NCBI GenBank assembly: GCA_977030845.1 | Contig: OZ365118.1 | Coordinates: forward strand, 18,414,001 to 18,478,000 | Length of the DNA stretch: 64,000 nucleotides | Direction of reading: 5' to 3' | Source of the DNA: Fimbriosthenelais zetlandica | Taxonomy: Eukaryota | In this document: positions 1 through 64,000 of the stretch, piece by piece | How positions within the stretch are numbered: the stretch's first letter is position 1 | Layout of the letters: the number at the start of each line of letters is the position of its first letter | Position numbers and translations under genes: made by a program | Notes under the pieces: generated by a model | Database searches by the model: none | What the model saw: the letters and a program-made list of their open reading frames with translations, nothing else | Told to the model about the DNA's origin: nothing

Positions 1-110
1 CTGGGTGCGGGAGACGCGCATTCCTACTGTAGGGGAATGTTACACGGTCTCAGATGTGGTGAAGTAGGAACTGCTTGATAGAAAGGATAGAGGGAGAAGA
101 GTTGGGGAAT

Positions 111-112
<2 letters not shown>

Positions 113-164
<52 letters not shown>
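113..164. repeat. (AG)n microsatellite
   Basis: About 26 uninterrupted AG units. Confidence 0.97.
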
Positions 165-166
<2 letters not shown>

Positions 167-1810
167 AAGGGAGACAGTAAAAGAAAGAGAGAGATAAGAG
201 GAAGAGAGATATTAGGCGAACTTAGGCCTGCTCATCTCGTCTTTTTAAATCTATAGAGTAATGATCAGCTATTTTCACTGATCCCACCTTTCTGTAATTG
301 CTTCCTTTTTCTGCGCCCCATTTTATCAATGGCTGGCAGTCTAAATACTTTGGAATTAATGTGATTCCAAAGTATATTACCCTACAAGTTGAGGCCATTG
401 GGTGGAATTGGGGCTGGTCCAGGAAGCGCCATGTAGCGGGTGAACTGAGAGGGGTTTCTGTCTGTTCCCGAGATTAAATGTTGTATCAGTGTCTATCACT
501 GTACCCTGCCACCCACCATACCTACCCGAAATTCTGAGTTCTAGGTTATCGGAGCAGATAAAAGTCTTATAGACTTTTATACTCTCTCTTTCGAACTGAT
601 ATATACCGCAGAAGGTCTGATTAAGTATCATGCAATGCCCCTGAGTCTCAGTGCTAGGATTTGCATCTGCTAGGACGCAGTTCATTCACCTACTCCAATG
701 CTATAGTTCCATAGTGGCAGGTCATAGAAAGGAACTTTTAGGGTCATTCGCCTGGGGACTATTTAGGGTCGGAATTCCTGGCACTGTGGGATTTTTTTTA
801 CCTCAGTCTTGCCAGCATTTACTGCATGAAAAGACCCATAACTCTTCTCCCCACTTGGCAAATTATCACACTCTGTCACACTCTTCATCTATGTGTACCA
901 AAGGTTAGCTTTTCAAACCAACATACCAGGTAAAACAGGACGAGGAAAAAACTTCCCAAAATTGAAATGTTTGTTTCTGAACATATTAAGAATATAACCG
1001 TGCCAGTGAGACACATTAGGTAAAACAGGCATATATACATGTAGGAAGATGTTCTAAAATATCCCCTCACTCTTGGGTTCTTCGTCATTTGCAAACTTTT
1101 GTTTGACTTGTATCGACCTGTATGTACTAAACCAACAACATGTTGGTAATAAACGGTACACAGGTGTTACAACCACAGAAGTAAAGTCTATAAGGACATA
1201 TGTTTTTATACTTGAGCTAGATTTATGTTTCAACTTCTCCAGTTTAAGAACAGGAAAGATAATATCTCTGATCGAAGCTCTGAATCTGTTAAGAAGTTGA
1301 AAAGTAACTTAGCATTTGTTGAGTAACTGCCCTTTCAGAATCATATATAGCAGATGGATCTTATTTCCGTTAGCCATATTTTGGGGTTTTAAGGTTGTCT
1401 AGGGAGTTGGGGCAGGGATGAAGTGATAAAAAAAACGTAAAGTAACTGTTCATGTATTAGTTCCATACCAGCGGCTGAAGGTGTCGCTACCTGCTGACGC
1501 TACCCCCGCCACCTGGTGCTCGCTCCCTGCACGCCCCCACCGCCTGCTCCACACACCCTCAACACGCATGCGCGTGGCTATCCTTCTAACAATAATGGGA
1601 TTGAGTGATCTCTGGATCAGTACCTCCCAAAACCTGGTTTTCAAACCCATATTCCTGATCCTGACTCCCCGAAACGCCATCCTCAACCCGCCCACCCACC
1701 CTGCTGTTACTACTGGAACTTAAATGCTCCCTCCGACTCACTGCGCATGTGCAATGGGAAAAGATAATGACATGTTGGTGTTTAACCCAGATTTTGTGAT
1801 TACATGGGAT

Positions 1811-2170
1811 TCATCCCGCACGTGAGGTGCTAGGAAATAATGGAGAAAGAGGAAGCTGGGGTGTGGGTAGTAGTAGATTGAAAAGAGGTAAATTGGTTAA
1901 GTGAGATAGGTGTATGAAAGTAGGCCATAGTTTGACATACTGCTTAGATAGAAATATAGAAAGATATATAGAATATACAGATAGAAGAGTAGAATATATT
2001 GATAGGTAGACAGATATAATATGGCACATAGATATGGGTAGAGTGATTTCTGAAAAATGAAATTGTGAGTTATAGCTGGAGAAGGTAGAAGAGAAAATAC
2101 ATCTTAAGGAACAAATGATAAGGAAACTATGAAACAGATCCAGAGATATTGAACGAGACAGAAAAAAGGT
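1811..2170. repeat. Purine-rich (AG/ATAG) low-complexity tract
   Basis: Degenerate atag/agag repeats. The overlapping minus ORF is an S/I/L/Y-biased artefact. Confidence 0.7.
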
Positions 2171-2399
2171 GGCGTTCACTGATTAGAGGTCTGGCTTTTA
2201 CTGATATCACACGCGAGCATTCCTCATCCCGGCTCACCCCCTCACATCAAACATTCACATCTAGTTCACCCCTGATACACCAGAGGGAGATAGTGTGATG
2301 AGAGCCGCACACCGCCGCCCTCTCTACACACTTTATTAAGACGTATTATCACCCCGACCCACCTCTACTGGATCTTATACACCCTATACCTTCACCCTA

Positions 2400-2880
2400 T
2401 ACTGTACTCATGGGGCTTTTACCCCCTCCCTCTCCCCATCCCCCACCCCATCCCTCTCCCCCAACCCTCTCCCCATCCCACCCACCACGCCCTTATCTTC
2501 TCTCCAAAACTTAACTTTCTCATCCCAAACCCATCTATAACTCGCATCCACTCCACCCCCGCCCAACCCACCCTTCCATGATCCAACCCCTCATATTACG
2601 TACCCCAACCCTCACACAAAACCCAATCCTCCTCATAACCTAACACTCTTCAACCTTTCCCACCCGTCTGATAGCCCCTAGCATTATGAAACCTTTATGA
2701 ATTATACACCTCACTACCTCCCACTGATAGTTTTATATTACTCCACCCTCCTTAACTCTCACCCATCGTTAATACACCTACACCCCTCCCCACCTCTGAA
2801 CCCCTTCTACCAAACAAACTCACCCCAGTTACACCTATAGATACCCCCCTAACCCTCCACCCCCACCCCCTACACCTCAA
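2400..2880. repeat. C-rich low-complexity tract
   Basis: Runs of cccacc/ccctcc/ccaacc with almost no G on the + strand. Confidence 0.75.
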
Positions 2881-5800
2881 CTGGAATGTTACATGTTATG
2901 TGAAAAATATGGGATGGAGTGAAGACGGGTATGGAACTGGGTTCCTGGCCTCATCGGGTTGCTAAGGCTCCCAAGACAAGACGCAGTAGCCTTCACGGCT
3001 TGTTTTTTCTTGGCATTAATATGGTATATATTATTGCTTTGCTTAACTAACCTAATAATTTCCACCCTAGTAAGTAATGCTGTTTCTGTTCGTGAGCATT
3101 TTGATATGAATATTACTTGAATGCCCGGGTAGAATCAACCCATATGATATATATGTAGAATCAGTGGATTTTTTGTTGTCAATATTTAGACTCAGCCCCC
3201 ACGGGAACTCACAGATGCAAAACAGAACTGTAAATCTTTCAGAATCCTATGAATCAAGTATAATTCATGTGAAGGGGTATAATTGGTAGGCTTGCCATTA
3301 TAACCCGGGGTCATCATGATGTACTCAGATGTTGTGAGCTGCTCCTGCCCTCAGGTAACTGTCAGGTATGCTGACCTATACCTCTGATACGACCCATCTC
3401 TCTTAATCTGGCCAGCTAAAATGATAAATCTCTTATCAACCTGATCTGCCTTTTTCGGAGCCATCATAGCATGGCCCATATGGCACCTCCAACTCCAAAC
3501 GTGCGTGTAATGAAATCCATATAGGTAACTTGGTCATGAATTCCTGGTTACCAAGGATAGCAATATTTAAAAAGGCCAGTAGAGAGATGGATATGTTTCC
3601 TATCCAATCTCTGAATATCTTTATGGAATTGAATTGGAAAAAATCCCGAATTTATATGGCATAGTATCATCCCCTGACCCATATACATACCTGACCCTAA
3701 AGCAACTTTAGGAATCAATTTAAAAGGATGTGAGAGTTGTTATATTTTTTGTTATGCCTTATGAATGATCTGTGAGGTAGTTTTTCCGTGGCCTGTATAA
3801 GACATGGAGTAGATTACTGTAGTATGTTACAGTGTATATAGATGATTGACTATACCAGGGAGGAGTGGGCGGAACATTTATTACCATCTCCTACCATCAG
3901 ATCACTAAGGTGTGGAATGGGGAATCGACCCAGTGTTATTTTCATAAGGACTGAGAATGAACTTGAATGAACTTCTTTTGTCTCTTGAAGATTACCCAAT
4001 ATGAATATTTTTATTCATCTTTAAGAGGAAATGCAAGTTTTTACTTGGCTTCTATATCATCGTTATAGATATGGCATATAATATATGAAGTCATCCTGTT
4101 TTTGTGTCTCACAATTGATGAGCATATTGTAAACACTGAGGGAGTTACTCATGGAGTTTGAATGTTCCCACACTGGATCCAGGACTTCATTATCTGCCAG
4201 GTTAAAGGTGGAGGATTTTAGGAGAGTTTTGAGCCTCAATAAACATGACTTTTATATTCAGGAGGTCTACCTGAACAGCTGCCTGGCTGGCTGGTTGACT
4301 GCCTGGCTGAGTGGATAGGTTGTATGATCTTGTATAAGGACACAGGTCCTTAACATCCAGGGTTTGTTCTGTTATTCTGAGGTCCCTTATACAATGTCCA
4401 ACCTGTGAGAGATAGGGTGATGTGGGGTAGGCAGTGGAAATGGCCAAATTTGCAAAAATTCTAAATTTTTATTAATTATTGGCATTATATAAAGGCAGGC
4501 TAAAGCTGATGGGAACCTTGTTTTCTCAGGATGTTTCCACCCCGCGGTTCTCCTCGGATCCCGTTTATCTGCACGTGACACTCTAACTCTAGGAGTAGGT
4601 GGGAGGTAATCTCCTTCACCATTTATGAAACTTCTAATTTCCCTTCAACATATTTCACTCTATTAGTCCCGCCCCGCAAGACGCAATATTGGCTGTGTAT
4701 CTCATGTGGAAAGGGGCTGGGGGCTGGGGGTAGGGGACGGGGGGCGTTTTGCCTATTAGGAGGAAGGTAGGGCACTTTCATGTAAGTTAAACAGGTCCAG
4801 GTATCCATATGGCCTTTGGGAAGAATATACTAGACTGTTAGTTTTCAAATATGGGATTCCTTTAGAAATTGAATATATTTGAACGACAATAGGGCATAAT
4901 TTTGGAAAGGGAATATTCAGGAACGCAAATTGATATCCCCATAGATCTAACATTTATAATATCTTGGTTTGCTCATATTATACTAGGGGGAGACTCTTAC
5001 TCCTAAGATTTCTTGTTTCCCCAGAAATAGTTATTACAAATGTGGGAAGAATTCTCTTGGGATGGGCGTTAGATTTAGTTATGATTTCTGGAGTAAGAGG
5101 CATCAGTCGTGTAGCACTAGGGTCAATCAATCATGATTAAAATAGTCTGCAGGACAGTCTGATTTCAAACTTCATAATCCCTAAGTACAAAGTACGCCTC
5201 AGATAGTGGACGCTTTAATATCAAAGATGGCTGTCATTTATATGTAATGAAGGATTGATAAATGATATCACAGCAGGACTATTGCGCACCAGGAAAAGTT
5301 GAGAGAAGTGAGGACTTGTCAACACATGACGCGCATGCGCTGTCTGAGGCTAGGGTAGCGCCACGTGGCGGGCTATATATCATGGTCAGGGCTAGGGGTA
5401 TCCCAGCATGCACTTGTTCTGATCATTTCTCTGATCTCATGAACATGGCAAAAGATCCAAGCAGTAGACTTATTACGATGTGAATCCTGGCCGGTAGAGA
5501 ATCAAAGGGGATCCCTGAACAGATGTTCAGTACCTGAACAACTCACTAGATTATATCATTTACCTGGGTAATGGGGTATAGACCCTATATATTCTATTTA
5601 ATGTCATGAAGAAGTCTTTAATGTTACCTATCCCCAAATTACTAGACATTCCTTCGTCTTGAGACTACGTTTCTTGCTTTTTTTGTCATTCCATTTCCAG
5701 CTTTCTCTTGAGAACGCTGTTTTGAAGTATATTTTTTAATCTTTAACCTGCTCATTCAGTTTCTAAACCTTTCAAATTTTCCGTTCCTGCTCATAACATT

Positions 5801-7589
5801 CAGTTTATCAAATTCTGGTCTTTTCTTACTGTTTGTCCTCAGTGAAGTCTCCGATATGTTCTAATCCATCCACCACCTCATCTCTACTGCGTATCACATT
5901 CTAGCGTAATGATATATCATATTACCTCTTCATTGTTTCTCCCGGTAACACCCCTTAATATATTTGCCCTTTTACTTCCCGACCTGGCCGTTACTAACTT
6001 CTCATTCTGCGAGCCTGGAACACACGTGCACGTGTCATTTTCAGGAGGAAGTGGAAAAAGAGCGTAAAAGAATGGAGATAAGTACCAGGTCGTTTCTAGG
6101 TCGGCATTGCTCCTGACCTTTCTATAAGCTCACTCTTGGCATGCTCGTATTATAGGTACATATGAGAACAAGGCACAATATTAACCCCCGGAAATCAAGG
6201 GTGAAAACCCACAAATCTTTATACCACCCTGCCCTATTTTAACTGGCTAAATAATCAGAGTGTGCTCTAGTACTCACACATTTTCTATGCCAATTCACAC
6301 TTGGCAGGGTCCCAGCTCTAACCAATGAAACCTGGAATATTAACTTTCTTCCTGATTTGTTTAAGCATTGAAGAAAGCATTGTTTCAGTGTTAAAACCAT
6401 AGACCTAGAATATCAATGATTAAAACATATGAAGCATATGTCAATTGAAATGGTTTGAGAACAAGTTCAATTGAAAATATTGAGCCAATTTATGCAAACC
6501 CTTCTTGTCATGAATGTCATTTCAGACTCCCATGGTAAAGTAATTGGCCAACATTGCCATCCATTCATGACTGAAGCATTGCTACGTGGATGATTTTGAC
6601 ATTTACCTTTACTGAACATGTCCCTCCCTGCTGTGAATCAGTTAACTTTAAACCAAACAAGCCTCGCATGTGTTATGAAGATTTGACTATTTCCACAGAG
6701 GCAGAACTGGCAGTTGTTCACAGAAGATTGAACAACGGCGTGGAATAAATGCATCAGTGAGAACTCCTGTACCTTAATCATAGGCTAGCTGGCGCTCCTG
6801 TCAATTTTTTTTCACTTATATGTTGCCAAGACAAATACTGGCTTCATTCCATATGTCTCTGTTAACAGTATATTGGCGAACATTACACTTTGTATGGTTT
6901 TAACAAAGAGTTGTTCCCAATTACCGCCAGCACCTTTCAATTCTTATCAGGTATGATTAGTTGTGCACTCCTTACTGTCCAAGTACAGAGTTGGTGAGGC
7001 ATTGCTCTGTTAATGATGGACTGGTAGGTAGGTAGGATGGGGGAAGTTAAGTGTGGAGTTTAGAGAGGTGCCTGATACTGATTCAGCATTTAATGAGGGA
7101 TCAGACATTTAATCAGATGCAGTGACATTTGTTTTTGGACAGTTTGAACTCTACTGAACCCTACCCTTTGACACCTGGCAGAGATCTGGATTAATAACTG
7201 CCACACCTGTCTCATCTGATCCAGTATACCTAAACACAGATTTCAGATGAATGTTTGCCGCCCTTTATGAATGAAGTAACAGCATTGATCATCACTCTCA
7301 GGCCTGTGTCCTTGGTGGCATTGATCATCACTATATCACAATTGCTCAGTTAATTACACCAGATATTAGTTCATTTGACTTCTTCATCAGACTTTATTCT
7401 GTTGATTTCTGTCCAGCATTACTGTTTATATTTAACATTTACCACCCTTGACCTTCCATTTTAGTAACTAGATTAGTGAAGACTCCACCGAAGCTTCGTC
7501 AGCTCCTCTGACAAAAATATCTGACAAATCCTGTGAGACATAAAACCTGTGCCAATTTTCTTCTTGTCGCAACAATTTTTCATTGAGAA

Positions 7590-7720
7590 AGGTGAAGCAA
7601 CCATGAAACATCGATGTACAAGAAACGTCTGTTTTTATTTGGTTTCCATGGCAACCGTGCATGGCAACATGGTACTGGAAGCTAACCAGTCATGGCTCTC
7701 AGAACGAGGCTCATGCGCAG
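7590..7720. promoter_or_regulatory. Cluster of RFX X-box-like motifs plus an NRF1-like site
   Basis: GTTTCCATGGCAAC at 7642-7655, followed by a CATGGCAAC half site, an upstream GCAACCATGAAAC and a downstream CATGCGCA. Motif match only; no linked gene identified. Confidence 0.35.
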
Positions 7721-9714
7721 GCTTCTTGGATTTTTTCCTGGCAGAGCTATGGTGTGGGGTGATTTAATGATTATTTTTTATATGCTCGAGGGCCTCTAAT
7801 TCAATAAACTATATCCCTTTCCCACAGATCCAATCTTGCACTTTTGTGCAGCAGATATATGACATCATGACATGGTAAACTTGATTGTGCAGCATGATTG
7901 TGCAGTTTTTCTTTTAAACTGATATAATTTTGACCAGATTGCAAGACACAATCTATGATGGAAATCTTGTGGGTTTTGTTACAAAGGAAATAATTTTCCC
8001 TCTTGGTTATCTTCCCTCAATCTGGGGCATCTTCATCTACCTCTTACACACCTATCACCCCAACACACACATGCCCCAACACATAGCTAAAAATATTCCC
8101 ACCATCCCTCTCCCTCCTCATCCCCTTGTGAAAGTGCCACAGGGGCATAAAACCAGTCTTGGTGGGCACCTTCTAGGCACTGGCATCACAGAGGTTCTCC
8201 CAGCATCACTGGTGGGTAGGTACATTCCATATCTCACCTCTAAACCCCGCTATCTAGTCACCTTTATATTGACATTAATATCACTCTTGAAAATTGGCAA
8301 CGTCCCAATTGATTGCCTCAAAATTGAGGGGTTTTCTACCTTGGGACTGGCTGAAAACTATTTAAGACATCCCAGAAGTAGCAGTACACTTATTCGAGCT
8401 AAGAGATCCTAGAAAACAGCGCTCGTTCAAAAGCAATAAGCACTGCATTGAACATCACCATGCAAGAAATATTACACTTCTTTTTCAATTGATTCTCTTC
8501 CAGTTTCATTCAGACAAGCATCTGACCGTTTGACAATCGTGACAAAGTAAGACATGCATATTTCAGTCAGCTATTTCATATACAAGTTTATACGCTGATT
8601 GTCAGTGTACATGGTGTTATAACCAATAACATGACTAAACACTTTGATTGCATGTTGAGATTTAAAAGCAATTTGTAAAGAATACCTTTCTGATATAATC
8701 CCCTTGTGTCCTTTACCATAACACTGCTGTCATGAATTTACTGGTAAACCAATTAGAAGGTGAACCAGAGGACAAATGTGGTTCAGAGAAACCTAAAGCA
8801 TGAGGCTTATTGTCGAAGACCTGCTTATAATGTTCATGATCAAAGAAAGGTTTAGTAGATGATCTCAGTTTTTCTTTTGTCTTAAATGACTAATTCATTT
8901 ATTCATCTTCATTTATTCAAAGCATGCTTAATATCTAATTGAGATAAAATGCCTGGTATGGCTCAGACGTTGAACTTTTGCACAGAGCATTCATCTCTAT
9001 TGTCTAAGGTTTGAATCAAGGCTGAATGCGGTTATCAAATACTCTAGTTTCAAACCCAGTGAAAACCTTGATACTTTAGGGTTCTGGGTTTAGATCAAGG
9101 GGAGATTTTTCACTGTAGATGATCGAGGCAAGTACAACCATTGGCCTCCTAACCTTAACCAATGTAAACAGGGCCAGAGTAAGGGTTGCTAAGGTGAATA
9201 ACAGCTGCCCGTGTCAAATTGGCCACGTGGTACACACCCCTCCAATCACAGGTCGGCTAGCTGGATGTAAGCAGTTCCATCCTTTCTAATCCTGCCCTGC
9301 CCTGGTGGCCATATCCTCAGATATCACAATGAAATCCTGACCAACTCCTTGCATACTCACTTAGCTGTGGTTCTTCCTATATTTTACAAGAGAATTTCAT
9401 ATATATATATTTTTTTCCTTGTTATTTGCCTATATTTCAATCTGATTATTGACATGATTGACGATAGATTTTTCCCGCTATAGATCTTGCTCTTTTGACA
9501 GGATAAATTGATTTCAATCTATTTGTCAGGTCTTTCCCCTTGCCAGGTTTTTCCTCAGACCAAAAGCAAGGCCTGTTGGTTTTGTAACAGATTAGATAAA
9601 CGCTAGCTGATGTTCCATCTTTAACACGTAGACATCCTGATAAATGATAAATATATGAAGAACTGCCACCATCTCCGCTCACTGAGCAGAATAACTATAG
9701 ACACCTGACCTATT

Positions 9715-10560
9715 TTTACAATGGCTGGGACATAATATAGATACATCATTTAATGACGGATGGCAGCTAGATCTGGGGAAGAAATACTTTAAATTACCAA
9801 GGAAACACCTGGTAATGGGGTAAACCATGCTTTCCGGTAAAAAGTACACCAGCAGTCTGTGGCTACCACCTTCAGCCAATCTGGAAGGTTTTTAGAACTT
9901 AACTACAACCAGACTTTGTGTTCTGGAGGCAGGAGCATCCTCAGAAATGCATCCTAATGTCAAGTCCATTTTTCATCATTCTTTTCCTCTTTATTCCTTC
10001 CTCCTTGTTTCTTCTACATTTCTAGTTACTCTGATGCCCGGTTCTCTCAGTATTTCCCTATGCTCAACTGTGCAGTTTCTTATTTGCACTGATTTGGTTG
10101 GCAGTTTCCTATTAGTTAGACATCACATGTTAACTGCATGCTTGATTGTTGTAGGATTGCTATAATGCCCTTCCATTTAGCAACTGTAGAAAATCATCAT
10201 GTCAGAAGACATGAAGAAATCAGTTAATAAAAGAATCTGCGACCATTAACCACTAGCCTGGTAATGCATGTAGTGGCATTTGAAGTATTAAACACCCCTA
10301 TGACTTTAGCATCCAATACAGCCTTGGCTTTTCAGCACTAAGCTAGCTTAAAAAAGAATCTATCTGGAGAACTTGGTACCTGACTGTTCAGGAATTATCC
10401 AGCAGTCCTTGGTATAAACAGATAAAGTGTGGAGAGATGCGAGTCAGACTCGACAGAGATGTGGCCTGAATACTGAGCTAACGTCTGCAAGATTGCTGCG
10501 ATAATATGAAAACAGTTCACAGAAGCTGTAAATAAAATAACGCTGCATGATATACAATGA
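9715..10560 (+). mobile_element. Degraded Ty3/gypsy pol relic (RT thumb to RNase H)
   Basis: Frameshifted, stop-ridden fragments occur in the expected order: LQWLGHNI..DGWQLDLGK (cf. YLGH..DG..DPEK), RFLELNY (cf. FLGL.GY), HPNVKSIFHHSFPLY, VAFEVLN...LAF (cf. AFE.LK..PVLA), ELGT*LF (cf. GLGAVL), IAAII*KQFTEA (cf. IAYASR.LT.AE). Recognised by eye. Confidence 0.4.
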
Positions 10561-10877
10561 TGCCTATCTACATTCTAAAGTAGATATAGATTATGCCTGA
10601 TAGACTTCTTAGATACATGTAGTGTTTCGTAAATTGACAGAAATCCCTTTGATTTCGAGTTTTTATACCAGTATAAGGTCCACAGTTAGATAAAGGCCTA
10701 TGATTCCAGTACAAGTTTCAGGGAGGGTGATGTCCTCAGCATCGACCAAGCTCATTATTAACTTTGTTTTGACTATCACTTAAAGGTCAGACTCTCCTGT
10801 CTAGGTTACAGCAACCTCTGGTCCTTGAACTTCCTTCCCTTGAGATTGACTTCATGACTTTCTTTCTTCTCGTTCTT

Positions 10878-11100
10878 GATTTATTACTTCAGAATGGTCC
10901 TGACCATTCTGAAGTTAGCTAGTCAATCCTCTGTGGTGTATACCGTCTCTAAAACGCTTGCTACGGGAAACGCTCGCTTGGCCTCGGCAGTTCTCAAGGT
11001 GGGGAGATTTCTGACGGGCCTGTTAAGATCTGTTAGAGGCCGATCAACTGATGTTCATTATGCCGGCGCTAGCTGACTGTGTTCCGAGAAAGCTAATCTA
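10878..11100. mobile_element. Short palindrome-headed interspersed element (Helentron/HINE-like), copy 1
   Basis: ATTTATT-ACTTCAGAATGGTC-CT-GACCATTCTGAAGT: a perfect 14-bp stem at 10886-10915. The same 21-nt head recurs at 12495-12515. Confidence 0.45.
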
Positions 11101-11316
11101 AGATTCCCCTAGCCTAAGAATTTTCTCCGAGCAAGTGTATGCGTTCGAACCCCCCACTTGACCACAATTGGAGATTTTTTTTACTTTCCTAGTTCTAAAG
11201 CATTGGTTGAGGCGGGTAATAGAGAAACTTCACCTTGTGATTCCTTATAGCATTACAACTCAACACAGATATACAAATGACTTAAATTGAATTCCCCTCA
11301 TTTCACCCTTCCCACT

Positions 11317-11317
<1 letters not shown>

Positions 11318-11371
<54 letters not shown>
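11318..11371. repeat. (CTAT)n microsatellite
   Basis: About 13 perfect CTAT units. Confidence 0.97.
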
Positions 11372-12189
11372 GCCTGTCTTTCTCACTATACTATCTCATC
11401 TTCTCTGAGTTCTCCCAGTCTCCCACCCTGTCTTACTTAGCCACTCTCCCATTCACTATACCACCCTCACCCTCCCTTATACCTTCTCCTATACTATCTC
11501 TCCCAAACCCCACGCTCTCCACTGTCTCTTATATTCTCCTGGGCACATTCTTTACCTTTCCTCCAGCCATCTCTCCCCTCTGTCCTTAACCCTGTCTCTC
11601 ATCCGCTCCGAATCTCATCATCTCCTTTCTAATTGGGGTTTGTTTCATAGAATATTTTCAATAATTTACTAATTTATCGCATACCCATATTTGGGGCAAT
11701 TTTCATAAAATATTTCAGAATATTATCTGTCACCCTTTTGGGGACATTTTATCTACAACTATCATTTGCACCATCACCATATCTCTCTCTGTGTTTGGGG
11801 CATGTTTCATAACAAATATTTCCATACATCTCCCTACATGTACCCGCCCCCACCACACACACACTCACCTCAGTAATTTCCAATGCCCATCACCCTATTC
11901 GTAGCGTTATTAAATATTTCTACCACTATCTCCCATCTATCATCTTACACCCTCCAAACAAAATTTAATGATAAAAATACAAAGAAATGTTTTTTTTGGT
12001 GAGATAGTCTTAGTCAACCGGATCCATACACCCTTGCGTCCATATCCCTGGCGAGGCTAGACACTTGATAACCAGCTAACAATGTGGCGAATTGCTCTTT
12101 GGCCATACACACATCATTAGCTGCAAGCGTTTTACCTCTACGGGAGGACGCGGGCCCATGCAAATCATGCTATGATCAGAACATGGGAG

Positions 12190-12324
12190 ATTTCACCAGT
12201 CTTTCACTTGAAACTTACAGACGGGACCACAACCATGGCTGCTGTGGGGATTCGAACCCACGAGTCTGTTAAAACTTACATCAGACTACCAGCACACTTG
12301 ACCACTCGGCCACTGAGGACAGCC
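12190..12324 (-). mobile_element. tRNA-derived SINE head
   Basis: Minus strand has an A box TGGCCGAGTGG (12312-12302) and a B box GGTTCGAATCC (12258-12248). I could not build a full cloverleaf with a standard anticodon arm. Confidence 0.65.
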
Positions 12325-12489
12325 ATTAGACATGGTAAACCAAATGGTAATATTTCCAGAATCTCCCCAACCGCGGAGGTTTTCGGCATTATTCTACTGA
12401 TCAGACACATTAAGCTGATCCATTCTGTGGTTTTTAAAAGTTTTAAATTATGAATTTATCTGAAATTTTCCTCTTCTCCGTCGCTCATT

Positions 12490-12620
12490 AATTCATTTAT
12501 TACTTCAGAATGGTCAAGACCATTCTACCTTATCAGTCTTATCTACCTTATCGGTCTTATAGTCTTATCAGTCTTATCTACCTTATCAGTCTTATGAACC
12601 TTATCAATCATTCTGGCATT
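12490..12620. mobile_element. Palindrome-headed element, copy 2, followed by a CTTAT(C/A)AGT-type tandem repeat
   Basis: ATTTATTACTTCAGAATGGTC-AA-GACCATTCT, then repeated ccttatcagtcttatcta units. Confidence 0.45.
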
Positions 12621-13037
12621 CAAGCTTTTTGGACGACTCTGCGGTTAGAAAAAAAGTGTATTTGTTTGTTCACAAACAACTTCTGTTAGGTGACCACACA
12701 TTACCTCAATACAGATACACGATACACAAGTTTTAAGACATGTTAAGTGAATTTCAGCCAGCCTATATAATTTCTTTTCTTATCAATATCTTCACATATT
12801 TTTTCTCTTTCACTTTCTGTCTATGGGTCTGTCTATCTATCTGTCTGTCGGGGTGTCTGTTTATCTGTCAGTGTGTCTTTCCATTTCTATTTCTCTCCTC
12901 CCCCAACTACCGCTTTTTTTTTTATGAGAAACGTAGATTAACATTCACTGCACCACTTACTTTGATTGTTCCCTCCCACCCAACCCAACTCCCTTACTTG
13001 TATAAAGTTTATATACACCAGAGCTCTTATAGCAGAT

Positions 13038-13115
13038 TTGGTGGCCGAAATGGTTTAGGTGCCATTTAGAGTAGTACAAGAACACAAGAACATGGGTTCG
13101 AATCCCACCAAGGTC
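13038..13115 (+). mobile_element. Degenerate tRNA-derived SINE head
   Basis: A-box-like TGGCCGAAATGG (13042-13053) and B box GGTTCGAATCC (13095-13105). Confidence 0.5.
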
Positions 13116-15003
13116 ACAATTTTTCCTATCACCATGATTTTGCTCATTACTTAATAATTCATGTCCTCCATTAAACGATTAAACCATTATCAGTCTCATC
13201 AGTATTTTCAGTCTTATCTATCTTATTGAACTGTATCCAAATCTTTACTTTTGATAAACCTGAACCTTGGCCTAATAAGTATGGATTTTTAAAAGCAATA
13301 CAACTTAAATCATTCCTTTATTCATCCATTCTGAAGTATTGTTGAATAACATTCATTGGCCTTGTTGTCTGACTTCTTTAACTATTTTGACTCTTTCTTG
13401 CACGTTTCTTTATGACTATAGCGGCTAATCTATATAAGTTAAGCTATTCAGTTCTGTTGCACATCAGAGCTCGAAATTCACTTCCAACGTTTCCGATTTT
13501 TTGTCTATTTGTTGTGTTGTTTCTCCTTATCTTTCACCATGTTGCTGTATAAGAGGTGATAAAGCTGACATGGTCTTCAGCTCCTCTTTCCCAGCCGCCA
13601 TTTTATCCCTGAATTGTGCTGTTTTTCGGGACAGTCACTAATTCTCTGATTCCTGAACTAATACTCATCACAATCATCCCAGATTCCAGAGTCAACTTGT
13701 TTCTGTTTGCATCAGCAACATTTACGCTGGCACACACACAACATTCTTACCACACAAACATGCATCACTTCACACACTTGTGTTCTTGGTAAACACATTT
13801 TTACTTCGTTACACAACAATCCCGCCACTCTTATTCTTAACAAATCATTTTTTAGTGGTCTAACTCTCTGGGTATCTGTTATTGAAGCTAGAGTTGATAT
13901 TTAGACCTAAATAAACTCTGTTTTGAAGGTGTAGTAACTGTTTAATCCCAAAACATTACCACTTTGTTATTAATATATGTAAAGCTGTGGGTTTGAGTAT
14001 AGAGGTTTTTGTTGCACAGTTCGGCTGGTAGCCAGTCTTCCACTATTAAAGAAGTTTGTTTTGATATTGCTAATTTCATTAGTGGAAACCTATGATCCCT
14101 GACCTGATCAGTGTGTGAACCTATATCTTAGATTCTCAAGGCATGGCATAAAGCAACAGAGACTAGCAGTCTATCTCTGCCTCCCGCCGCTAGGTGAGCT
14201 CAGGTACCAGGTATAGAGGTGTAGGCCAGGTATTAGACGTGTAGAAGTTACACTTTTTCTCCAACACACGTGGCCCACCCACCAGCCTCAATGAGTCAGG
14301 GGTAAAAACTGCTCATTGAGATAAGACGGCAGGTCTGCCGGGCTGGCATTCATGTCTGCCGGGCTGACATTCATGTCTCTTCTACCTGAGACTTACAGAA
14401 TGCATGCAAATTCACCTTGTAGCTTTGTTTTCAATCTGATATGAAACTTTCCTTGTAACTGCTTGCCTTCAGGTTGTAGTATCTTGTTCATAGTTGTATG
14501 ATGTTTCCAAAAGCGGAGATACAACTTGTGCCAAACTACAGTTTCCTAATGTATTTACTCATGATTAATTAAGAAACGGGACAGCTTTCTAACGTAAATA
14601 TAACCCTGAATTACACGCAGTTGAGTGGCAGATCCCTTCAGCAGTTGTTAAGCCATTGTAAGATTCCTTTACTTGAACTCTTTCTCCGGCCATTAACACA
14701 TAAGCTTGTCTTCAATCCTAATTAAGATTGTTGGTAAGAGGCTGGTGACTTTGACCTGTCAAGGTCGAGTGACGAATGTCAAACAACTCAAGGCTTTCTC
14801 TGTCAGTGTTGATGGTCTCACTTCTGCTCCTATCATCTGAGGAGCAGGGTGGAGATTACACTGTAAACAATAGAGCATCCTCCTCCCCCGTCTAACCTGC
14901 TGTATTGTGACACTTTATCTGTTTAAACTCCAAGCTATCTCAGGTTGCCAATATTTACTCCTACCTTTCACCACCCTAGATCATATCACCCCAAACACTC
15001 CTG

Positions 15004-15122
15004 ATATTTCCTCGCAATAACTTATAGAATATCTCCTCAATAGTTTCCAGAATATTTCCGTAATAGTCTCCAGAATGTCTCCCGCAATAGTTTCCATAAT
15101 ATTTCCGCAATACCTTCCAGAT
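15004..15122. repeat. Degenerate ~23-bp minisatellite
   Basis: Units resembling aatagtttccagaatatttccgc, about 5 copies. Confidence 0.75.
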
Positions 15123-15594
15123 GTCACCTTATCTCCAGATTGTCCCTGGTGATCTAAATGCACCTCATGAACCTATTTGTTTGTAATCAGGGTCTGGGTT
15201 AGTAGCATACTTGTCACTCATTAAATGTGACCCTGCTGTGTTAATTGTACAAGTATGTTACAACTCCTGCCCCCAAACATGCCATAATCCGACCTCTGAT
15301 GAATATAAAGCTGACATTGAGCCGGGGATGAGTGTAGATGCCAGGTGAAAGGCCAGTATACCAGTTTTTTGTCAGACATTTATTGACACATAAGTCTCGT
15401 GTTTTATGATGAGACTGGATGCCAGGGCTGGCTGTTTAACATTCCCTCCAGGTTGTTTACCCTCATGGCTGATTCTACTAGTCCGCTTCTACCTCACCAG
15501 CCATTCACGGCCGAATTTCCGAAAGCGGGTCCATCCCTGGAGGTCCGGCTTTGCCCCAGAAATTATCTCTTGAGCTACAAAGTGTCATCTTTAA

Positions 15595-16468
15595 CCCTTT
15601 AATGCCGGACCCTATAGAATTGACTGTTCCAGGAATACGAAGGTCCTCAGCCAGGCCTTAAAAGCCATTTTGACCATTTTATGACAGTTAAAATGAATAT
15701 TTCATTTCATTATTACTTACAATGTTTATGTATTTCATTACACGGTGTGTTGTACTAAATCCAACCATGTAACAATTATACCTGTGGTCCAACCATAGAA
15801 AAAGTTACAACGATCGGAATATAGGAGAATATAGGAAAATTTCGCTAAACAATGACCCATTTTATTTCAATATTTAGGGCAAAATATGCTAAAAACTTTT
15901 TTAAATTTAAAAAATTGTTAAAAATACAGTTGGCACATTTGTTGGTGCTTAATTCAATGAAATGATACTTTTGATGGAAATTTCAATTTTTAAATTAACA
16001 AAATTGGTTTCCATGGTAACGTATTTTGTAGAAAAAATATGATATCTCCAAATTTGGCCGTTTCCATGGCAACAAAATGCTGTAGAATTAAAAAATCAGT
16101 AATGGAATTTATTAGAGTTTAGTCTTAGCTCCTCAATAAAGTTTACATTATAAAAATCCGATGAGAAGTGACAAAATAATAAAAGAATTAATGTATGATA
16201 CATATTTCCAAAAATAATGTACTGATGTGTTTATCAGCGATTTTCCCTGTGATAATCCTCTGCCAGGGGAATCGCTGATTCTTAAAATTTTCCACCTTGC
16301 CAACTTCAAGAGGCTGTATCTCGACTTCTAATTGGAGTTTTGGAATAATTTCTTCACCAAAATGTAGAGAATGACTTGCTCTAAATTGGCTAAAAACACG
16401 AATTGTGCCATATGGCACTCTTCGTACAGACGGGTGAGTGCCATTTGGCACTCTTAGGCATTAAAGGG
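15595..16468. mobile_element. Non-autonomous piggyBac-type DNA transposon (874 bp)
   Basis: Perfect 12-bp terminal inverted repeats: CCCTTTAATGCC (15595-15606) and GGCATTAAAGGG (16457-16468). Both ends are flanked by TTAA (15591-15594, 16469-16472). Subterminal palindromes GTGCCATATGGCAC and GAGTGCCATTTGGCACTC. AT-rich interior with no transposase ORF. TTAA TSD with CCCT ends is the established piggyBac signature. Confidence 0.85.
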
Positions 16469-19400
16469 TTAAAAGGGAAGGGCGTCCTGAGCCCTTGGAC
16501 CTGCCCCTGGATCCAACATTCAAGATGCCTCAATCATTTAGTATTCAGGCATTTCAGTTTAGAAACTCAAGGCATTTCAGTTTAATATTAGCGTCAGAAT
16601 CTAGATGCATTTCAGTTCATTATTAGCGTCAGATTCTCAAGGAATTCCAAGCTAGCCACCCTGGTATCTGTAATGGCATCTCCCCCTCTCTCTGCCTACC
16701 ATACAATGTTCCCACACCTCCACCCTCCTCCCATTCACCACCTCTATCTGTCCGCCCAGTATTTCACCCATGAGCAGCTCCCTGCTGGCTGGCTGGGTCA
16801 GTGTGGCGGCTATAGGCGAGCAGCTCTCATTCTGTGATAATACAAGTGAATCCTACCCTGATAATGGACCAGCCAACCCCTCATCCCATCCACCAGGGGG
16901 TCAGTCAAAAATTGAAAGCCATGCTGTGATCATTTTTCTGCATGGAAACAATATTTCCCAAGACCTGTCAGACTCCACACCTTGTTAGATTACAGTGCAT
17001 TATTTCTGTATATAGAGATGAGTACTTATGAAAAATCGAACCCTAATCATCCCCTGTATCTGTCCCTAAGGATCAGCCCCTAGTTCAGTTCTATTACGAC
17101 ATAAAATAGACATCATGTTTATCTTAATTCAGAGTCTACGAGTCTACGAGTCTTATGACTTGTCCACATAGTTTGACAAACTGTCACCATGATTTAGAGG
17201 GGAAAAGATAAACGGTGTAGGCATGCATGTACTTGACCAGTGATCTCACTTCCCAGACAAGTGCTCAGAGATGTTTGTAATTGTTTTATTAATATTCAGA
17301 AACATACCTTCCCTATGACTCAGGCTGCTGAAGCATCTCATATTCCTTCTAAGAATCATAGATCTTGGACATGACTCATCTTTCCCAAGCCTTCCCCCTC
17401 TATCTGGTGGTAATAAATAATGGCCAGCCCTCGTGTAGTCTCCTTCCCACGATATTATACCATACTTATCTTGACCCCTCATCGTCTACCTCCCACCCAG
17501 GCCTACAGGGAGTCTTGTTATGTACTGAGGGTGATGGGAACAATCTACAAGTTATTGTAATAAGGTGATTAAATGTTTAAATGTCCACACTTTACCTATA
17601 GTTATCAGTTAACAGAGCTGTTGCTTCCTGCCCACCTCTTTGATGTCATTTGCATTTATTGGAGGTTCAGGAATCTGCTAGTGAACCACACTAGTCTTTC
17701 CCCCACGATAAAACAGCCTATGAGGTCACTCACGTTTAAGCCGAGACATGTTTAGGATCAACTAGTGTTGTAAGGAAGGCTGGGGTGGCATTGAACACTT
17801 GAATTCAGGTAATTCAGGGCTAACAGATGGCAGGGAGTTGTTTTGTGGCCCTGACCTAGTTCTTCTGACTGGGCCTGGTATTCTTCAAACTGGTGGCATC
17901 ACAAATGAACTACCACGGCATCTCTACCCTTCTATCATCCCTGTCTCTCACACACCTCTCCTTCCATACATTTCTATAATACTCTCTCCAAGTTAAGCTT
18001 TCACAAGTTGTGGTGTTCCATCAAGAAGGACTAACACCCAAGTGGTGACTGATTTAGGAACATTAAGTCATATAAGAGTTATGTCACCATCTGTGCTTGT
18101 CTATCTCTTCCAGTATTTTTCCCGTTATTTTCATAAATACTGATTTTGGGAAGTTGCCAGTTTAAACATGATTTTGCCATCATTTTCAGCTGGGCTCTCT
18201 CTCACTCTCTGAGGGCTCTTAAGCGATAAGTTGCATGTAGTGCAACTGTACAGTTTGGTGCAGACAGGGTAGGAAAGAGACAGGGTGAAAATTTGCTTCT
18301 GAATTGTTACTATAACCTATGGTCCCATATCTCTTGTTCTATTCTATTTAACTCTGAAACATTAACTTGGATAGAATAACAGATCGCTAGTACTTGGGAG
18401 TGTGTCATATATACTGCGAACCTTTTTGGCTTGAAGGTTAAAAGCGTTATTTTTCACACATGTAGAGACTTGAGGCTTTCACCAAAGCTTGTGTTTTGTA
18501 TTCAATAGCGATAAGAAAGACAGCTATTGCCAACTGTGTGAGGAGCTGTCTTTCAACAAGCTTGTAAAGTAATTTTACCTGGCGATACATTGAGCTTAAC
18601 AGAATGTGGTTTATCAGTGCCAAATCTTGCTGTAAATAGTAACGATTTAAAGGAAACAAGGTTGGAAGTTAGAAAGACAAAGGAGAGAAAGATATAATGC
18701 AAGAATATAGTCAGAGGTTAAATTTAGTTCAGACTATGACTGGCAGGATCCAGTTAGAACATGCATATTAATATGCCAATGTGGACGTTGGCCGACTCAA
18801 CGACCAAGGAAGTTCTCCTATGGGATTAAAATGCTTCTTGATGTCCCATATGATGGATCTTGTTTTTGCTAGTGGAAGGATCAGACATACTCGCTATTTT
18901 GTTCTATCTTTAGCAGCCACTCAGCACTGAATTTCATGTGTTGTGCCCTGATCCTGCCCAGAGATAGCAGAACCTAGTTCTCTCATTCCCCCATATACAT
19001 ATCAAACCATGGACTAAGGTTTGGATCTGAAAAAATCCTCCTGGATCGAGGAGAGGGTGAAGATGAGTGATTGGCCATTAGGTGCAGTGCTCACAGTGCC
19101 TGCCATAACCCACCATCAGCTGTGAGTTTAACTTATGGCCCAGTGAAAGCCCATTCCTTCATTTCTCTGATATAGTTTTTTTTCTGCCTGGAGTCTATGA
19201 ATTATCTGGCTTCAAACTGGCACCAGGCAGATGTTTCTCTACGCTACCCCCTACACTCACTACCTCTCACATACTACACTGTTATTCCCAGGCTTGAAAA
19301 ATACCGTCAAAATATTGATCCCCGAACTGGCGAAAATAGGGTAAAATGAACATTGATTTATTAAACCGTTTGTGAGTGTTCAAGGATTGGTGAACATTGT

Positions 19401-21191
19401 AGAGTACATAGCCAGAATATTAACTGATCCTGATACATTTCTCTTCCATATATATCCGCCATTTGATTCTGCGGATATCCCCCCTTCAGACATTGCTAGG
19501 GCCAATGAGAGCCACATTTATGAGGTTTAAATGATTGGTTTACAGTGGAGAAATGCCTGTAACCCGCCCTCTAGTTTAATTAAAACCATCATCATAATCC
19601 GGCTCCGGTATCCCATAGAGAGGAGCTGCTCCTACCAGGAAGCACTCATCCATTAGATCACGTGATCACCGCTGATTGATGACGTTTCACCATGGTAACG
19701 TGCATTTACTTCACGTGGGATCCAGTTATAACATGGCTATATGTAAACATGGTGGTGGGCGCTGGCCAACTCAACGACCAAACGACAAGCCATTCATTCC
19801 CCTCATGAAAGTGTTGCCTAATCAGAAAGCAGTGACTTTAATCAGTCTTAATGTTTCAGTATGACTTTCAGTAGAGATAAGCATTTTTTTCCCATCCCGG
19901 CCCTTGAGACCTATGTAGCAGTGATACTGCCTCAGACTTGGAGCTTGCACGCCTCTGTGTAATAAGGGGTTCAGTGTGTGGGTTGTAGCTATAAGGCTTT
20001 CTGGAATCTTCTGCCTCTCTCAGACCGCCTTACTTTCCAATCAGTCACTTCCAACTCCTGCTTTGCTTCATCTTTCTCCCGTTCCATCAGCTTGGTCCAA
20101 AAATACCGACCTACTAGAGGTTTGATAAAACCTTCTGCTGGATGCAGTACCCTCATATTTCTACTGGGTTTACTAAGAAGAACCCTGATCTAAAACAGAG
20201 TCGATCTGAGGTATAGACACTATTATGGTGGAAATTCAGGTAGAATGTGAACTATCTGCTTCAAAAGCAATGTCAGAATCAACAGAAGTTTCTTGTACTT
20301 CGCCATTCGCACCTTTATTACCTCTAATTCCCCTGGTCTATCTTCCATGCACCCTCCATGCATTTAGCACCTGGTTCCACCAGCATCCACAGGCAATAGA
20401 AGATTCCCGGTTTAACACAGTGTAATTAGATGAAGCCCAAGGTGGCTGAGTGACTAAAGTACATCCAGAATGCAATCATCAACATGTGTAAAACTCCATC
20501 TCAACACGTGGCGCTGAAATTTCCCCCATTAGTCCTGAAAGATGTACCAACATTACTAGACATATTGGTAACGTCTCTTATGGCAGTTATTCGGTTATGT
20601 TTTCCGGTTATAAATTATCCCTGCATTGCCTTGAATACCAGAACTAATAACTTTTTGTAGCAGTGGAATCGGGGAAGAGTTTTATGGCGAAAAGGTTCGA
20701 CATCCATTTCCATTGGTTATTGCTAACCTATTATACCTGTAACTTCCTACTCGACTTCGACCCAGTGCTGCTAACTGGGATATCAAAAGCCATGTCTCTT
20801 ACTGCCTCAGATAACTGGACAAATGGCTATACAGAAGGCAAATACGTTCTTTCATATTGAAATACTCCTGTCAACACAATCTGGAGTGAATATATCTGTC
20901 TGTATGGTGGCCAATGCAGCTTGAAAGCATTCTCTCTCTGGGTTTGTTTTTTCTCAGAGATAAGTCCTCACCAATCTGAGCAGGTCGATAGTGGCCAGCC
21001 TTGAAGCTCTGTATGGTTTGTATTTACCACTTGATGGCTTCAGTGTTAGACTGTCACAGTGTTTACAGTCATATCAATCTGACAGGTGGCTATCTGACAC
21101 TGTACAGGCTACAATAGTCAGGTGGTGTGATGGCAAATCAGCCTCATACTCTCTCTATTCTCACTCTTGTTTCCTGAACTTTCTTGGTGAG

Positions 21192-21237
21192 GTAGAGAAA
21201 ACCTGCATCAAAAGTATTTGATGCAGGTTTTCTCTAC
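21192..21237. repeat. Perfect 21-bp inverted repeat (hairpin, 4-nt loop)
   Basis: GTAGAGAAAACCTGCATCAAA-AGTA-TTTGATGCAGGTTTTCTCTAC. Confidence 0.95.
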
Positions 21238-21499
21238 ATATCTTGAATGTCCTTTCCTTCAATGTCCAGTACATTGACCCAAGGACGCATCTTTAATGAT
21301 ACTTGGAGGCAGAATTACACCTGTTTAGCAAGGTACTATTCTAACAAATATAGAACATTAAAAAATAGAGTAGAGATATGTCTAAATGTTACAATACTGA
21401 CTACCTGTGGTCTTTAGTAAATGCCACATGTCTTGTTCTGTTTACTGAAATATTGACATTATGAGGAAGAATGGATACCCCAGTACTTGTAGCCATAGA

Positions 21500-21616
21500 C
21501 CCCCTGCCTCCCCCTGCCTGCCTCCCCCTGCCTCCACCTGTCTGCCTCCCCCTGCCTGCCTCCCCCTGCCTCCACCTGTCTGCCTCCCCCTGCCTGTCTC
21601 CCTGCCTGTCTCCCTA
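21500..21616. repeat. CCTG/CCTCCCCCTG pyrimidine-rich minisatellite
   Basis: Tandem cctgcctccccctg / cctccacctgtctg units. The overlapping ORFs are GRQAGG/PPPAC artefacts. Confidence 0.9.
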
Positions 21617-24600
21617 TACCTTCCGCTCCCCACCTGAACATGAGACAAGAAGCTGTGTGTTTGTGTTGATCCAGGTAGGCTGCAGTGATGCCCCCTCTTG
21701 ATGGTCCTCCTCACTATTTAGACAGTGCCTCTCAGGCCTCAAGTAGCACCCATTCAGGTACTTACTTTACCCCTCACATACACTCATAATGTATTGACGA
21801 GGGTGAAGTCTCTGTCAGGGGTGCTCTGCTGGGGACTCTTCAACCTCCAAGTCACGCTGACAAAAACACTCAATATTTTCTGAGATGAATTTGGGTATTT
21901 TCATAGCATTGTAAATATCCCCTGCCACGCTTAACGATTTAGCTGTCAGGAGTTATTTTTCGCCCCATAAATTACAGCTAGCTTTTCGTTGATATCTTAG
22001 TGACGTTTTGTGATAGAAACTCTCAGGTAATCTTGTGGATTTAGTCTGCAAGTTGATTCATGTGGGAAGTATAGTTTTTCATGAATGTAGTTCTTCATCT
22101 GTCATTCATTAGCATCGAATTTCAAGCCAGAATTGGGTGACTTTTAGAGCTTCCTGCCTCCCTGTTCTCAAACATATCATCCTTCTGTATCTTGTCACAA
22201 AAACCACATCCTTCCCCCGGGTGAAAAACGACGGCTCTCAGAAGTAGTAACCATGGAAACGATATATATAAATCATGATACCACATAGTTTGGACCTGGA
22301 GTGTATTTTCCACATCCTTGTCTGTTTGACAGAATTTATTGACGCAAAGCCCTTTTTATTCGCTGGAAATAATTACCGGTGTCTGGGAACTGGTGAGGCT
22401 AGTCGTGTATCATGGTCTCTATGTGTGGCTCCACGTTAAAGTGAGCACCTACAGGTATGATAAACCCAGACACATCCCACAGTATGTCAGCATATTCACC
22501 ATATCATTGCCCTCCACCCAAGGTGGAACAAAGACCGAATGTGAAAGTCAAATCCGTGTCAAAGTTGACGAACATGTTGGGTCATCCAGCCTCTCTAATT
22601 GTACTGTCTTTGACAAACTGAATGGAGTAACTCGCGAGCAGTTTGTACTACATTCACTCACTACATTGTGTCAGGGATTGAGCCTGTCTAATAGGAATGA
22701 TAATCAGGGTTATGTTTGTATTATAAGTGACATTTAACTAGAGTCTGTGCCAGGCTAGCCTACCTAACACCATTCCTGGCGTGGCTCGTGTAACTTGACC
22801 AGTCCACAACTCTCTCTCTGTATCAGTTAGAGTACACCAGACCTCCCAGTCCTCTATGAGTAAGATATGCGGAGTATGGCGGCTCATATAGTGGTAAACA
22901 GACAAGGGACAGTCTACTGAACAGGTGACCTAGCTTAGTCAGAGTTCCTGCTCATTCAGGGGGCATTAGGTCGTCTGAACAGGAGACCTAGATTAGTCAG
23001 AGTACCCCTACTCATTCAGAGACTGTCCTGGACCACAGTACATTCAAAACTTGATGCACCCTAAGTAATGTCCTCTCACTAATTTTGCATGTGTTGTGTC
23101 TGTAACTTGGACTGGAAGGTTCTTCTTTTAGATAATAACTGACATGGCGCACGGACTTCAGGTTAAGTCTGGTGTTGACAGCGTTTGTATTTATCCTCTG
23201 ACTCTGAGCTTATGGAGAAACTCAGCCTCTTTAACTGGTAACTGACTAACCTACTCTGATACTGTATAAGACTATATGGGAAGAAACTGTTAGCACTGCT
23301 CTCCAACAAACTGTCATCAAGTGTTTGTAATCTTTTACTGATTATTTATCCCTTTCCTCACCTTCTCTAATTTGGAGGCCCAGGGAAAGATGCCCTGAAT
23401 GTTTACTTGAAGAAGATCATGCCAGTTTCCTCACTTGTGATAAAAAACTTCATAGAAGCAAACAGACTGGGAAACTTCAACCAAGGCCCAGGTCATACTA
23501 GAATAATGTATTTAAGGCTACCTTCACTGGGTGCCTGGAAAGCCCAGGTGTGGGGTGGGCCATTAGAGGGCACTGATCCTCACTTCAGGCTTTCCTTTCT
23601 GATGTCACTGCATGAAATAATGTCTAAACTGCGTGTTCATTGTGACTGTTAAAGTTCATTTGTTAGCTGCTGTCTAAACCGCCTTTTGATTGTCATCGCC
23701 TCTTATTTGGCTGTTCATGCTATCTGTTCATACTGTCTCTATATGTGAATATTCTTTCATATAAAAACTTCAAAAAAAAAGTAACATAGCCTCCACTTAG
23801 AGTGTGTTTTGGCAGACATCTCATGGCCCGTTGAAGTGCACGCATGCCCTGGCCCATGTGAGAGGCATGGAGAACCCCAGCTCTACCATTACCACGTGAA
23901 ATATGATGGGTGAAGGCTGGAGACTTTGAGAAGGCAGTTGTTTTTGTCTCTGTGCTAAAAGTATCATGTCAGAAAGGAATGTGGCATGCAGGTGCAGAAT
24001 ACTGCACGAGTCGAGCTGGAGAGCGGGTCTTCAGGGGGATATGGGTAGGAGGGGATGGAAAGATTGTATTAGTTTGATATAAGAGGTGTGGAGGATGGTC
24101 TTGGTGTACTTAAGGCAGCCAAGTTACCATGTACGTTGGCAAGGAATGTCTTTTTGGTGATTACTCCTGTATGAGCACCTCAACAACAGAAACCTGAGTC
24201 AGATCATCTGTATACGCTCTGGTTTCAATCCTGTCAACGCAGTGTTTAGTTCCGGAAGGCGTTTTGATTAGAAAGCATAAAGTCTATTAGTGTATGGTTT
24301 TAATCTGCAAGTAACCTGGCAGTCTCTAACAATGATGATGGCGAGAAGTATCTGTCAGCTTTGGTTTAAATCCTGTCAGAAGTTTGTCCTGGAAGCTGTT
24401 TTGATTGGAAGATGTATGTAATCAGTTCAATTTTCTTGTACATCTATGACATTTAGTAAGTCTTCAAGGGACCTGACAAATTTTAAACAATGATGATGGT
24501 TGAGGTGATAAAGGGGACGGATTGCTGTACATTCCTCTTCCCCTCCTCCTGGCATAGACGGCCTGATTGATGTGTAGACTGTCTGAACCGGAAGGAAGCT

Positions 24601-24934
24601 TATGAGATCTGGGTCAGTCATAGCACCTCTGATCCCATGAGAAAGTCTACCTGACCCAGAGCTGGCAGACCTCAGATGACTGAGGCCCGGTGACCCATTT
24701 ATAAACTAGGTTCTCACGTGTTATCTAAGGGCAATCTGAGCTTGATTAGGGTTCAGGGTTGCCAGGCTGTTTTACTTGCCTCAGGTTAGCAGTTAAAGGG
24801 CTTGGGTTGTCTGGCCGTTCTCAACTCACCAAGTGCTTGTGCGGATCTCTAGAAATCTTATCATGGCATATATCTTTAACTCCGAATAAAATGTTGTTTA
24901 ATGTGATTGATTATATTGATTTTTCTTTGTAGCA

Positions 24935-27263
24935 ATGGCTGAATTGAGAGCAAGGAAGTCAGGAATTGCCCTAAGGATCCAGCGCAAGCTAGAGCAGGTA
25001 CGAGTAATAGCCCTACTTGATCACGTAGAAATGATTGCTTCATTGTATATTTGTATGTGAACTGACTGTGGTCACTTTGTTTTCTGTAGAGATATGATGA
25101 GGAGACAGCTCATGGTACTCAGGAGGCTATCCTAATTTGGATCACGGACACACTAGGTGATGGACATCCCAAACTGGTCAGTACACAACTCATATCACTC
25201 CCTTATTAAATAAATAACGTCTCTTTGTTACTGAGGTTTCATATGGTACCAACCAGTTTTAAATCGATCTATCACTTTTGTCATTTTGTTTAGGATTACG
25301 ACAACACAAAAGGTTTGCCATGGCGGTTTCTACAAAGTCATCTTCAAGATGGCGTCGCTCTTTGCAAGTAAGTACATTGTATCTTCAATTTTGAGATGAG
25401 ACATTCTAAACTGGAGCATATTTGAATCAAATGGTCAGGAGGATGCTTATGTTTTTCCACTTCGTTCCAGACTGATGAACAAACTGTTAATATCTGAAGG
25501 AAAACCTCCACTAAAGTTCCAAGAAAAAGCCAACACAGCCTTCATCGCTCTTGCCAACATTGAGCTCTTCAACCAAGGATGCCTGGAGTACGGCGTGCCC
25601 AGGGTGGACTGCTTCCAGAGCATTGATTTATACGAGGGTTACAAGGGCCCCCTGATGAACGTCATTAACTGCCTCAACAAACTCGGTGTCATTGTAAGTA
25701 TTTACTCCACACTCTCAATGAAATTAACAACATATAATATTAAAATTTGTGTCTTAAAATCTGAGCTAAAGTTGGTACTCAGCAGGTCATTGATGGTAAT
25801 AGTTCAAATAGAACGCCATGTTTTATTCACTGGTAAAGATTATGATAAAATAACTGATGAAAAACTTTAAGATAACCTCGTAAATGAAGAGTATATACAT
25901 ACGCTCTGTAATAAATATTCTGCTAATCGCTTGTATTTTGCCCTCAAAGCGGTAGCAGTTATAGGGCCCACAGGTCCATACTTCTCCCTAATTGCTCCCT
26001 AATGCCTAAAGAGTCGTCTGTGCCCTGAAAATGCTGAAATCCTGATTTCCATGAGCTTGACTTTCATACACTCTGTGAAAGTGGCCAAGATGGCCGCCTT
26101 TTACATTGATACTCCCACCCTCTCCCCATCATAAGATGAGAGACAGTTATACCATATATAGAGTGCTTCCTCTGCCTCCTCCATCTCCATCACCCTCTCT
26201 GACTTTTTCTGGCACCTTTAGGCTGCCAAGAAAGGACAGACCCCCGCCTACCTGCCCCCAGCACCGCCCGGCAGGGACAGCGAGCGCTGGGGAGACACCT
26301 AAGTACTATTCTCACCTTCCTTCCATAATTCTCTCTTGCGTGTACCAATGGCTATTCTAAAATTTCCAGTTTTGCCACAGAACTTTGTCACTTGATTTTT
26401 GTTGCTGCTGTTCTCATGGACTGGAGCTATGAATCTTTACGGGTTGGAGTCTTTGTGATTGCTATACATTATATTGAACACTGGCTGTCCTAATCTTTGT
26501 TAGAATAATCTATATTGATTTTCATATAATTACTTATTTTGCTGTGATATTCAGAGATGCCTAAGGAAGCACATTTATATGACAGAAAGCACATGTTTGT
26601 CAGTTTGATCGTTCGTTATAATTTCTATGTCTGGCGACACTTTCACTGTTACTTCGAATATTCAAAAGCACATGATTTGTTCTCGCTTTGTGAGGTCTTG
26701 TTTTGTTGGAGGAATTTGTCCTTCTCTCAGTTTGTTTTCCTGTATATTGGTGTTGCATGTTGCTGACCTGCTATATCTCATGCTCTGGCTGCTTACATCA
26801 GCTCTAAGTGCAGTCAACTGCATGTTCTTATGTTCTGAGACATCCGTCAAGATATGAAACATTAGGCCAAGAAAACGTACCAATCCCATCCTAAATTAAA
26901 TGAAGCATTAAAATAAGGTTAAATTGATTAAACAATGTTAAAAAATCAGTATCAATTAAATGAAATATAGGTCACTTGATCTTTAAAAATATCTTTAAAA
27001 ACCTTTTCCAAAATAAGATTTGGTTGTGCTGAGATGTTCTTTTCGATTCGTGTCTTGCAAGTAGTAGTTTAATATTGTAACTGTGACGGGCAAGTATATG
27101 TTAATGACAATTACATGAAGATTTATATATACTTTTCATCTATGTTTGTATTAAATAAAGATGTATAACTCTCTTTATCTAGGCCAACAAAAGGAACTTC
27201 GAGCCAGCATACGTACAGGTGGCGACACCTACCCGTGACAGCACCTTGTGGGGAGGAACATAG
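24935..27263 (+). CDS. Calponin-homology (CH) domain protein, transgelin/myophilin-like, 175 aa, 5 coding exons
   Basis: join(24935-24997, 25090-25176, 25294-25367, 25471-25693, 27183-27263). All introns GT-AG, phases consistent (528 nt). MAELRARKSGIALRIQRKL..LIWI..LQDGVALCKLMNKL..NIELF..GCLEYGV..FQSIDLYE..NVINCL matches the type-3 CH fold. AATAAA near 27805. Confidence 0.9.
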
Positions 27264-28071
27264 AACACGGGCGCCCTCTGTCAGGTTCCCGCTACACCAC
27301 GAGGCACAGGAAGCCTTGTGGCTCCCCCTGTGCCAACAACGAACATCACAGACACATTGACTACATTAGAGACCAATGATATCCTCCCCAGCTGGCTGAA
27401 GTGAAATGACCCGTGTGCTTAGAAGATTTTGTGCCGTAGTTTGACCTCTCTAGATCTGTGAACTCTTTTCTAGATAGACCTGATTTCTTCATCAGATGTA
27501 CCCACCAAATATATTTTGACCATCCAGGCTTTATTAAGTAAACTTATACCAACACATGAGTATATCTATATAGAGTAGATTCCTTATTTTTCTGTAATGC
27601 TTGTCATTATGTTTGACCCCCTGTGATGGTTTCATGCTAGGTCTCTTAGGGAATCTATAATGAATATGAATATTCTCATTCTGTCTGGGTCTCCTCGCAT
27701 GACTCAGCACTATCTCATATTGTACCAGAACCTCATTTCATCCATTTTCGTGTGTGTACAGATTATTATCTTCCACTAAGACTGTGAGCCATGATTTTGA
27801 TTTAAATAAAACATTTTAAAAAGTAGAGTTTATTTTGATTACCTAGTTCCCACATGGAATTATATATTGATATTATTACGTCGAATTCCCTATATGATCT
27901 GGCATAGCAGGAACAGTGACATTAAATTCCTCCAGGGCGTATATATACATGTATACTGCCAGTGCCCCGAGGTCATAACTTTATAACCCAGTGCTATAGT
28001 AAACCCTTGTCACTCAATGTTTCTGAGTTTAATACCTCCTCTATATACATGTAATCCTGCCTGATTTGAGG

Positions 28072-28996
28072 TTAATCCCGAAGTTTAGAGTAGAAGGCTT
28101 TGTAGGAAAGCCCGGCAGGGGCTGTATGCCTTCTCCTTTCAAAATCCTGAATCATTTGCTCCCTCTTAATCACTGCAATTAGAACAAGAGTATGTGCTAA
28201 TGGCACCAACTTAACCCATCAATTCTCCATTATGTTTTGGAATAATTTCAAGACAAATTCCAGTCATATTTCTTCCCTGATATGCAGGTGACTTTTCTAT
28301 GAAAATACTAAGATGTGTTTGGACTTTTAATGGATATTAACTGGAATGGATATAGAATTACCTTGAATAGAAGGTACGTTGCAGGTATTTGTGGTCTTAC
28401 ATTCCTTCAAGTGTCCCCAAGCAAAGAAAGTCTTCACTTCACAGTTGATATGGTACTTAGCTAACTTCCTCCGTAAAGCACTCCTGTCTCTCTGTCCGTC
28501 CCTCTCAGTGTTATTGTTCATCCTAGTATCACCCCTGTCCTTATGCCTGTCCATTAAACTATTATCATTCTTGTATGAGGTTCTGCCGATATTTCTATCA
28601 CCACCTCTATCCAAATCCCTGTCCCTTCTGTAAGTTGCTTGTCTGTCCTTAGTCCTGTCCTTCATGTAAGCTGTGTCCGTCTCCAGTCCTTGGTTCCTCG
28701 GACCGTCCCTGTCCCTGCCCCTGTCCATTCTCCTGTCTCTGTCACCCCCTGTCTTGGCAGGATGGGTTGATATAATATCAGGGAGTGGTGTGTAATAGGG
28801 ATAAGCCTGTTAGAAAACATGTTCATAATAAGTCAAAAATATCCTCAGATTATTATCTTTGCCTAAATTACAAATTGTGTAGGCCACTACCGTAGGGTTT
28901 TCAATCAATGACTATAATCAAACTTAAAAATCTTACCATTGTCCAGTTGTGAGAGTGCTTCCAGTTGTGGGCAGCTCTATGTAAAGAGTGGGCCAT
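28072..28996 (-). CDS. Uncharacterised orphan protein, about 228 aa, 4 predicted exons (D/R-rich middle, Cys/aromatic-rich C-terminal domain)
   Basis: complement(join(28937-28996, 28362-28806, 28216-28296, 28072-28172)). Donors gtaaga, gtaatt and gttaag (weak). Acceptors ttttctaacag, tattttcatag and ttctaattgcag. Phases 0/1/1 give one open frame: MAHSLH..TM|AYPYYTPLPD..DRGRDRD..HINCEVKTFFAWGHLKEC..CNVPSIQ|EKSPAYQGRNMTGICLEI..|VIKREQMIQDFERRRHTAPAGLSYKAFYSKLRD*. The last intron is only 43 nt, so the 3' end is uncertain. Confidence 0.65.
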
Positions 28997-29433
28997 AATG
29001 ACTCTCACTCTTGATATAATCCTACTTAATATAACCCCTGACCCTTATGGTAAAGTTTTCTCAAATTTATACACGTCTAGTGGGACAGAACTTCACCTAA
29101 AATGATGCACGTCTAATCTCTAGGAGAACTCATTATAGTGGAGGGCGCTGGCCGCGGCCATGGTGGTGTGGGATATGTATACTTGGTCGTTTTGACTACT
29201 TGTTCCCAAGAAATTACAGAAACTAACAGAGTCTGATATGCCTTTATAACCTGCTTTAGCTCATGGTTTATTACAGAATTACACATGTAGACATTGTATT
29301 TTATGTACATATATAACGGTAGGCCTAAAACATTGTGTAAACCTCCCCTTGTAGTATCCTTATTTTCCTATTTACAAATATAAAATCGGGGAGATTACAA
29401 CATTGAATACACGAAGTATCAACCGTCACCTCT

Positions 29434-32400
29434 CTAGGCAGAGTGGGTGTTCTGATTCTCCTGCTCCCTCAGGGCGTTGTATTTTTCAATTTCCTCCTTT
29501 CTCACCTTTAGTGGCCAGTCTTCTACCTCTTTCAATGTTTTTGGTAGAGCTCGTCTGAAGGTTTCTGGTACAAAGACAACTAGTACAGCCACAATCATTG
29601 ACAGGCTGCCGCAGATCCCACGTACGATCCCAGGCACCGCCCGCTCCTAAAACAAACAGATGTGATTCATTTCAATTTTGAATTTTGCAAGACTTGTTGT
29701 TATGCCTTCAAAATTCTTGTAATGCTGCATCAATACTTACAATAGGCCTGCAGTATGGGGCTATGAGATTAGCAGACAGAGCCCAGAAGAAACACATTCC
29801 AAAATAGACACTCCTGATACTTGTAGGGTAGAGTTCAGGCGAGTATACAATAATAGCACAGTAGCTGGCAGTGATACCAAACTTCCCAACAAAGTTGAGA
29901 ATAATGGAGAAAACCCTGGATTTTATAGCTGAAAGAAGCAGAAATTTGAGCACAGTTTCCTGACAAAGACCAGTGGAATTATCTGGTCTTTTCAAGTTTA
30001 ACTATATCAACATTATAAAGCTTCATTTTTTAACTGTATGTACGTACCAAATTCCTCCACAAGGGTGAGCAGCAGGGCTAATCCAGCAATAACGTGGAAC
30101 ACGCATATTGGCCAGCGACGACCATATCTAGAGGTTGAATTAAATGCTCAATAATAACTGGTTTACAGTTGGAGGCAATGCTCAGTGTTTAGTTAATCTG
30201 AAGTCATGATTGAACACCCAGTTTATCTATGGAAGGTTTTATAACCCCATTCAGAATAAGCATTGTCAATGAGTACATTCTGGACCTACCTGTTGAGCGA
30301 CCAGTGGAAGCCTACTATGGCGGGGAGTTCAGCCAAAGCCAGGAGGAAGAAGTTCAGATAGCGATCACCAGCAAGATAGGTGACTGTGAGACTGAGTGAC
30401 GAGTACACGATGCTGTTTGTAAACCTAGAAATATAACATATTCAGGCTAATCATAAACTCCCTTAGATTGTCTATACTATTACTATTAGCCTTGTGGTGG
30501 TTTGTGGCGAACTTATATTGAGCCTGCTCCACAATTCAGCATATCTTTATGTTCTTATCAGTGTACTTACCATAATAAGAACAGTACTAGAGTGATGTAT
30601 CTGTATCTGCTGGACTTCCACACATCTGTCCAGTGTATCTCTTCATCAACTGGTGCGACCTTGTCCTGTAGAGGTTCCACTAGTTCCTTACTGTCCTCCC
30701 TCTTCACCCACACTGGACCACTCCCATACAGACTCCGGCGCTTGGTCACCCCGGCGATGCTCGCAGCTATACTGTTAGTGCTACCAAACATGGGAATATC
30801 AGCTAACTCAGCTTCCTTGGGTGGTTCTTTGTCCTCTTTCTTGCCATCAAAGAAGCCTGGTGGTATGGGCTTTTTGTTGATGCGACTACCAAGCTCCAGG
30901 TACTGCCTGGCCCTGTCATACTGCTTAGTTACCATTAACCAGGGCAATGACTCGGGAATCAACCTGAAACATACATTAAAAAGTCTTAACTATTCAAGCC
31001 AAAGGTTTACATATTTATGCAACTAAAACTCAGGACTGAGGTACTATACCCATGGGGAAATAACCCTGTCTCTCTTTATGAATATTCAGTCAGTTAGTGA
31101 TTTGAAGCTTGAAGTTAAAAATCTTGTTAAAAATTCAGTCAAATGATATCTTACCAGTAATAGGCAACACCTAAGACTAAAGGAAGATTCATCACGAGTT
31201 GCATGACCCTCCAATCACGTAAAAGGTAGACCAATAATGAACATAACATCATGGAAGTAAACCAGGCGAACTCTACGGTGGTGGACGCAAAACTCCGAAA
31301 CTCAGGAGGAAAAAGCTCCACTACTAATAGCAAGAGCATGGATGCAAAGCACTGTAAGAAAATACATTGATTTCTTCAGCATGGAAATTGTCTAAGCAAT
31401 AGATAGATTGAATGTTGGATGATAGTTTGGATGAGCATAGACGGGCACAGATACTGTCAGTAGTTAAAACTGTGCATAAATATCATTGAAATAAAGCTCC
31501 AATTGTGCATTTAGCGAAAATGCAAATTAGATGTGAGGATATATTTGATGATAATTGAAGGCGACCATTGTTAAATGCATGAGATAAACAGCCCACCGTC
31601 ATAGAGATCCAGCCTAGGGCATCCAGTATAATATACGTTATCATATTGGGAGAGAAAGCCTTGGCAATGTTACAGACGGCTCGGGCAGCACAACCACAGA
31701 GAAATATTTTCTTCCTGCCAAATGTATCAGCAAGCTTATTAGCAAAGACCTGTCCAAGGGCCATAGCTGCGCTGGATATCATCATAGAGTTCTCCACCAG
31801 TATGTTACCACCACACACTAGCTCATACTGAAATGTAAAACAGATTTAAACAAATTATTATTTCACTGACAGTTATTTCCGATCGTCTGCAGGATTTTAG
31901 GTTCTTGCAGTATGCTGTTTGTATTTCCACTTTGATAACTTTGGAAGCTACAATCACTCTAGTACTATTTCATCTATGTATGGAATTCTATTTAGAAGAT
32001 GATTTAATCATTATAATTTGACTCACGTCAGTTACAATGGTCCTTATGTAGCCTGAGTTGGGATCAAACTGCCAGCCGTCAGTACATGGTATTGTTTTAT
32101 TACTGACTGTGATATCCTCGTACATGTGACAGCTATCATCCATCCACTTACCGTCCTTCAGTACCTGGGGTATCGTCTCGTTCTTAGTGGCATTCACAGG
32201 TATCTTACAGTGATGCTTCGGTGTGTCAACTGAAACGATGACAATAGATTCAAATATTTTTGAGAAATCTTTTAGAAAATATTTATTCTCGATTACACTG
32301 GAGGTGCATGAGTTAAAGATACCAAGTGGTCTCGGTTTCTATAAAGGAAGATGTTTGGCAAGGCTCTGATTGTTCCAGATGGACTGATATACCTTGATCT

Positions 32401-34316
32401 GAAATGTGTGATGTTTTCCCTGTCTTTGGTGTCATCTAAAGCTGCCTATCATAGTATTTAGATTATCAATGAATTAACATCTCACAGAGTGACCTCATTG
32501 AGTATAATCCATGATAATAGGCAGATTACCGTCCTTTATCTCCTGATAATCCAGCTCTGTCAGCACTCTCACTGAACCAGTGACAGTTATCACTGTCAAG
32601 TGGCATAATCTGTCACTCAAACTCTAGGAAAGTTCCATGGGTTAAGGAGGCGGGAAGAGATCAAAATCTTCCATGCACTTTGTTTTGAATGGAATGCTTC
32701 TAACGAAGTCAACAAGGAATGAGGTCAACTGCATCGAGCAATGGTGACAGTGACAGTGACAGTTGACAGTTGACAGTTATAGTCTGTCAACCAGTAAACC
32801 TCAGAAAAATTTCCGTCAGTAAACAATGAGAAGAGGCTAGCTACCCATCCAAATATGGAAATCTGAAGTTAAAGGTGTTATTTAAAGATTCTTGGAATCA
32901 ACATAAACAAGGTCATAGTTGATTCTATCACAAGGTCATGCTATATCTGCTCTATATGTTTATTAACTCATTCACTCATCAGTTAACACCTGATAATGCT
33001 CTTTTCCCTTATCAAGATATGAGATATGGCATATTTATCCGAACGGGATAGCCAGAGACCTTATATGACCTTATAAGGTCTCTGGGATAGCTCAGTATTG
33101 GGTACGGAATCTGGGATTCTTGTTCTGGTCATTCCTGTCCCCAACCCCCCTCATTTGTGACAATTAAATTCTCACTTTGTTTAGAAATTTTGATTTTGCG
33201 ATGGAGCAAAATATAACCTCTGTTATTTTCAAAATAACTTGATAGTTATTGCAAGGTTGAAAATGGTCTATTAAATGGCCAGTTCTGTTTATCATTTACA
33301 AGGTTTGAGAGGGTTTTGATATTATATTTATAAAGGCAAGTGAAGAATCTCTAACTTGTTCTGCTTTGGGTCATGTACTCAATAGTTTCTGGAAAATTTC
33401 CAAAAGGTTTCTTCACTGAGCTGAAAAAACAACAACGGCTGGGGGTAGAAATAGGGAACATATGTAAATCATTCTATAGAGAATATAATTATAAATGACC
33501 CTTTAAGAATGACCCGTAACCTCTTACCCGAGATATCAGCGAACAATTTAACCGAACAGTTTTATATTATGTGACCAACTACTCACTGAGTCATGAGACT
33601 AGATAAGATTCAATTTAAGACAATAGTATCATTATATCTGCTATCTCCTTACTGTGCTTCTTATGTGAAATACTAGTATATCAAGGATTTAGCTTCTGTT
33701 TGCAATATTTTCTTTTTAATGGAATTGAGCATCGGTATGAATAACTCACGCTAAGTCTTTAAGTATCCCACATAGATAACTATTGTTAATCAGTTGTGTG
33801 TTTTGGGCAGGGAAATCTTGTTGTCTAATTGATTTTCTGCCAATCATAATATCTGCTCTGCTATAGACAGATAACCTTGGCATACTTTATGTAATGTTAT
33901 TTCAACAGACCTTCCTTCTCATCCTTTGTGGCTATGCTACATTACTAAACGCGAAATTCTAATTAATTTCCCTTTCAGTGGACTGAAATGAAGTTATCTT
34001 TATTTTATGTTCTCTAATTGTCAATCTTAAATTTGTATTTTAACATTTAGGCAAATATTCCATGGTATATATATATTAGATATATTGACATCACAAGTAT
34101 TAGGTCCAGTTTGTTATTTCTAATATAAAGTGTTTGATTTGACATACCTTGAAAGACAAAAGACATGAAATGGAAGGACAGGGTAGTGTACATGAGGCTG
34201 ATGAGGACATAAATGCCCATCTGCCATCGTCCCCGTGGTCCAATGATCCGTAAAGCCTCATCTAGATCCCAGGGTGGAGGTGCACCCTTCATACCATCCT
34301 CACCCTCACCCGCCAT
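29434..34316 (-). CDS. SLC22-family (MFS) organic cation/anion transporter, 602 aa, 9 exons
   Basis: complement(join(34148-34316, 32027-32229, 31597-31827, 31155-31351, 30571-30963, 30290-30424, 30048-30127, 29741-29928, 29434-29646)); 1809 nt in frame. Cys/N-glycan-rich first loop (HHC..C..CTDGW..TIVTDYELVC), motif A LADTFGRKK, ELFPPEFRS, IPES, YGRR, ELYPTSIRS, VPET..RALP. Confidence 0.93.
33052..33085. repeat. 14-bp perfect hairpin in SLC22 intron 1 (probably a MITE/HINE terminus)
   Basis: CCAGAGACCTTATA-TGACCT-TATAAGGTCTCTGG, flanked on both sides by GGGATAGC. Confidence 0.7.
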
Positions 34317-34849
34317 CCTGATCTCAGACTAGGGTGATCTCAGGCCTGTAATGGAGTGGGAGTATAGGGGTATGGAGATGGTCCTGGTCCTTGGTAGACT
34401 ACAGTGGTGGCCAGAGAACAGCTGATCTACATGGGTTCACTCCCCTTATCAACGAGAGTAAAATTAAATTATTTTACTCTCGTTGCTCTTATCTAGGTAC
34501 TCCCTCCCCCTGTCACCAAGCACAGAGGTGTCGCTGTGTCCTCAGATATCTCTATAATCCAGTATCCATTATTTATTCTATATATGGCATATTCTGTTAT
34601 CTTAATATATGGCCCGCAATCCCACTCCAAACTATCCATAAGAATAAACTGAATCTGTATTTCTCTAAATTCTCTCATTTGACCTTCATTGGTTCAATTA
34701 TAGATTATCGTGATCCAGTCACGTTCCAAAAGTAGACATAAATGTCTGGAAATGTTTCCTTAAGAACTTTTTGTCTTCATTTTAATGGAAACCAGATGGC
34801 GACACCAAGCTGTGCCTTAGCCCGAGTGTCAAACTTAAGCACTATGGGG

Positions 34850-34925
34850 TCGGGGGGTGCTTTGGCTCAGGTGGTTGAGTGTAGACTTGAATGTCAGGGT
34901 TCCCTAGTTCAATTCCCCTATTCAC
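34850..34925 (+). mobile_element. Degenerate tRNA-like SINE head
   Basis: A-box-like TGGCTCAGGTGG (34863-34874) and B-box-like AGTTCAATTCC (34906-34916). Confidence 0.4.
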
Positions 34926-35577
34926 CGAATCTGTTGTATTGTCCAACTCCCTCCCTTGCTACTAAACGAGCCAAATAAATCAAGCCTAATCTCTTTTAGT
35001 AAAATAAACCTCCATAAAATGTTTATGCCATTACCAGATTTTGGCTATAGAAAATTTGTTTTTGGTAATAGAGGAGCAGTGCACTCTCATTTCCTTTATC
35101 CTGGTTTTGTTGAATTGCGTCTAACTGAACTGAATCTAACCAGTTAATGCTAATCAAAGGAAATGTTGGTGCATGTATTTTTTAATTGATCACACAGCTT
35201 TAATGAGTGACTTCCTTCCGCCCGGAACGCCCAGGTGTGTTATCATGGCAGGAGACATGAGTCTCCACACCTGGACTTTGTTCCTTCTTATCTCTGAGCT
35301 GATAAAACATTGAAATCAATACCGCCTGATCGTTAGCTACAACTTACTAACGAATATTATAACTCACACTGCCTACACTCCCTACTACCTACACATCCCA
35401 CTAGATTACATTTCTAGTTCTCCAACCCCAGCAAAACCAGAGTGATAAGATTTTAGTCGACACTCCTTACTGGATCCGCTCGTAGGATACCTTCACTTGC
35501 AGTCTGATTTGGATCATCGATAGTTAATATGAAATCCTACTTTTGACATGAATTTGGATTGAGGAAGTGTAAAGAAG

Positions 35578-38500
35578 ATGGGGAACAAACAGAGCTCTGG
35601 GAAAGGTGATGGGGTGAAGAGAAGAGACAAGTCAGGGAAGAAGAGGAAGTCTCAGGATCGACCTGTTAGTATGCCAGGTCTTGATGAGGAGGATCTTCAG
35701 AATGCTCCAAACCAGGCAGGCATGAGACGAGCAGGATCAGTGGATATCACCAACATGCAAAATGCTTCTGAAGTGGTGAGTTAATGATTTATTCATTTGT
35801 TAAGTTCATTTCTGTAATATATGAGTTGAAACAGTAGCATATATTCTGTTAGCACGAATCATAAGATAGTACTAGTCGACATTGACCATAATTTGCCTTA
35901 TCTTGCTTTTTAAACAACTGTCTCACTAGGTCCCCTATATGAACGTATGATAAAATAAGACTTGAGTGTACTTTGATTAGGAAGTATAATCATAGTCTCC
36001 ATGGCACACAAATAACTTAATCTATCAATCGGTCTTTCTTGTGCCATTAAAATACCATGGTCTATATCATTCAGTTATCACAGTTATATTGCTGAGCTGG
36101 CCAGTTCTACGTTCCGTTATTGTTTTGGATGCCGTAGTTGCAAAGACAGGAGGGTAAAATCAGTCAAGTGGTGGAGCCCTTTATCAAATGTATAACATTA
36201 TTGTCCTTAATGGCTGATATGGAAGATAAGACTAACATAATGTGGTTATATCTGCCATTATTCTAAACTAGTCCATACCCAGTTGATTGCTCCAGCACAA
36301 AATATTAGTGGGTCACAGTGTAATCAGCGATGTTATGTCTTTTCAAATTCACTCTAGTATCAGGGAGGTGTCTTTGAAGCTTAGAGTTAGTATAAATAAA
36401 TTGCATATACAAGTATATATAAACTACTTCAAAATATCAGTTCTAAAGAACTAGAGATGCTTTAATCTTCAAATACTGTAATCAACATCTTACAGTGTTT
36501 TCGACCCCACCCATCTGTAATTTTACCCGTTATACTTAAACATTCCAATGATAGATTTTGTTTGAGCGTAACTTCAAATCTGATGATCATATATGTTACA
36601 AGAGGATTACAAGTGGATTAGCCCCTGCATACCTACAGGGCACGATAAGATAAACCCTGATAAACTTAACACATATCTATTGACTAGTGATCAAGTGGCT
36701 ACGAACCTCGGTTATTTATTTCATTGCATTGATCGATATTCTGTCAAAAAGTATTCTGTAGATATTTGACAAGATAAGTGATAGGGGTTATGTTGGTCCT
36801 GACTATTTGATAAGTAAAAGCCTGCAAGTTAGAATTAAGATTGGATGAATATTGTGTTTGTGAGGCTCATATTATGAAGTACTTCTATGTTATAATTATC
36901 ATTACAGAGGTTTAACCAGGGTGGCATTGAGGGTACTGGTGACTTGGCAGGAGAGTCTGTGTTCAACCTCTACAAAAAAAGTTTGCATCAAGTCCTCACT
37001 ACCTGGCCTGAACTGGTACCCCTCCGTGAGATCGAGCCCAAGAAAGTGAGCAAGCCACTGCTGCAGGCTCTCCAGAAACTTTATGACGTAAGTATTTTGC
37101 AAATCGTTCAATTGAACAACCAAGCCACCATTTATATGCATTCAGTAGTTCTAAATCTTGTAATCTTTTCCTTTGCCTCACACAGATTGTATACAAAAGG
37201 GAAGAACAAGTAGACACCCTTCACAAGGACAAGAAAATCTTAAAGGACCTCATCAGTGACCTTGAGCAGAAGAATGAAGACCAAGTGGAGGAGTGTAGAA
37301 AGAAGGACAATGACATTAGTGACCTGGATCACAAGGTGTGTCTGTTAGAAGGCGAGTTACGTAAACGCGGCATCGCACCTCGCGTCTCATCCACAGAGCA
37401 CGACTACCCGCCACCGGAAATAGAACGAGGAAACAAGAAGAGACGCAGCGGCCTGATGCCGACGCCATTCATGCAGGCTGGAGGTCAGAGAGGTCAAGAT
37501 GCGGCCATTAAACGCTCTAACAGTATGCTGACTGATGCTCGGAGATCTGGAGGACCAGTAGGAGCCCCGGATGGTACGGCCATACTGGAGGATCTCAACC
37601 TGAAGGTGAGAAGTCTACAGCTGGAGCTGGAGCAGAAGAGACGGGAGAATGAGGAGCTCAGAGATAGGTATGTCACTGACTTGTTATCAGTTTTATTCAG
37701 TAGAGGCTCACTCTATTTTCATCCAACTTTCCAGTATATTCCAGTACTTTTACATAATACTTGTTTCTTTACAGACTTGAGGGTGGTTTTGACCCCGGTA
37801 GTTCTCTGAAGCAGCTCGCACCTCACTCTGGACCTAACGTTGATATGCTGATAGACTTCTACAGTGATCTAGAGGAGAGAGCTCTCACTACAGTGACAGA
37901 GACGCTAGTCGACATCCTGACTGACAAAACAGACGAGGCTATCCGCCAGTTCCTCTGCTTTGTCATGGAGGTAAGCAACAAGATTACTCAAAATCTGAGA
38001 GTTAGTACTGATCTTATTACTACTACAGTTCATTTATTGGATTCTGAAAGCTCATGGAGATTATGAATGATAACTGAGTTGTCTTTTTGTTACAGACATC
38101 CTTCCAGCAGGCGTCTAATCTGATGAAGATCTTCCTGGACACTGTTCATTCCTTACTGACTCACCCTCTCAAACCGGAACTGTCACAGATGTCTGACACC
38201 GACAACAAAGCTTCCCGCACCCACGGCCACCTCAACAAAACCATGTTTGAAAGGGTAATAACTCTGCTTCCTTCACAAATTGCTCTCTTTACCAAATCTG
38301 CTATAATTAATAATAATCAGACTAACAGCAACATGGTTGACCTCCCTGTTTCTATCTTGTTTCCTTTGGATGTTTCAGGGTCCTGATCTACAAGGTATGT
38401 CTCGGCTAGCACGGAGGACCCGTCTCACTACTGAGTTACCTAAATACCTGGAGGAAGAGGTGGCCAGTTTCATCAGGGTGACATCAGACAGCACCAATAT

Positions 38501-38989
38501 AGACGTCCTCATTGAGGTGGGTAGGCCTAATATTACAAGCTCTCCATCATTCACTGCATCTCAACTGTGGAGTTCTATAAGGCCATACTTTATCACATTG
38601 GCCTGCATAATATTATCAAAAGAATATATTCATAATTTACTTTCTACTCTATTTAGGAGGTACAAGGAGTCCTACATCAGAAGTTCCCCTCATACGCTAC
38701 CGACCATGTCTTCTCTGATTCGACTTTTTCTAATTTTCTGTCTGGATGTTGTCGGATGTCATGGCAGCTGTGTGCCATGTCACCACCATGTCATGTGACG
38801 ATTGATGACGCCAGGACGCGTTATGACGAGTACTACCATGACGTCATACAGGCACACAAAAATAAAGTCACCATAGGAGCCGAGCTCGACTACTTTATAT
38901 GGCCCATGATGCTACGGAAGAAGAACGGTGAAGTACTGTATAAAGCTAGAGTTGCCCTTATCTCCAAGAACAAGGGTCCCCGGTTCTAA
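35578..38989 (+). CDS. MIEAP (SPATA18-type) C-terminal-domain protein with N-myristoylation motif and coiled coils, 561 aa, 7 exons
   Basis: join(35578-35775, 36908-37087, 37186-37667, 37775-37970, 38096-38254, 38379-38516, 38657-38989); 1686 nt in frame. MGNKQS plus polybasic KRRDKSGKKRKS. Heptad-rich exon 3. C-terminus CCRMSWQLCAMSPP..YDEYYH..YFIWPMM..GEVLYKARV resembles the MIEAP domain (recognised by eye). Confidence 0.8.
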
Positions 38990-39624
38990 AACTTAAGGTC
39001 TTATATAATTCCAATATTGTTACGGCTATCATTGTACTATTGTTATATCTTTGTACTTGTTAAGATCAAAATGTTACATGCATAGACCTGCTGCAAAAAT
39101 AATTGTTTATTATTATATATGTATCCAATATGTATCTAAAATATGTAAAAATAGCGTCTGACTGAAGATATTGTGTACATAACTCAACGATATTTACAAA
39201 TGACTATTGATTTTTATATAATATATAATGTTTTTCTGATAAATGAAATTCATCAGAGGATTGATGTTCGTCGTTTTCTTTTTTTAAGTCTATTTTTTGT
39301 CAGCAGCATTAATACTATGGGATATCCCATACTTCTGTGTTGATAAATGCAGTGTTGTACATATAGGGAGGTATTAGAGCAGAACCACTGGTGTCTGATG
39401 CTGTACTTTTACTGGGTAAATATCACAAAGGAAGTATAAATTAGACTCAGGTTGTTATAGAAGTTGGTGGATGTAAATTCACATCATATTAAACTTCCAA
39501 GACGTCCTACCTAGGAGCAGGTATATCCACATCTGTTTCATTAACAATGACCATCTACACATACACGGAGTTCCCTGTACCTCAGCTTTTGGTGTAAGTC
39601 CTCAGGGCTTGTTATTAAGTACCA

Positions 39625-41593
39625 ATGGCAGGAGAGAATAGTGAGAAACACAGTCTAGATGAGTTGGACATTGATTGGGGGGGACGAGAACTGACTTTTA
39701 GTGACCTTCGGTTAACAAACCACGCTCTACCTCTCCTCGTGCGACTCACAGAAGGCTACGCCAGCGTCCTGGATGACCAAACCTTCAGCAGCGACCAGGT
39801 AATTACTTTATAATTATTATTAAGAGCATAATGCACTGAACCTTGAACATTCATGTGTTTTCTAATAAACGGGGATTGTATTAAAGGTTGTTTAAGTACG
39901 AAGCAACTACCTATTGCGATAGGGTACTGCGATTAGGAAGTGACCTTTTTAATCTGAATGTAATAAGAATGATGTAACTGGTTGTTGAGTTTGCTCTTTT
40001 GTTTATTTCAGATATTGATGCTCCATGAACAAGGACTACAGGAGAGAGTTCTGGCCAGGAAGAGGGGTGGTCAGTCACTTAGCGTTCCTCTGGACATTGG
40101 CCATCCACTGAAGGTCGCCCTTCCTTCTCCAGAAAGCGAGGAACCCAAAATAGGTACACGACAATTATGAACTATATGATACTTGGCAGTATGGCACCAT
40201 CAATTTTAAATATGATATGATATATTGACATTAATTCACGTTTTTCATTTTTAGAAATTCACAACTTGAGGAAAGCTTTGGACAGGTTTGGGTTACCCCT
40301 CCTTGGACGATTCACCACTGATCAAATGACCAAGTATTATGTTAACGATAAGCCTCATAACACAGTCGACCTTCGGTGGATTCGTTTTGTTTCTCTGCAT
40401 TATCTTGAATATATCACAGCCAGCAGTATCACTAATGGTAATAATAAGTTTGATATTTTCAAAATTATATTTCATTTTCATGTAACATATCTGTAAGGGT
40501 TAAAACAAAACCTGTTTTTTCTTCTCCGAGTAGGTTCCATGGACGCGGGTCAGCTCTGTTTTCTGCCTACATCGAGGAGAATTAAATTTAACATTGCAAG
40601 CACCTCTGGTGGACAAAACCTCAAACCGTTACTCAGAGAATGGACAGAGACAAAGAGGCATCTCCACACCTCACAATCCCTACTAAACTCATGTGAGTTA
40701 CATAATGTTGATTATACTAATGAATTAGGTGAATTTTATTAGGTGTGATATGTTCAATAGTGGCGACTACAGCAATAGACATCATACTGATCTAGTTTTG
40801 ACACCAGATGTCAGCAGTAGTCCTTTGAACTATATGGACTAAGTACCATGTATTTATAGTGGAGATGGCGAATTGATATTAATGATCTTTTAGGAAATCT
40901 TTGTAGATATAGAATGCTGAATCTGACTATTCTTTTGCAGTGGGAATCAATGGATATTTGGAAATTGCATCTACAGGGACGGACAGGTACAGTGTAATGA
41001 TGGCTGAGATGGCTTTATCAACTCAATTGTCTTCAAAAATGAGTTTGACAGATAAAAAAATAATCACTGGAAAGGGTTTGAGTAAACCTGTCACCAGTAC
41101 GTTCCCGGAAGGCAAAAAACCTCCAAGAAAAATGGAAAAGGAGAAGACATCGTCAGAATATATGAACATGGACGCTGTGACACAGAGAGATAAAAAAATA
41201 ATCACTGGGAAAGGCATGGGTAAAGCTGTCACCAGTACGTTCCCAGAAGGCAAAAAACCTCCAAGAAAAATGGAAAAGGAGAAGACATCGTCAGAATATA
41301 TGAACATGGAAGTTGTGACACAGAGATATAAAAAAATAATCACTGGGAAAGGCATGAGTACAGCTGTCACCAGTACGTTTCCAGAAGGCAAAAAACCTCC
41401 AAGAAAAATGGAAAAGGAGAAGACATCGTCAGAATATATGAACATGGAGGCTGTGACACAGACACTGGACACTATGCCTGGAAACATGACTCCAGCAACA
41501 GAAGCAGAGCGTCTGTCAAAAGTCATCGGTGCTGCTAAACTGCCAGACGATGACGGTTACGTGGGTGCTGAACACATTCTGAAGTTCTTGTAA
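39625..41593 (+). CDS. CABIT-domain (THEMIS/GAREM-like) adaptor protein, 436 aa, 5 exons
   Basis: join(39625-39798, 40012-40153, 40255-40437, 40534-40692, 40941-41593); 1311 nt in frame. N-terminus W..ELTF..L..LPLLVRLTEGY..FSSDQILMLH..RVLA..LSVPL follows the CABIT pattern. Disordered C-terminal tail with Tyr motifs. AATAAA near 41643. Confidence 0.8.
41051..41461 (+). repeat. Coding tandem repeat, 3 x 138 bp (46 aa), in the CABIT gene's last exon
   Basis: Units start at 41051, 41189 and 41327. Each encodes (D/Y)KKIITGKG..VTSTFPEGKKPPRKMEKEKTSSEYMNM..VTQ. Confidence 0.97.
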
Positions 41594-42097
41594 AACAAGG
41601 AACAATGACAGAGGAAAGGAATCATAGACGTCTTTATGCACAAATAAAATGAAACATGCAGAAGCTAACATCAAGAATGATGACATCTAAGCTGATAAGA
41701 ATATAGGCTATCACATCCGGACAAAAAGGCTACAAGAGACCAGAAGAGGCCTTCGTCCAAAGGCTATGCTACTTTCAACTATTGACAAAGTTGATAATAC
41801 ATCATGACAGAAAATCGATAAGTATTTGTGATTTATTCTATTACAGTAATTCAGGTTTTGATCTTTCAGAAGATACTCAGTTATAAACCCAATATTTGAG
41901 GTAGAAACATTTGTCTGAGATAGTGAATTGAGGAATATCATCTGTGCCTTACAGATGATTTGTTCATTTTCACAGTCGACATACCAACTACTTTATTACA
42001 TTCACCGGTTGTTCTTGACGTTTATCTGAAGTGTTCGTTATCAGTTGACTTGATGTTATTAATACCCATGATGGTGTGGACCTTGGAGCGTTTAGTG

Positions 42098-45062
42098 TTA
42101 CTGTCGTCGTGTTAGTTTAACCTTGATTCCGTCCTGAGGTCGCAGGATGACTGCTAACATTGGTTTGAGATCAGCTCGTTTCTGTGTTGATTCAATGTTG
42201 AATTTCCTCAGGATGGAAGAGAGTATCACTTTCTCTTCATTCATAGCAAATTTCTGACCTGTGAATTTAAAAATATATACCTTATGAAATTGTGAAAGAT
42301 TCCAGTCACTTGGATGTGTACTTTACTTCTAATTTTAATGGGAATCTTAGAATGAATACTTTCAATAGTCTATAGTATTGGCAATCAGTAGACCTTTTAG
42401 TCACTCACCAATGCAGTTCCTGGGTCCTGCAGAAAAAGGAATGAAAGCAAACGCATGTCGCTTGGAAGATTCATCCTTGGTGAAGCGATCAGGGTTGAAC
42501 TTGTCAGGTTCGGGGTAGATGTCTGGGTTCCTGTGCAGGGCTGCTACTAACGTACTCACTGTGGTTCCCTTGGGGATCATGTATCCCTCTATAGAACATA
42601 GTAAAGTTATAAATACTTTATTGTAACCACACCTTGAGAATGAAATCATTGGAAAAATAATTCTGCAATTATTGATGCATTAATTGTTTGAACCAGATGG
42701 TCACCCATACTATTGCACCCATACTGCACATACCTATCTCCGTGTCCATCTCAAGCTCTCTCCCAAAGAAAGGCACTGATGGGTACAGTCTCAGAGTCTC
42801 CTTAATGACACATTCAAGATACTTTAACTCTCTGATATCAGCCATGGTGGCCGCCCGATCAGAGTCTCCAAACACTCTGTCCACTTCCTCATGAAGTTTC
42901 TTCTGAACTTCAGGCTCACTGCCAATCAGGTGGACTGCCCAGTTCATGGCTGCAGCTGTTGTATCATGCCCCTGTTAAAGAGAACACTTTAAATTGATCT
43001 GTGGAGATGTATTGTATACTCATTGTGGATATTGAGTAGCATCTTTACCTCAAACATGAATGTGTCCACTTCTTCCTGAATGTCACTATGTGTGAGCCCC
43101 TGATCCTTGGCCATAGACAGCAGCAGATCAAGGAAGGCAAGTCGACGGCCTTTGGTTTGTTTCTCAAAAGTCTCATCATCAGAATCAAAGTTAATCTCAA
43201 GCCCTCCAGAGGCTTTAAGTTCATTTTCACGTTCTTCAATTACCTGAAGTAGAAATATGAGGAAGGTTAGTGAGAGGAAAGTCATCTGGAATGAGTGTGT
43301 TTATAATATGGTGCCATTATGTCAGTTGGCCATTGAAATTTCCACCAACTTTTCTTGTGAAGCCATGTAGAATCTCCAGGCAGTGATCGTGCTCCTTGCC
43401 ATCTGGGAATAACTTGAACAGAATGTCAGGCTGAAGCCATGGTGTGCGCAGTCGCTTCATGATGATGTCACTAATCCTAAAGGAGAGTGAAAAGACTTCC
43501 TTCACTCTAACATCATTATATTCTAGTCCTTCAATTATAACCAGGGGGGCATTTATGATAAAGGAGATGAATTACACTAATGCAGTGACAGGAATTCGTG
43601 GATGAAGATTTGAATGCACCCTCTTCATTCAATATTTCTAACGCACCAAATTTCTATTATATCACACAAATAGCATTGCAGGAAGTATGACACTCTGGCC
43701 ATTGTAAAACAACCCTTTAGTCTATGGTTATACAATGGCCTTATTGTTCTATACTGATCTGCATAGTTCATTTATTGATCTTCATAGTTCATATTATCAG
43801 ACAGGGCATGACTTACTTGTAGACAGTTTGAATATACTCAGACTCGCCGTCTGACAGCTGAGCATTGACACTCCTTCCCATGGCGGTTTCTGTAAAACAA
43901 AGTCACTATTAAGGTTCTTAACTCTGATTGTCATGAATTATCAAACACTAATATATTGAACATGTTCTGATCTGTCAGTAAAGTTGAAATTACCACAGAT
44001 GATGTCGAGGGCACAGAGAGTGATGTAAGGGAAGGTGTCAAGTTCGCCGCTGTCACAAGCTTTGTCCAGCCTTGACATCATGACAGCAGTCTGTTCATTG
44101 AATACTGTCATGAAGTCATTCAGAATCCTGAAGTGAAATGTTGGTGTCAACATCTTCCTTCTTCCCTTCCATTTCTGGTTTGTGCTGTAATAACAAAATA
44201 AGCATTGATAGAAATGTAACACAACCAAGGCATGAGACATAAGGTAGTACATGAGATGGTACATGAAATGGTACATATCTTATTGTTTTTCTTGATGATG
44301 TTTATTGGTTTAATGTGGTGAATAGACCAAATAAAGAAAATTGGAGAAAGATGGAGATGAGGTGATAGTTGATGAGGACTGGGGAATGGATATTAACAAT
44401 GTTTACCTTGTTAGTAGTCCCAGCTTGAGCCAGGGTTGAATATAACGGTACTCTTCAGCTTTAGTTAGGTTCTTCATAGAGCTGAGAATAATCTAAACAA
44501 GAAAGATCATTATCTCAAGCAAATTGTGAAACTTTTTTTTATACTTTGATATATAAATGAACTCTTTATGAACTCTAAAAGAAAGATTATGAACAATTAA
44601 GTCTCGAACCTCAGATCCTTTAGGACCGGATATGAAGACCGCTGGACGTGGTCCAAGGTTGACTCTAAAGATGGAGCCATACTGAGCCGCAAACTGCATA
44701 ACCTGCCTGTATAACACTGTAAGGATATTTAGAGGTTTTATGTACATCACTACTTGAAAGACAAACATCTACATCCTACTCATTATTCTTAATACAAATT
44801 CATATAATACATTACTACCATATATCTGAATTATATTTTTGTCCATATTGTAATAATAGTTCAGAGATATTGAAATCACAGAGGAGAGACTTGCCAACCT
44901 ACCATGTGCATCTGTGGATAACTCGAGGGCATTTCCAAGGATAGGTAGAGGTTTAGGGCCAGGTATATGAGCTAAATCCCTCCTGTCTTTGTCCAGTGAG
45001 AACAGCCAGTAGATGAGGGAAAGAACGATGGCAAGGAGGGCAATAAAGACTCCAGAAATCAT
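42098..45062 (-). CDS. Cytochrome P450, CYP4 family (CYP4V-like), 505 aa, 10 exons
   Basis: complement(join(44903-45062, 44610-44716, 44407-44492, 43994-44184, 43817-43889, 43350-43476, 43049-43243, 42734-42971, 42409-42588, 42098-42258)); 1518 nt in frame. N-terminal anchor and [18 protein letters not shown]-helix [22 protein letters not shown], heme loop [10 protein letters not shown]. Confidence 0.96.
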
Positions 45063-46064
45063 GATGATGTAGTGGTGTTATCCCGTCATGTGTAGACTGT
45101 GTTAGGCTTGGTTGTGTGGTACTAGCCGGGCTGCCCTACTCTCACTGTGTGCTACAACCCTAGATAAGCTGGCCTAGTCTCAGGACTGCGTGCCACAGCC
45201 CCAGATGTGTTAAGATTCATGGATATCAAGTCCTACAGTATGGACCAAAAATATTTGTACACTTTCAAAAAAATTCATTTTATTAAATCAGAATAAGGTA
45301 ACACCTTTTACTGACTGTTTTAACATCTTACTGGTAACTTCTCATACACAATCAGACCCATTTATAAATTAATACGACTTTATTGCGTATTATTTTAATT
45401 AAAGAAATCACTCCCCCAAAATATTATATTATCCAAGATGTTGAAATAAGTTTCAAAGATACTGTACAGAGAGAACCTTATACTGGACTATGTCATTGTG
45501 AACTTTCCGAACTTTCCACTGCTTGAATATTCGTTTAAAGATTAGAGTCTACTCGTTAAAGATTACTTTAGAGGTTTAAAGGTTAGGCCCTACCCAATGA
45601 AAAGCTCCTGCCAACTAACTGTTCCTTTCAGTAGGCAATATACAACATTAAACAAACATTGGGTAGCTTTATTACTTCAACTCAAATGTTGAAATGGTTG
45701 ATTTAAAAAAATACTCTCTAAAATTGGTAGCAAAGTAGCTTTGGCCTCCCTTTAAAAATGTTACTATGGTTTCCCTGTGAAAGGCCTCGTTTACATCAGT
45801 GTCTATGACATGTTTACATTGAGAGTCTGCTAGGTTTACGTTGTACTCCTTCCTGACAGGGCTAATGGACGTTTGTTAACACACTATGAACGGTCCTTAT
45901 CACAAGCATGTAATATATGGCCTGGGTGGGAACCGGGTACTCGCCATTCAGCGCTTAAACTGTTGGAATATTTGTGAAGAATCCTCCTTGTTATCCTCAA
46001 GGTTAATCAATGACTTATATTTGATGTTTGACATGTTAGAATGAGAATAGAGTCGGTTGAAATG

Positions 46065-46141
46065 TGAGAGAGAAGAGTGAGGAAGAGAGACAAGAGAGAG
46101 CAGCGAGGGAGGGAGAAGAGTGAGGGAGAGAGAGAGAGAGA
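46065..46141. repeat. Imperfect (AG)n microsatellite
   Basis: gagagagaagagtgagg...gagagagagagag. Confidence 0.85.
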
Positions 46142-46957
46142 ATGGGAGCGTGACGACTATGATGTATATACCCTACTTGTCACCTGACTGCTTTAAATTA
46201 CAACAGAGATAGAATGGCATCATTCTACGTGACTTCTGGTGCACGTAGAATCTAGTCCCCCACTTTAAAACTTACTTACCGTAATCTATAACAACCTTCA
46301 TATTTATAATGAGTGAACCTAGGAACCTGGTTCCTCCCACCTCCAACCCTCCTTGGTCCTTCCCACGGCCTCCTTCCTCCACCCCCTATCTCTGTTACCT
46401 TTCTGTGGCCTCCTCCCCACCCCACCTCGTCACTGGAACCACTTTTCGCCTCAGATTTGCATGATTTACCGCCTGGTTTTACAGTGAGAGCCATGAGTCG
46501 TGATGAAGATTTTAATTTACACGTAATTCAAGTTTAGAAGCGTGAGTCAGAGAGAGACAGAGAGTGTCTTTTGTTCAGATCATCTACAATAGGATTGCTC
46601 TTTTAGTGGGAAGCCTAGGTGTGTGTACCCTTATAATAGCTGTCCATATAGGTGCACTGTTTAGATGTGTGTTACCTTAAATTCACCTGCTCGAGGGGTT
46701 GATTGTCATCTGGATGAGACGTGAAGCTTGACAGGTGAGTTTTCTACTGTCAATTACAGCGTTGATCCTAATGTCTTAATCTCATATGTCTGCCTCTCTA
46801 GAAGGGAACTTATGTTTGCTGTAGGATATTTCTTTATGCTGTAGGATATTCACTTTATTCCTTTGATATTAAGTGTTTGTAAAATATCAATGGTGACTAT
46901 TCCATGCCTCATAGGTCCTCATAGGTTTGACAGTAAACTTGGTACATTTCAGATTTA

Positions 46958-49126
46958 ATGTCAACAATGGCGGATAAAGCCGATCCCCGTGGCTCTGTGT
47001 CTCCATACATGGATATCTATGAGTGGTCAAATAACCAGGTGCAGCCCCCTTCAGCCCCCGTGCCACCGATTGGTCGTCCCCTTTACCCTAGCCCTCCCTC
47101 ACACCTCCCTCAGCCCTCTGATGAGGAGGATATGTATGTAGAACCCTCTCCAGCCCCTGAGCCAGCTAATGGTCGACCCCTTTACCCTGCCCCTTCAGCC
47201 CCCGTGGCACCTATTGATCGTCCTCTCTACCCTACCCCTCCCTCACACCTCCCTCAGTCCTCTGATGATGATGGCGAGTACATGTATGCATATGCAAACA
47301 TGAGCCACCTCGCGCAAAAACCCCAAACTGATGAGAAGCAAGAGACAGAAGGGTATGAGATTCTTGGAGATCGTGAAGCGCATAAAGCTGAGGGGGATAA
47401 CAAGCAGTCTGGGTATGAATATGTCAGTATTAGAGGAGTATCTGATGATATAGCTGGTCACGGGGTAACTGATATAGCTGCTGACGAGTATACCTACATA
47501 GACGGACAGGTGAGAGCTGGAAGTACAGTCACATCACCTGAACCTACTGATAATAATCACATTAACGGACACTCTCTTAATGTGGACAATACAAAGTCTG
47601 CCCCTCAAACTGGAGGAGAGGGGACAGGGAGTGTGGACCCAGGGAAGAGCTGTGCTGGGAAGAGCTGTGGTGGGAAGAGCTGTGGTGGGAAGGGATGTTC
47701 TCCCCCGGGTAGGCCTACCTGCTGGACTATAATCACCCTCTCAGCCCTTCTTGTCATCGGGGGTATTATCACTGCTTCAGTTCTCCTCACACAGCCACCT
47801 TCCTCTATGAAGGGAGAACGCTTGTCTACCATGGAACCTTTAAACCGACCATCGTACAGCGGAGAAAGTGCATCAACCGTGGAGCCATTAAACCGACCAT
47901 CCTACAGTAAAGGTGAGTTTATCACACTTATTTCTTGTCTTTCTGTTCTATATTTATAGTTTGAGCATTAATCATAATATACCAGATATGTAAAACTAAG
48001 TAAGAACCATTTCAGAGCTATATTGTGAGTCTACTGCATTATTGCCATATACAGAGAGTTTAGTTTGGTTGTGACTTGTAAGGTGTGAATGTTAATCAGT
48101 TATATTATATGTCCATGTACAGGGAGACTGCTCCTGCGGCTAGAGGTGCCACCATCGTCTATACGGCCCGCTGTACACGCTGTAGACGACCTCTGTTGGT
48201 TTAATAAGGAAACATTGATCATGGTTAGAGCTGCTAAGAAGCAAGTCCTGGCGTCTACCATTCACCATGACAAACTTCACAACCTTGACAAATATCCCAA
48301 CCTTAAAAGCCCTGAAAACGCTGACAACCCTGAAAACCCTTACGGCTCTGAAACCCCTTACAACCCTGAAACCCCTTACGGCTCTGAAACCCCTTACAAC
48401 CCTGAAACCCCTTACGGCTCTGATACTCCTGATAACATTGAGGACCCAGACAAACCTGAAAACCCTGGTAACCAGAACGTGACCACGGTAACGTTAGATT
48501 CGGGCTATGAGGCCTGGAGAGTGAGCTGCCGGAGAGACCATGAGATCTACGTGGTCGATCGTACTTCACAACAGATCCTAATATACAGACAGGGAAATAA
48601 AACATCATGGAAACCAAACCAAATGAGGCTCCTGGACACAATCGCTGTTAATGATAACAGAATCGTTGTAGGTGAAGCTACAGGCTACATTTATATATTC
48701 AAAATCAACCGAGATTTTGTGAGGAAAGTTAAATTACAGAATCAACAGTTACTGTCCTATACCAGTCTCACCCAGGACGACCTCTTCCTGGCCAGTACCG
48801 GGGTCAAAGGTCACCGCCTGATCATCTTCCAGCGGGGGGAGTTACAGGTGGTGGTGGGTGGGGAGGGCAGGGGGGAAGGTCAGCTTCTCAACCCTACAGG
48901 AGTAGCCGGGATCCGTAAAGGGGATATCCTAGTGGCGAGTAGGAACACTCACCGGATCAGTGTTTTCTCCAGGGCGGGTGAGTTTAGATGGTATTTAGTC
49001 CTGGAGGATGACCAGGTCTCTCCCCTACAGAACCCCCGACCCATCTCCGTCTACGATGGTCGGCGGGCCAAACTGCTCGCAGTAGCTCAGAGGAATATTG
49101 TGAGAATATATCTCCTGCTACCCTGA
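46958..49126 (+). CDS. Type II single-pass membrane protein: Tyr/Pro-rich N-terminal tail, TM, C-terminal NHL/6-bladed beta-propeller-like domain, 652 aa
   Basis: join(46958-47912, 48123-49126); phase-1 GT-AG intron; 1959 nt. A 5'-UTR intron is likely (donor near 46735, acceptor 46952). No signal peptide. TM WTIITLSALLVIGGIITASVLL. C-terminus has NHL-like blades (IYVVDRTSQQILIY, GGEGRGEGQLLNPTGVAGIRKGDILVASRNTHRISVFSRAGEF, PRPISV). Confidence 0.82.
48305..48470 (+). repeat. Coding minisatellite (PE(N/T)PYGSETPYN units) within the propeller exon
   Basis: Repeated aaccccttacggctctg / aaccccttacaaccctg units. Confidence 0.9.
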
Positions 49127-49584
49127 TACTTCCTGCCTGTGTACTGACTACTCATGCCTGACCAAGCTCTCATATACAACGCCATGAGAGATTGAAGGCA
49201 CCAGTGAACGTGTGAGGCAGCCATCCCACTGTAGGAGATACGCTTCACCCTAAAACATAATGATTGCTTTATGAGAAAGAAGTTATTTTTATGATGGTCC
49301 AGGAGGTGGAGCCTGGCAGGACCAGGCAGTGCCATCTCGTACCATCTTTTGTATTTGGGTGCCTTATAGTGAAGGTGCAGTGAGAATTAGTGCATGTCTG
49401 AGGCTTGGATTAAGACATAGAACGATGGGCTTCACATCACGACTTCCAACATGTATATTAACAGCTATAACAGACTGTCTCAAGTCTCTCACGCTCTCAT
49501 CCATGACCACAATTATATCACCACTAAAAGACATTACCCCGACAACTACTCTATATTTATACTTCCGTCTTTGTCCAAGCTCTT

Positions 49585-49790
49585 ACCATTCATTCCTCCA
49601 TTTCCCATCCATCCATACATCCATATATATCCGCCATTCCTCCACCTTCCAACCCTCCATCCACTCATCCATCCCCCCATCCTTCCCTCCCTTCCATCCC
49701 TCCCTCCCTCCATCCCCCCATCCTTCCACCCATCCTCCCTCCCTTCCATCCCTCCGTCCATCCCTCTACCCCCCACCCCATCCATCCAGT
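49585..49790. repeat. (CCAT/CCCT)n low-complexity tract
   Basis: ccatccatac..ccttccctcccttccatccctcc.. The overlapping ORFs are low-complexity artefacts. Confidence 0.9.
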
Positions 49791-50543
49791 TAATAATGAC
49801 ATAACATTTCCCGCTCGACTCGTGACTTTTATAGAACTGTGACTGAGTATAATTAGAGGGAAGATAATTGAGGTGTAATAAGCAGTGGGGACTTTCCAGT
49901 CTCTCTAGCGGAACACTAGCTGTCTTCATCCCATCCTCTGATTATTTTACGGCCATCGTCTCACCAACAACCACGGACATCCACCCTCGCCTTCATCTAA
50001 TGTGAGTAGAAAATTATACTAAAATTTTATTAATGATGAAGTTACCTTGCGTGAACTGTGTATTCATGTGTGAATATTATACTATTTTGTTTTACAATTT
50101 TTACAATTTTTCATTGTTAGATAATGTGACTTTAAATTAAAGAGCATCTATGGAAAGAACGCAGCCTTAAAGGGAAAATGAGAAAATAGTATTTCTCGTC
50201 ACATTAATTAAAATGTGCAAAAGAAACTTTTGTCTAAGAACCAACACACAATTCATTGAAAAAAAATCACTTGCGCAGACTGAGGATCTCAGAATGACAA
50301 AACACTTTTCAGTACAAGGAAGTTAATTGATATTAAAAATAGCCTGGATCTCACTCCGCCACACTAAAGTTGGGGGCGATGTAAGCACATCAATAAACTC
50401 ATGATTTAATGAGGCAGAGGAGAACGTTTAGTTTATTTTTTATCACGTATATATGTGAATCTCTGTGTTGCCTCATGTCGTTGTATGTTGAAGCCCTCCA
50501 TGAAGTTTAAGTAACGTCTAGTTGTTATGTTTTCAGACTCACC

Positions 50544-52233
50544 ATGTCGTATGTAAACGTGGATGGTCAGACGTCGGAGTCGGGATACGTCAGTAGTGAC
50601 GTCAGCACGATCAGTAGCGTCTCATCTCTCTACGCTGAAGTATATGAGAACATACCCTCAAAACGTCACCACTCCAAGTACAACCACCCTCTAACACAAA
50701 ACCTCCCGCCAAGTAGCAAGGTGTCCGTGGATACCGACCCTCCACTTCCATTGAACCTCCCGTCAGGCAGGAAGCCATATGTGGATATATATGTGGATAC
50801 CGATCCACCTCTACCACTGAACCTCCCGTCAGGCAGGAAGCCATCCGTCAATAACCACTACAGCTCTGTGTCTTCTAACAACAGTTCTCTTTACACTCTG
50901 CCCAAGTTTAAACTCATCAACGAAAAATCAAACATAAATGAGATAGACGACTACGAAACTCCCAAACTGTCTGCTGGTACACAGACAATTATAGAGGAGG
51001 AGATGGATGAGACACAGGATAAAACACAGCACCATGTGGTGGCCGCCCGGAACCTGAATAACACGAGAGACGTGAGAGATGCGGTACCAAGACAAAAAGA
51101 TGAGAGGGCGAGGAAGAAAGATGTGGAGCTGCGAGACGTGAGAGATGTGGTACCAAGACAAAAACATGAGAGGGAGAGGAAGAAAGATGTGGAAATGAAA
51201 GAAGTGAGAGGTGCGGAACCAAGGCAAAAACGTGAAAGGGAAGTGAGGGATGCGGTACCTAGGCAAACAGGTGAGAGGGCGAGGAAGAAAGATGTGGAGA
51301 TGAAAGAAGTGAGAGGTGTGGAATCAAGGCCAAAACGTGAGAGGGACGAGAGGGATGCGGTACCAAGGCAAATATCACATGACAGGGATGTGATACCAAG
51401 GACAGAACGTGACAGGCATGACATACCTAGACAAATATCACATGAGCGGGAGGCGATACCAACGCCAGAACGTGAAAGGGAAGTGAGGGGTGCGGTACCA
51501 AGACAGATATCACATGACAGGGAAGTGAGAGATGCGGTACCAAGACAAATATCACATGAGAGAGAGGCGATACCAACGCCAGAACGTGAAAGGGAAGTGA
51601 GGGGTGCGGTACCAAAACAAATATCACATGACAGGGAAGTGAGAGATGCGATACCAAGGCAAATATCACAAGAGAGGGATGCGATACCCAGGCAAATATC
51701 ACACGAGAGGGACATGTGGGATGCGGTACCAAGGCCAGCACGTGAGAGGGTGAGGGAGGTGGATGTGGAGATAGAGAGGGTAGGGGGTAAGGGATGGAGA
51801 TTCTGCTTCAACCCGCCACCCTTCTGCTGGATTCTCATCATTCTCCTAGCTCTGGCCATCAGTGCTGGCATCTCTGTGGGCGTCTACATGGTTCTCACTG
51901 CTCCAGGTATATTATCCTTATATTATATAGCTACCCACATAAATGTTAATTTACTGATATAAATTAACCAAAAGATTATTCAAACCAAAAGATTTATTCA
52001 AACCAAAAGATTATTTGGATAATTTCTTTCACTTTATTCCAGGTGATGATCCGGCAACAGTTACACCTACAATAACTCTTAAAACAACAACCTACACAAC
52101 AACAACTTCCAAACCATCAGACACATCATCACCCTACACTCCATCAACTTCATCCACTACCCTCAGGATATCAAAGGTGCTGCCACCTACCACCATATCC
52201 CTACCCGAACATATATCCCATGTCTATTATTAA
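50544..52233 (+). CDS. Type II single-pass membrane protein: long Tyr-motif and repeat-rich tail, TM, short Thr/Ser/Pro mucin-like ectodomain, about 517 aa
   Basis: join(50544-51906, 52043-52233); phase-1 intron; 1554 nt. Upstream acceptor at 50536 and a donor at 50002 suggest a 5'-UTR exon. TM CWILIILLALAISAGISVGVYMVL. The 3' end is uncertain and further splicing is not excluded. Confidence 0.75.
51060..51760 (+). repeat. Degenerate coding repeat array (REVRDAVPRQISHD / REAIPTPERE units)
   Basis: Recurrent gatgcggtaccaagacaaatatcacatga-type units. Six RQIS and one KQIS motifs. Confidence 0.9.
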
Positions 52234-53217
52234 CTCTCAGCACCCTCTGGATATCAGACTGTATGCAGGAATATAGCCTTAGCATGGCATGGCGTTAAAT
52301 CACCATTTATTCACATCCGGGGGAGGAGGTGATGGGTGTAAATAGTTAGAGTTGGTAAATGCTGCCTACCTGAATTAACGATGCGTAATATAGCTTCATA
52401 TAGACACATATCATCGTTACATTAATGGACATCTCGACACACTGTCAGGATTGTTGGGAGTTTGTGTTAATAATCACTGTAATTATTATTAAACATGGTT
52501 AATAACACGTAGATTATGGCACGCTGGTCGTGCTATCAGGTATATACTGGTGCTTGTAAAGCCTTACAGTACACATAAACCTGCGTCACACTGTGTCCCG
52601 TTTTGCAAAAATCATGTGTCCATCGGCTGTCAAAATCGGGAGAGTGTGCATGACGCAGGCATTAATTAATACATTTAATAATAACCACAACTCAATACCG
52701 TTAACTGCTACAGTGAGAGGTTGGTTCAGGCTCACCATGTTAACCAGGAGTTCAGTAATAAATCAATGTATATATGGTAATTAATTATCTTTTTTAAATG
52801 TGAATGTCTATGAATGAATATAGTGTTACTAGTACATTGATGCGAATGTCTATGAATGAATATTGTATTACTAGTACTTTGTCACAATAAGGCCTGTGCC
52901 CACAGTTGGAGATGGCGCCACTAGTTCCATGCTATATGTTAGAGGCACGCTCCCTTTCTCTAAACACTGAGGTAAAAAACATGCGGGATGTGGAGCGAAA
53001 CAGGCAATTAAAATACGTTGAAGGCCTTTGCTCTTCACAGAAATTTATGATTAATTTATTTATCAAACGGACAAATAAAATAGTTCGCCCTATGATCCAG
53101 AGGTAAAATGGAGTCAACTCCGTGGTTACGAGGAAAAGATGGCAGCAAGGAGAGGTAGGATATATAGTACTACCGCCTTAAACCGACCAACTTTGGGACT
53201 GACCAAAAGAGGTCAGA

Positions 53218-53289
53218 AACCTTCGGACCTTGCCTGATCAGGTATGTAGTTCGGAACCTTCGGACCTTACCTGATCAGGTATGTAGTTG
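53218..53289. repeat. 37-bp tandem duplication
   Basis: AACCTTCGGACCTT(G/A)CCTGATCAGGTATGTAGTT at 53218 and 53255. Confidence 0.9.
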
Positions 53290-53497
53290 GGATAGTACGA
53301 GTTGCCCCCTCTTGTCTCACAAATGCCTAATTACCACTTCACTTGTCAAGCTCATCCGTTAAATTAAAGTGGAGTTTGGTACAAAAACATACTGACATTG
53401 TATACGATGTACACGTATACCTATACCTCGGTGCTACCTATAAACGGATACTAGTAGGTTTACCTTATTCGTTTCTTTCAACCCACTGGCAACAGTT

Positions 53498-54744
53498 ATG
53501 GTGAGTTATTACTGTTTAGTTTTCTCATACCATCTCTCTTCTCTCTATCGTATTTCGTGCTCATTTTAATCTATTATGTACTATTTTGAAGTAAATGTGA
53601 GGATCAAGTTGAGATTATGTTTTATAAATATTTGTGATGTACTTTCAGGATATAAGATTGTTTATGTTAGCGGGTGTTTTCCTGCTGGTTGGTTGTGGCT
53701 TAGTTCTCTACATCACGCCTGTCAATAGTGAGTATTGTTCCTCAAACTTACAACTCCCTTCTCCCTATATCATCTATGGCTTAACTAATGTTGTCTATTT
53801 TGTCAGATCGTCTTGCTCCACCAAGAATGATTTTAAAACAGACTGCTGTACCGGAGGACAGATCTGAGTGTGCTTCAAAACAGACTACTGGACCCAAGGA
53901 GAGATCTGACCGAAGAATAAAGAGAATCGAGCACCGGTGCCATCTTCTGAGTCAGAAGTATGGCCATATGAAGAATTCATTAGACACTCATTCCCGCCTG
54001 TCGCTCCTGGTGGATCAGAAGCACCAAGTTCTCTATTGTCCAACAGGCAAAGTGGGCAACACGGCATGGCGAGGTAAAATGATTCAAACCTCGGACGCGG
54101 GTCAAGCAAATCCCCGCCTGGCAAATATCAACTTTGGGCCAGGACTGACAACTAAGATCCTGTCAAGGTGGGTGTCCTTGTGGAGCTTTAAATGATCTTA
54201 CGAGGTTATCTGACCTTGTCAATTAGGCTGACCTTGACCTTGTCAATATTTAATTTCGAGCTTATCCATTCACAGGTACGGCATCTTTCCATTGAAGAAT
54301 TTCTCCGAGGCAGAAAGAAAAGAAATTTTTACCAAGTATAAGAAGTTTCTGTTTGTGCGGGACCCTCTCGACCGGCTGGTTTCTGGTTATCGACATTTTG
54401 GGCAAAGAACAATGAACTTCAAGGCCTTCATTTTTCGGTACACCCATAGCAATCTCAGAAGCTGTGACTTTGCTCCCGCCATTGAGTGCTGTAACCCCTG
54501 TGCCATAAAATTTGACTTCATCGGACACTTTGATAATTTCTCCGAGGATTCCTATTATGTGCTCAGGACATTCTTCAATGAGACTAAGTTAAAGTTTGGA
54601 TCTAGTCCACATGCCACCCACACTAACAAAAAAGTGACTGAAAAGTTTATCAAAACATTGACTGACGATTTGAGGCAAAAATTGTTATTAAAGCTATCAG
54701 CGGATTTGTATCTTTTCAGTTCAGAACCTGGAATCTGGGCATGA
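53498..54744 (+). CDS. Carbohydrate sulfotransferase (Sulfotransfer_2; CHST11/HNK-1ST-type), Golgi type II, 303 aa
   Basis: join(53498-53500, 53649-53727, 53807-54167, 54276-54744); 912 nt in frame; start codon ATG|gtgagt at an exon end. N-terminal TM, 5'-PSB-like YCPTGKVGNTAW, 3'-PB FLFVRDPLDRLVSGY, CNPCAIKFDFIGHF. Confidence 0.88.
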
Positions 54745-55254
54745 TTCAGTTTAAATGATGTTATAATATGATGTAATATAAGATAGCCCTGGGTATGTTA
54801 TAGTTATTTATTATACCCCTATATTCTTTGAATTCTATAACATACATAACAGTCATAGAAAAAAATAAAAAATAATGCTGGATTCTATAGAATTTTGCGG
54901 GTTGTTGCATCAATTTCTCTTTGTGAGATTGAAGCTGTCATCACGCAGAATAACATGGCCGTGGGGAATAGAGGTAAATTATAATTTATATTTATTTTCT
55001 ATTTAAATCTTTTTACACTCGGGTATCTATGTACAAGGAAATTAGAGGGGATTCACTACCCTCACTCCACTTGGATTGTTTGGAATGGTATAATTTGACA
55101 CCTACCCTAAAGCTTTGTGGTATTAAAAGCTGCAGCATGGGTGGTGATGCGCCCTATTCAGTTCTATTCAGCACCAACAATACAGTGACATTATGTGGTG
55201 GTGGCTGTGGGGAGTATAGTGTGGTTAGATACCGTCTGTGGTGCTAGAGACGAG

Positions 55255-55300
55255 GAGAAATAGAGAAGAGAGAGAGAGAGAGAGAGAGAGAAGAGAGAAC
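55255..55300. repeat. (AG)n microsatellite
   Basis: agagaagagagagagagagagagagagagaagagag. Confidence 0.9.
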
Positions 55301-55432
55301 AGACAAGTAAAGTATAGGCTGTCACAGCAAGCGTCCTTTAAGCCATATTTAGGTTGTCACATATCATGACACTAGCTGACATAACTTGCAATGATCAATT
55401 ATTTTTAAAAAAACTTATTTTATTTTTCAGCC

Positions 55433-58400
55433 ATGGCTGGAGCAGGAGGTGATAATTCGACGGTTATCCGCCATTTTATGTGCAGTACGACGTTCCATGG
55501 TCTCCACTACGTGTCAGACGTCAAGGGTCAGCCACTGAGAAGGTCAGTCATATAATAACTATATCATCCGGGGGTCTGGTACTCAGTACCAGTAAGCTAA
55601 TTAGGGACCACCTCAACAGTTTTTTCTCTAAATTAAGTTCTTCAATTTTGAACCAGACCACCACCCCACTTCCATGCATTTTTTTCATCAATTAAAGTGA
55701 GCCTCGGTCCACCACCACATGTTTTAAAGGATTTAAATTTAGAAGAAGAAAAACTTGCGAACTTTTGAGGTGGCCTCTTATGGTTACCCAGTGAGACTGT
55801 CAGTGTTTAATGAGTGCTCTATGTTCCTCAGTGAAGGATTTGATGGTTAATATAAGCTAACATCTTCACTTCAGGTTCCTCTGGATGCTGGCAGTGTTGG
55901 CAGCCTTCACCGTCCTGGCTATCATTATCGTGGCTAACTCTCTACTGTTTTATCGCTACCCGAAAACACTGGCTGTTAACATTCAGTATGGTCAACATGT
56001 CCCCTTCCCGGCAGTTACTATCTGTAACCTTAATATGATCAGGTAAGTCATCACCTTAATATGATCAGGTAAGTCATCAGGCCTCATATCTCAGTTACTA
56101 TCTGTAGGCCTAACCTTAATATGATCAGGCAAGACAACATCTCTTACCTCACATATTTGTTCTCTGATTTTGGGGTGATAATTATTTACGGAACAAGTTG
56201 TGACAAATCTGATATATTGCTCCCTCGTTCTGGCTTTTGAGTGTACTACCACCATAGCTGTAAGAGATGTGTCTAGAGGTGTTTGGTAAGATGTTTGGTC
56301 ATACTTTCAGATCATCTGTAGCGCAGAAGCGCGATTTGTACGACAGTTTACGTCGTGATTTCCTCCGATTCCGGACCAACAGTCCCCGCAAAGATGAAGG
56401 TGAGAAATAAATCTATTACAAATTGTCTGATAATCCCTTTCACTTTATCCTTAATTGCATGGACATTAACATAGTTAACATGGTTATTTTAGAGTTACTC
56501 TGCAGCTCCTTATAGGTGAGAAATAATCGTCTAATTATCTTTCTCTTGATACGTAACTTCATGTTATTTTGAGTTATTTTGCCTGTTTTTTTTTCAGGAG
56601 AGGAGGGTACGTTTTATGGGTACATTAACGTGAGTGTCGTCGGTGAGGTGACAGCTCTCAGCCCGCCCGTGTCTGGTGTCACATTGTCTGTCTGTCAGCA
56701 GCTATGTGTGGGTCGGCAGGATGTGGCCTGTAACTCTATACTCTATGATTATAACCATGGTCAGTGTACTCTGTCACAGGCTATACTCTCCTCCTCTACT
56801 GTCACCTTTATACACCAAGATAATGTCCACTACCTGGAGTACATACGTCCTGAAAGTAAGTCATACTGTCCTTAAAGGTCCACTATCGTTATCCTCACAC
56901 GGCTCATCCACTAGGTTGCAAGAGACAAGAGATTGCTTGCGATTAGAAGCGATGGGTGTAGATGAGGTGCCAGCAATCAGATCGCTATTGTTCATTCACA
57001 TAAGCGATCTGATCGCCGGTACATCGCCCATCGCCTGTAATCGCACCAATATTCCAAATATTGAACGGTTGAATCGCCAGTGGTCGATCCCCCTTGCAAC
57101 CTAGTGGATGAGTCATATTAATTATTCATCTAAATGTATTCATATGTCCTCTACTCCTTAATCGCCACCTATATTTGTTATCCTACTAATCGTCACCTAT
57201 TGTTATTAACCTCTGACTTATTGATGACCTCGCCTACCATGTCTTCTATCTGATGTGTCCATCTCCCCTTTGACACCTGTAGTTACTGAGTGCTGTGTGA
57301 TTTTGACATCACCCTGTACACTCCTCCCATCTAGTGTTAGGTTCAGACCTTATACTGTGTATTGATGGACTCATTGTGGGGGACTCAATGTCCTCTATGT
57401 AGATCTTTCTTTACTTTATTAAATATTAACAGCATTTTAAATGTACATTGACGATCCATTACTAGCACTGTGAGTTAGCCGGGGGACAACAAGCATTTTT
57501 ATGTCCCATCAATGGATCCACTAACAGGTGGAGATTTAGCACACTAAAATTACATCACAAACATGCAAGATTAATCATCGTATGTAATTATGTCAGAAAC
57601 TAGAACGAGTGGACGTGTTGTAGCCATCAGCGGATCATGTTCTGTAGGAATATTAAAAATAACAGAAACTGTTAAATAATGTGAGAAATATCTGATCCGC
57701 CAAACGATGTTTGTCTGTTTAAGGTACGTTAGACATGCGGTGTATGTTCGAGGCTGGGTTATGTCATCTACACCACAGCGGTGATGAACACGCCGTGTGG
57801 AGGCGAACTCTGCGATCAGAGAATGGTTACTTTACAGGTCCCCGCGGTGACCACACCTCCCAACAAGGTACTCTAACTCTTTACTGATATCAAATATTAA
57901 CAGTGGATCATTATTGTATTTCAAGATATTACATTTTGATCTAAGGCATGTAAAATTAGAGTATTACTTTAATTATAGGTTACTAAATGTATTAGATTAC
58001 ACTGCTCTATCATTTACAGGCTACTATTAAAGGCCTATATCTATTACAGGGTACTATATATCTATTACAGGGTACTATATATCTATTACAGGCTACTATA
58101 TATCTATTTCAGGCTACTATATATCTATTACAGGCTACTATATATCTATTTCAGGCTACTATATATCTATTACAGGCTACTATATATCTATTTCAGGCTA
58201 CTATATATCTATTACAGGCTACTATATATCTATTTCAGGCTACTATATATCTATTACAGGCTACTATATATCTATTACAGGCTACTATATATCTATTACA
58301 GGCTACTATATATTTATTACAGGCTACTATATGTACGTGTCTATAGGTGAGGGGGAGGTAGCCGGTATCGCCTCCTCCCTCATCACAGCTCGCTCTAGTC

Positions 58401-61400
58401 AGCGATGTCTTGAGTTTTACTATCACATGTACGGCCGTAACGTGGGTGAGGTGAGACTAAACCTCCACCACGCGGACGGTGTGAAGGAGATCATCTGGCG
58501 GATTAAGGGTAATCAGGGGGCGGTGTGGTACAGAGCGTTTATACCCGTACATAGTGAGGTGTATAGGCTGGAGCTGGAGGGGACAGGTAGAGCCGGTCAC
58601 GAGGATTATATAGCCATAGATGACCTACGACTAGCTGAATGCTCCTCATTCAGTAAGTCTCATTCTTCTGCCAAGTTTCCTCTATACTTACCAACAGTTA
58701 GCTGTAAAGTAGTAAGACAGGTACAGAAATGAACATTCTCTGTTGCTAGAGTAACAATTAACTTGCCTCTCTAAGTGTCATTACGAACTTTTGGTGACTT
58801 ATGCAGTTCCTGATCTTGAATCTTCTTGGCATTGGCATTTCCTCAACTGCTCAATAATTGACTTATATTCATTGTTTTTTCAGAGACTAACTGTCAGAGA
58901 TATGCTGACGGTTCAGACTATGTGGGTAACGTATCAGTGAGTAGTACAGGTACATCGTGTGTGATGTGGTCTCAGGTCTCATCTCCCCTCAATCATCTAC
59001 ACTTCCCGTATTACTCTATAGACGAGGCAGCTAACTACTGTAGGAACCCTGATGGCTCCCACTCTCCCTGGTGCTACGTTCATCTCGCGGGAGCACGAGA
59101 GTTCTGTGACATCCCTTTCTGTGGTAAGATCAGAATTCTTCTTTATTTATGAGCCTTTAAGAAGTCATTTACCAAAGCAACAGTTTTGTTGCCATATTCG
59201 TACAATGTAACATTTTGCTCTTGTTTCTAAGTCTCTGACTATATCGTTTGTTTAAGTAACTTTCAACCAGGAAAGGAGATTTGGTGATAGCTTGATGGCG
59301 GCCATCTTGTCTCTGTCAGTGTTACCTTAGCTTGATGGCGGCAATCTTGTCAGTGTTACCTTAGCTTGATGGCGGCCATCTTGTCTCTGTCAGTGTCAGT
59401 GTTATTTTGCAGCATGTGCTGACAGTGAGTTTTTGTGTAGTAATGGTCGATGTGTGACAGCTGACAGACTGTGTGACGGCGGGAATGACTGTGGTAATAT
59501 GGAGGATGAAACTTTAAAAACCTGTGGTGAGTTTAACTTCAATAAATTACAATACTACTGGTTTACTGCCAAGCCAGCCTGACTGGGTCGCTGCTTAGGT
59601 CACATCCTCCTACCCCTAATTAGCACATTGCCCCTGGTCTTATTGATATATCTCTTATACATCTATGTTTCATTTTGAAGCTGTGAGTGTTGGTTGTGAC
59701 TTTGAGCAAGCCTTCATGTGTGGTTACACGGTTAACCAGAAGAGTCAGGTGTTTACTTGGAGACGTCAACAAGGTCAGACAAGGTCACCTGATACTGGTC
59801 CAATATTAGACTACACGGAGGACGCGGCAACAGGTGATTATTACATTAACACATCTCTAACGTCTTAATAAACGTCTAACTTACAGACAGACTTACTGAT
59901 CAATGATATATATGTGATTGTCAGGTTCCTACATGCACGTGGACGCGACGTTTGGTAGTCAGGGTGACTGGGCCACTCTGATGTCACCGTTTGTATATAA
60001 CGTGTCAGACGTCATGCCTGGATGTCTACAGTTCGCTTATCACATGTATGGCCAACATATAGGTAAAGTTATCGTGGCAAGAACACTCATTTTAATGCAT
60101 TTTTTATTTCAATTAATGAACAAGAACACATTTCCATATTTATTCTTGAAAAGAAAATGGCATTATAATAGGTTGATAATACTCTATAATGTAATAATGA
60201 TTGATGATTCTATGTTTATGTAGGGTCGCTCCATGTACTATTGCTGGGTGGAGGTGAGGTCTATAGACTATACAACCTACCTGAGATCAGTGAGGATGAG
60301 TGGGTGAGTCAGTCATTGACTCTCAACCACTCTGACCTGCTCTCTATCACCACCTCTCTACAGCTAGCCTTCATGGTGGTGAGAGGTGATGGGACATTGG
60401 GTGATATCGCTATAGACGGGGTGAGGCTAGAGACAGGTACGGTGTGTCAGGCACACCTGGCAGGTGAGTCCAGTATTATTATACCAAATATATATAGGGA
60501 TTCCCCTGTGACGTCACAGCGTCCAAGCCCGGTCAGGGGGATTCCCTTGGTGACCTATGTCCAAGGGCAAGGGATCAAGCAGATATTAGCCAGGCCCTGT
60601 AGAGATCCTATACCTGTCTTATTGTGTATAGCTGGCTTTAGTATAGGTTCTGAGTACTTGCTGATGGTCATTTTGGTCACTTTCTTCCCTACAGGATGCC
60701 CTTCTGGTCAGTACCAGTGTAGGAATGGTCGGTGTATTGGTCAGCGCGGTGTGTGTGATGGGGAGGATGACTGTATGGACCGGTCAGATGAGGCGCATGT
60801 CTGTGGTCAGTTTATACCACCTTTACCATTCATTTATACTGCAATTTGTCATTCATAGTCTTAGTGATTTACTAATATGTTTACCTGTACAGCCTCGTTG
60901 GCCTGTGACTTTGAGAGAGGATCTAAATGTGGATACACGGAGAGTGTAACTGATTACCAGCAGTTTGAGAGAAGACGGAGACCTGAGTCACAAACCCGCA
61001 TCCTAGCTCCAGATTATCAAGCAAGGCTCCTCACAGACGGTGAGAGATCTCACTACATTTATTTGACTCATTTTCTGCCTTTATCGTCTCCTTTTAGGAC
61101 TTTCTAAACCCAATTTAAGTCTTTCGGCCTAAATTTAACATCTTCAGTCTATATGGGCCTGTATCTAGCCGTGATTTAATCAGCTTTTAATCATGTTTTA
61201 TTATTGTATTATCAGAGTATTACCTCTACTGGAGCATGGATCGTTACGGTTTGTCTGGCGTCTCTCACCGCCTGACGTCACCGTGGTGGCACGTGACGTC
61301 TGACGTCATCTGTCTGACGTTTCTACGTCAGGCGTTCTCTGGGAGCGGGGGTGTGTTACAGGTTTATATAGAGGAGGTAGAGGGCGCTGAGAGACTGATG

Positions 61401-63819
61401 AAAACCTACCCACAGGACAAGACACAGACCTGGTACATGGAGGAGATCAACGTAATGTGCCCATTTAGTTACCCTTTAAACGTTCATTACTGATGCCCAC
61501 ACACTAATCCCATGCTCAAACACGTCGCCATTCGATAACCCATTCTAATGATATCTAATGAAATTGTGTCTGAGCAATAAGTCAGCTAATCTCTATATAA
61601 GGAGATCAAGATTTTGTATTCCATTTTGTTTTTTCTAGATAATTGTCAGCAGCTCCAAACTTCGTGTCATATTTGAGGCTACCAGTACGTACATCGGCAG
61701 TAATGTTGGCATAGATAATATTAACTATCTACATGAGCCATGTAACACTACAGGTGAGTCTTACTGCTGATTAATCTGATCTATAGTCTGTGTCACACAC
61801 AATGTGAGGTGGTACGCCTTATTCGGTTAAATGTCTCATTGCCCACTTGTTTTCTAGTTGCCAGTGTGAACTGCTCGTTTGATGAGACCTATATCTGCGG
61901 CTACTCTGTCAGTGTCTATTCTGATTATCACTGGACAAGACAATGTTAGTATCTCTCTAATTCTGACTCATCTTCTTATATATTTATTAAGTAAGAATAA
62001 GGAGAAAGGAGGTCTGAGATCCTGGGATAAACTGTTTAAAGTTTTAAGTGTTTGTCCCATGTCATATTTCTGTGTATTATATGAGAGTTTGTTTCCGTTT
62101 TGACAGTATCTGATGATAGGTGGTATGTGATAGGAGTTGATCATGAAGCTAAACATGGTGGAAACACGACCCACCTTACTTCCCCACTCACTCTCCTCAC
62201 TCACCCACACTGTCTCCACTTTACCTACAAGATGGATGGTCTGAAACCAGACAAGTTCTCACTACATCTTAAACAGGCTGGCTACTACAGGTAGGTCTAA
62301 TAAATACCCCAATTGCATAAACTTACCTACAACTATTACACAATCTAGTCTGTAATGCTATACCAGTAGTCAGTTTAATCTGTATTAAGTACCTCTATAT
62401 TTGTAGACAGGTGTGGTGGGTGACGGGATACCAGGGTGAGACGTGGAGGGATGTAGAGCTGGACGTGGAGGGAGGAGAGTACCAGCTGGTGTTTGAATCT
62501 ATCAGGGGGTATGAGGACACCAATAACCTACAGCTGGATGAAGTCTACCTCACCCCGGGCCCCTGTAATATCTCCACATGTAAGATATCCTTGATTTTAA
62601 TTAATTTCCTCAATTGCTGACATATTTTTCTCTGTATTAAGTTAATATAAGTTAATGCTGATATGAGCTGACATGTTATTTTGTGTTTCAGGTGACTCTA
62701 ACACCAGTTTTAGCTGTAATAATGGGTTCTGTGTCGCTCTGTCGGTGGTCTGCGACGGCTGGGACGACTGTAGAGACATGAGTGATGAACTAATCTGCAG
62801 TAAGCTTCAATCTCTTAATGCCTCAATAATTCTTAACGAGCTCTCATCAAAATATCCAACCTCTCTACTCAAGAGAATACCCAAGCTCTCTACTCACCTT
62901 GACGCCAATTTCTCTTTGTTTAATGGTTCAATAACAATATATTCTTACAAGATTATATTAAATTTAAATTGGATTATATTAATTTTTCAGGTGATAGTTG
63001 TTTGACGGGTAGAGGGGAGTTCTACAATGGGAGAGTGAACGTGACCATTGATGGTCAGACGTGTCTGTTGTGGTCAGCTTTACCCGAGTCTCTACCGTTA
63101 CGTGTGTTTCCTGATAGAGATGAGAGAGGGAGGAGGAACTACTGTAGGAACCCTGGAGGGGGATTAGATGGTCCATGGTGCTACACCAGCCTGGCCGGAG
63201 ACTGGAGCTACTGCCCCGTCACTCGCTGCCGTTAGTACTTAATATTACTCCTAATCGTTTCTGTCTGAGATATCAAAGGCCAGCCATATTTCATTAATGA
63301 GAAGGTATACAAACATATATCATTAAAAGTCTGGTGAATGATATAAATGGTGACTATTGTACATTGTTTTAACACCTCAGCTTGCCGGGAGAACCAGATT
63401 GAGTGTCGTAACGGTCGCTGTGTGCCGCGCGCCGCTCAGTGTAACGGCGTCAACGACTGCGGCGACAACTCCGACGAACGCGACAACTGTAGCAAGTATA
63501 CCATGTCCTTAATATAATTTACTTTAGTGGAGTCAGTATGCTATAATGTTGCATTGCTAATTGGTGTACGAGGGAACAACCCATAGGGCAAAGTAAATGG
63601 TGTGGTCCAAGAACAATAAGTAGTGTTCAAGGGATGGACCGTATAGATATATCACTTTATTTACATTAATTCTAGTATTAATTGTAGTATTTTTGTCTGT
63701 GTGGTCAGCTGGCTCTATCAGTTGTGATTTTGATGAGCCGTACATGTGTGGGTATCAGATTGACCAGCAGAACTACCCCTACATCTGGCACCGTGATGCC
63801 TGGAACCTGGCCACAGGGG
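55433..63819 (+). CDS. DEG/ENaC/ASIC-family N-terminus fused in frame to PAN-MAM-Kringle-LDLa-MAM-LDLa-MAM-MAM-LDLa-Kringle-LDLa-MAM...; 3'-partial, about 1,202 codons in the window
   Basis: 22 exons: 55433-55542, 55875-56042, 56311-56399, 56598-56855 (PAN), 57724-57867 + 58323-58652 (MAM1), 58884-59123 (Kringle), 59413-59526 (LDLa), 59681-59833 + 59925-60062 + 60224-60463 (MAM2), 60695-60805 (LDLa), 60893-61039 + 61216-61451 + 61639-61753 (MAM3), 61858-61944 + 62107-62290 + 62407-62579 (MAM4), 62692-62799 (LDLa), 62991-63230 (Kringle), 63381-63491 (LDLa), 63709-63819 (MAM5 start). Channel motifs: [10 protein letters not shown] (HG motif), TM1 [33 protein letters not shown]. Kringle NYCRNP..PWCY. 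LDLa C..GRC..CDG..DC...DE. MAM CDFE..CG..W..DHT / CL.F.YHMYG / GDIAID. Confidence 0.9.
56903..57112. mobile_element. MITE (210 bp) in intron 4 of the channel-like gene
   Basis: Perfect 20-bp TIRs: CTCATCCACTAGGTTGCAAG (56903-56922) and CTTGCAACCTAGTGGATGAG (57093-57112). Interior rich in GCGAT/ATCGC. TSD and superfamily not resolved. Confidence 0.8.
58030..58332 (+). repeat. 21-bp minisatellite built from a 3' splice site (CAG|GCTACTATATATCTATT(A/T))
   Basis: AG dinucleotides end at 58049, 58070, 58091 ... 58322: 14 sites spaced exactly 21 nt apart. Confidence 0.97.
59288..59400. repeat. Intronic 34-40-bp tandem repeat (about 3 copies) just upstream of the LDLa exon acceptor
   Basis: TAGCTTGATGGCGGC(C/A)ATCTTGTC(TCTGTC)AGTGTTACCT units. 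Confidence 0.9.
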
Positions 63820-64000
63820 GTGAGTCCATCCTATAATATATAATACCTCTATAATGGTGGGTGCACGAGGTCCTGGGTTCAATCCCACAACCATTCTATG
63901 ACTTCCTCATTGTCCATATCCATCCAGTGCTCCTAACTGGAATATCAAAATCCAGCCATGTCTGTGGTAAGAAGCATGTAGGTCTACCACTGTCTGTGGT

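What the first reader, a model, noticed from the sequence alone, without database searches (positions are those of the whole stretch)
55433..64000. DEG/ENaC channel subunit carrying a giant PAN/MAM/Kringle/LDLa ectodomain: a possible receptor-channel chimera
Seen in sequence: three exons that the ORF track misses encode a clear DEG/ENaC start (STTFHG, TM1, [10 protein letters not shown]). They splice in frame into at least 12 extracellular modules (PAN, 5 MAM, 2 kringle, 4 LDLa; about 1,080 aa), and the gene is still running at the window end. No separate start or signal peptide for the MAM part was found. Established knowledge: DEG/ENaC/ASIC/FaNaC subunits are trimeric, about 500-700 aa, and the segment after FPAVTICN leads into the variable finger region that handles ligand and protease gating. 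MAM/LDLa arrays occur in endocytic and adhesion receptors; PAN and kringle occur in plasminogen/HGF-type proteins. Inference: this is either an ion channel whose finger has been replaced by a multi-domain ligand-binding or tethering arm, possibly gated by a large ligand, matrix tether or protease, or a type II receptor that borrowed the ENaC N-terminus as its anchor. I know of no characterised protein of either kind, but I cannot search databases.
Basis: partly seen in the sequence, partly recalled or inferred. Interest (0 to 1): 0.93.

Follow-up and report, generated by a model that had tools for sequence, protein, structure and literature searches.

The report
Giant sodium channel with receptor arm
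An invertebrate gene joins the start of a DEG/ENaC (ASIC-type) sodium channel subunit in frame to more than 1,000 residues of adhesion and ligand-binding modules; two other animal genomes carry the same module order, and one of them shows that the modules sit inside a complete channel.

Summary
Exons 55433-55542, 55875-56042 and 56311-56399 splice into a seamless DEG/ENaC N-terminus: His-Gly motif, TM1, FPAVTICN strand, start of the finger. They continue in frame, through canonical splice sites, into PAN, MAM, kringle, LDLa, MAM, LDLa, MAM, MAM, LDLa, kringle, LDLa and a MAM start. My model has 22 exons and 1,202 aa without a stop, and it is still open at 64000.

No palm, thumb or TM2 lies in the window. 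Two other animal genomes in ENA assemblies show no nucleotide similarity to the window and 24-53% protein identity. Both carry ASC exon, PAN, MAM, kringle, LDLa, MAM in the same order and strand. In one I walked 47 kb. The ASC domain resumes after the modules (beta-ball, palm, thumb, a long probably helical insert, beta12) and ends in a TM2 with a GAS filter and a stop codon.

There is no transcript or functional evidence. I found no paper describing this architecture.

The scan's first readers noted the same family elsewhere in this genome, including the next window. Verdict: a new variant of a known kind.

The parts
55433..55542 (+). Exon 1: start codon in GCCATGG context, cytosolic N-terminus with the DEG/ENaC His-Gly motif (TTFHG); phase 2 donor AAG|GTCAGT
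55875..56042 (+). Exon 2: TM1 and beta1 ([13 protein letters not shown]); donor CAG|GTAAGT
   Evidence: Pfam ASC 7.7e-13, profile 22-79; PDB ASIC1/ASIC5 matches
56311..56399 (+). Exon 3: beta2 and alpha1 of the finger ([17 protein letters not shown]...); phase 1 donor
   Evidence: Not significant alone; extends the ASC profile alignment to position 144 when spliced; equivalent exon with the same phases in the ENA contig
56598..56855 (+). Exon 4: PAN/apple module, phase 1-1, 198 bp after exon 3
   Evidence: Pfam PAN_1 9.6e-7
57724..58652 (+). MAM 1, two exons (57724-57867 and 58323-58652); the intron holds a 21-bp x 14 repeat
   Evidence: Pfam MAM 6e-4 and 2.4e-19
58884..59123 (+). Kringle 1, one phase 1-1 exon, six Cys
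   Evidence: Pfam Kringle 4.9e-17
59413..59526 (+). LDLa 1
   Evidence: Pfam Ldl_recept_a 2.7e-10
59681..60463 (+). MAM 2, three exons (59681-59833, 59925-60062, 60224-60463)
   Evidence: Pfam MAM 2.6e-6, 5.6e-9, 0.02
60695..60805 (+). LDLa 2
   Evidence: Pfam 6.1e-10
60893..61753 (+). MAM 3, three exons (60893-61039, 61216-61451, 61639-61753)
   Evidence: Pfam MAM 0.015, 2.9e-7, 0.023
61858..62579 (+). MAM 4, three exons (61858-61944, 62107-62290, 62407-62579); short N-terminal part
   Evidence: Pfam MAM 4.5e-6 and 2.3e-7
62692..62799 (+). LDLa 3
   Evidence: Pfam 1.3e-9
62991..63230 (+). Kringle 2
   Evidence: Pfam 2.5e-16; plasminogen/HGF kringles are the top PDB matches
63381..63491 (+). 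LDLa 4; its donor is GC (A|GCAAGT)
   Evidence: Pfam 1e-11
63709..63819 (+). First exon of MAM 5; phase 1 donor; the gene runs on past the window end
   Evidence: the local MAM profile matches the equivalent exons in the other genomes

Best explanation
This is one gene for a giant DEG/ENaC channel subunit.

Shown in the window: a cytosolic N-terminus with the His-Gly motif, TM1, the beta1 strand and the first finger helix. These are followed in frame by at least 1,080 aa of extracellular modules: PAN, MAM, kringle, LDLa, MAM, LDLa, MAM, MAM, LDLa, kringle, LDLa, MAM and onward.

Shown in a divergent locus of another genome, inferred for this one: after the modules the ASC domain resumes (beta-ball, palm, thumb, a second long probably helical insert, beta12) and ends in a TM2 with a GAS selectivity filter. 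The modules are therefore an insertion in the finger, not a replacement of the channel.

Inferred from established DEG/ENaC knowledge: a trimer would carry three long multi-module arms on the finger. This peripheral subdomain holds the protease-sensitive GRIP domain in ENaC and contributes to ligand and proton gating in ASIC and FaNaC. My preferred mechanism is that binding of a large ligand or matrix partner, or pulling on the arm, moves the finger and so gates or tunes a Na+-selective pore. That would be a channel with a built-in receptor or tether. Because the module exons are phase 1-1, isoforms with fewer modules would stay in frame.
For: Gene model: 22 exons, 1,202 aa, no stop. Every intron is canonical, with one GC donor, and all module boundaries are phase 1.

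Spliced exons 1-3 match an ASC profile without a break at positions 45-144. The intron between exon 3 and the PAN exon is only 198 bp and has a strong polypyrimidine acceptor.

TM1 is the only TM-like segment. The ectodomain has 58 Cys, and every LDLa and kringle has its six Cys. There is no credible separate start for the modules.

Conservation, genome 2: ENA ERZ25767047 contig ctg37294 has ASC exons, PAN, MAM, kringle, LDLa, MAM, MAM. After a retroelement come ASC profile positions 151-195, 273-321, 401-432 and 432-454, with GASVVTVCEFLD and a stop, all on one strand. Its exon 2/3 junction and exon 3 donor have the same phases as in the window, and a phase 1-1 PAN exon is available there.

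Conservation, genome 3: ENA ERZ25069853 contig ctg30065l has ASC exon, PAN, MAM, kringle, LDLa, MAM in the same order.

The three genomes share no nucleotide similarity. A conventional ASC gene fetched the same way (L004) has no modules, so the method does not create them.

Insertion site: window exon 2 aligns to chicken ASIC1 residues 44-100. The exon where ASC resumes in genome 2 aligns to residues 169-203.
Against: There is no transcript evidence for any junction. The palm, thumb and TM2 of this gene lie outside the window (one search finds none inside). For this genome they rest on unchecked first-reader notes and on analogy.

No annotated protein or mRNA-derived fragment with this architecture turned up in the protein libraries. 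The tools could not take a spliced query of suitable length, so this is weak negative evidence.

The genome 2 locus carries two retroelements and a kringle with a central deletion, so that copy may be decaying.

The gating role of the arm is pure inference. C. elegans EGAS subunits, the nearest precedent, gave no currents in oocytes (PMC10424705).
Confidence: 0.72

Rival explanations
1. Type II membrane receptor. The ENaC-type N-terminus and TM1 serve only as a signal anchor for a MAM/LDLa/kringle ectodomain, and no channel core follows.
For: Nothing beyond the start of the finger is present in the window. The window ends inside the module array.
Against: In genome 2 the same array is followed by the rest of the ASC domain and a TM2 with GAS. 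First-reader notes on the next window report thumb and beta11 about 6.4 kb past the window end. The His-Gly motif and beta1 are conserved, which a mere anchor would not need.
Confidence: 0.05
2. Two genes. A secreted or membrane MAM/LDLa/kringle gene lies inside a long intron of an ordinary DEG/ENaC gene on the same strand, and the in-frame join is coincidental.
For: Phase compatibility at a single junction has a one-in-three chance. There is no transcript data. An out-of-frame ORF with a hydrophobic start inside the PAN exon (56721-57018) has a weak phase 1 donor.
Against: The PAN exon has no start codon of its own. It sits 198 bp after exon 3, behind a strong acceptor. The same exon order recurs in three genomes with no nucleotide similarity. 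In genome 2 the exon 3 donor is also phase 1 and a phase 1-1 PAN exon is available. From general knowledge, a same-strand nested gene would need its own poly(A) site, and that would truncate the host transcript.
Confidence: 0.08
3. The cassette is mostly optional. Because the module exons are phase 1-1, the main product may skip all or most of them and be a conventional-sized channel, with the giant form a minor isoform.
For: All module boundaries are phase 1, as is the exon 3 donor. Skipping would therefore keep the frame, provided the first exon after the cassette is also entered in phase 1.
Against: Modules keep intact Cys frameworks and their order across three very divergent genomes, which implies selection on the translated cassette. 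The acceptor phase of the first post-cassette exon could not be settled in genome 2 and lies outside the window here.
Confidence: 0.12
4. Decaying or non-functional chimera. An exon-shuffling accident that is not expressed as a working protein.
For: Genome 2 carries retroelement insertions and a truncated kringle. The exon 2 donor region in the window is tandemly duplicated.
Against: The window has 1,202 aa of open frame across 22 exons with canonical splice sites. The architecture is kept at 24-53% protein identity in three genomes. The retroelement that interrupts the module array lies between exons, and its copies are 98.7-98.9% identical, so it is recent.
Confidence: 0.04

Closest known systems
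DEG/ENaC/ASIC superfamily (Pfam PF00858), ASIC-like branch
   Same: His-Gly motif, TM1, FPAVTICN beta1 and first finger helix are in the window. Beta-ball, palm, thumb, beta12 and a TM2 with GAS are in the divergent locus of genome 2. The closest full-length relatives are ASIC-like proteins of sea urchins, hemichordates, Lingula and Owenia.
   Different: Conventional subunits have about 450-700 aa. Here at least 1,080 aa of unrelated modules sit in the finger. In genome 2 a second long insert follows the thumb.
ENaC GRIP domain in the finger (from my knowledge of the human ENaC cryo-EM structures)
   Same: It is an extra regulatory element placed in the finger of a DEG/ENaC subunit. There, extracellular events (proteolysis) gate the pore.
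   Different: GRIP is a small beta-sheet element of roughly 100 aa that belongs to the ASC fold lineage. Here the insert is a string of 12 or more autonomous PAN, MAM, kringle and LDLa modules acquired by exon shuffling. Protease sensitivity is untested; the two R-x-K/R-R motifs are only a lead.
[quoted passage not shown]
   Same: DEG/ENaC subunits that carry added extracellular modules of a receptor type (PMC10424705).
   Different: They use EGF modules, not PAN, MAM, kringle or LDLa. I did not check their placement. They gave no currents in oocytes, so they offer no functional model.
MEC-4/MEC-10 touch channel with separate extracellular partners MEC-1, MEC-5 and MEC-9 (from my knowledge)
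   Same: The idea of a DEG/ENaC pore coupled to extracellular matrix-type modules.
   Different: There the modules are separate proteins. Here they are part of the channel polypeptide. A mechanosensory role here is speculation.
MAM/LDLa array receptors (MALRD1, MAMDC4) and PAN-kringle proteins (plasminogen, HGF)
   Same: Alternating MAM and LDLa modules. The kringles are closest to plasminogen and HGF kringles, and the MAM modules to MDGA1 and neuropilin.
   Different: There is no signal peptide, no C-terminal anchor and no protease domain in the window. The array is embedded in an ion channel ectodomain.

Membership tests
DEG/ENaC (PF00858 ASC) | Cytosolic N-terminus with the conserved His-Gly motif before TM1 | tested here: met
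   TTFHG in exon 1 aligns to the HG position of eight full-length relatives and of the local ASC profile.
DEG/ENaC (PF00858 ASC) | TM1 followed by the beta1 strand FPAVTxCN | tested here: met
   Pfam ASC 7.7e-13, profile 22-79; ASIC5, ASIC1 and FaNaC1 PDB matches; single TM-like segment at residues 38-60.
DEG/ENaC (PF00858 ASC) | Cys-rich ectodomain core: beta-ball, palm, thumb | tested here: inconclusive
   Absent from the window and expected beyond 64000. Present after the module array in the related ENA locus: Pfam ASC 151-195 (1e-8) and 273-321 (4e-5). Unchecked notes report it in the next window.
DEG/ENaC (PF00858 ASC) | TM2 with the G/S-x-S selectivity filter | tested here: inconclusive
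   Not in the window. The related ENA locus has ...GLLLGASVVTVCEFLD... followed by a short tail and a stop.
DEG/ENaC (PF00858 ASC) | Trimeric, amiloride-sensitive cation channel | not testable with these tools
   Needs expression and electrophysiology.
MAM/LDLa endocytic or adhesion receptors (MALRD1/MAMDC4 type) | N-terminal signal peptide and own membrane anchor or secretion | tested here: not met
   No start or signal peptide feeds the PAN exon. The only membrane segment is the ASC TM1.
Plasminogen/HGF family | PAN plus kringles followed by a serine protease (or pseudo-protease) domain | tested here: not met
   PAN and kringles are present. No trypsin-like hit appears in any exon scanned in the window.

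The most novel reading that the evidence does not exclude
A conserved invertebrate family of receptor-channel chimeras. These would be DEG/ENaC pores gated directly by a macromolecular ligand, a matrix or cell-surface tether, or force, acting through a >1,000-aa PAN/MAM/kringle/LDLa arm built into the finger. A second long insert near the knuckle might act as a stalk. In effect, a one-polypeptide version of the tethered-channel model.
Probability: 0.3. Interest if true: 0.9.

Novelty: new variant of a known kind. Interest (0 to 1): 0.78.

Why it matters
DEG/ENaC channels are gated by protons, peptides, proteases and force. How extracellular events reach the gate, and whether mechanosensitive members are pulled by tethers, is still debated.

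A subunit that carries its own adhesion and ligand-binding arm on the finger would be a natural test case. Delete or swap modules, find the partner of the arm, and ask whether binding or pulling opens the pore.

It also shows that exon shuffling of phase 1-1 modules reached into the ectodomain of an ion channel and was kept across distant species. Ion-channel surveys that filter by length or by single-domain architecture would miss such genes.

Tried and rejected
- **HMMER search with exon 2** against 1.84 billion representatives. It gave 88 hits, all ASC-only, mostly exon-sized ORF fragments at 52% identity or less. No giant protein and no self hit.
- **PAN exon in the 5.8-billion-protein index.** No candidate.
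- **Length limit.** Spliced queries long enough to reach proteins over 1,500 aa could not be given by reference. Annotated giant relatives may therefore exist unseen.
- **Exact look-up of two window ORFs**, to reach the sequence past 64000. Not on record.
- **First two fragment hits.** They sat on contigs of 435 and 1,096 bp and were useless for context.
- **ESM Atlas with exon 2.** It returned only ordinary ASC clusters.
- **Tree of the 57-residue exon 2 region.** Unresolved, so it cannot say which fragments belong to the giant family.
- **Rfam on the window.** Nothing.
- **Literature.** No paper combines ASC with MAM, kringle or LDLa.
- **Species identity.** I could not name the species of the window or of the two ENA assemblies.
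- **Considered and rejected.** A separate start in the introns before PAN. Use of the duplicated second donor after exon 2, which runs into a TAA at once.
Full report
**1. What is in the window**

The region is animal DNA with short introns and about 41% G+C. On the + strand an ATG at 55433 sits in a GCCATGG context. It lies just after an acceptor-like tract, so a 5' UTR exon probably precedes it.

Exon 1 (55433-55542) encodes a short N-terminus with TTFHG. Exon 2 (55875-56042) encodes one hydrophobic segment and [13 protein letters not shown]. Pfam ASC hits it at E=7.7e-13, profile positions 22-79. Exon 3 (56311-56399) encodes [17 protein letters not shown]... and is too short to score alone.

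Spliced as read from the sequence (phase 2, phase 2, then a phase 1 donor), the three exons align without a break to positions 45-144 of an ASC profile built from eight full-length relatives (105 bits). In PDB terms exon 2 covers chicken ASIC1 residues 44-100. Exon 3 therefore corresponds to beta2 and the first finger helix.

**2. The module array**

The PAN exon starts 198 bp after exon 3, behind a T-rich acceptor, and is entered in phase 1. From there I chained exons by open frame, splice consensus and domain continuity. The order is:

- PAN
- MAM1 (2 exons)
- kringle 1
- LDLa 1
- MAM2 (3 exons)
- LDLa 2
- MAM3 (3 exons)
- MAM4 (3 exons)
- LDLa 3
- kringle 2
- LDLa 4
- the first exon of MAM5

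Every piece has its Pfam hit. The model has 22 exons and 1,202 aa with no stop. It uses 21 GT donors and one GC donor (63492). Every module boundary is phase 1, the classic mark of exon shuffling.

TM1 is the only TM-like segment. After residue 95 there are 58 Cys and 11 N-glycosylation sequons, and each LDLa and kringle has its six Cys.

**3. What is not in the window**

A tblastn of eight full-length ASIC-like proteins against the whole window finds only exons 1 and 2. No palm, thumb or TM2 is present. The window alone cannot decide between "channel" and "anchor".

A scan for an independent start feeding the PAN or MAM exons found nothing convincing.

**4. Evidence from elsewhere**

Protein libraries gave no giant relative. 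However, some exon 2-like fragments lie on long ENA contigs, and I fetched the DNA around three of them.

*Control.* L004 is an ordinary compact ASC gene: TM1 exon, finger/beta-ball, palm, thumb and TM2 within 7.5 kb.

*Genome 2.* L003 (ERZ25767047, contig ctg37294_41x_l) has a His-Gly exon, an exon 2 homologue (49% identity) and an exon 3 homologue with the same splice phases. A PAN exon, MAM, kringle, LDLa, MAM and a weak further MAM start follow, in the same order and strand as the window.

I walked that contig for 63 kb. After a 12-kb retroelement, present in three copies that are 98.7-98.9% identical, the ASC domain resumes with these pieces:

- beta-ball CRWYGQPCSEDDF...GRCYTFN (Pfam ASC 151-195, 1e-8; ASIC1 residues 169-203)
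- palm pieces
- thumb (Pfam ASC 273-321)
- an ORF beginning with the thumb end (ECPNACHVFTYDV), followed by sequence with no Pfam hit that reads as helical; I ran no structure prediction on it
- a second retroelement on the other strand
- more such sequence
- beta12 (Pfam ASC 401-432)
- a last exon with GDLGGYLGLLLGASVVTVCEFLD, a basic tail and a stop codon (Pfam ASC 432-454)

*Genome 3.* L012 (ERZ25069853, contig ctg30065l) shows an ASC exon 2 homologue, then PAN (Pfam 5e-8), MAM (5e-19), kringle (1e-12), LDLa (7e-11) and a MAM start within the 10 kb available.

*Independence.* The window shares no nucleotide similarity with any of these loci, and the loci differ from it in G+C. Protein identity is 24-53%. 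The arrangement is therefore old and maintained.

**5. Reading**

The simplest account is one gene for a DEG/ENaC subunit with a modular cassette inserted in the finger, between the first finger helix and beta3.

The anchor-only reading conflicts with the complete channel core in genome 2. It also conflicts with first-reader notes on the next window of this genome (thumb, beta11 and a 465-aa insert about 6.4 kb past the end). I could not verify those notes.

A nested-gene reading needs a hidden start, its own terminator inside a same-strand host intron, and the same coincidence in three genomes.

Decay is unlikely for the window copy, because the frame is intact. It is possible for the genome 2 copy, which has retroelements and a kringle with a central deletion.

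**6. How it may work (inference)**

The finger is the outer, upper subdomain of each subunit. In ENaC it houses the protease-sensitive GRIP domain, and in ASIC and FaNaC it takes part in ligand and proton gating (my knowledge of those structures).

An arm of PAN, MAM, kringle and LDLa modules is built from parts that elsewhere bind proteins, carbohydrates, lysine side chains and Ca2+-dependent ligands. Attached at the finger, it could pass binding or pulling to the gate, or hold the channel at a matrix or cell contact.

Two R-x-K/R-R motifs exist (residues 725 and 1094 of the model). Both lie within modules, so proteolytic control is only a lead.

The phase 1-1 exons would allow isoforms with fewer modules.

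**7. Known or new**

The core belongs to a known family. The only precedent I found for extra modules is the C. elegans EGAS class, "EGF plus ASC", which gave no currents in oocytes (PMC10424705). Four literature searches found no ASC protein with MAM, kringle or LDLa.

I could not query architecture databases, so automatic annotations of such proteins may exist.

The scan's first readers independently noted relatives in this genome: s1-207626, s1-200419, s1-214037 and s1-223605. So this is a family here, not a single locus.

I class it as a new variant of a known kind.

Noticed in passing
window 58036-58332: A 21-bp unit repeated 14 times (96% matches) in the intron before the second MAM1 exon. 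Each unit carries a ...TTACAG acceptor in the reading frame of the exon. Using an upstream copy would add 7-aa YYISITG-type repeats without breaking the frame.
   Followed up: partly
window 56027-56130: The last 16 bases of exon 2 plus its GTAAGT donor are tandemly duplicated (26 bp x 2, 100% identical). A third degenerate copy of the exon end follows, with GC in place of GT. Using the second donor would read straight into a TAA, so only the first donor gives an open frame.
   Followed up: partly
window 63492: The one non-GT donor in the model is A|GCAAGT after LDLa 4. It is a plausible GC-AG intron.
   Followed up: no
window 53785-54744 (+), 42404-45077 (-), 29711-34328 (-): Neighbouring genes, named by eye from motifs without a Pfam scan. 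A carbohydrate sulfotransferase-like gene ends 690 bp upstream of exon 1. A CYP4-like cytochrome P450 and an SLC22-like transporter lie on the minus strand.
   Followed up: no
L006 10001-20945, with copies in L008 and L009 (ENA ERZ25767047): A Ty3/gypsy-type retroelement with gag, pol, a 906-aa third ORF without a Pfam hit, and a 62-aa ORF. At least three copies are 98.7-98.9% identical, so it was active recently. One copy sits between exons of the giant channel gene.
   Followed up: partly
L010 9698-10270 and L011 7513-8502 (ENA ERZ25767047): Long ORFs with no Pfam hit, which read as helical, lie between the thumb end and beta12 of the related giant channel. A DIRS-like element on the other strand splits them. 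This matches first-reader notes of a large insert at the knuckle position in this genome's copies.
   Followed up: partly
L003 15173-15376: The kringle of the genome 2 gene lacks about 23 central residues, including the NYCRNPD region, yet keeps its frame.
   Followed up: no
window model residues 725 and 1094 (about 60970 and 63125): Two furin-type R-x-K/R-R motifs: ERRRRP in MAM3 and ERGRRN in kringle 2. They are of interest because furin cleavage in the finger activates ENaC. Both lie inside folded modules.
   Followed up: no
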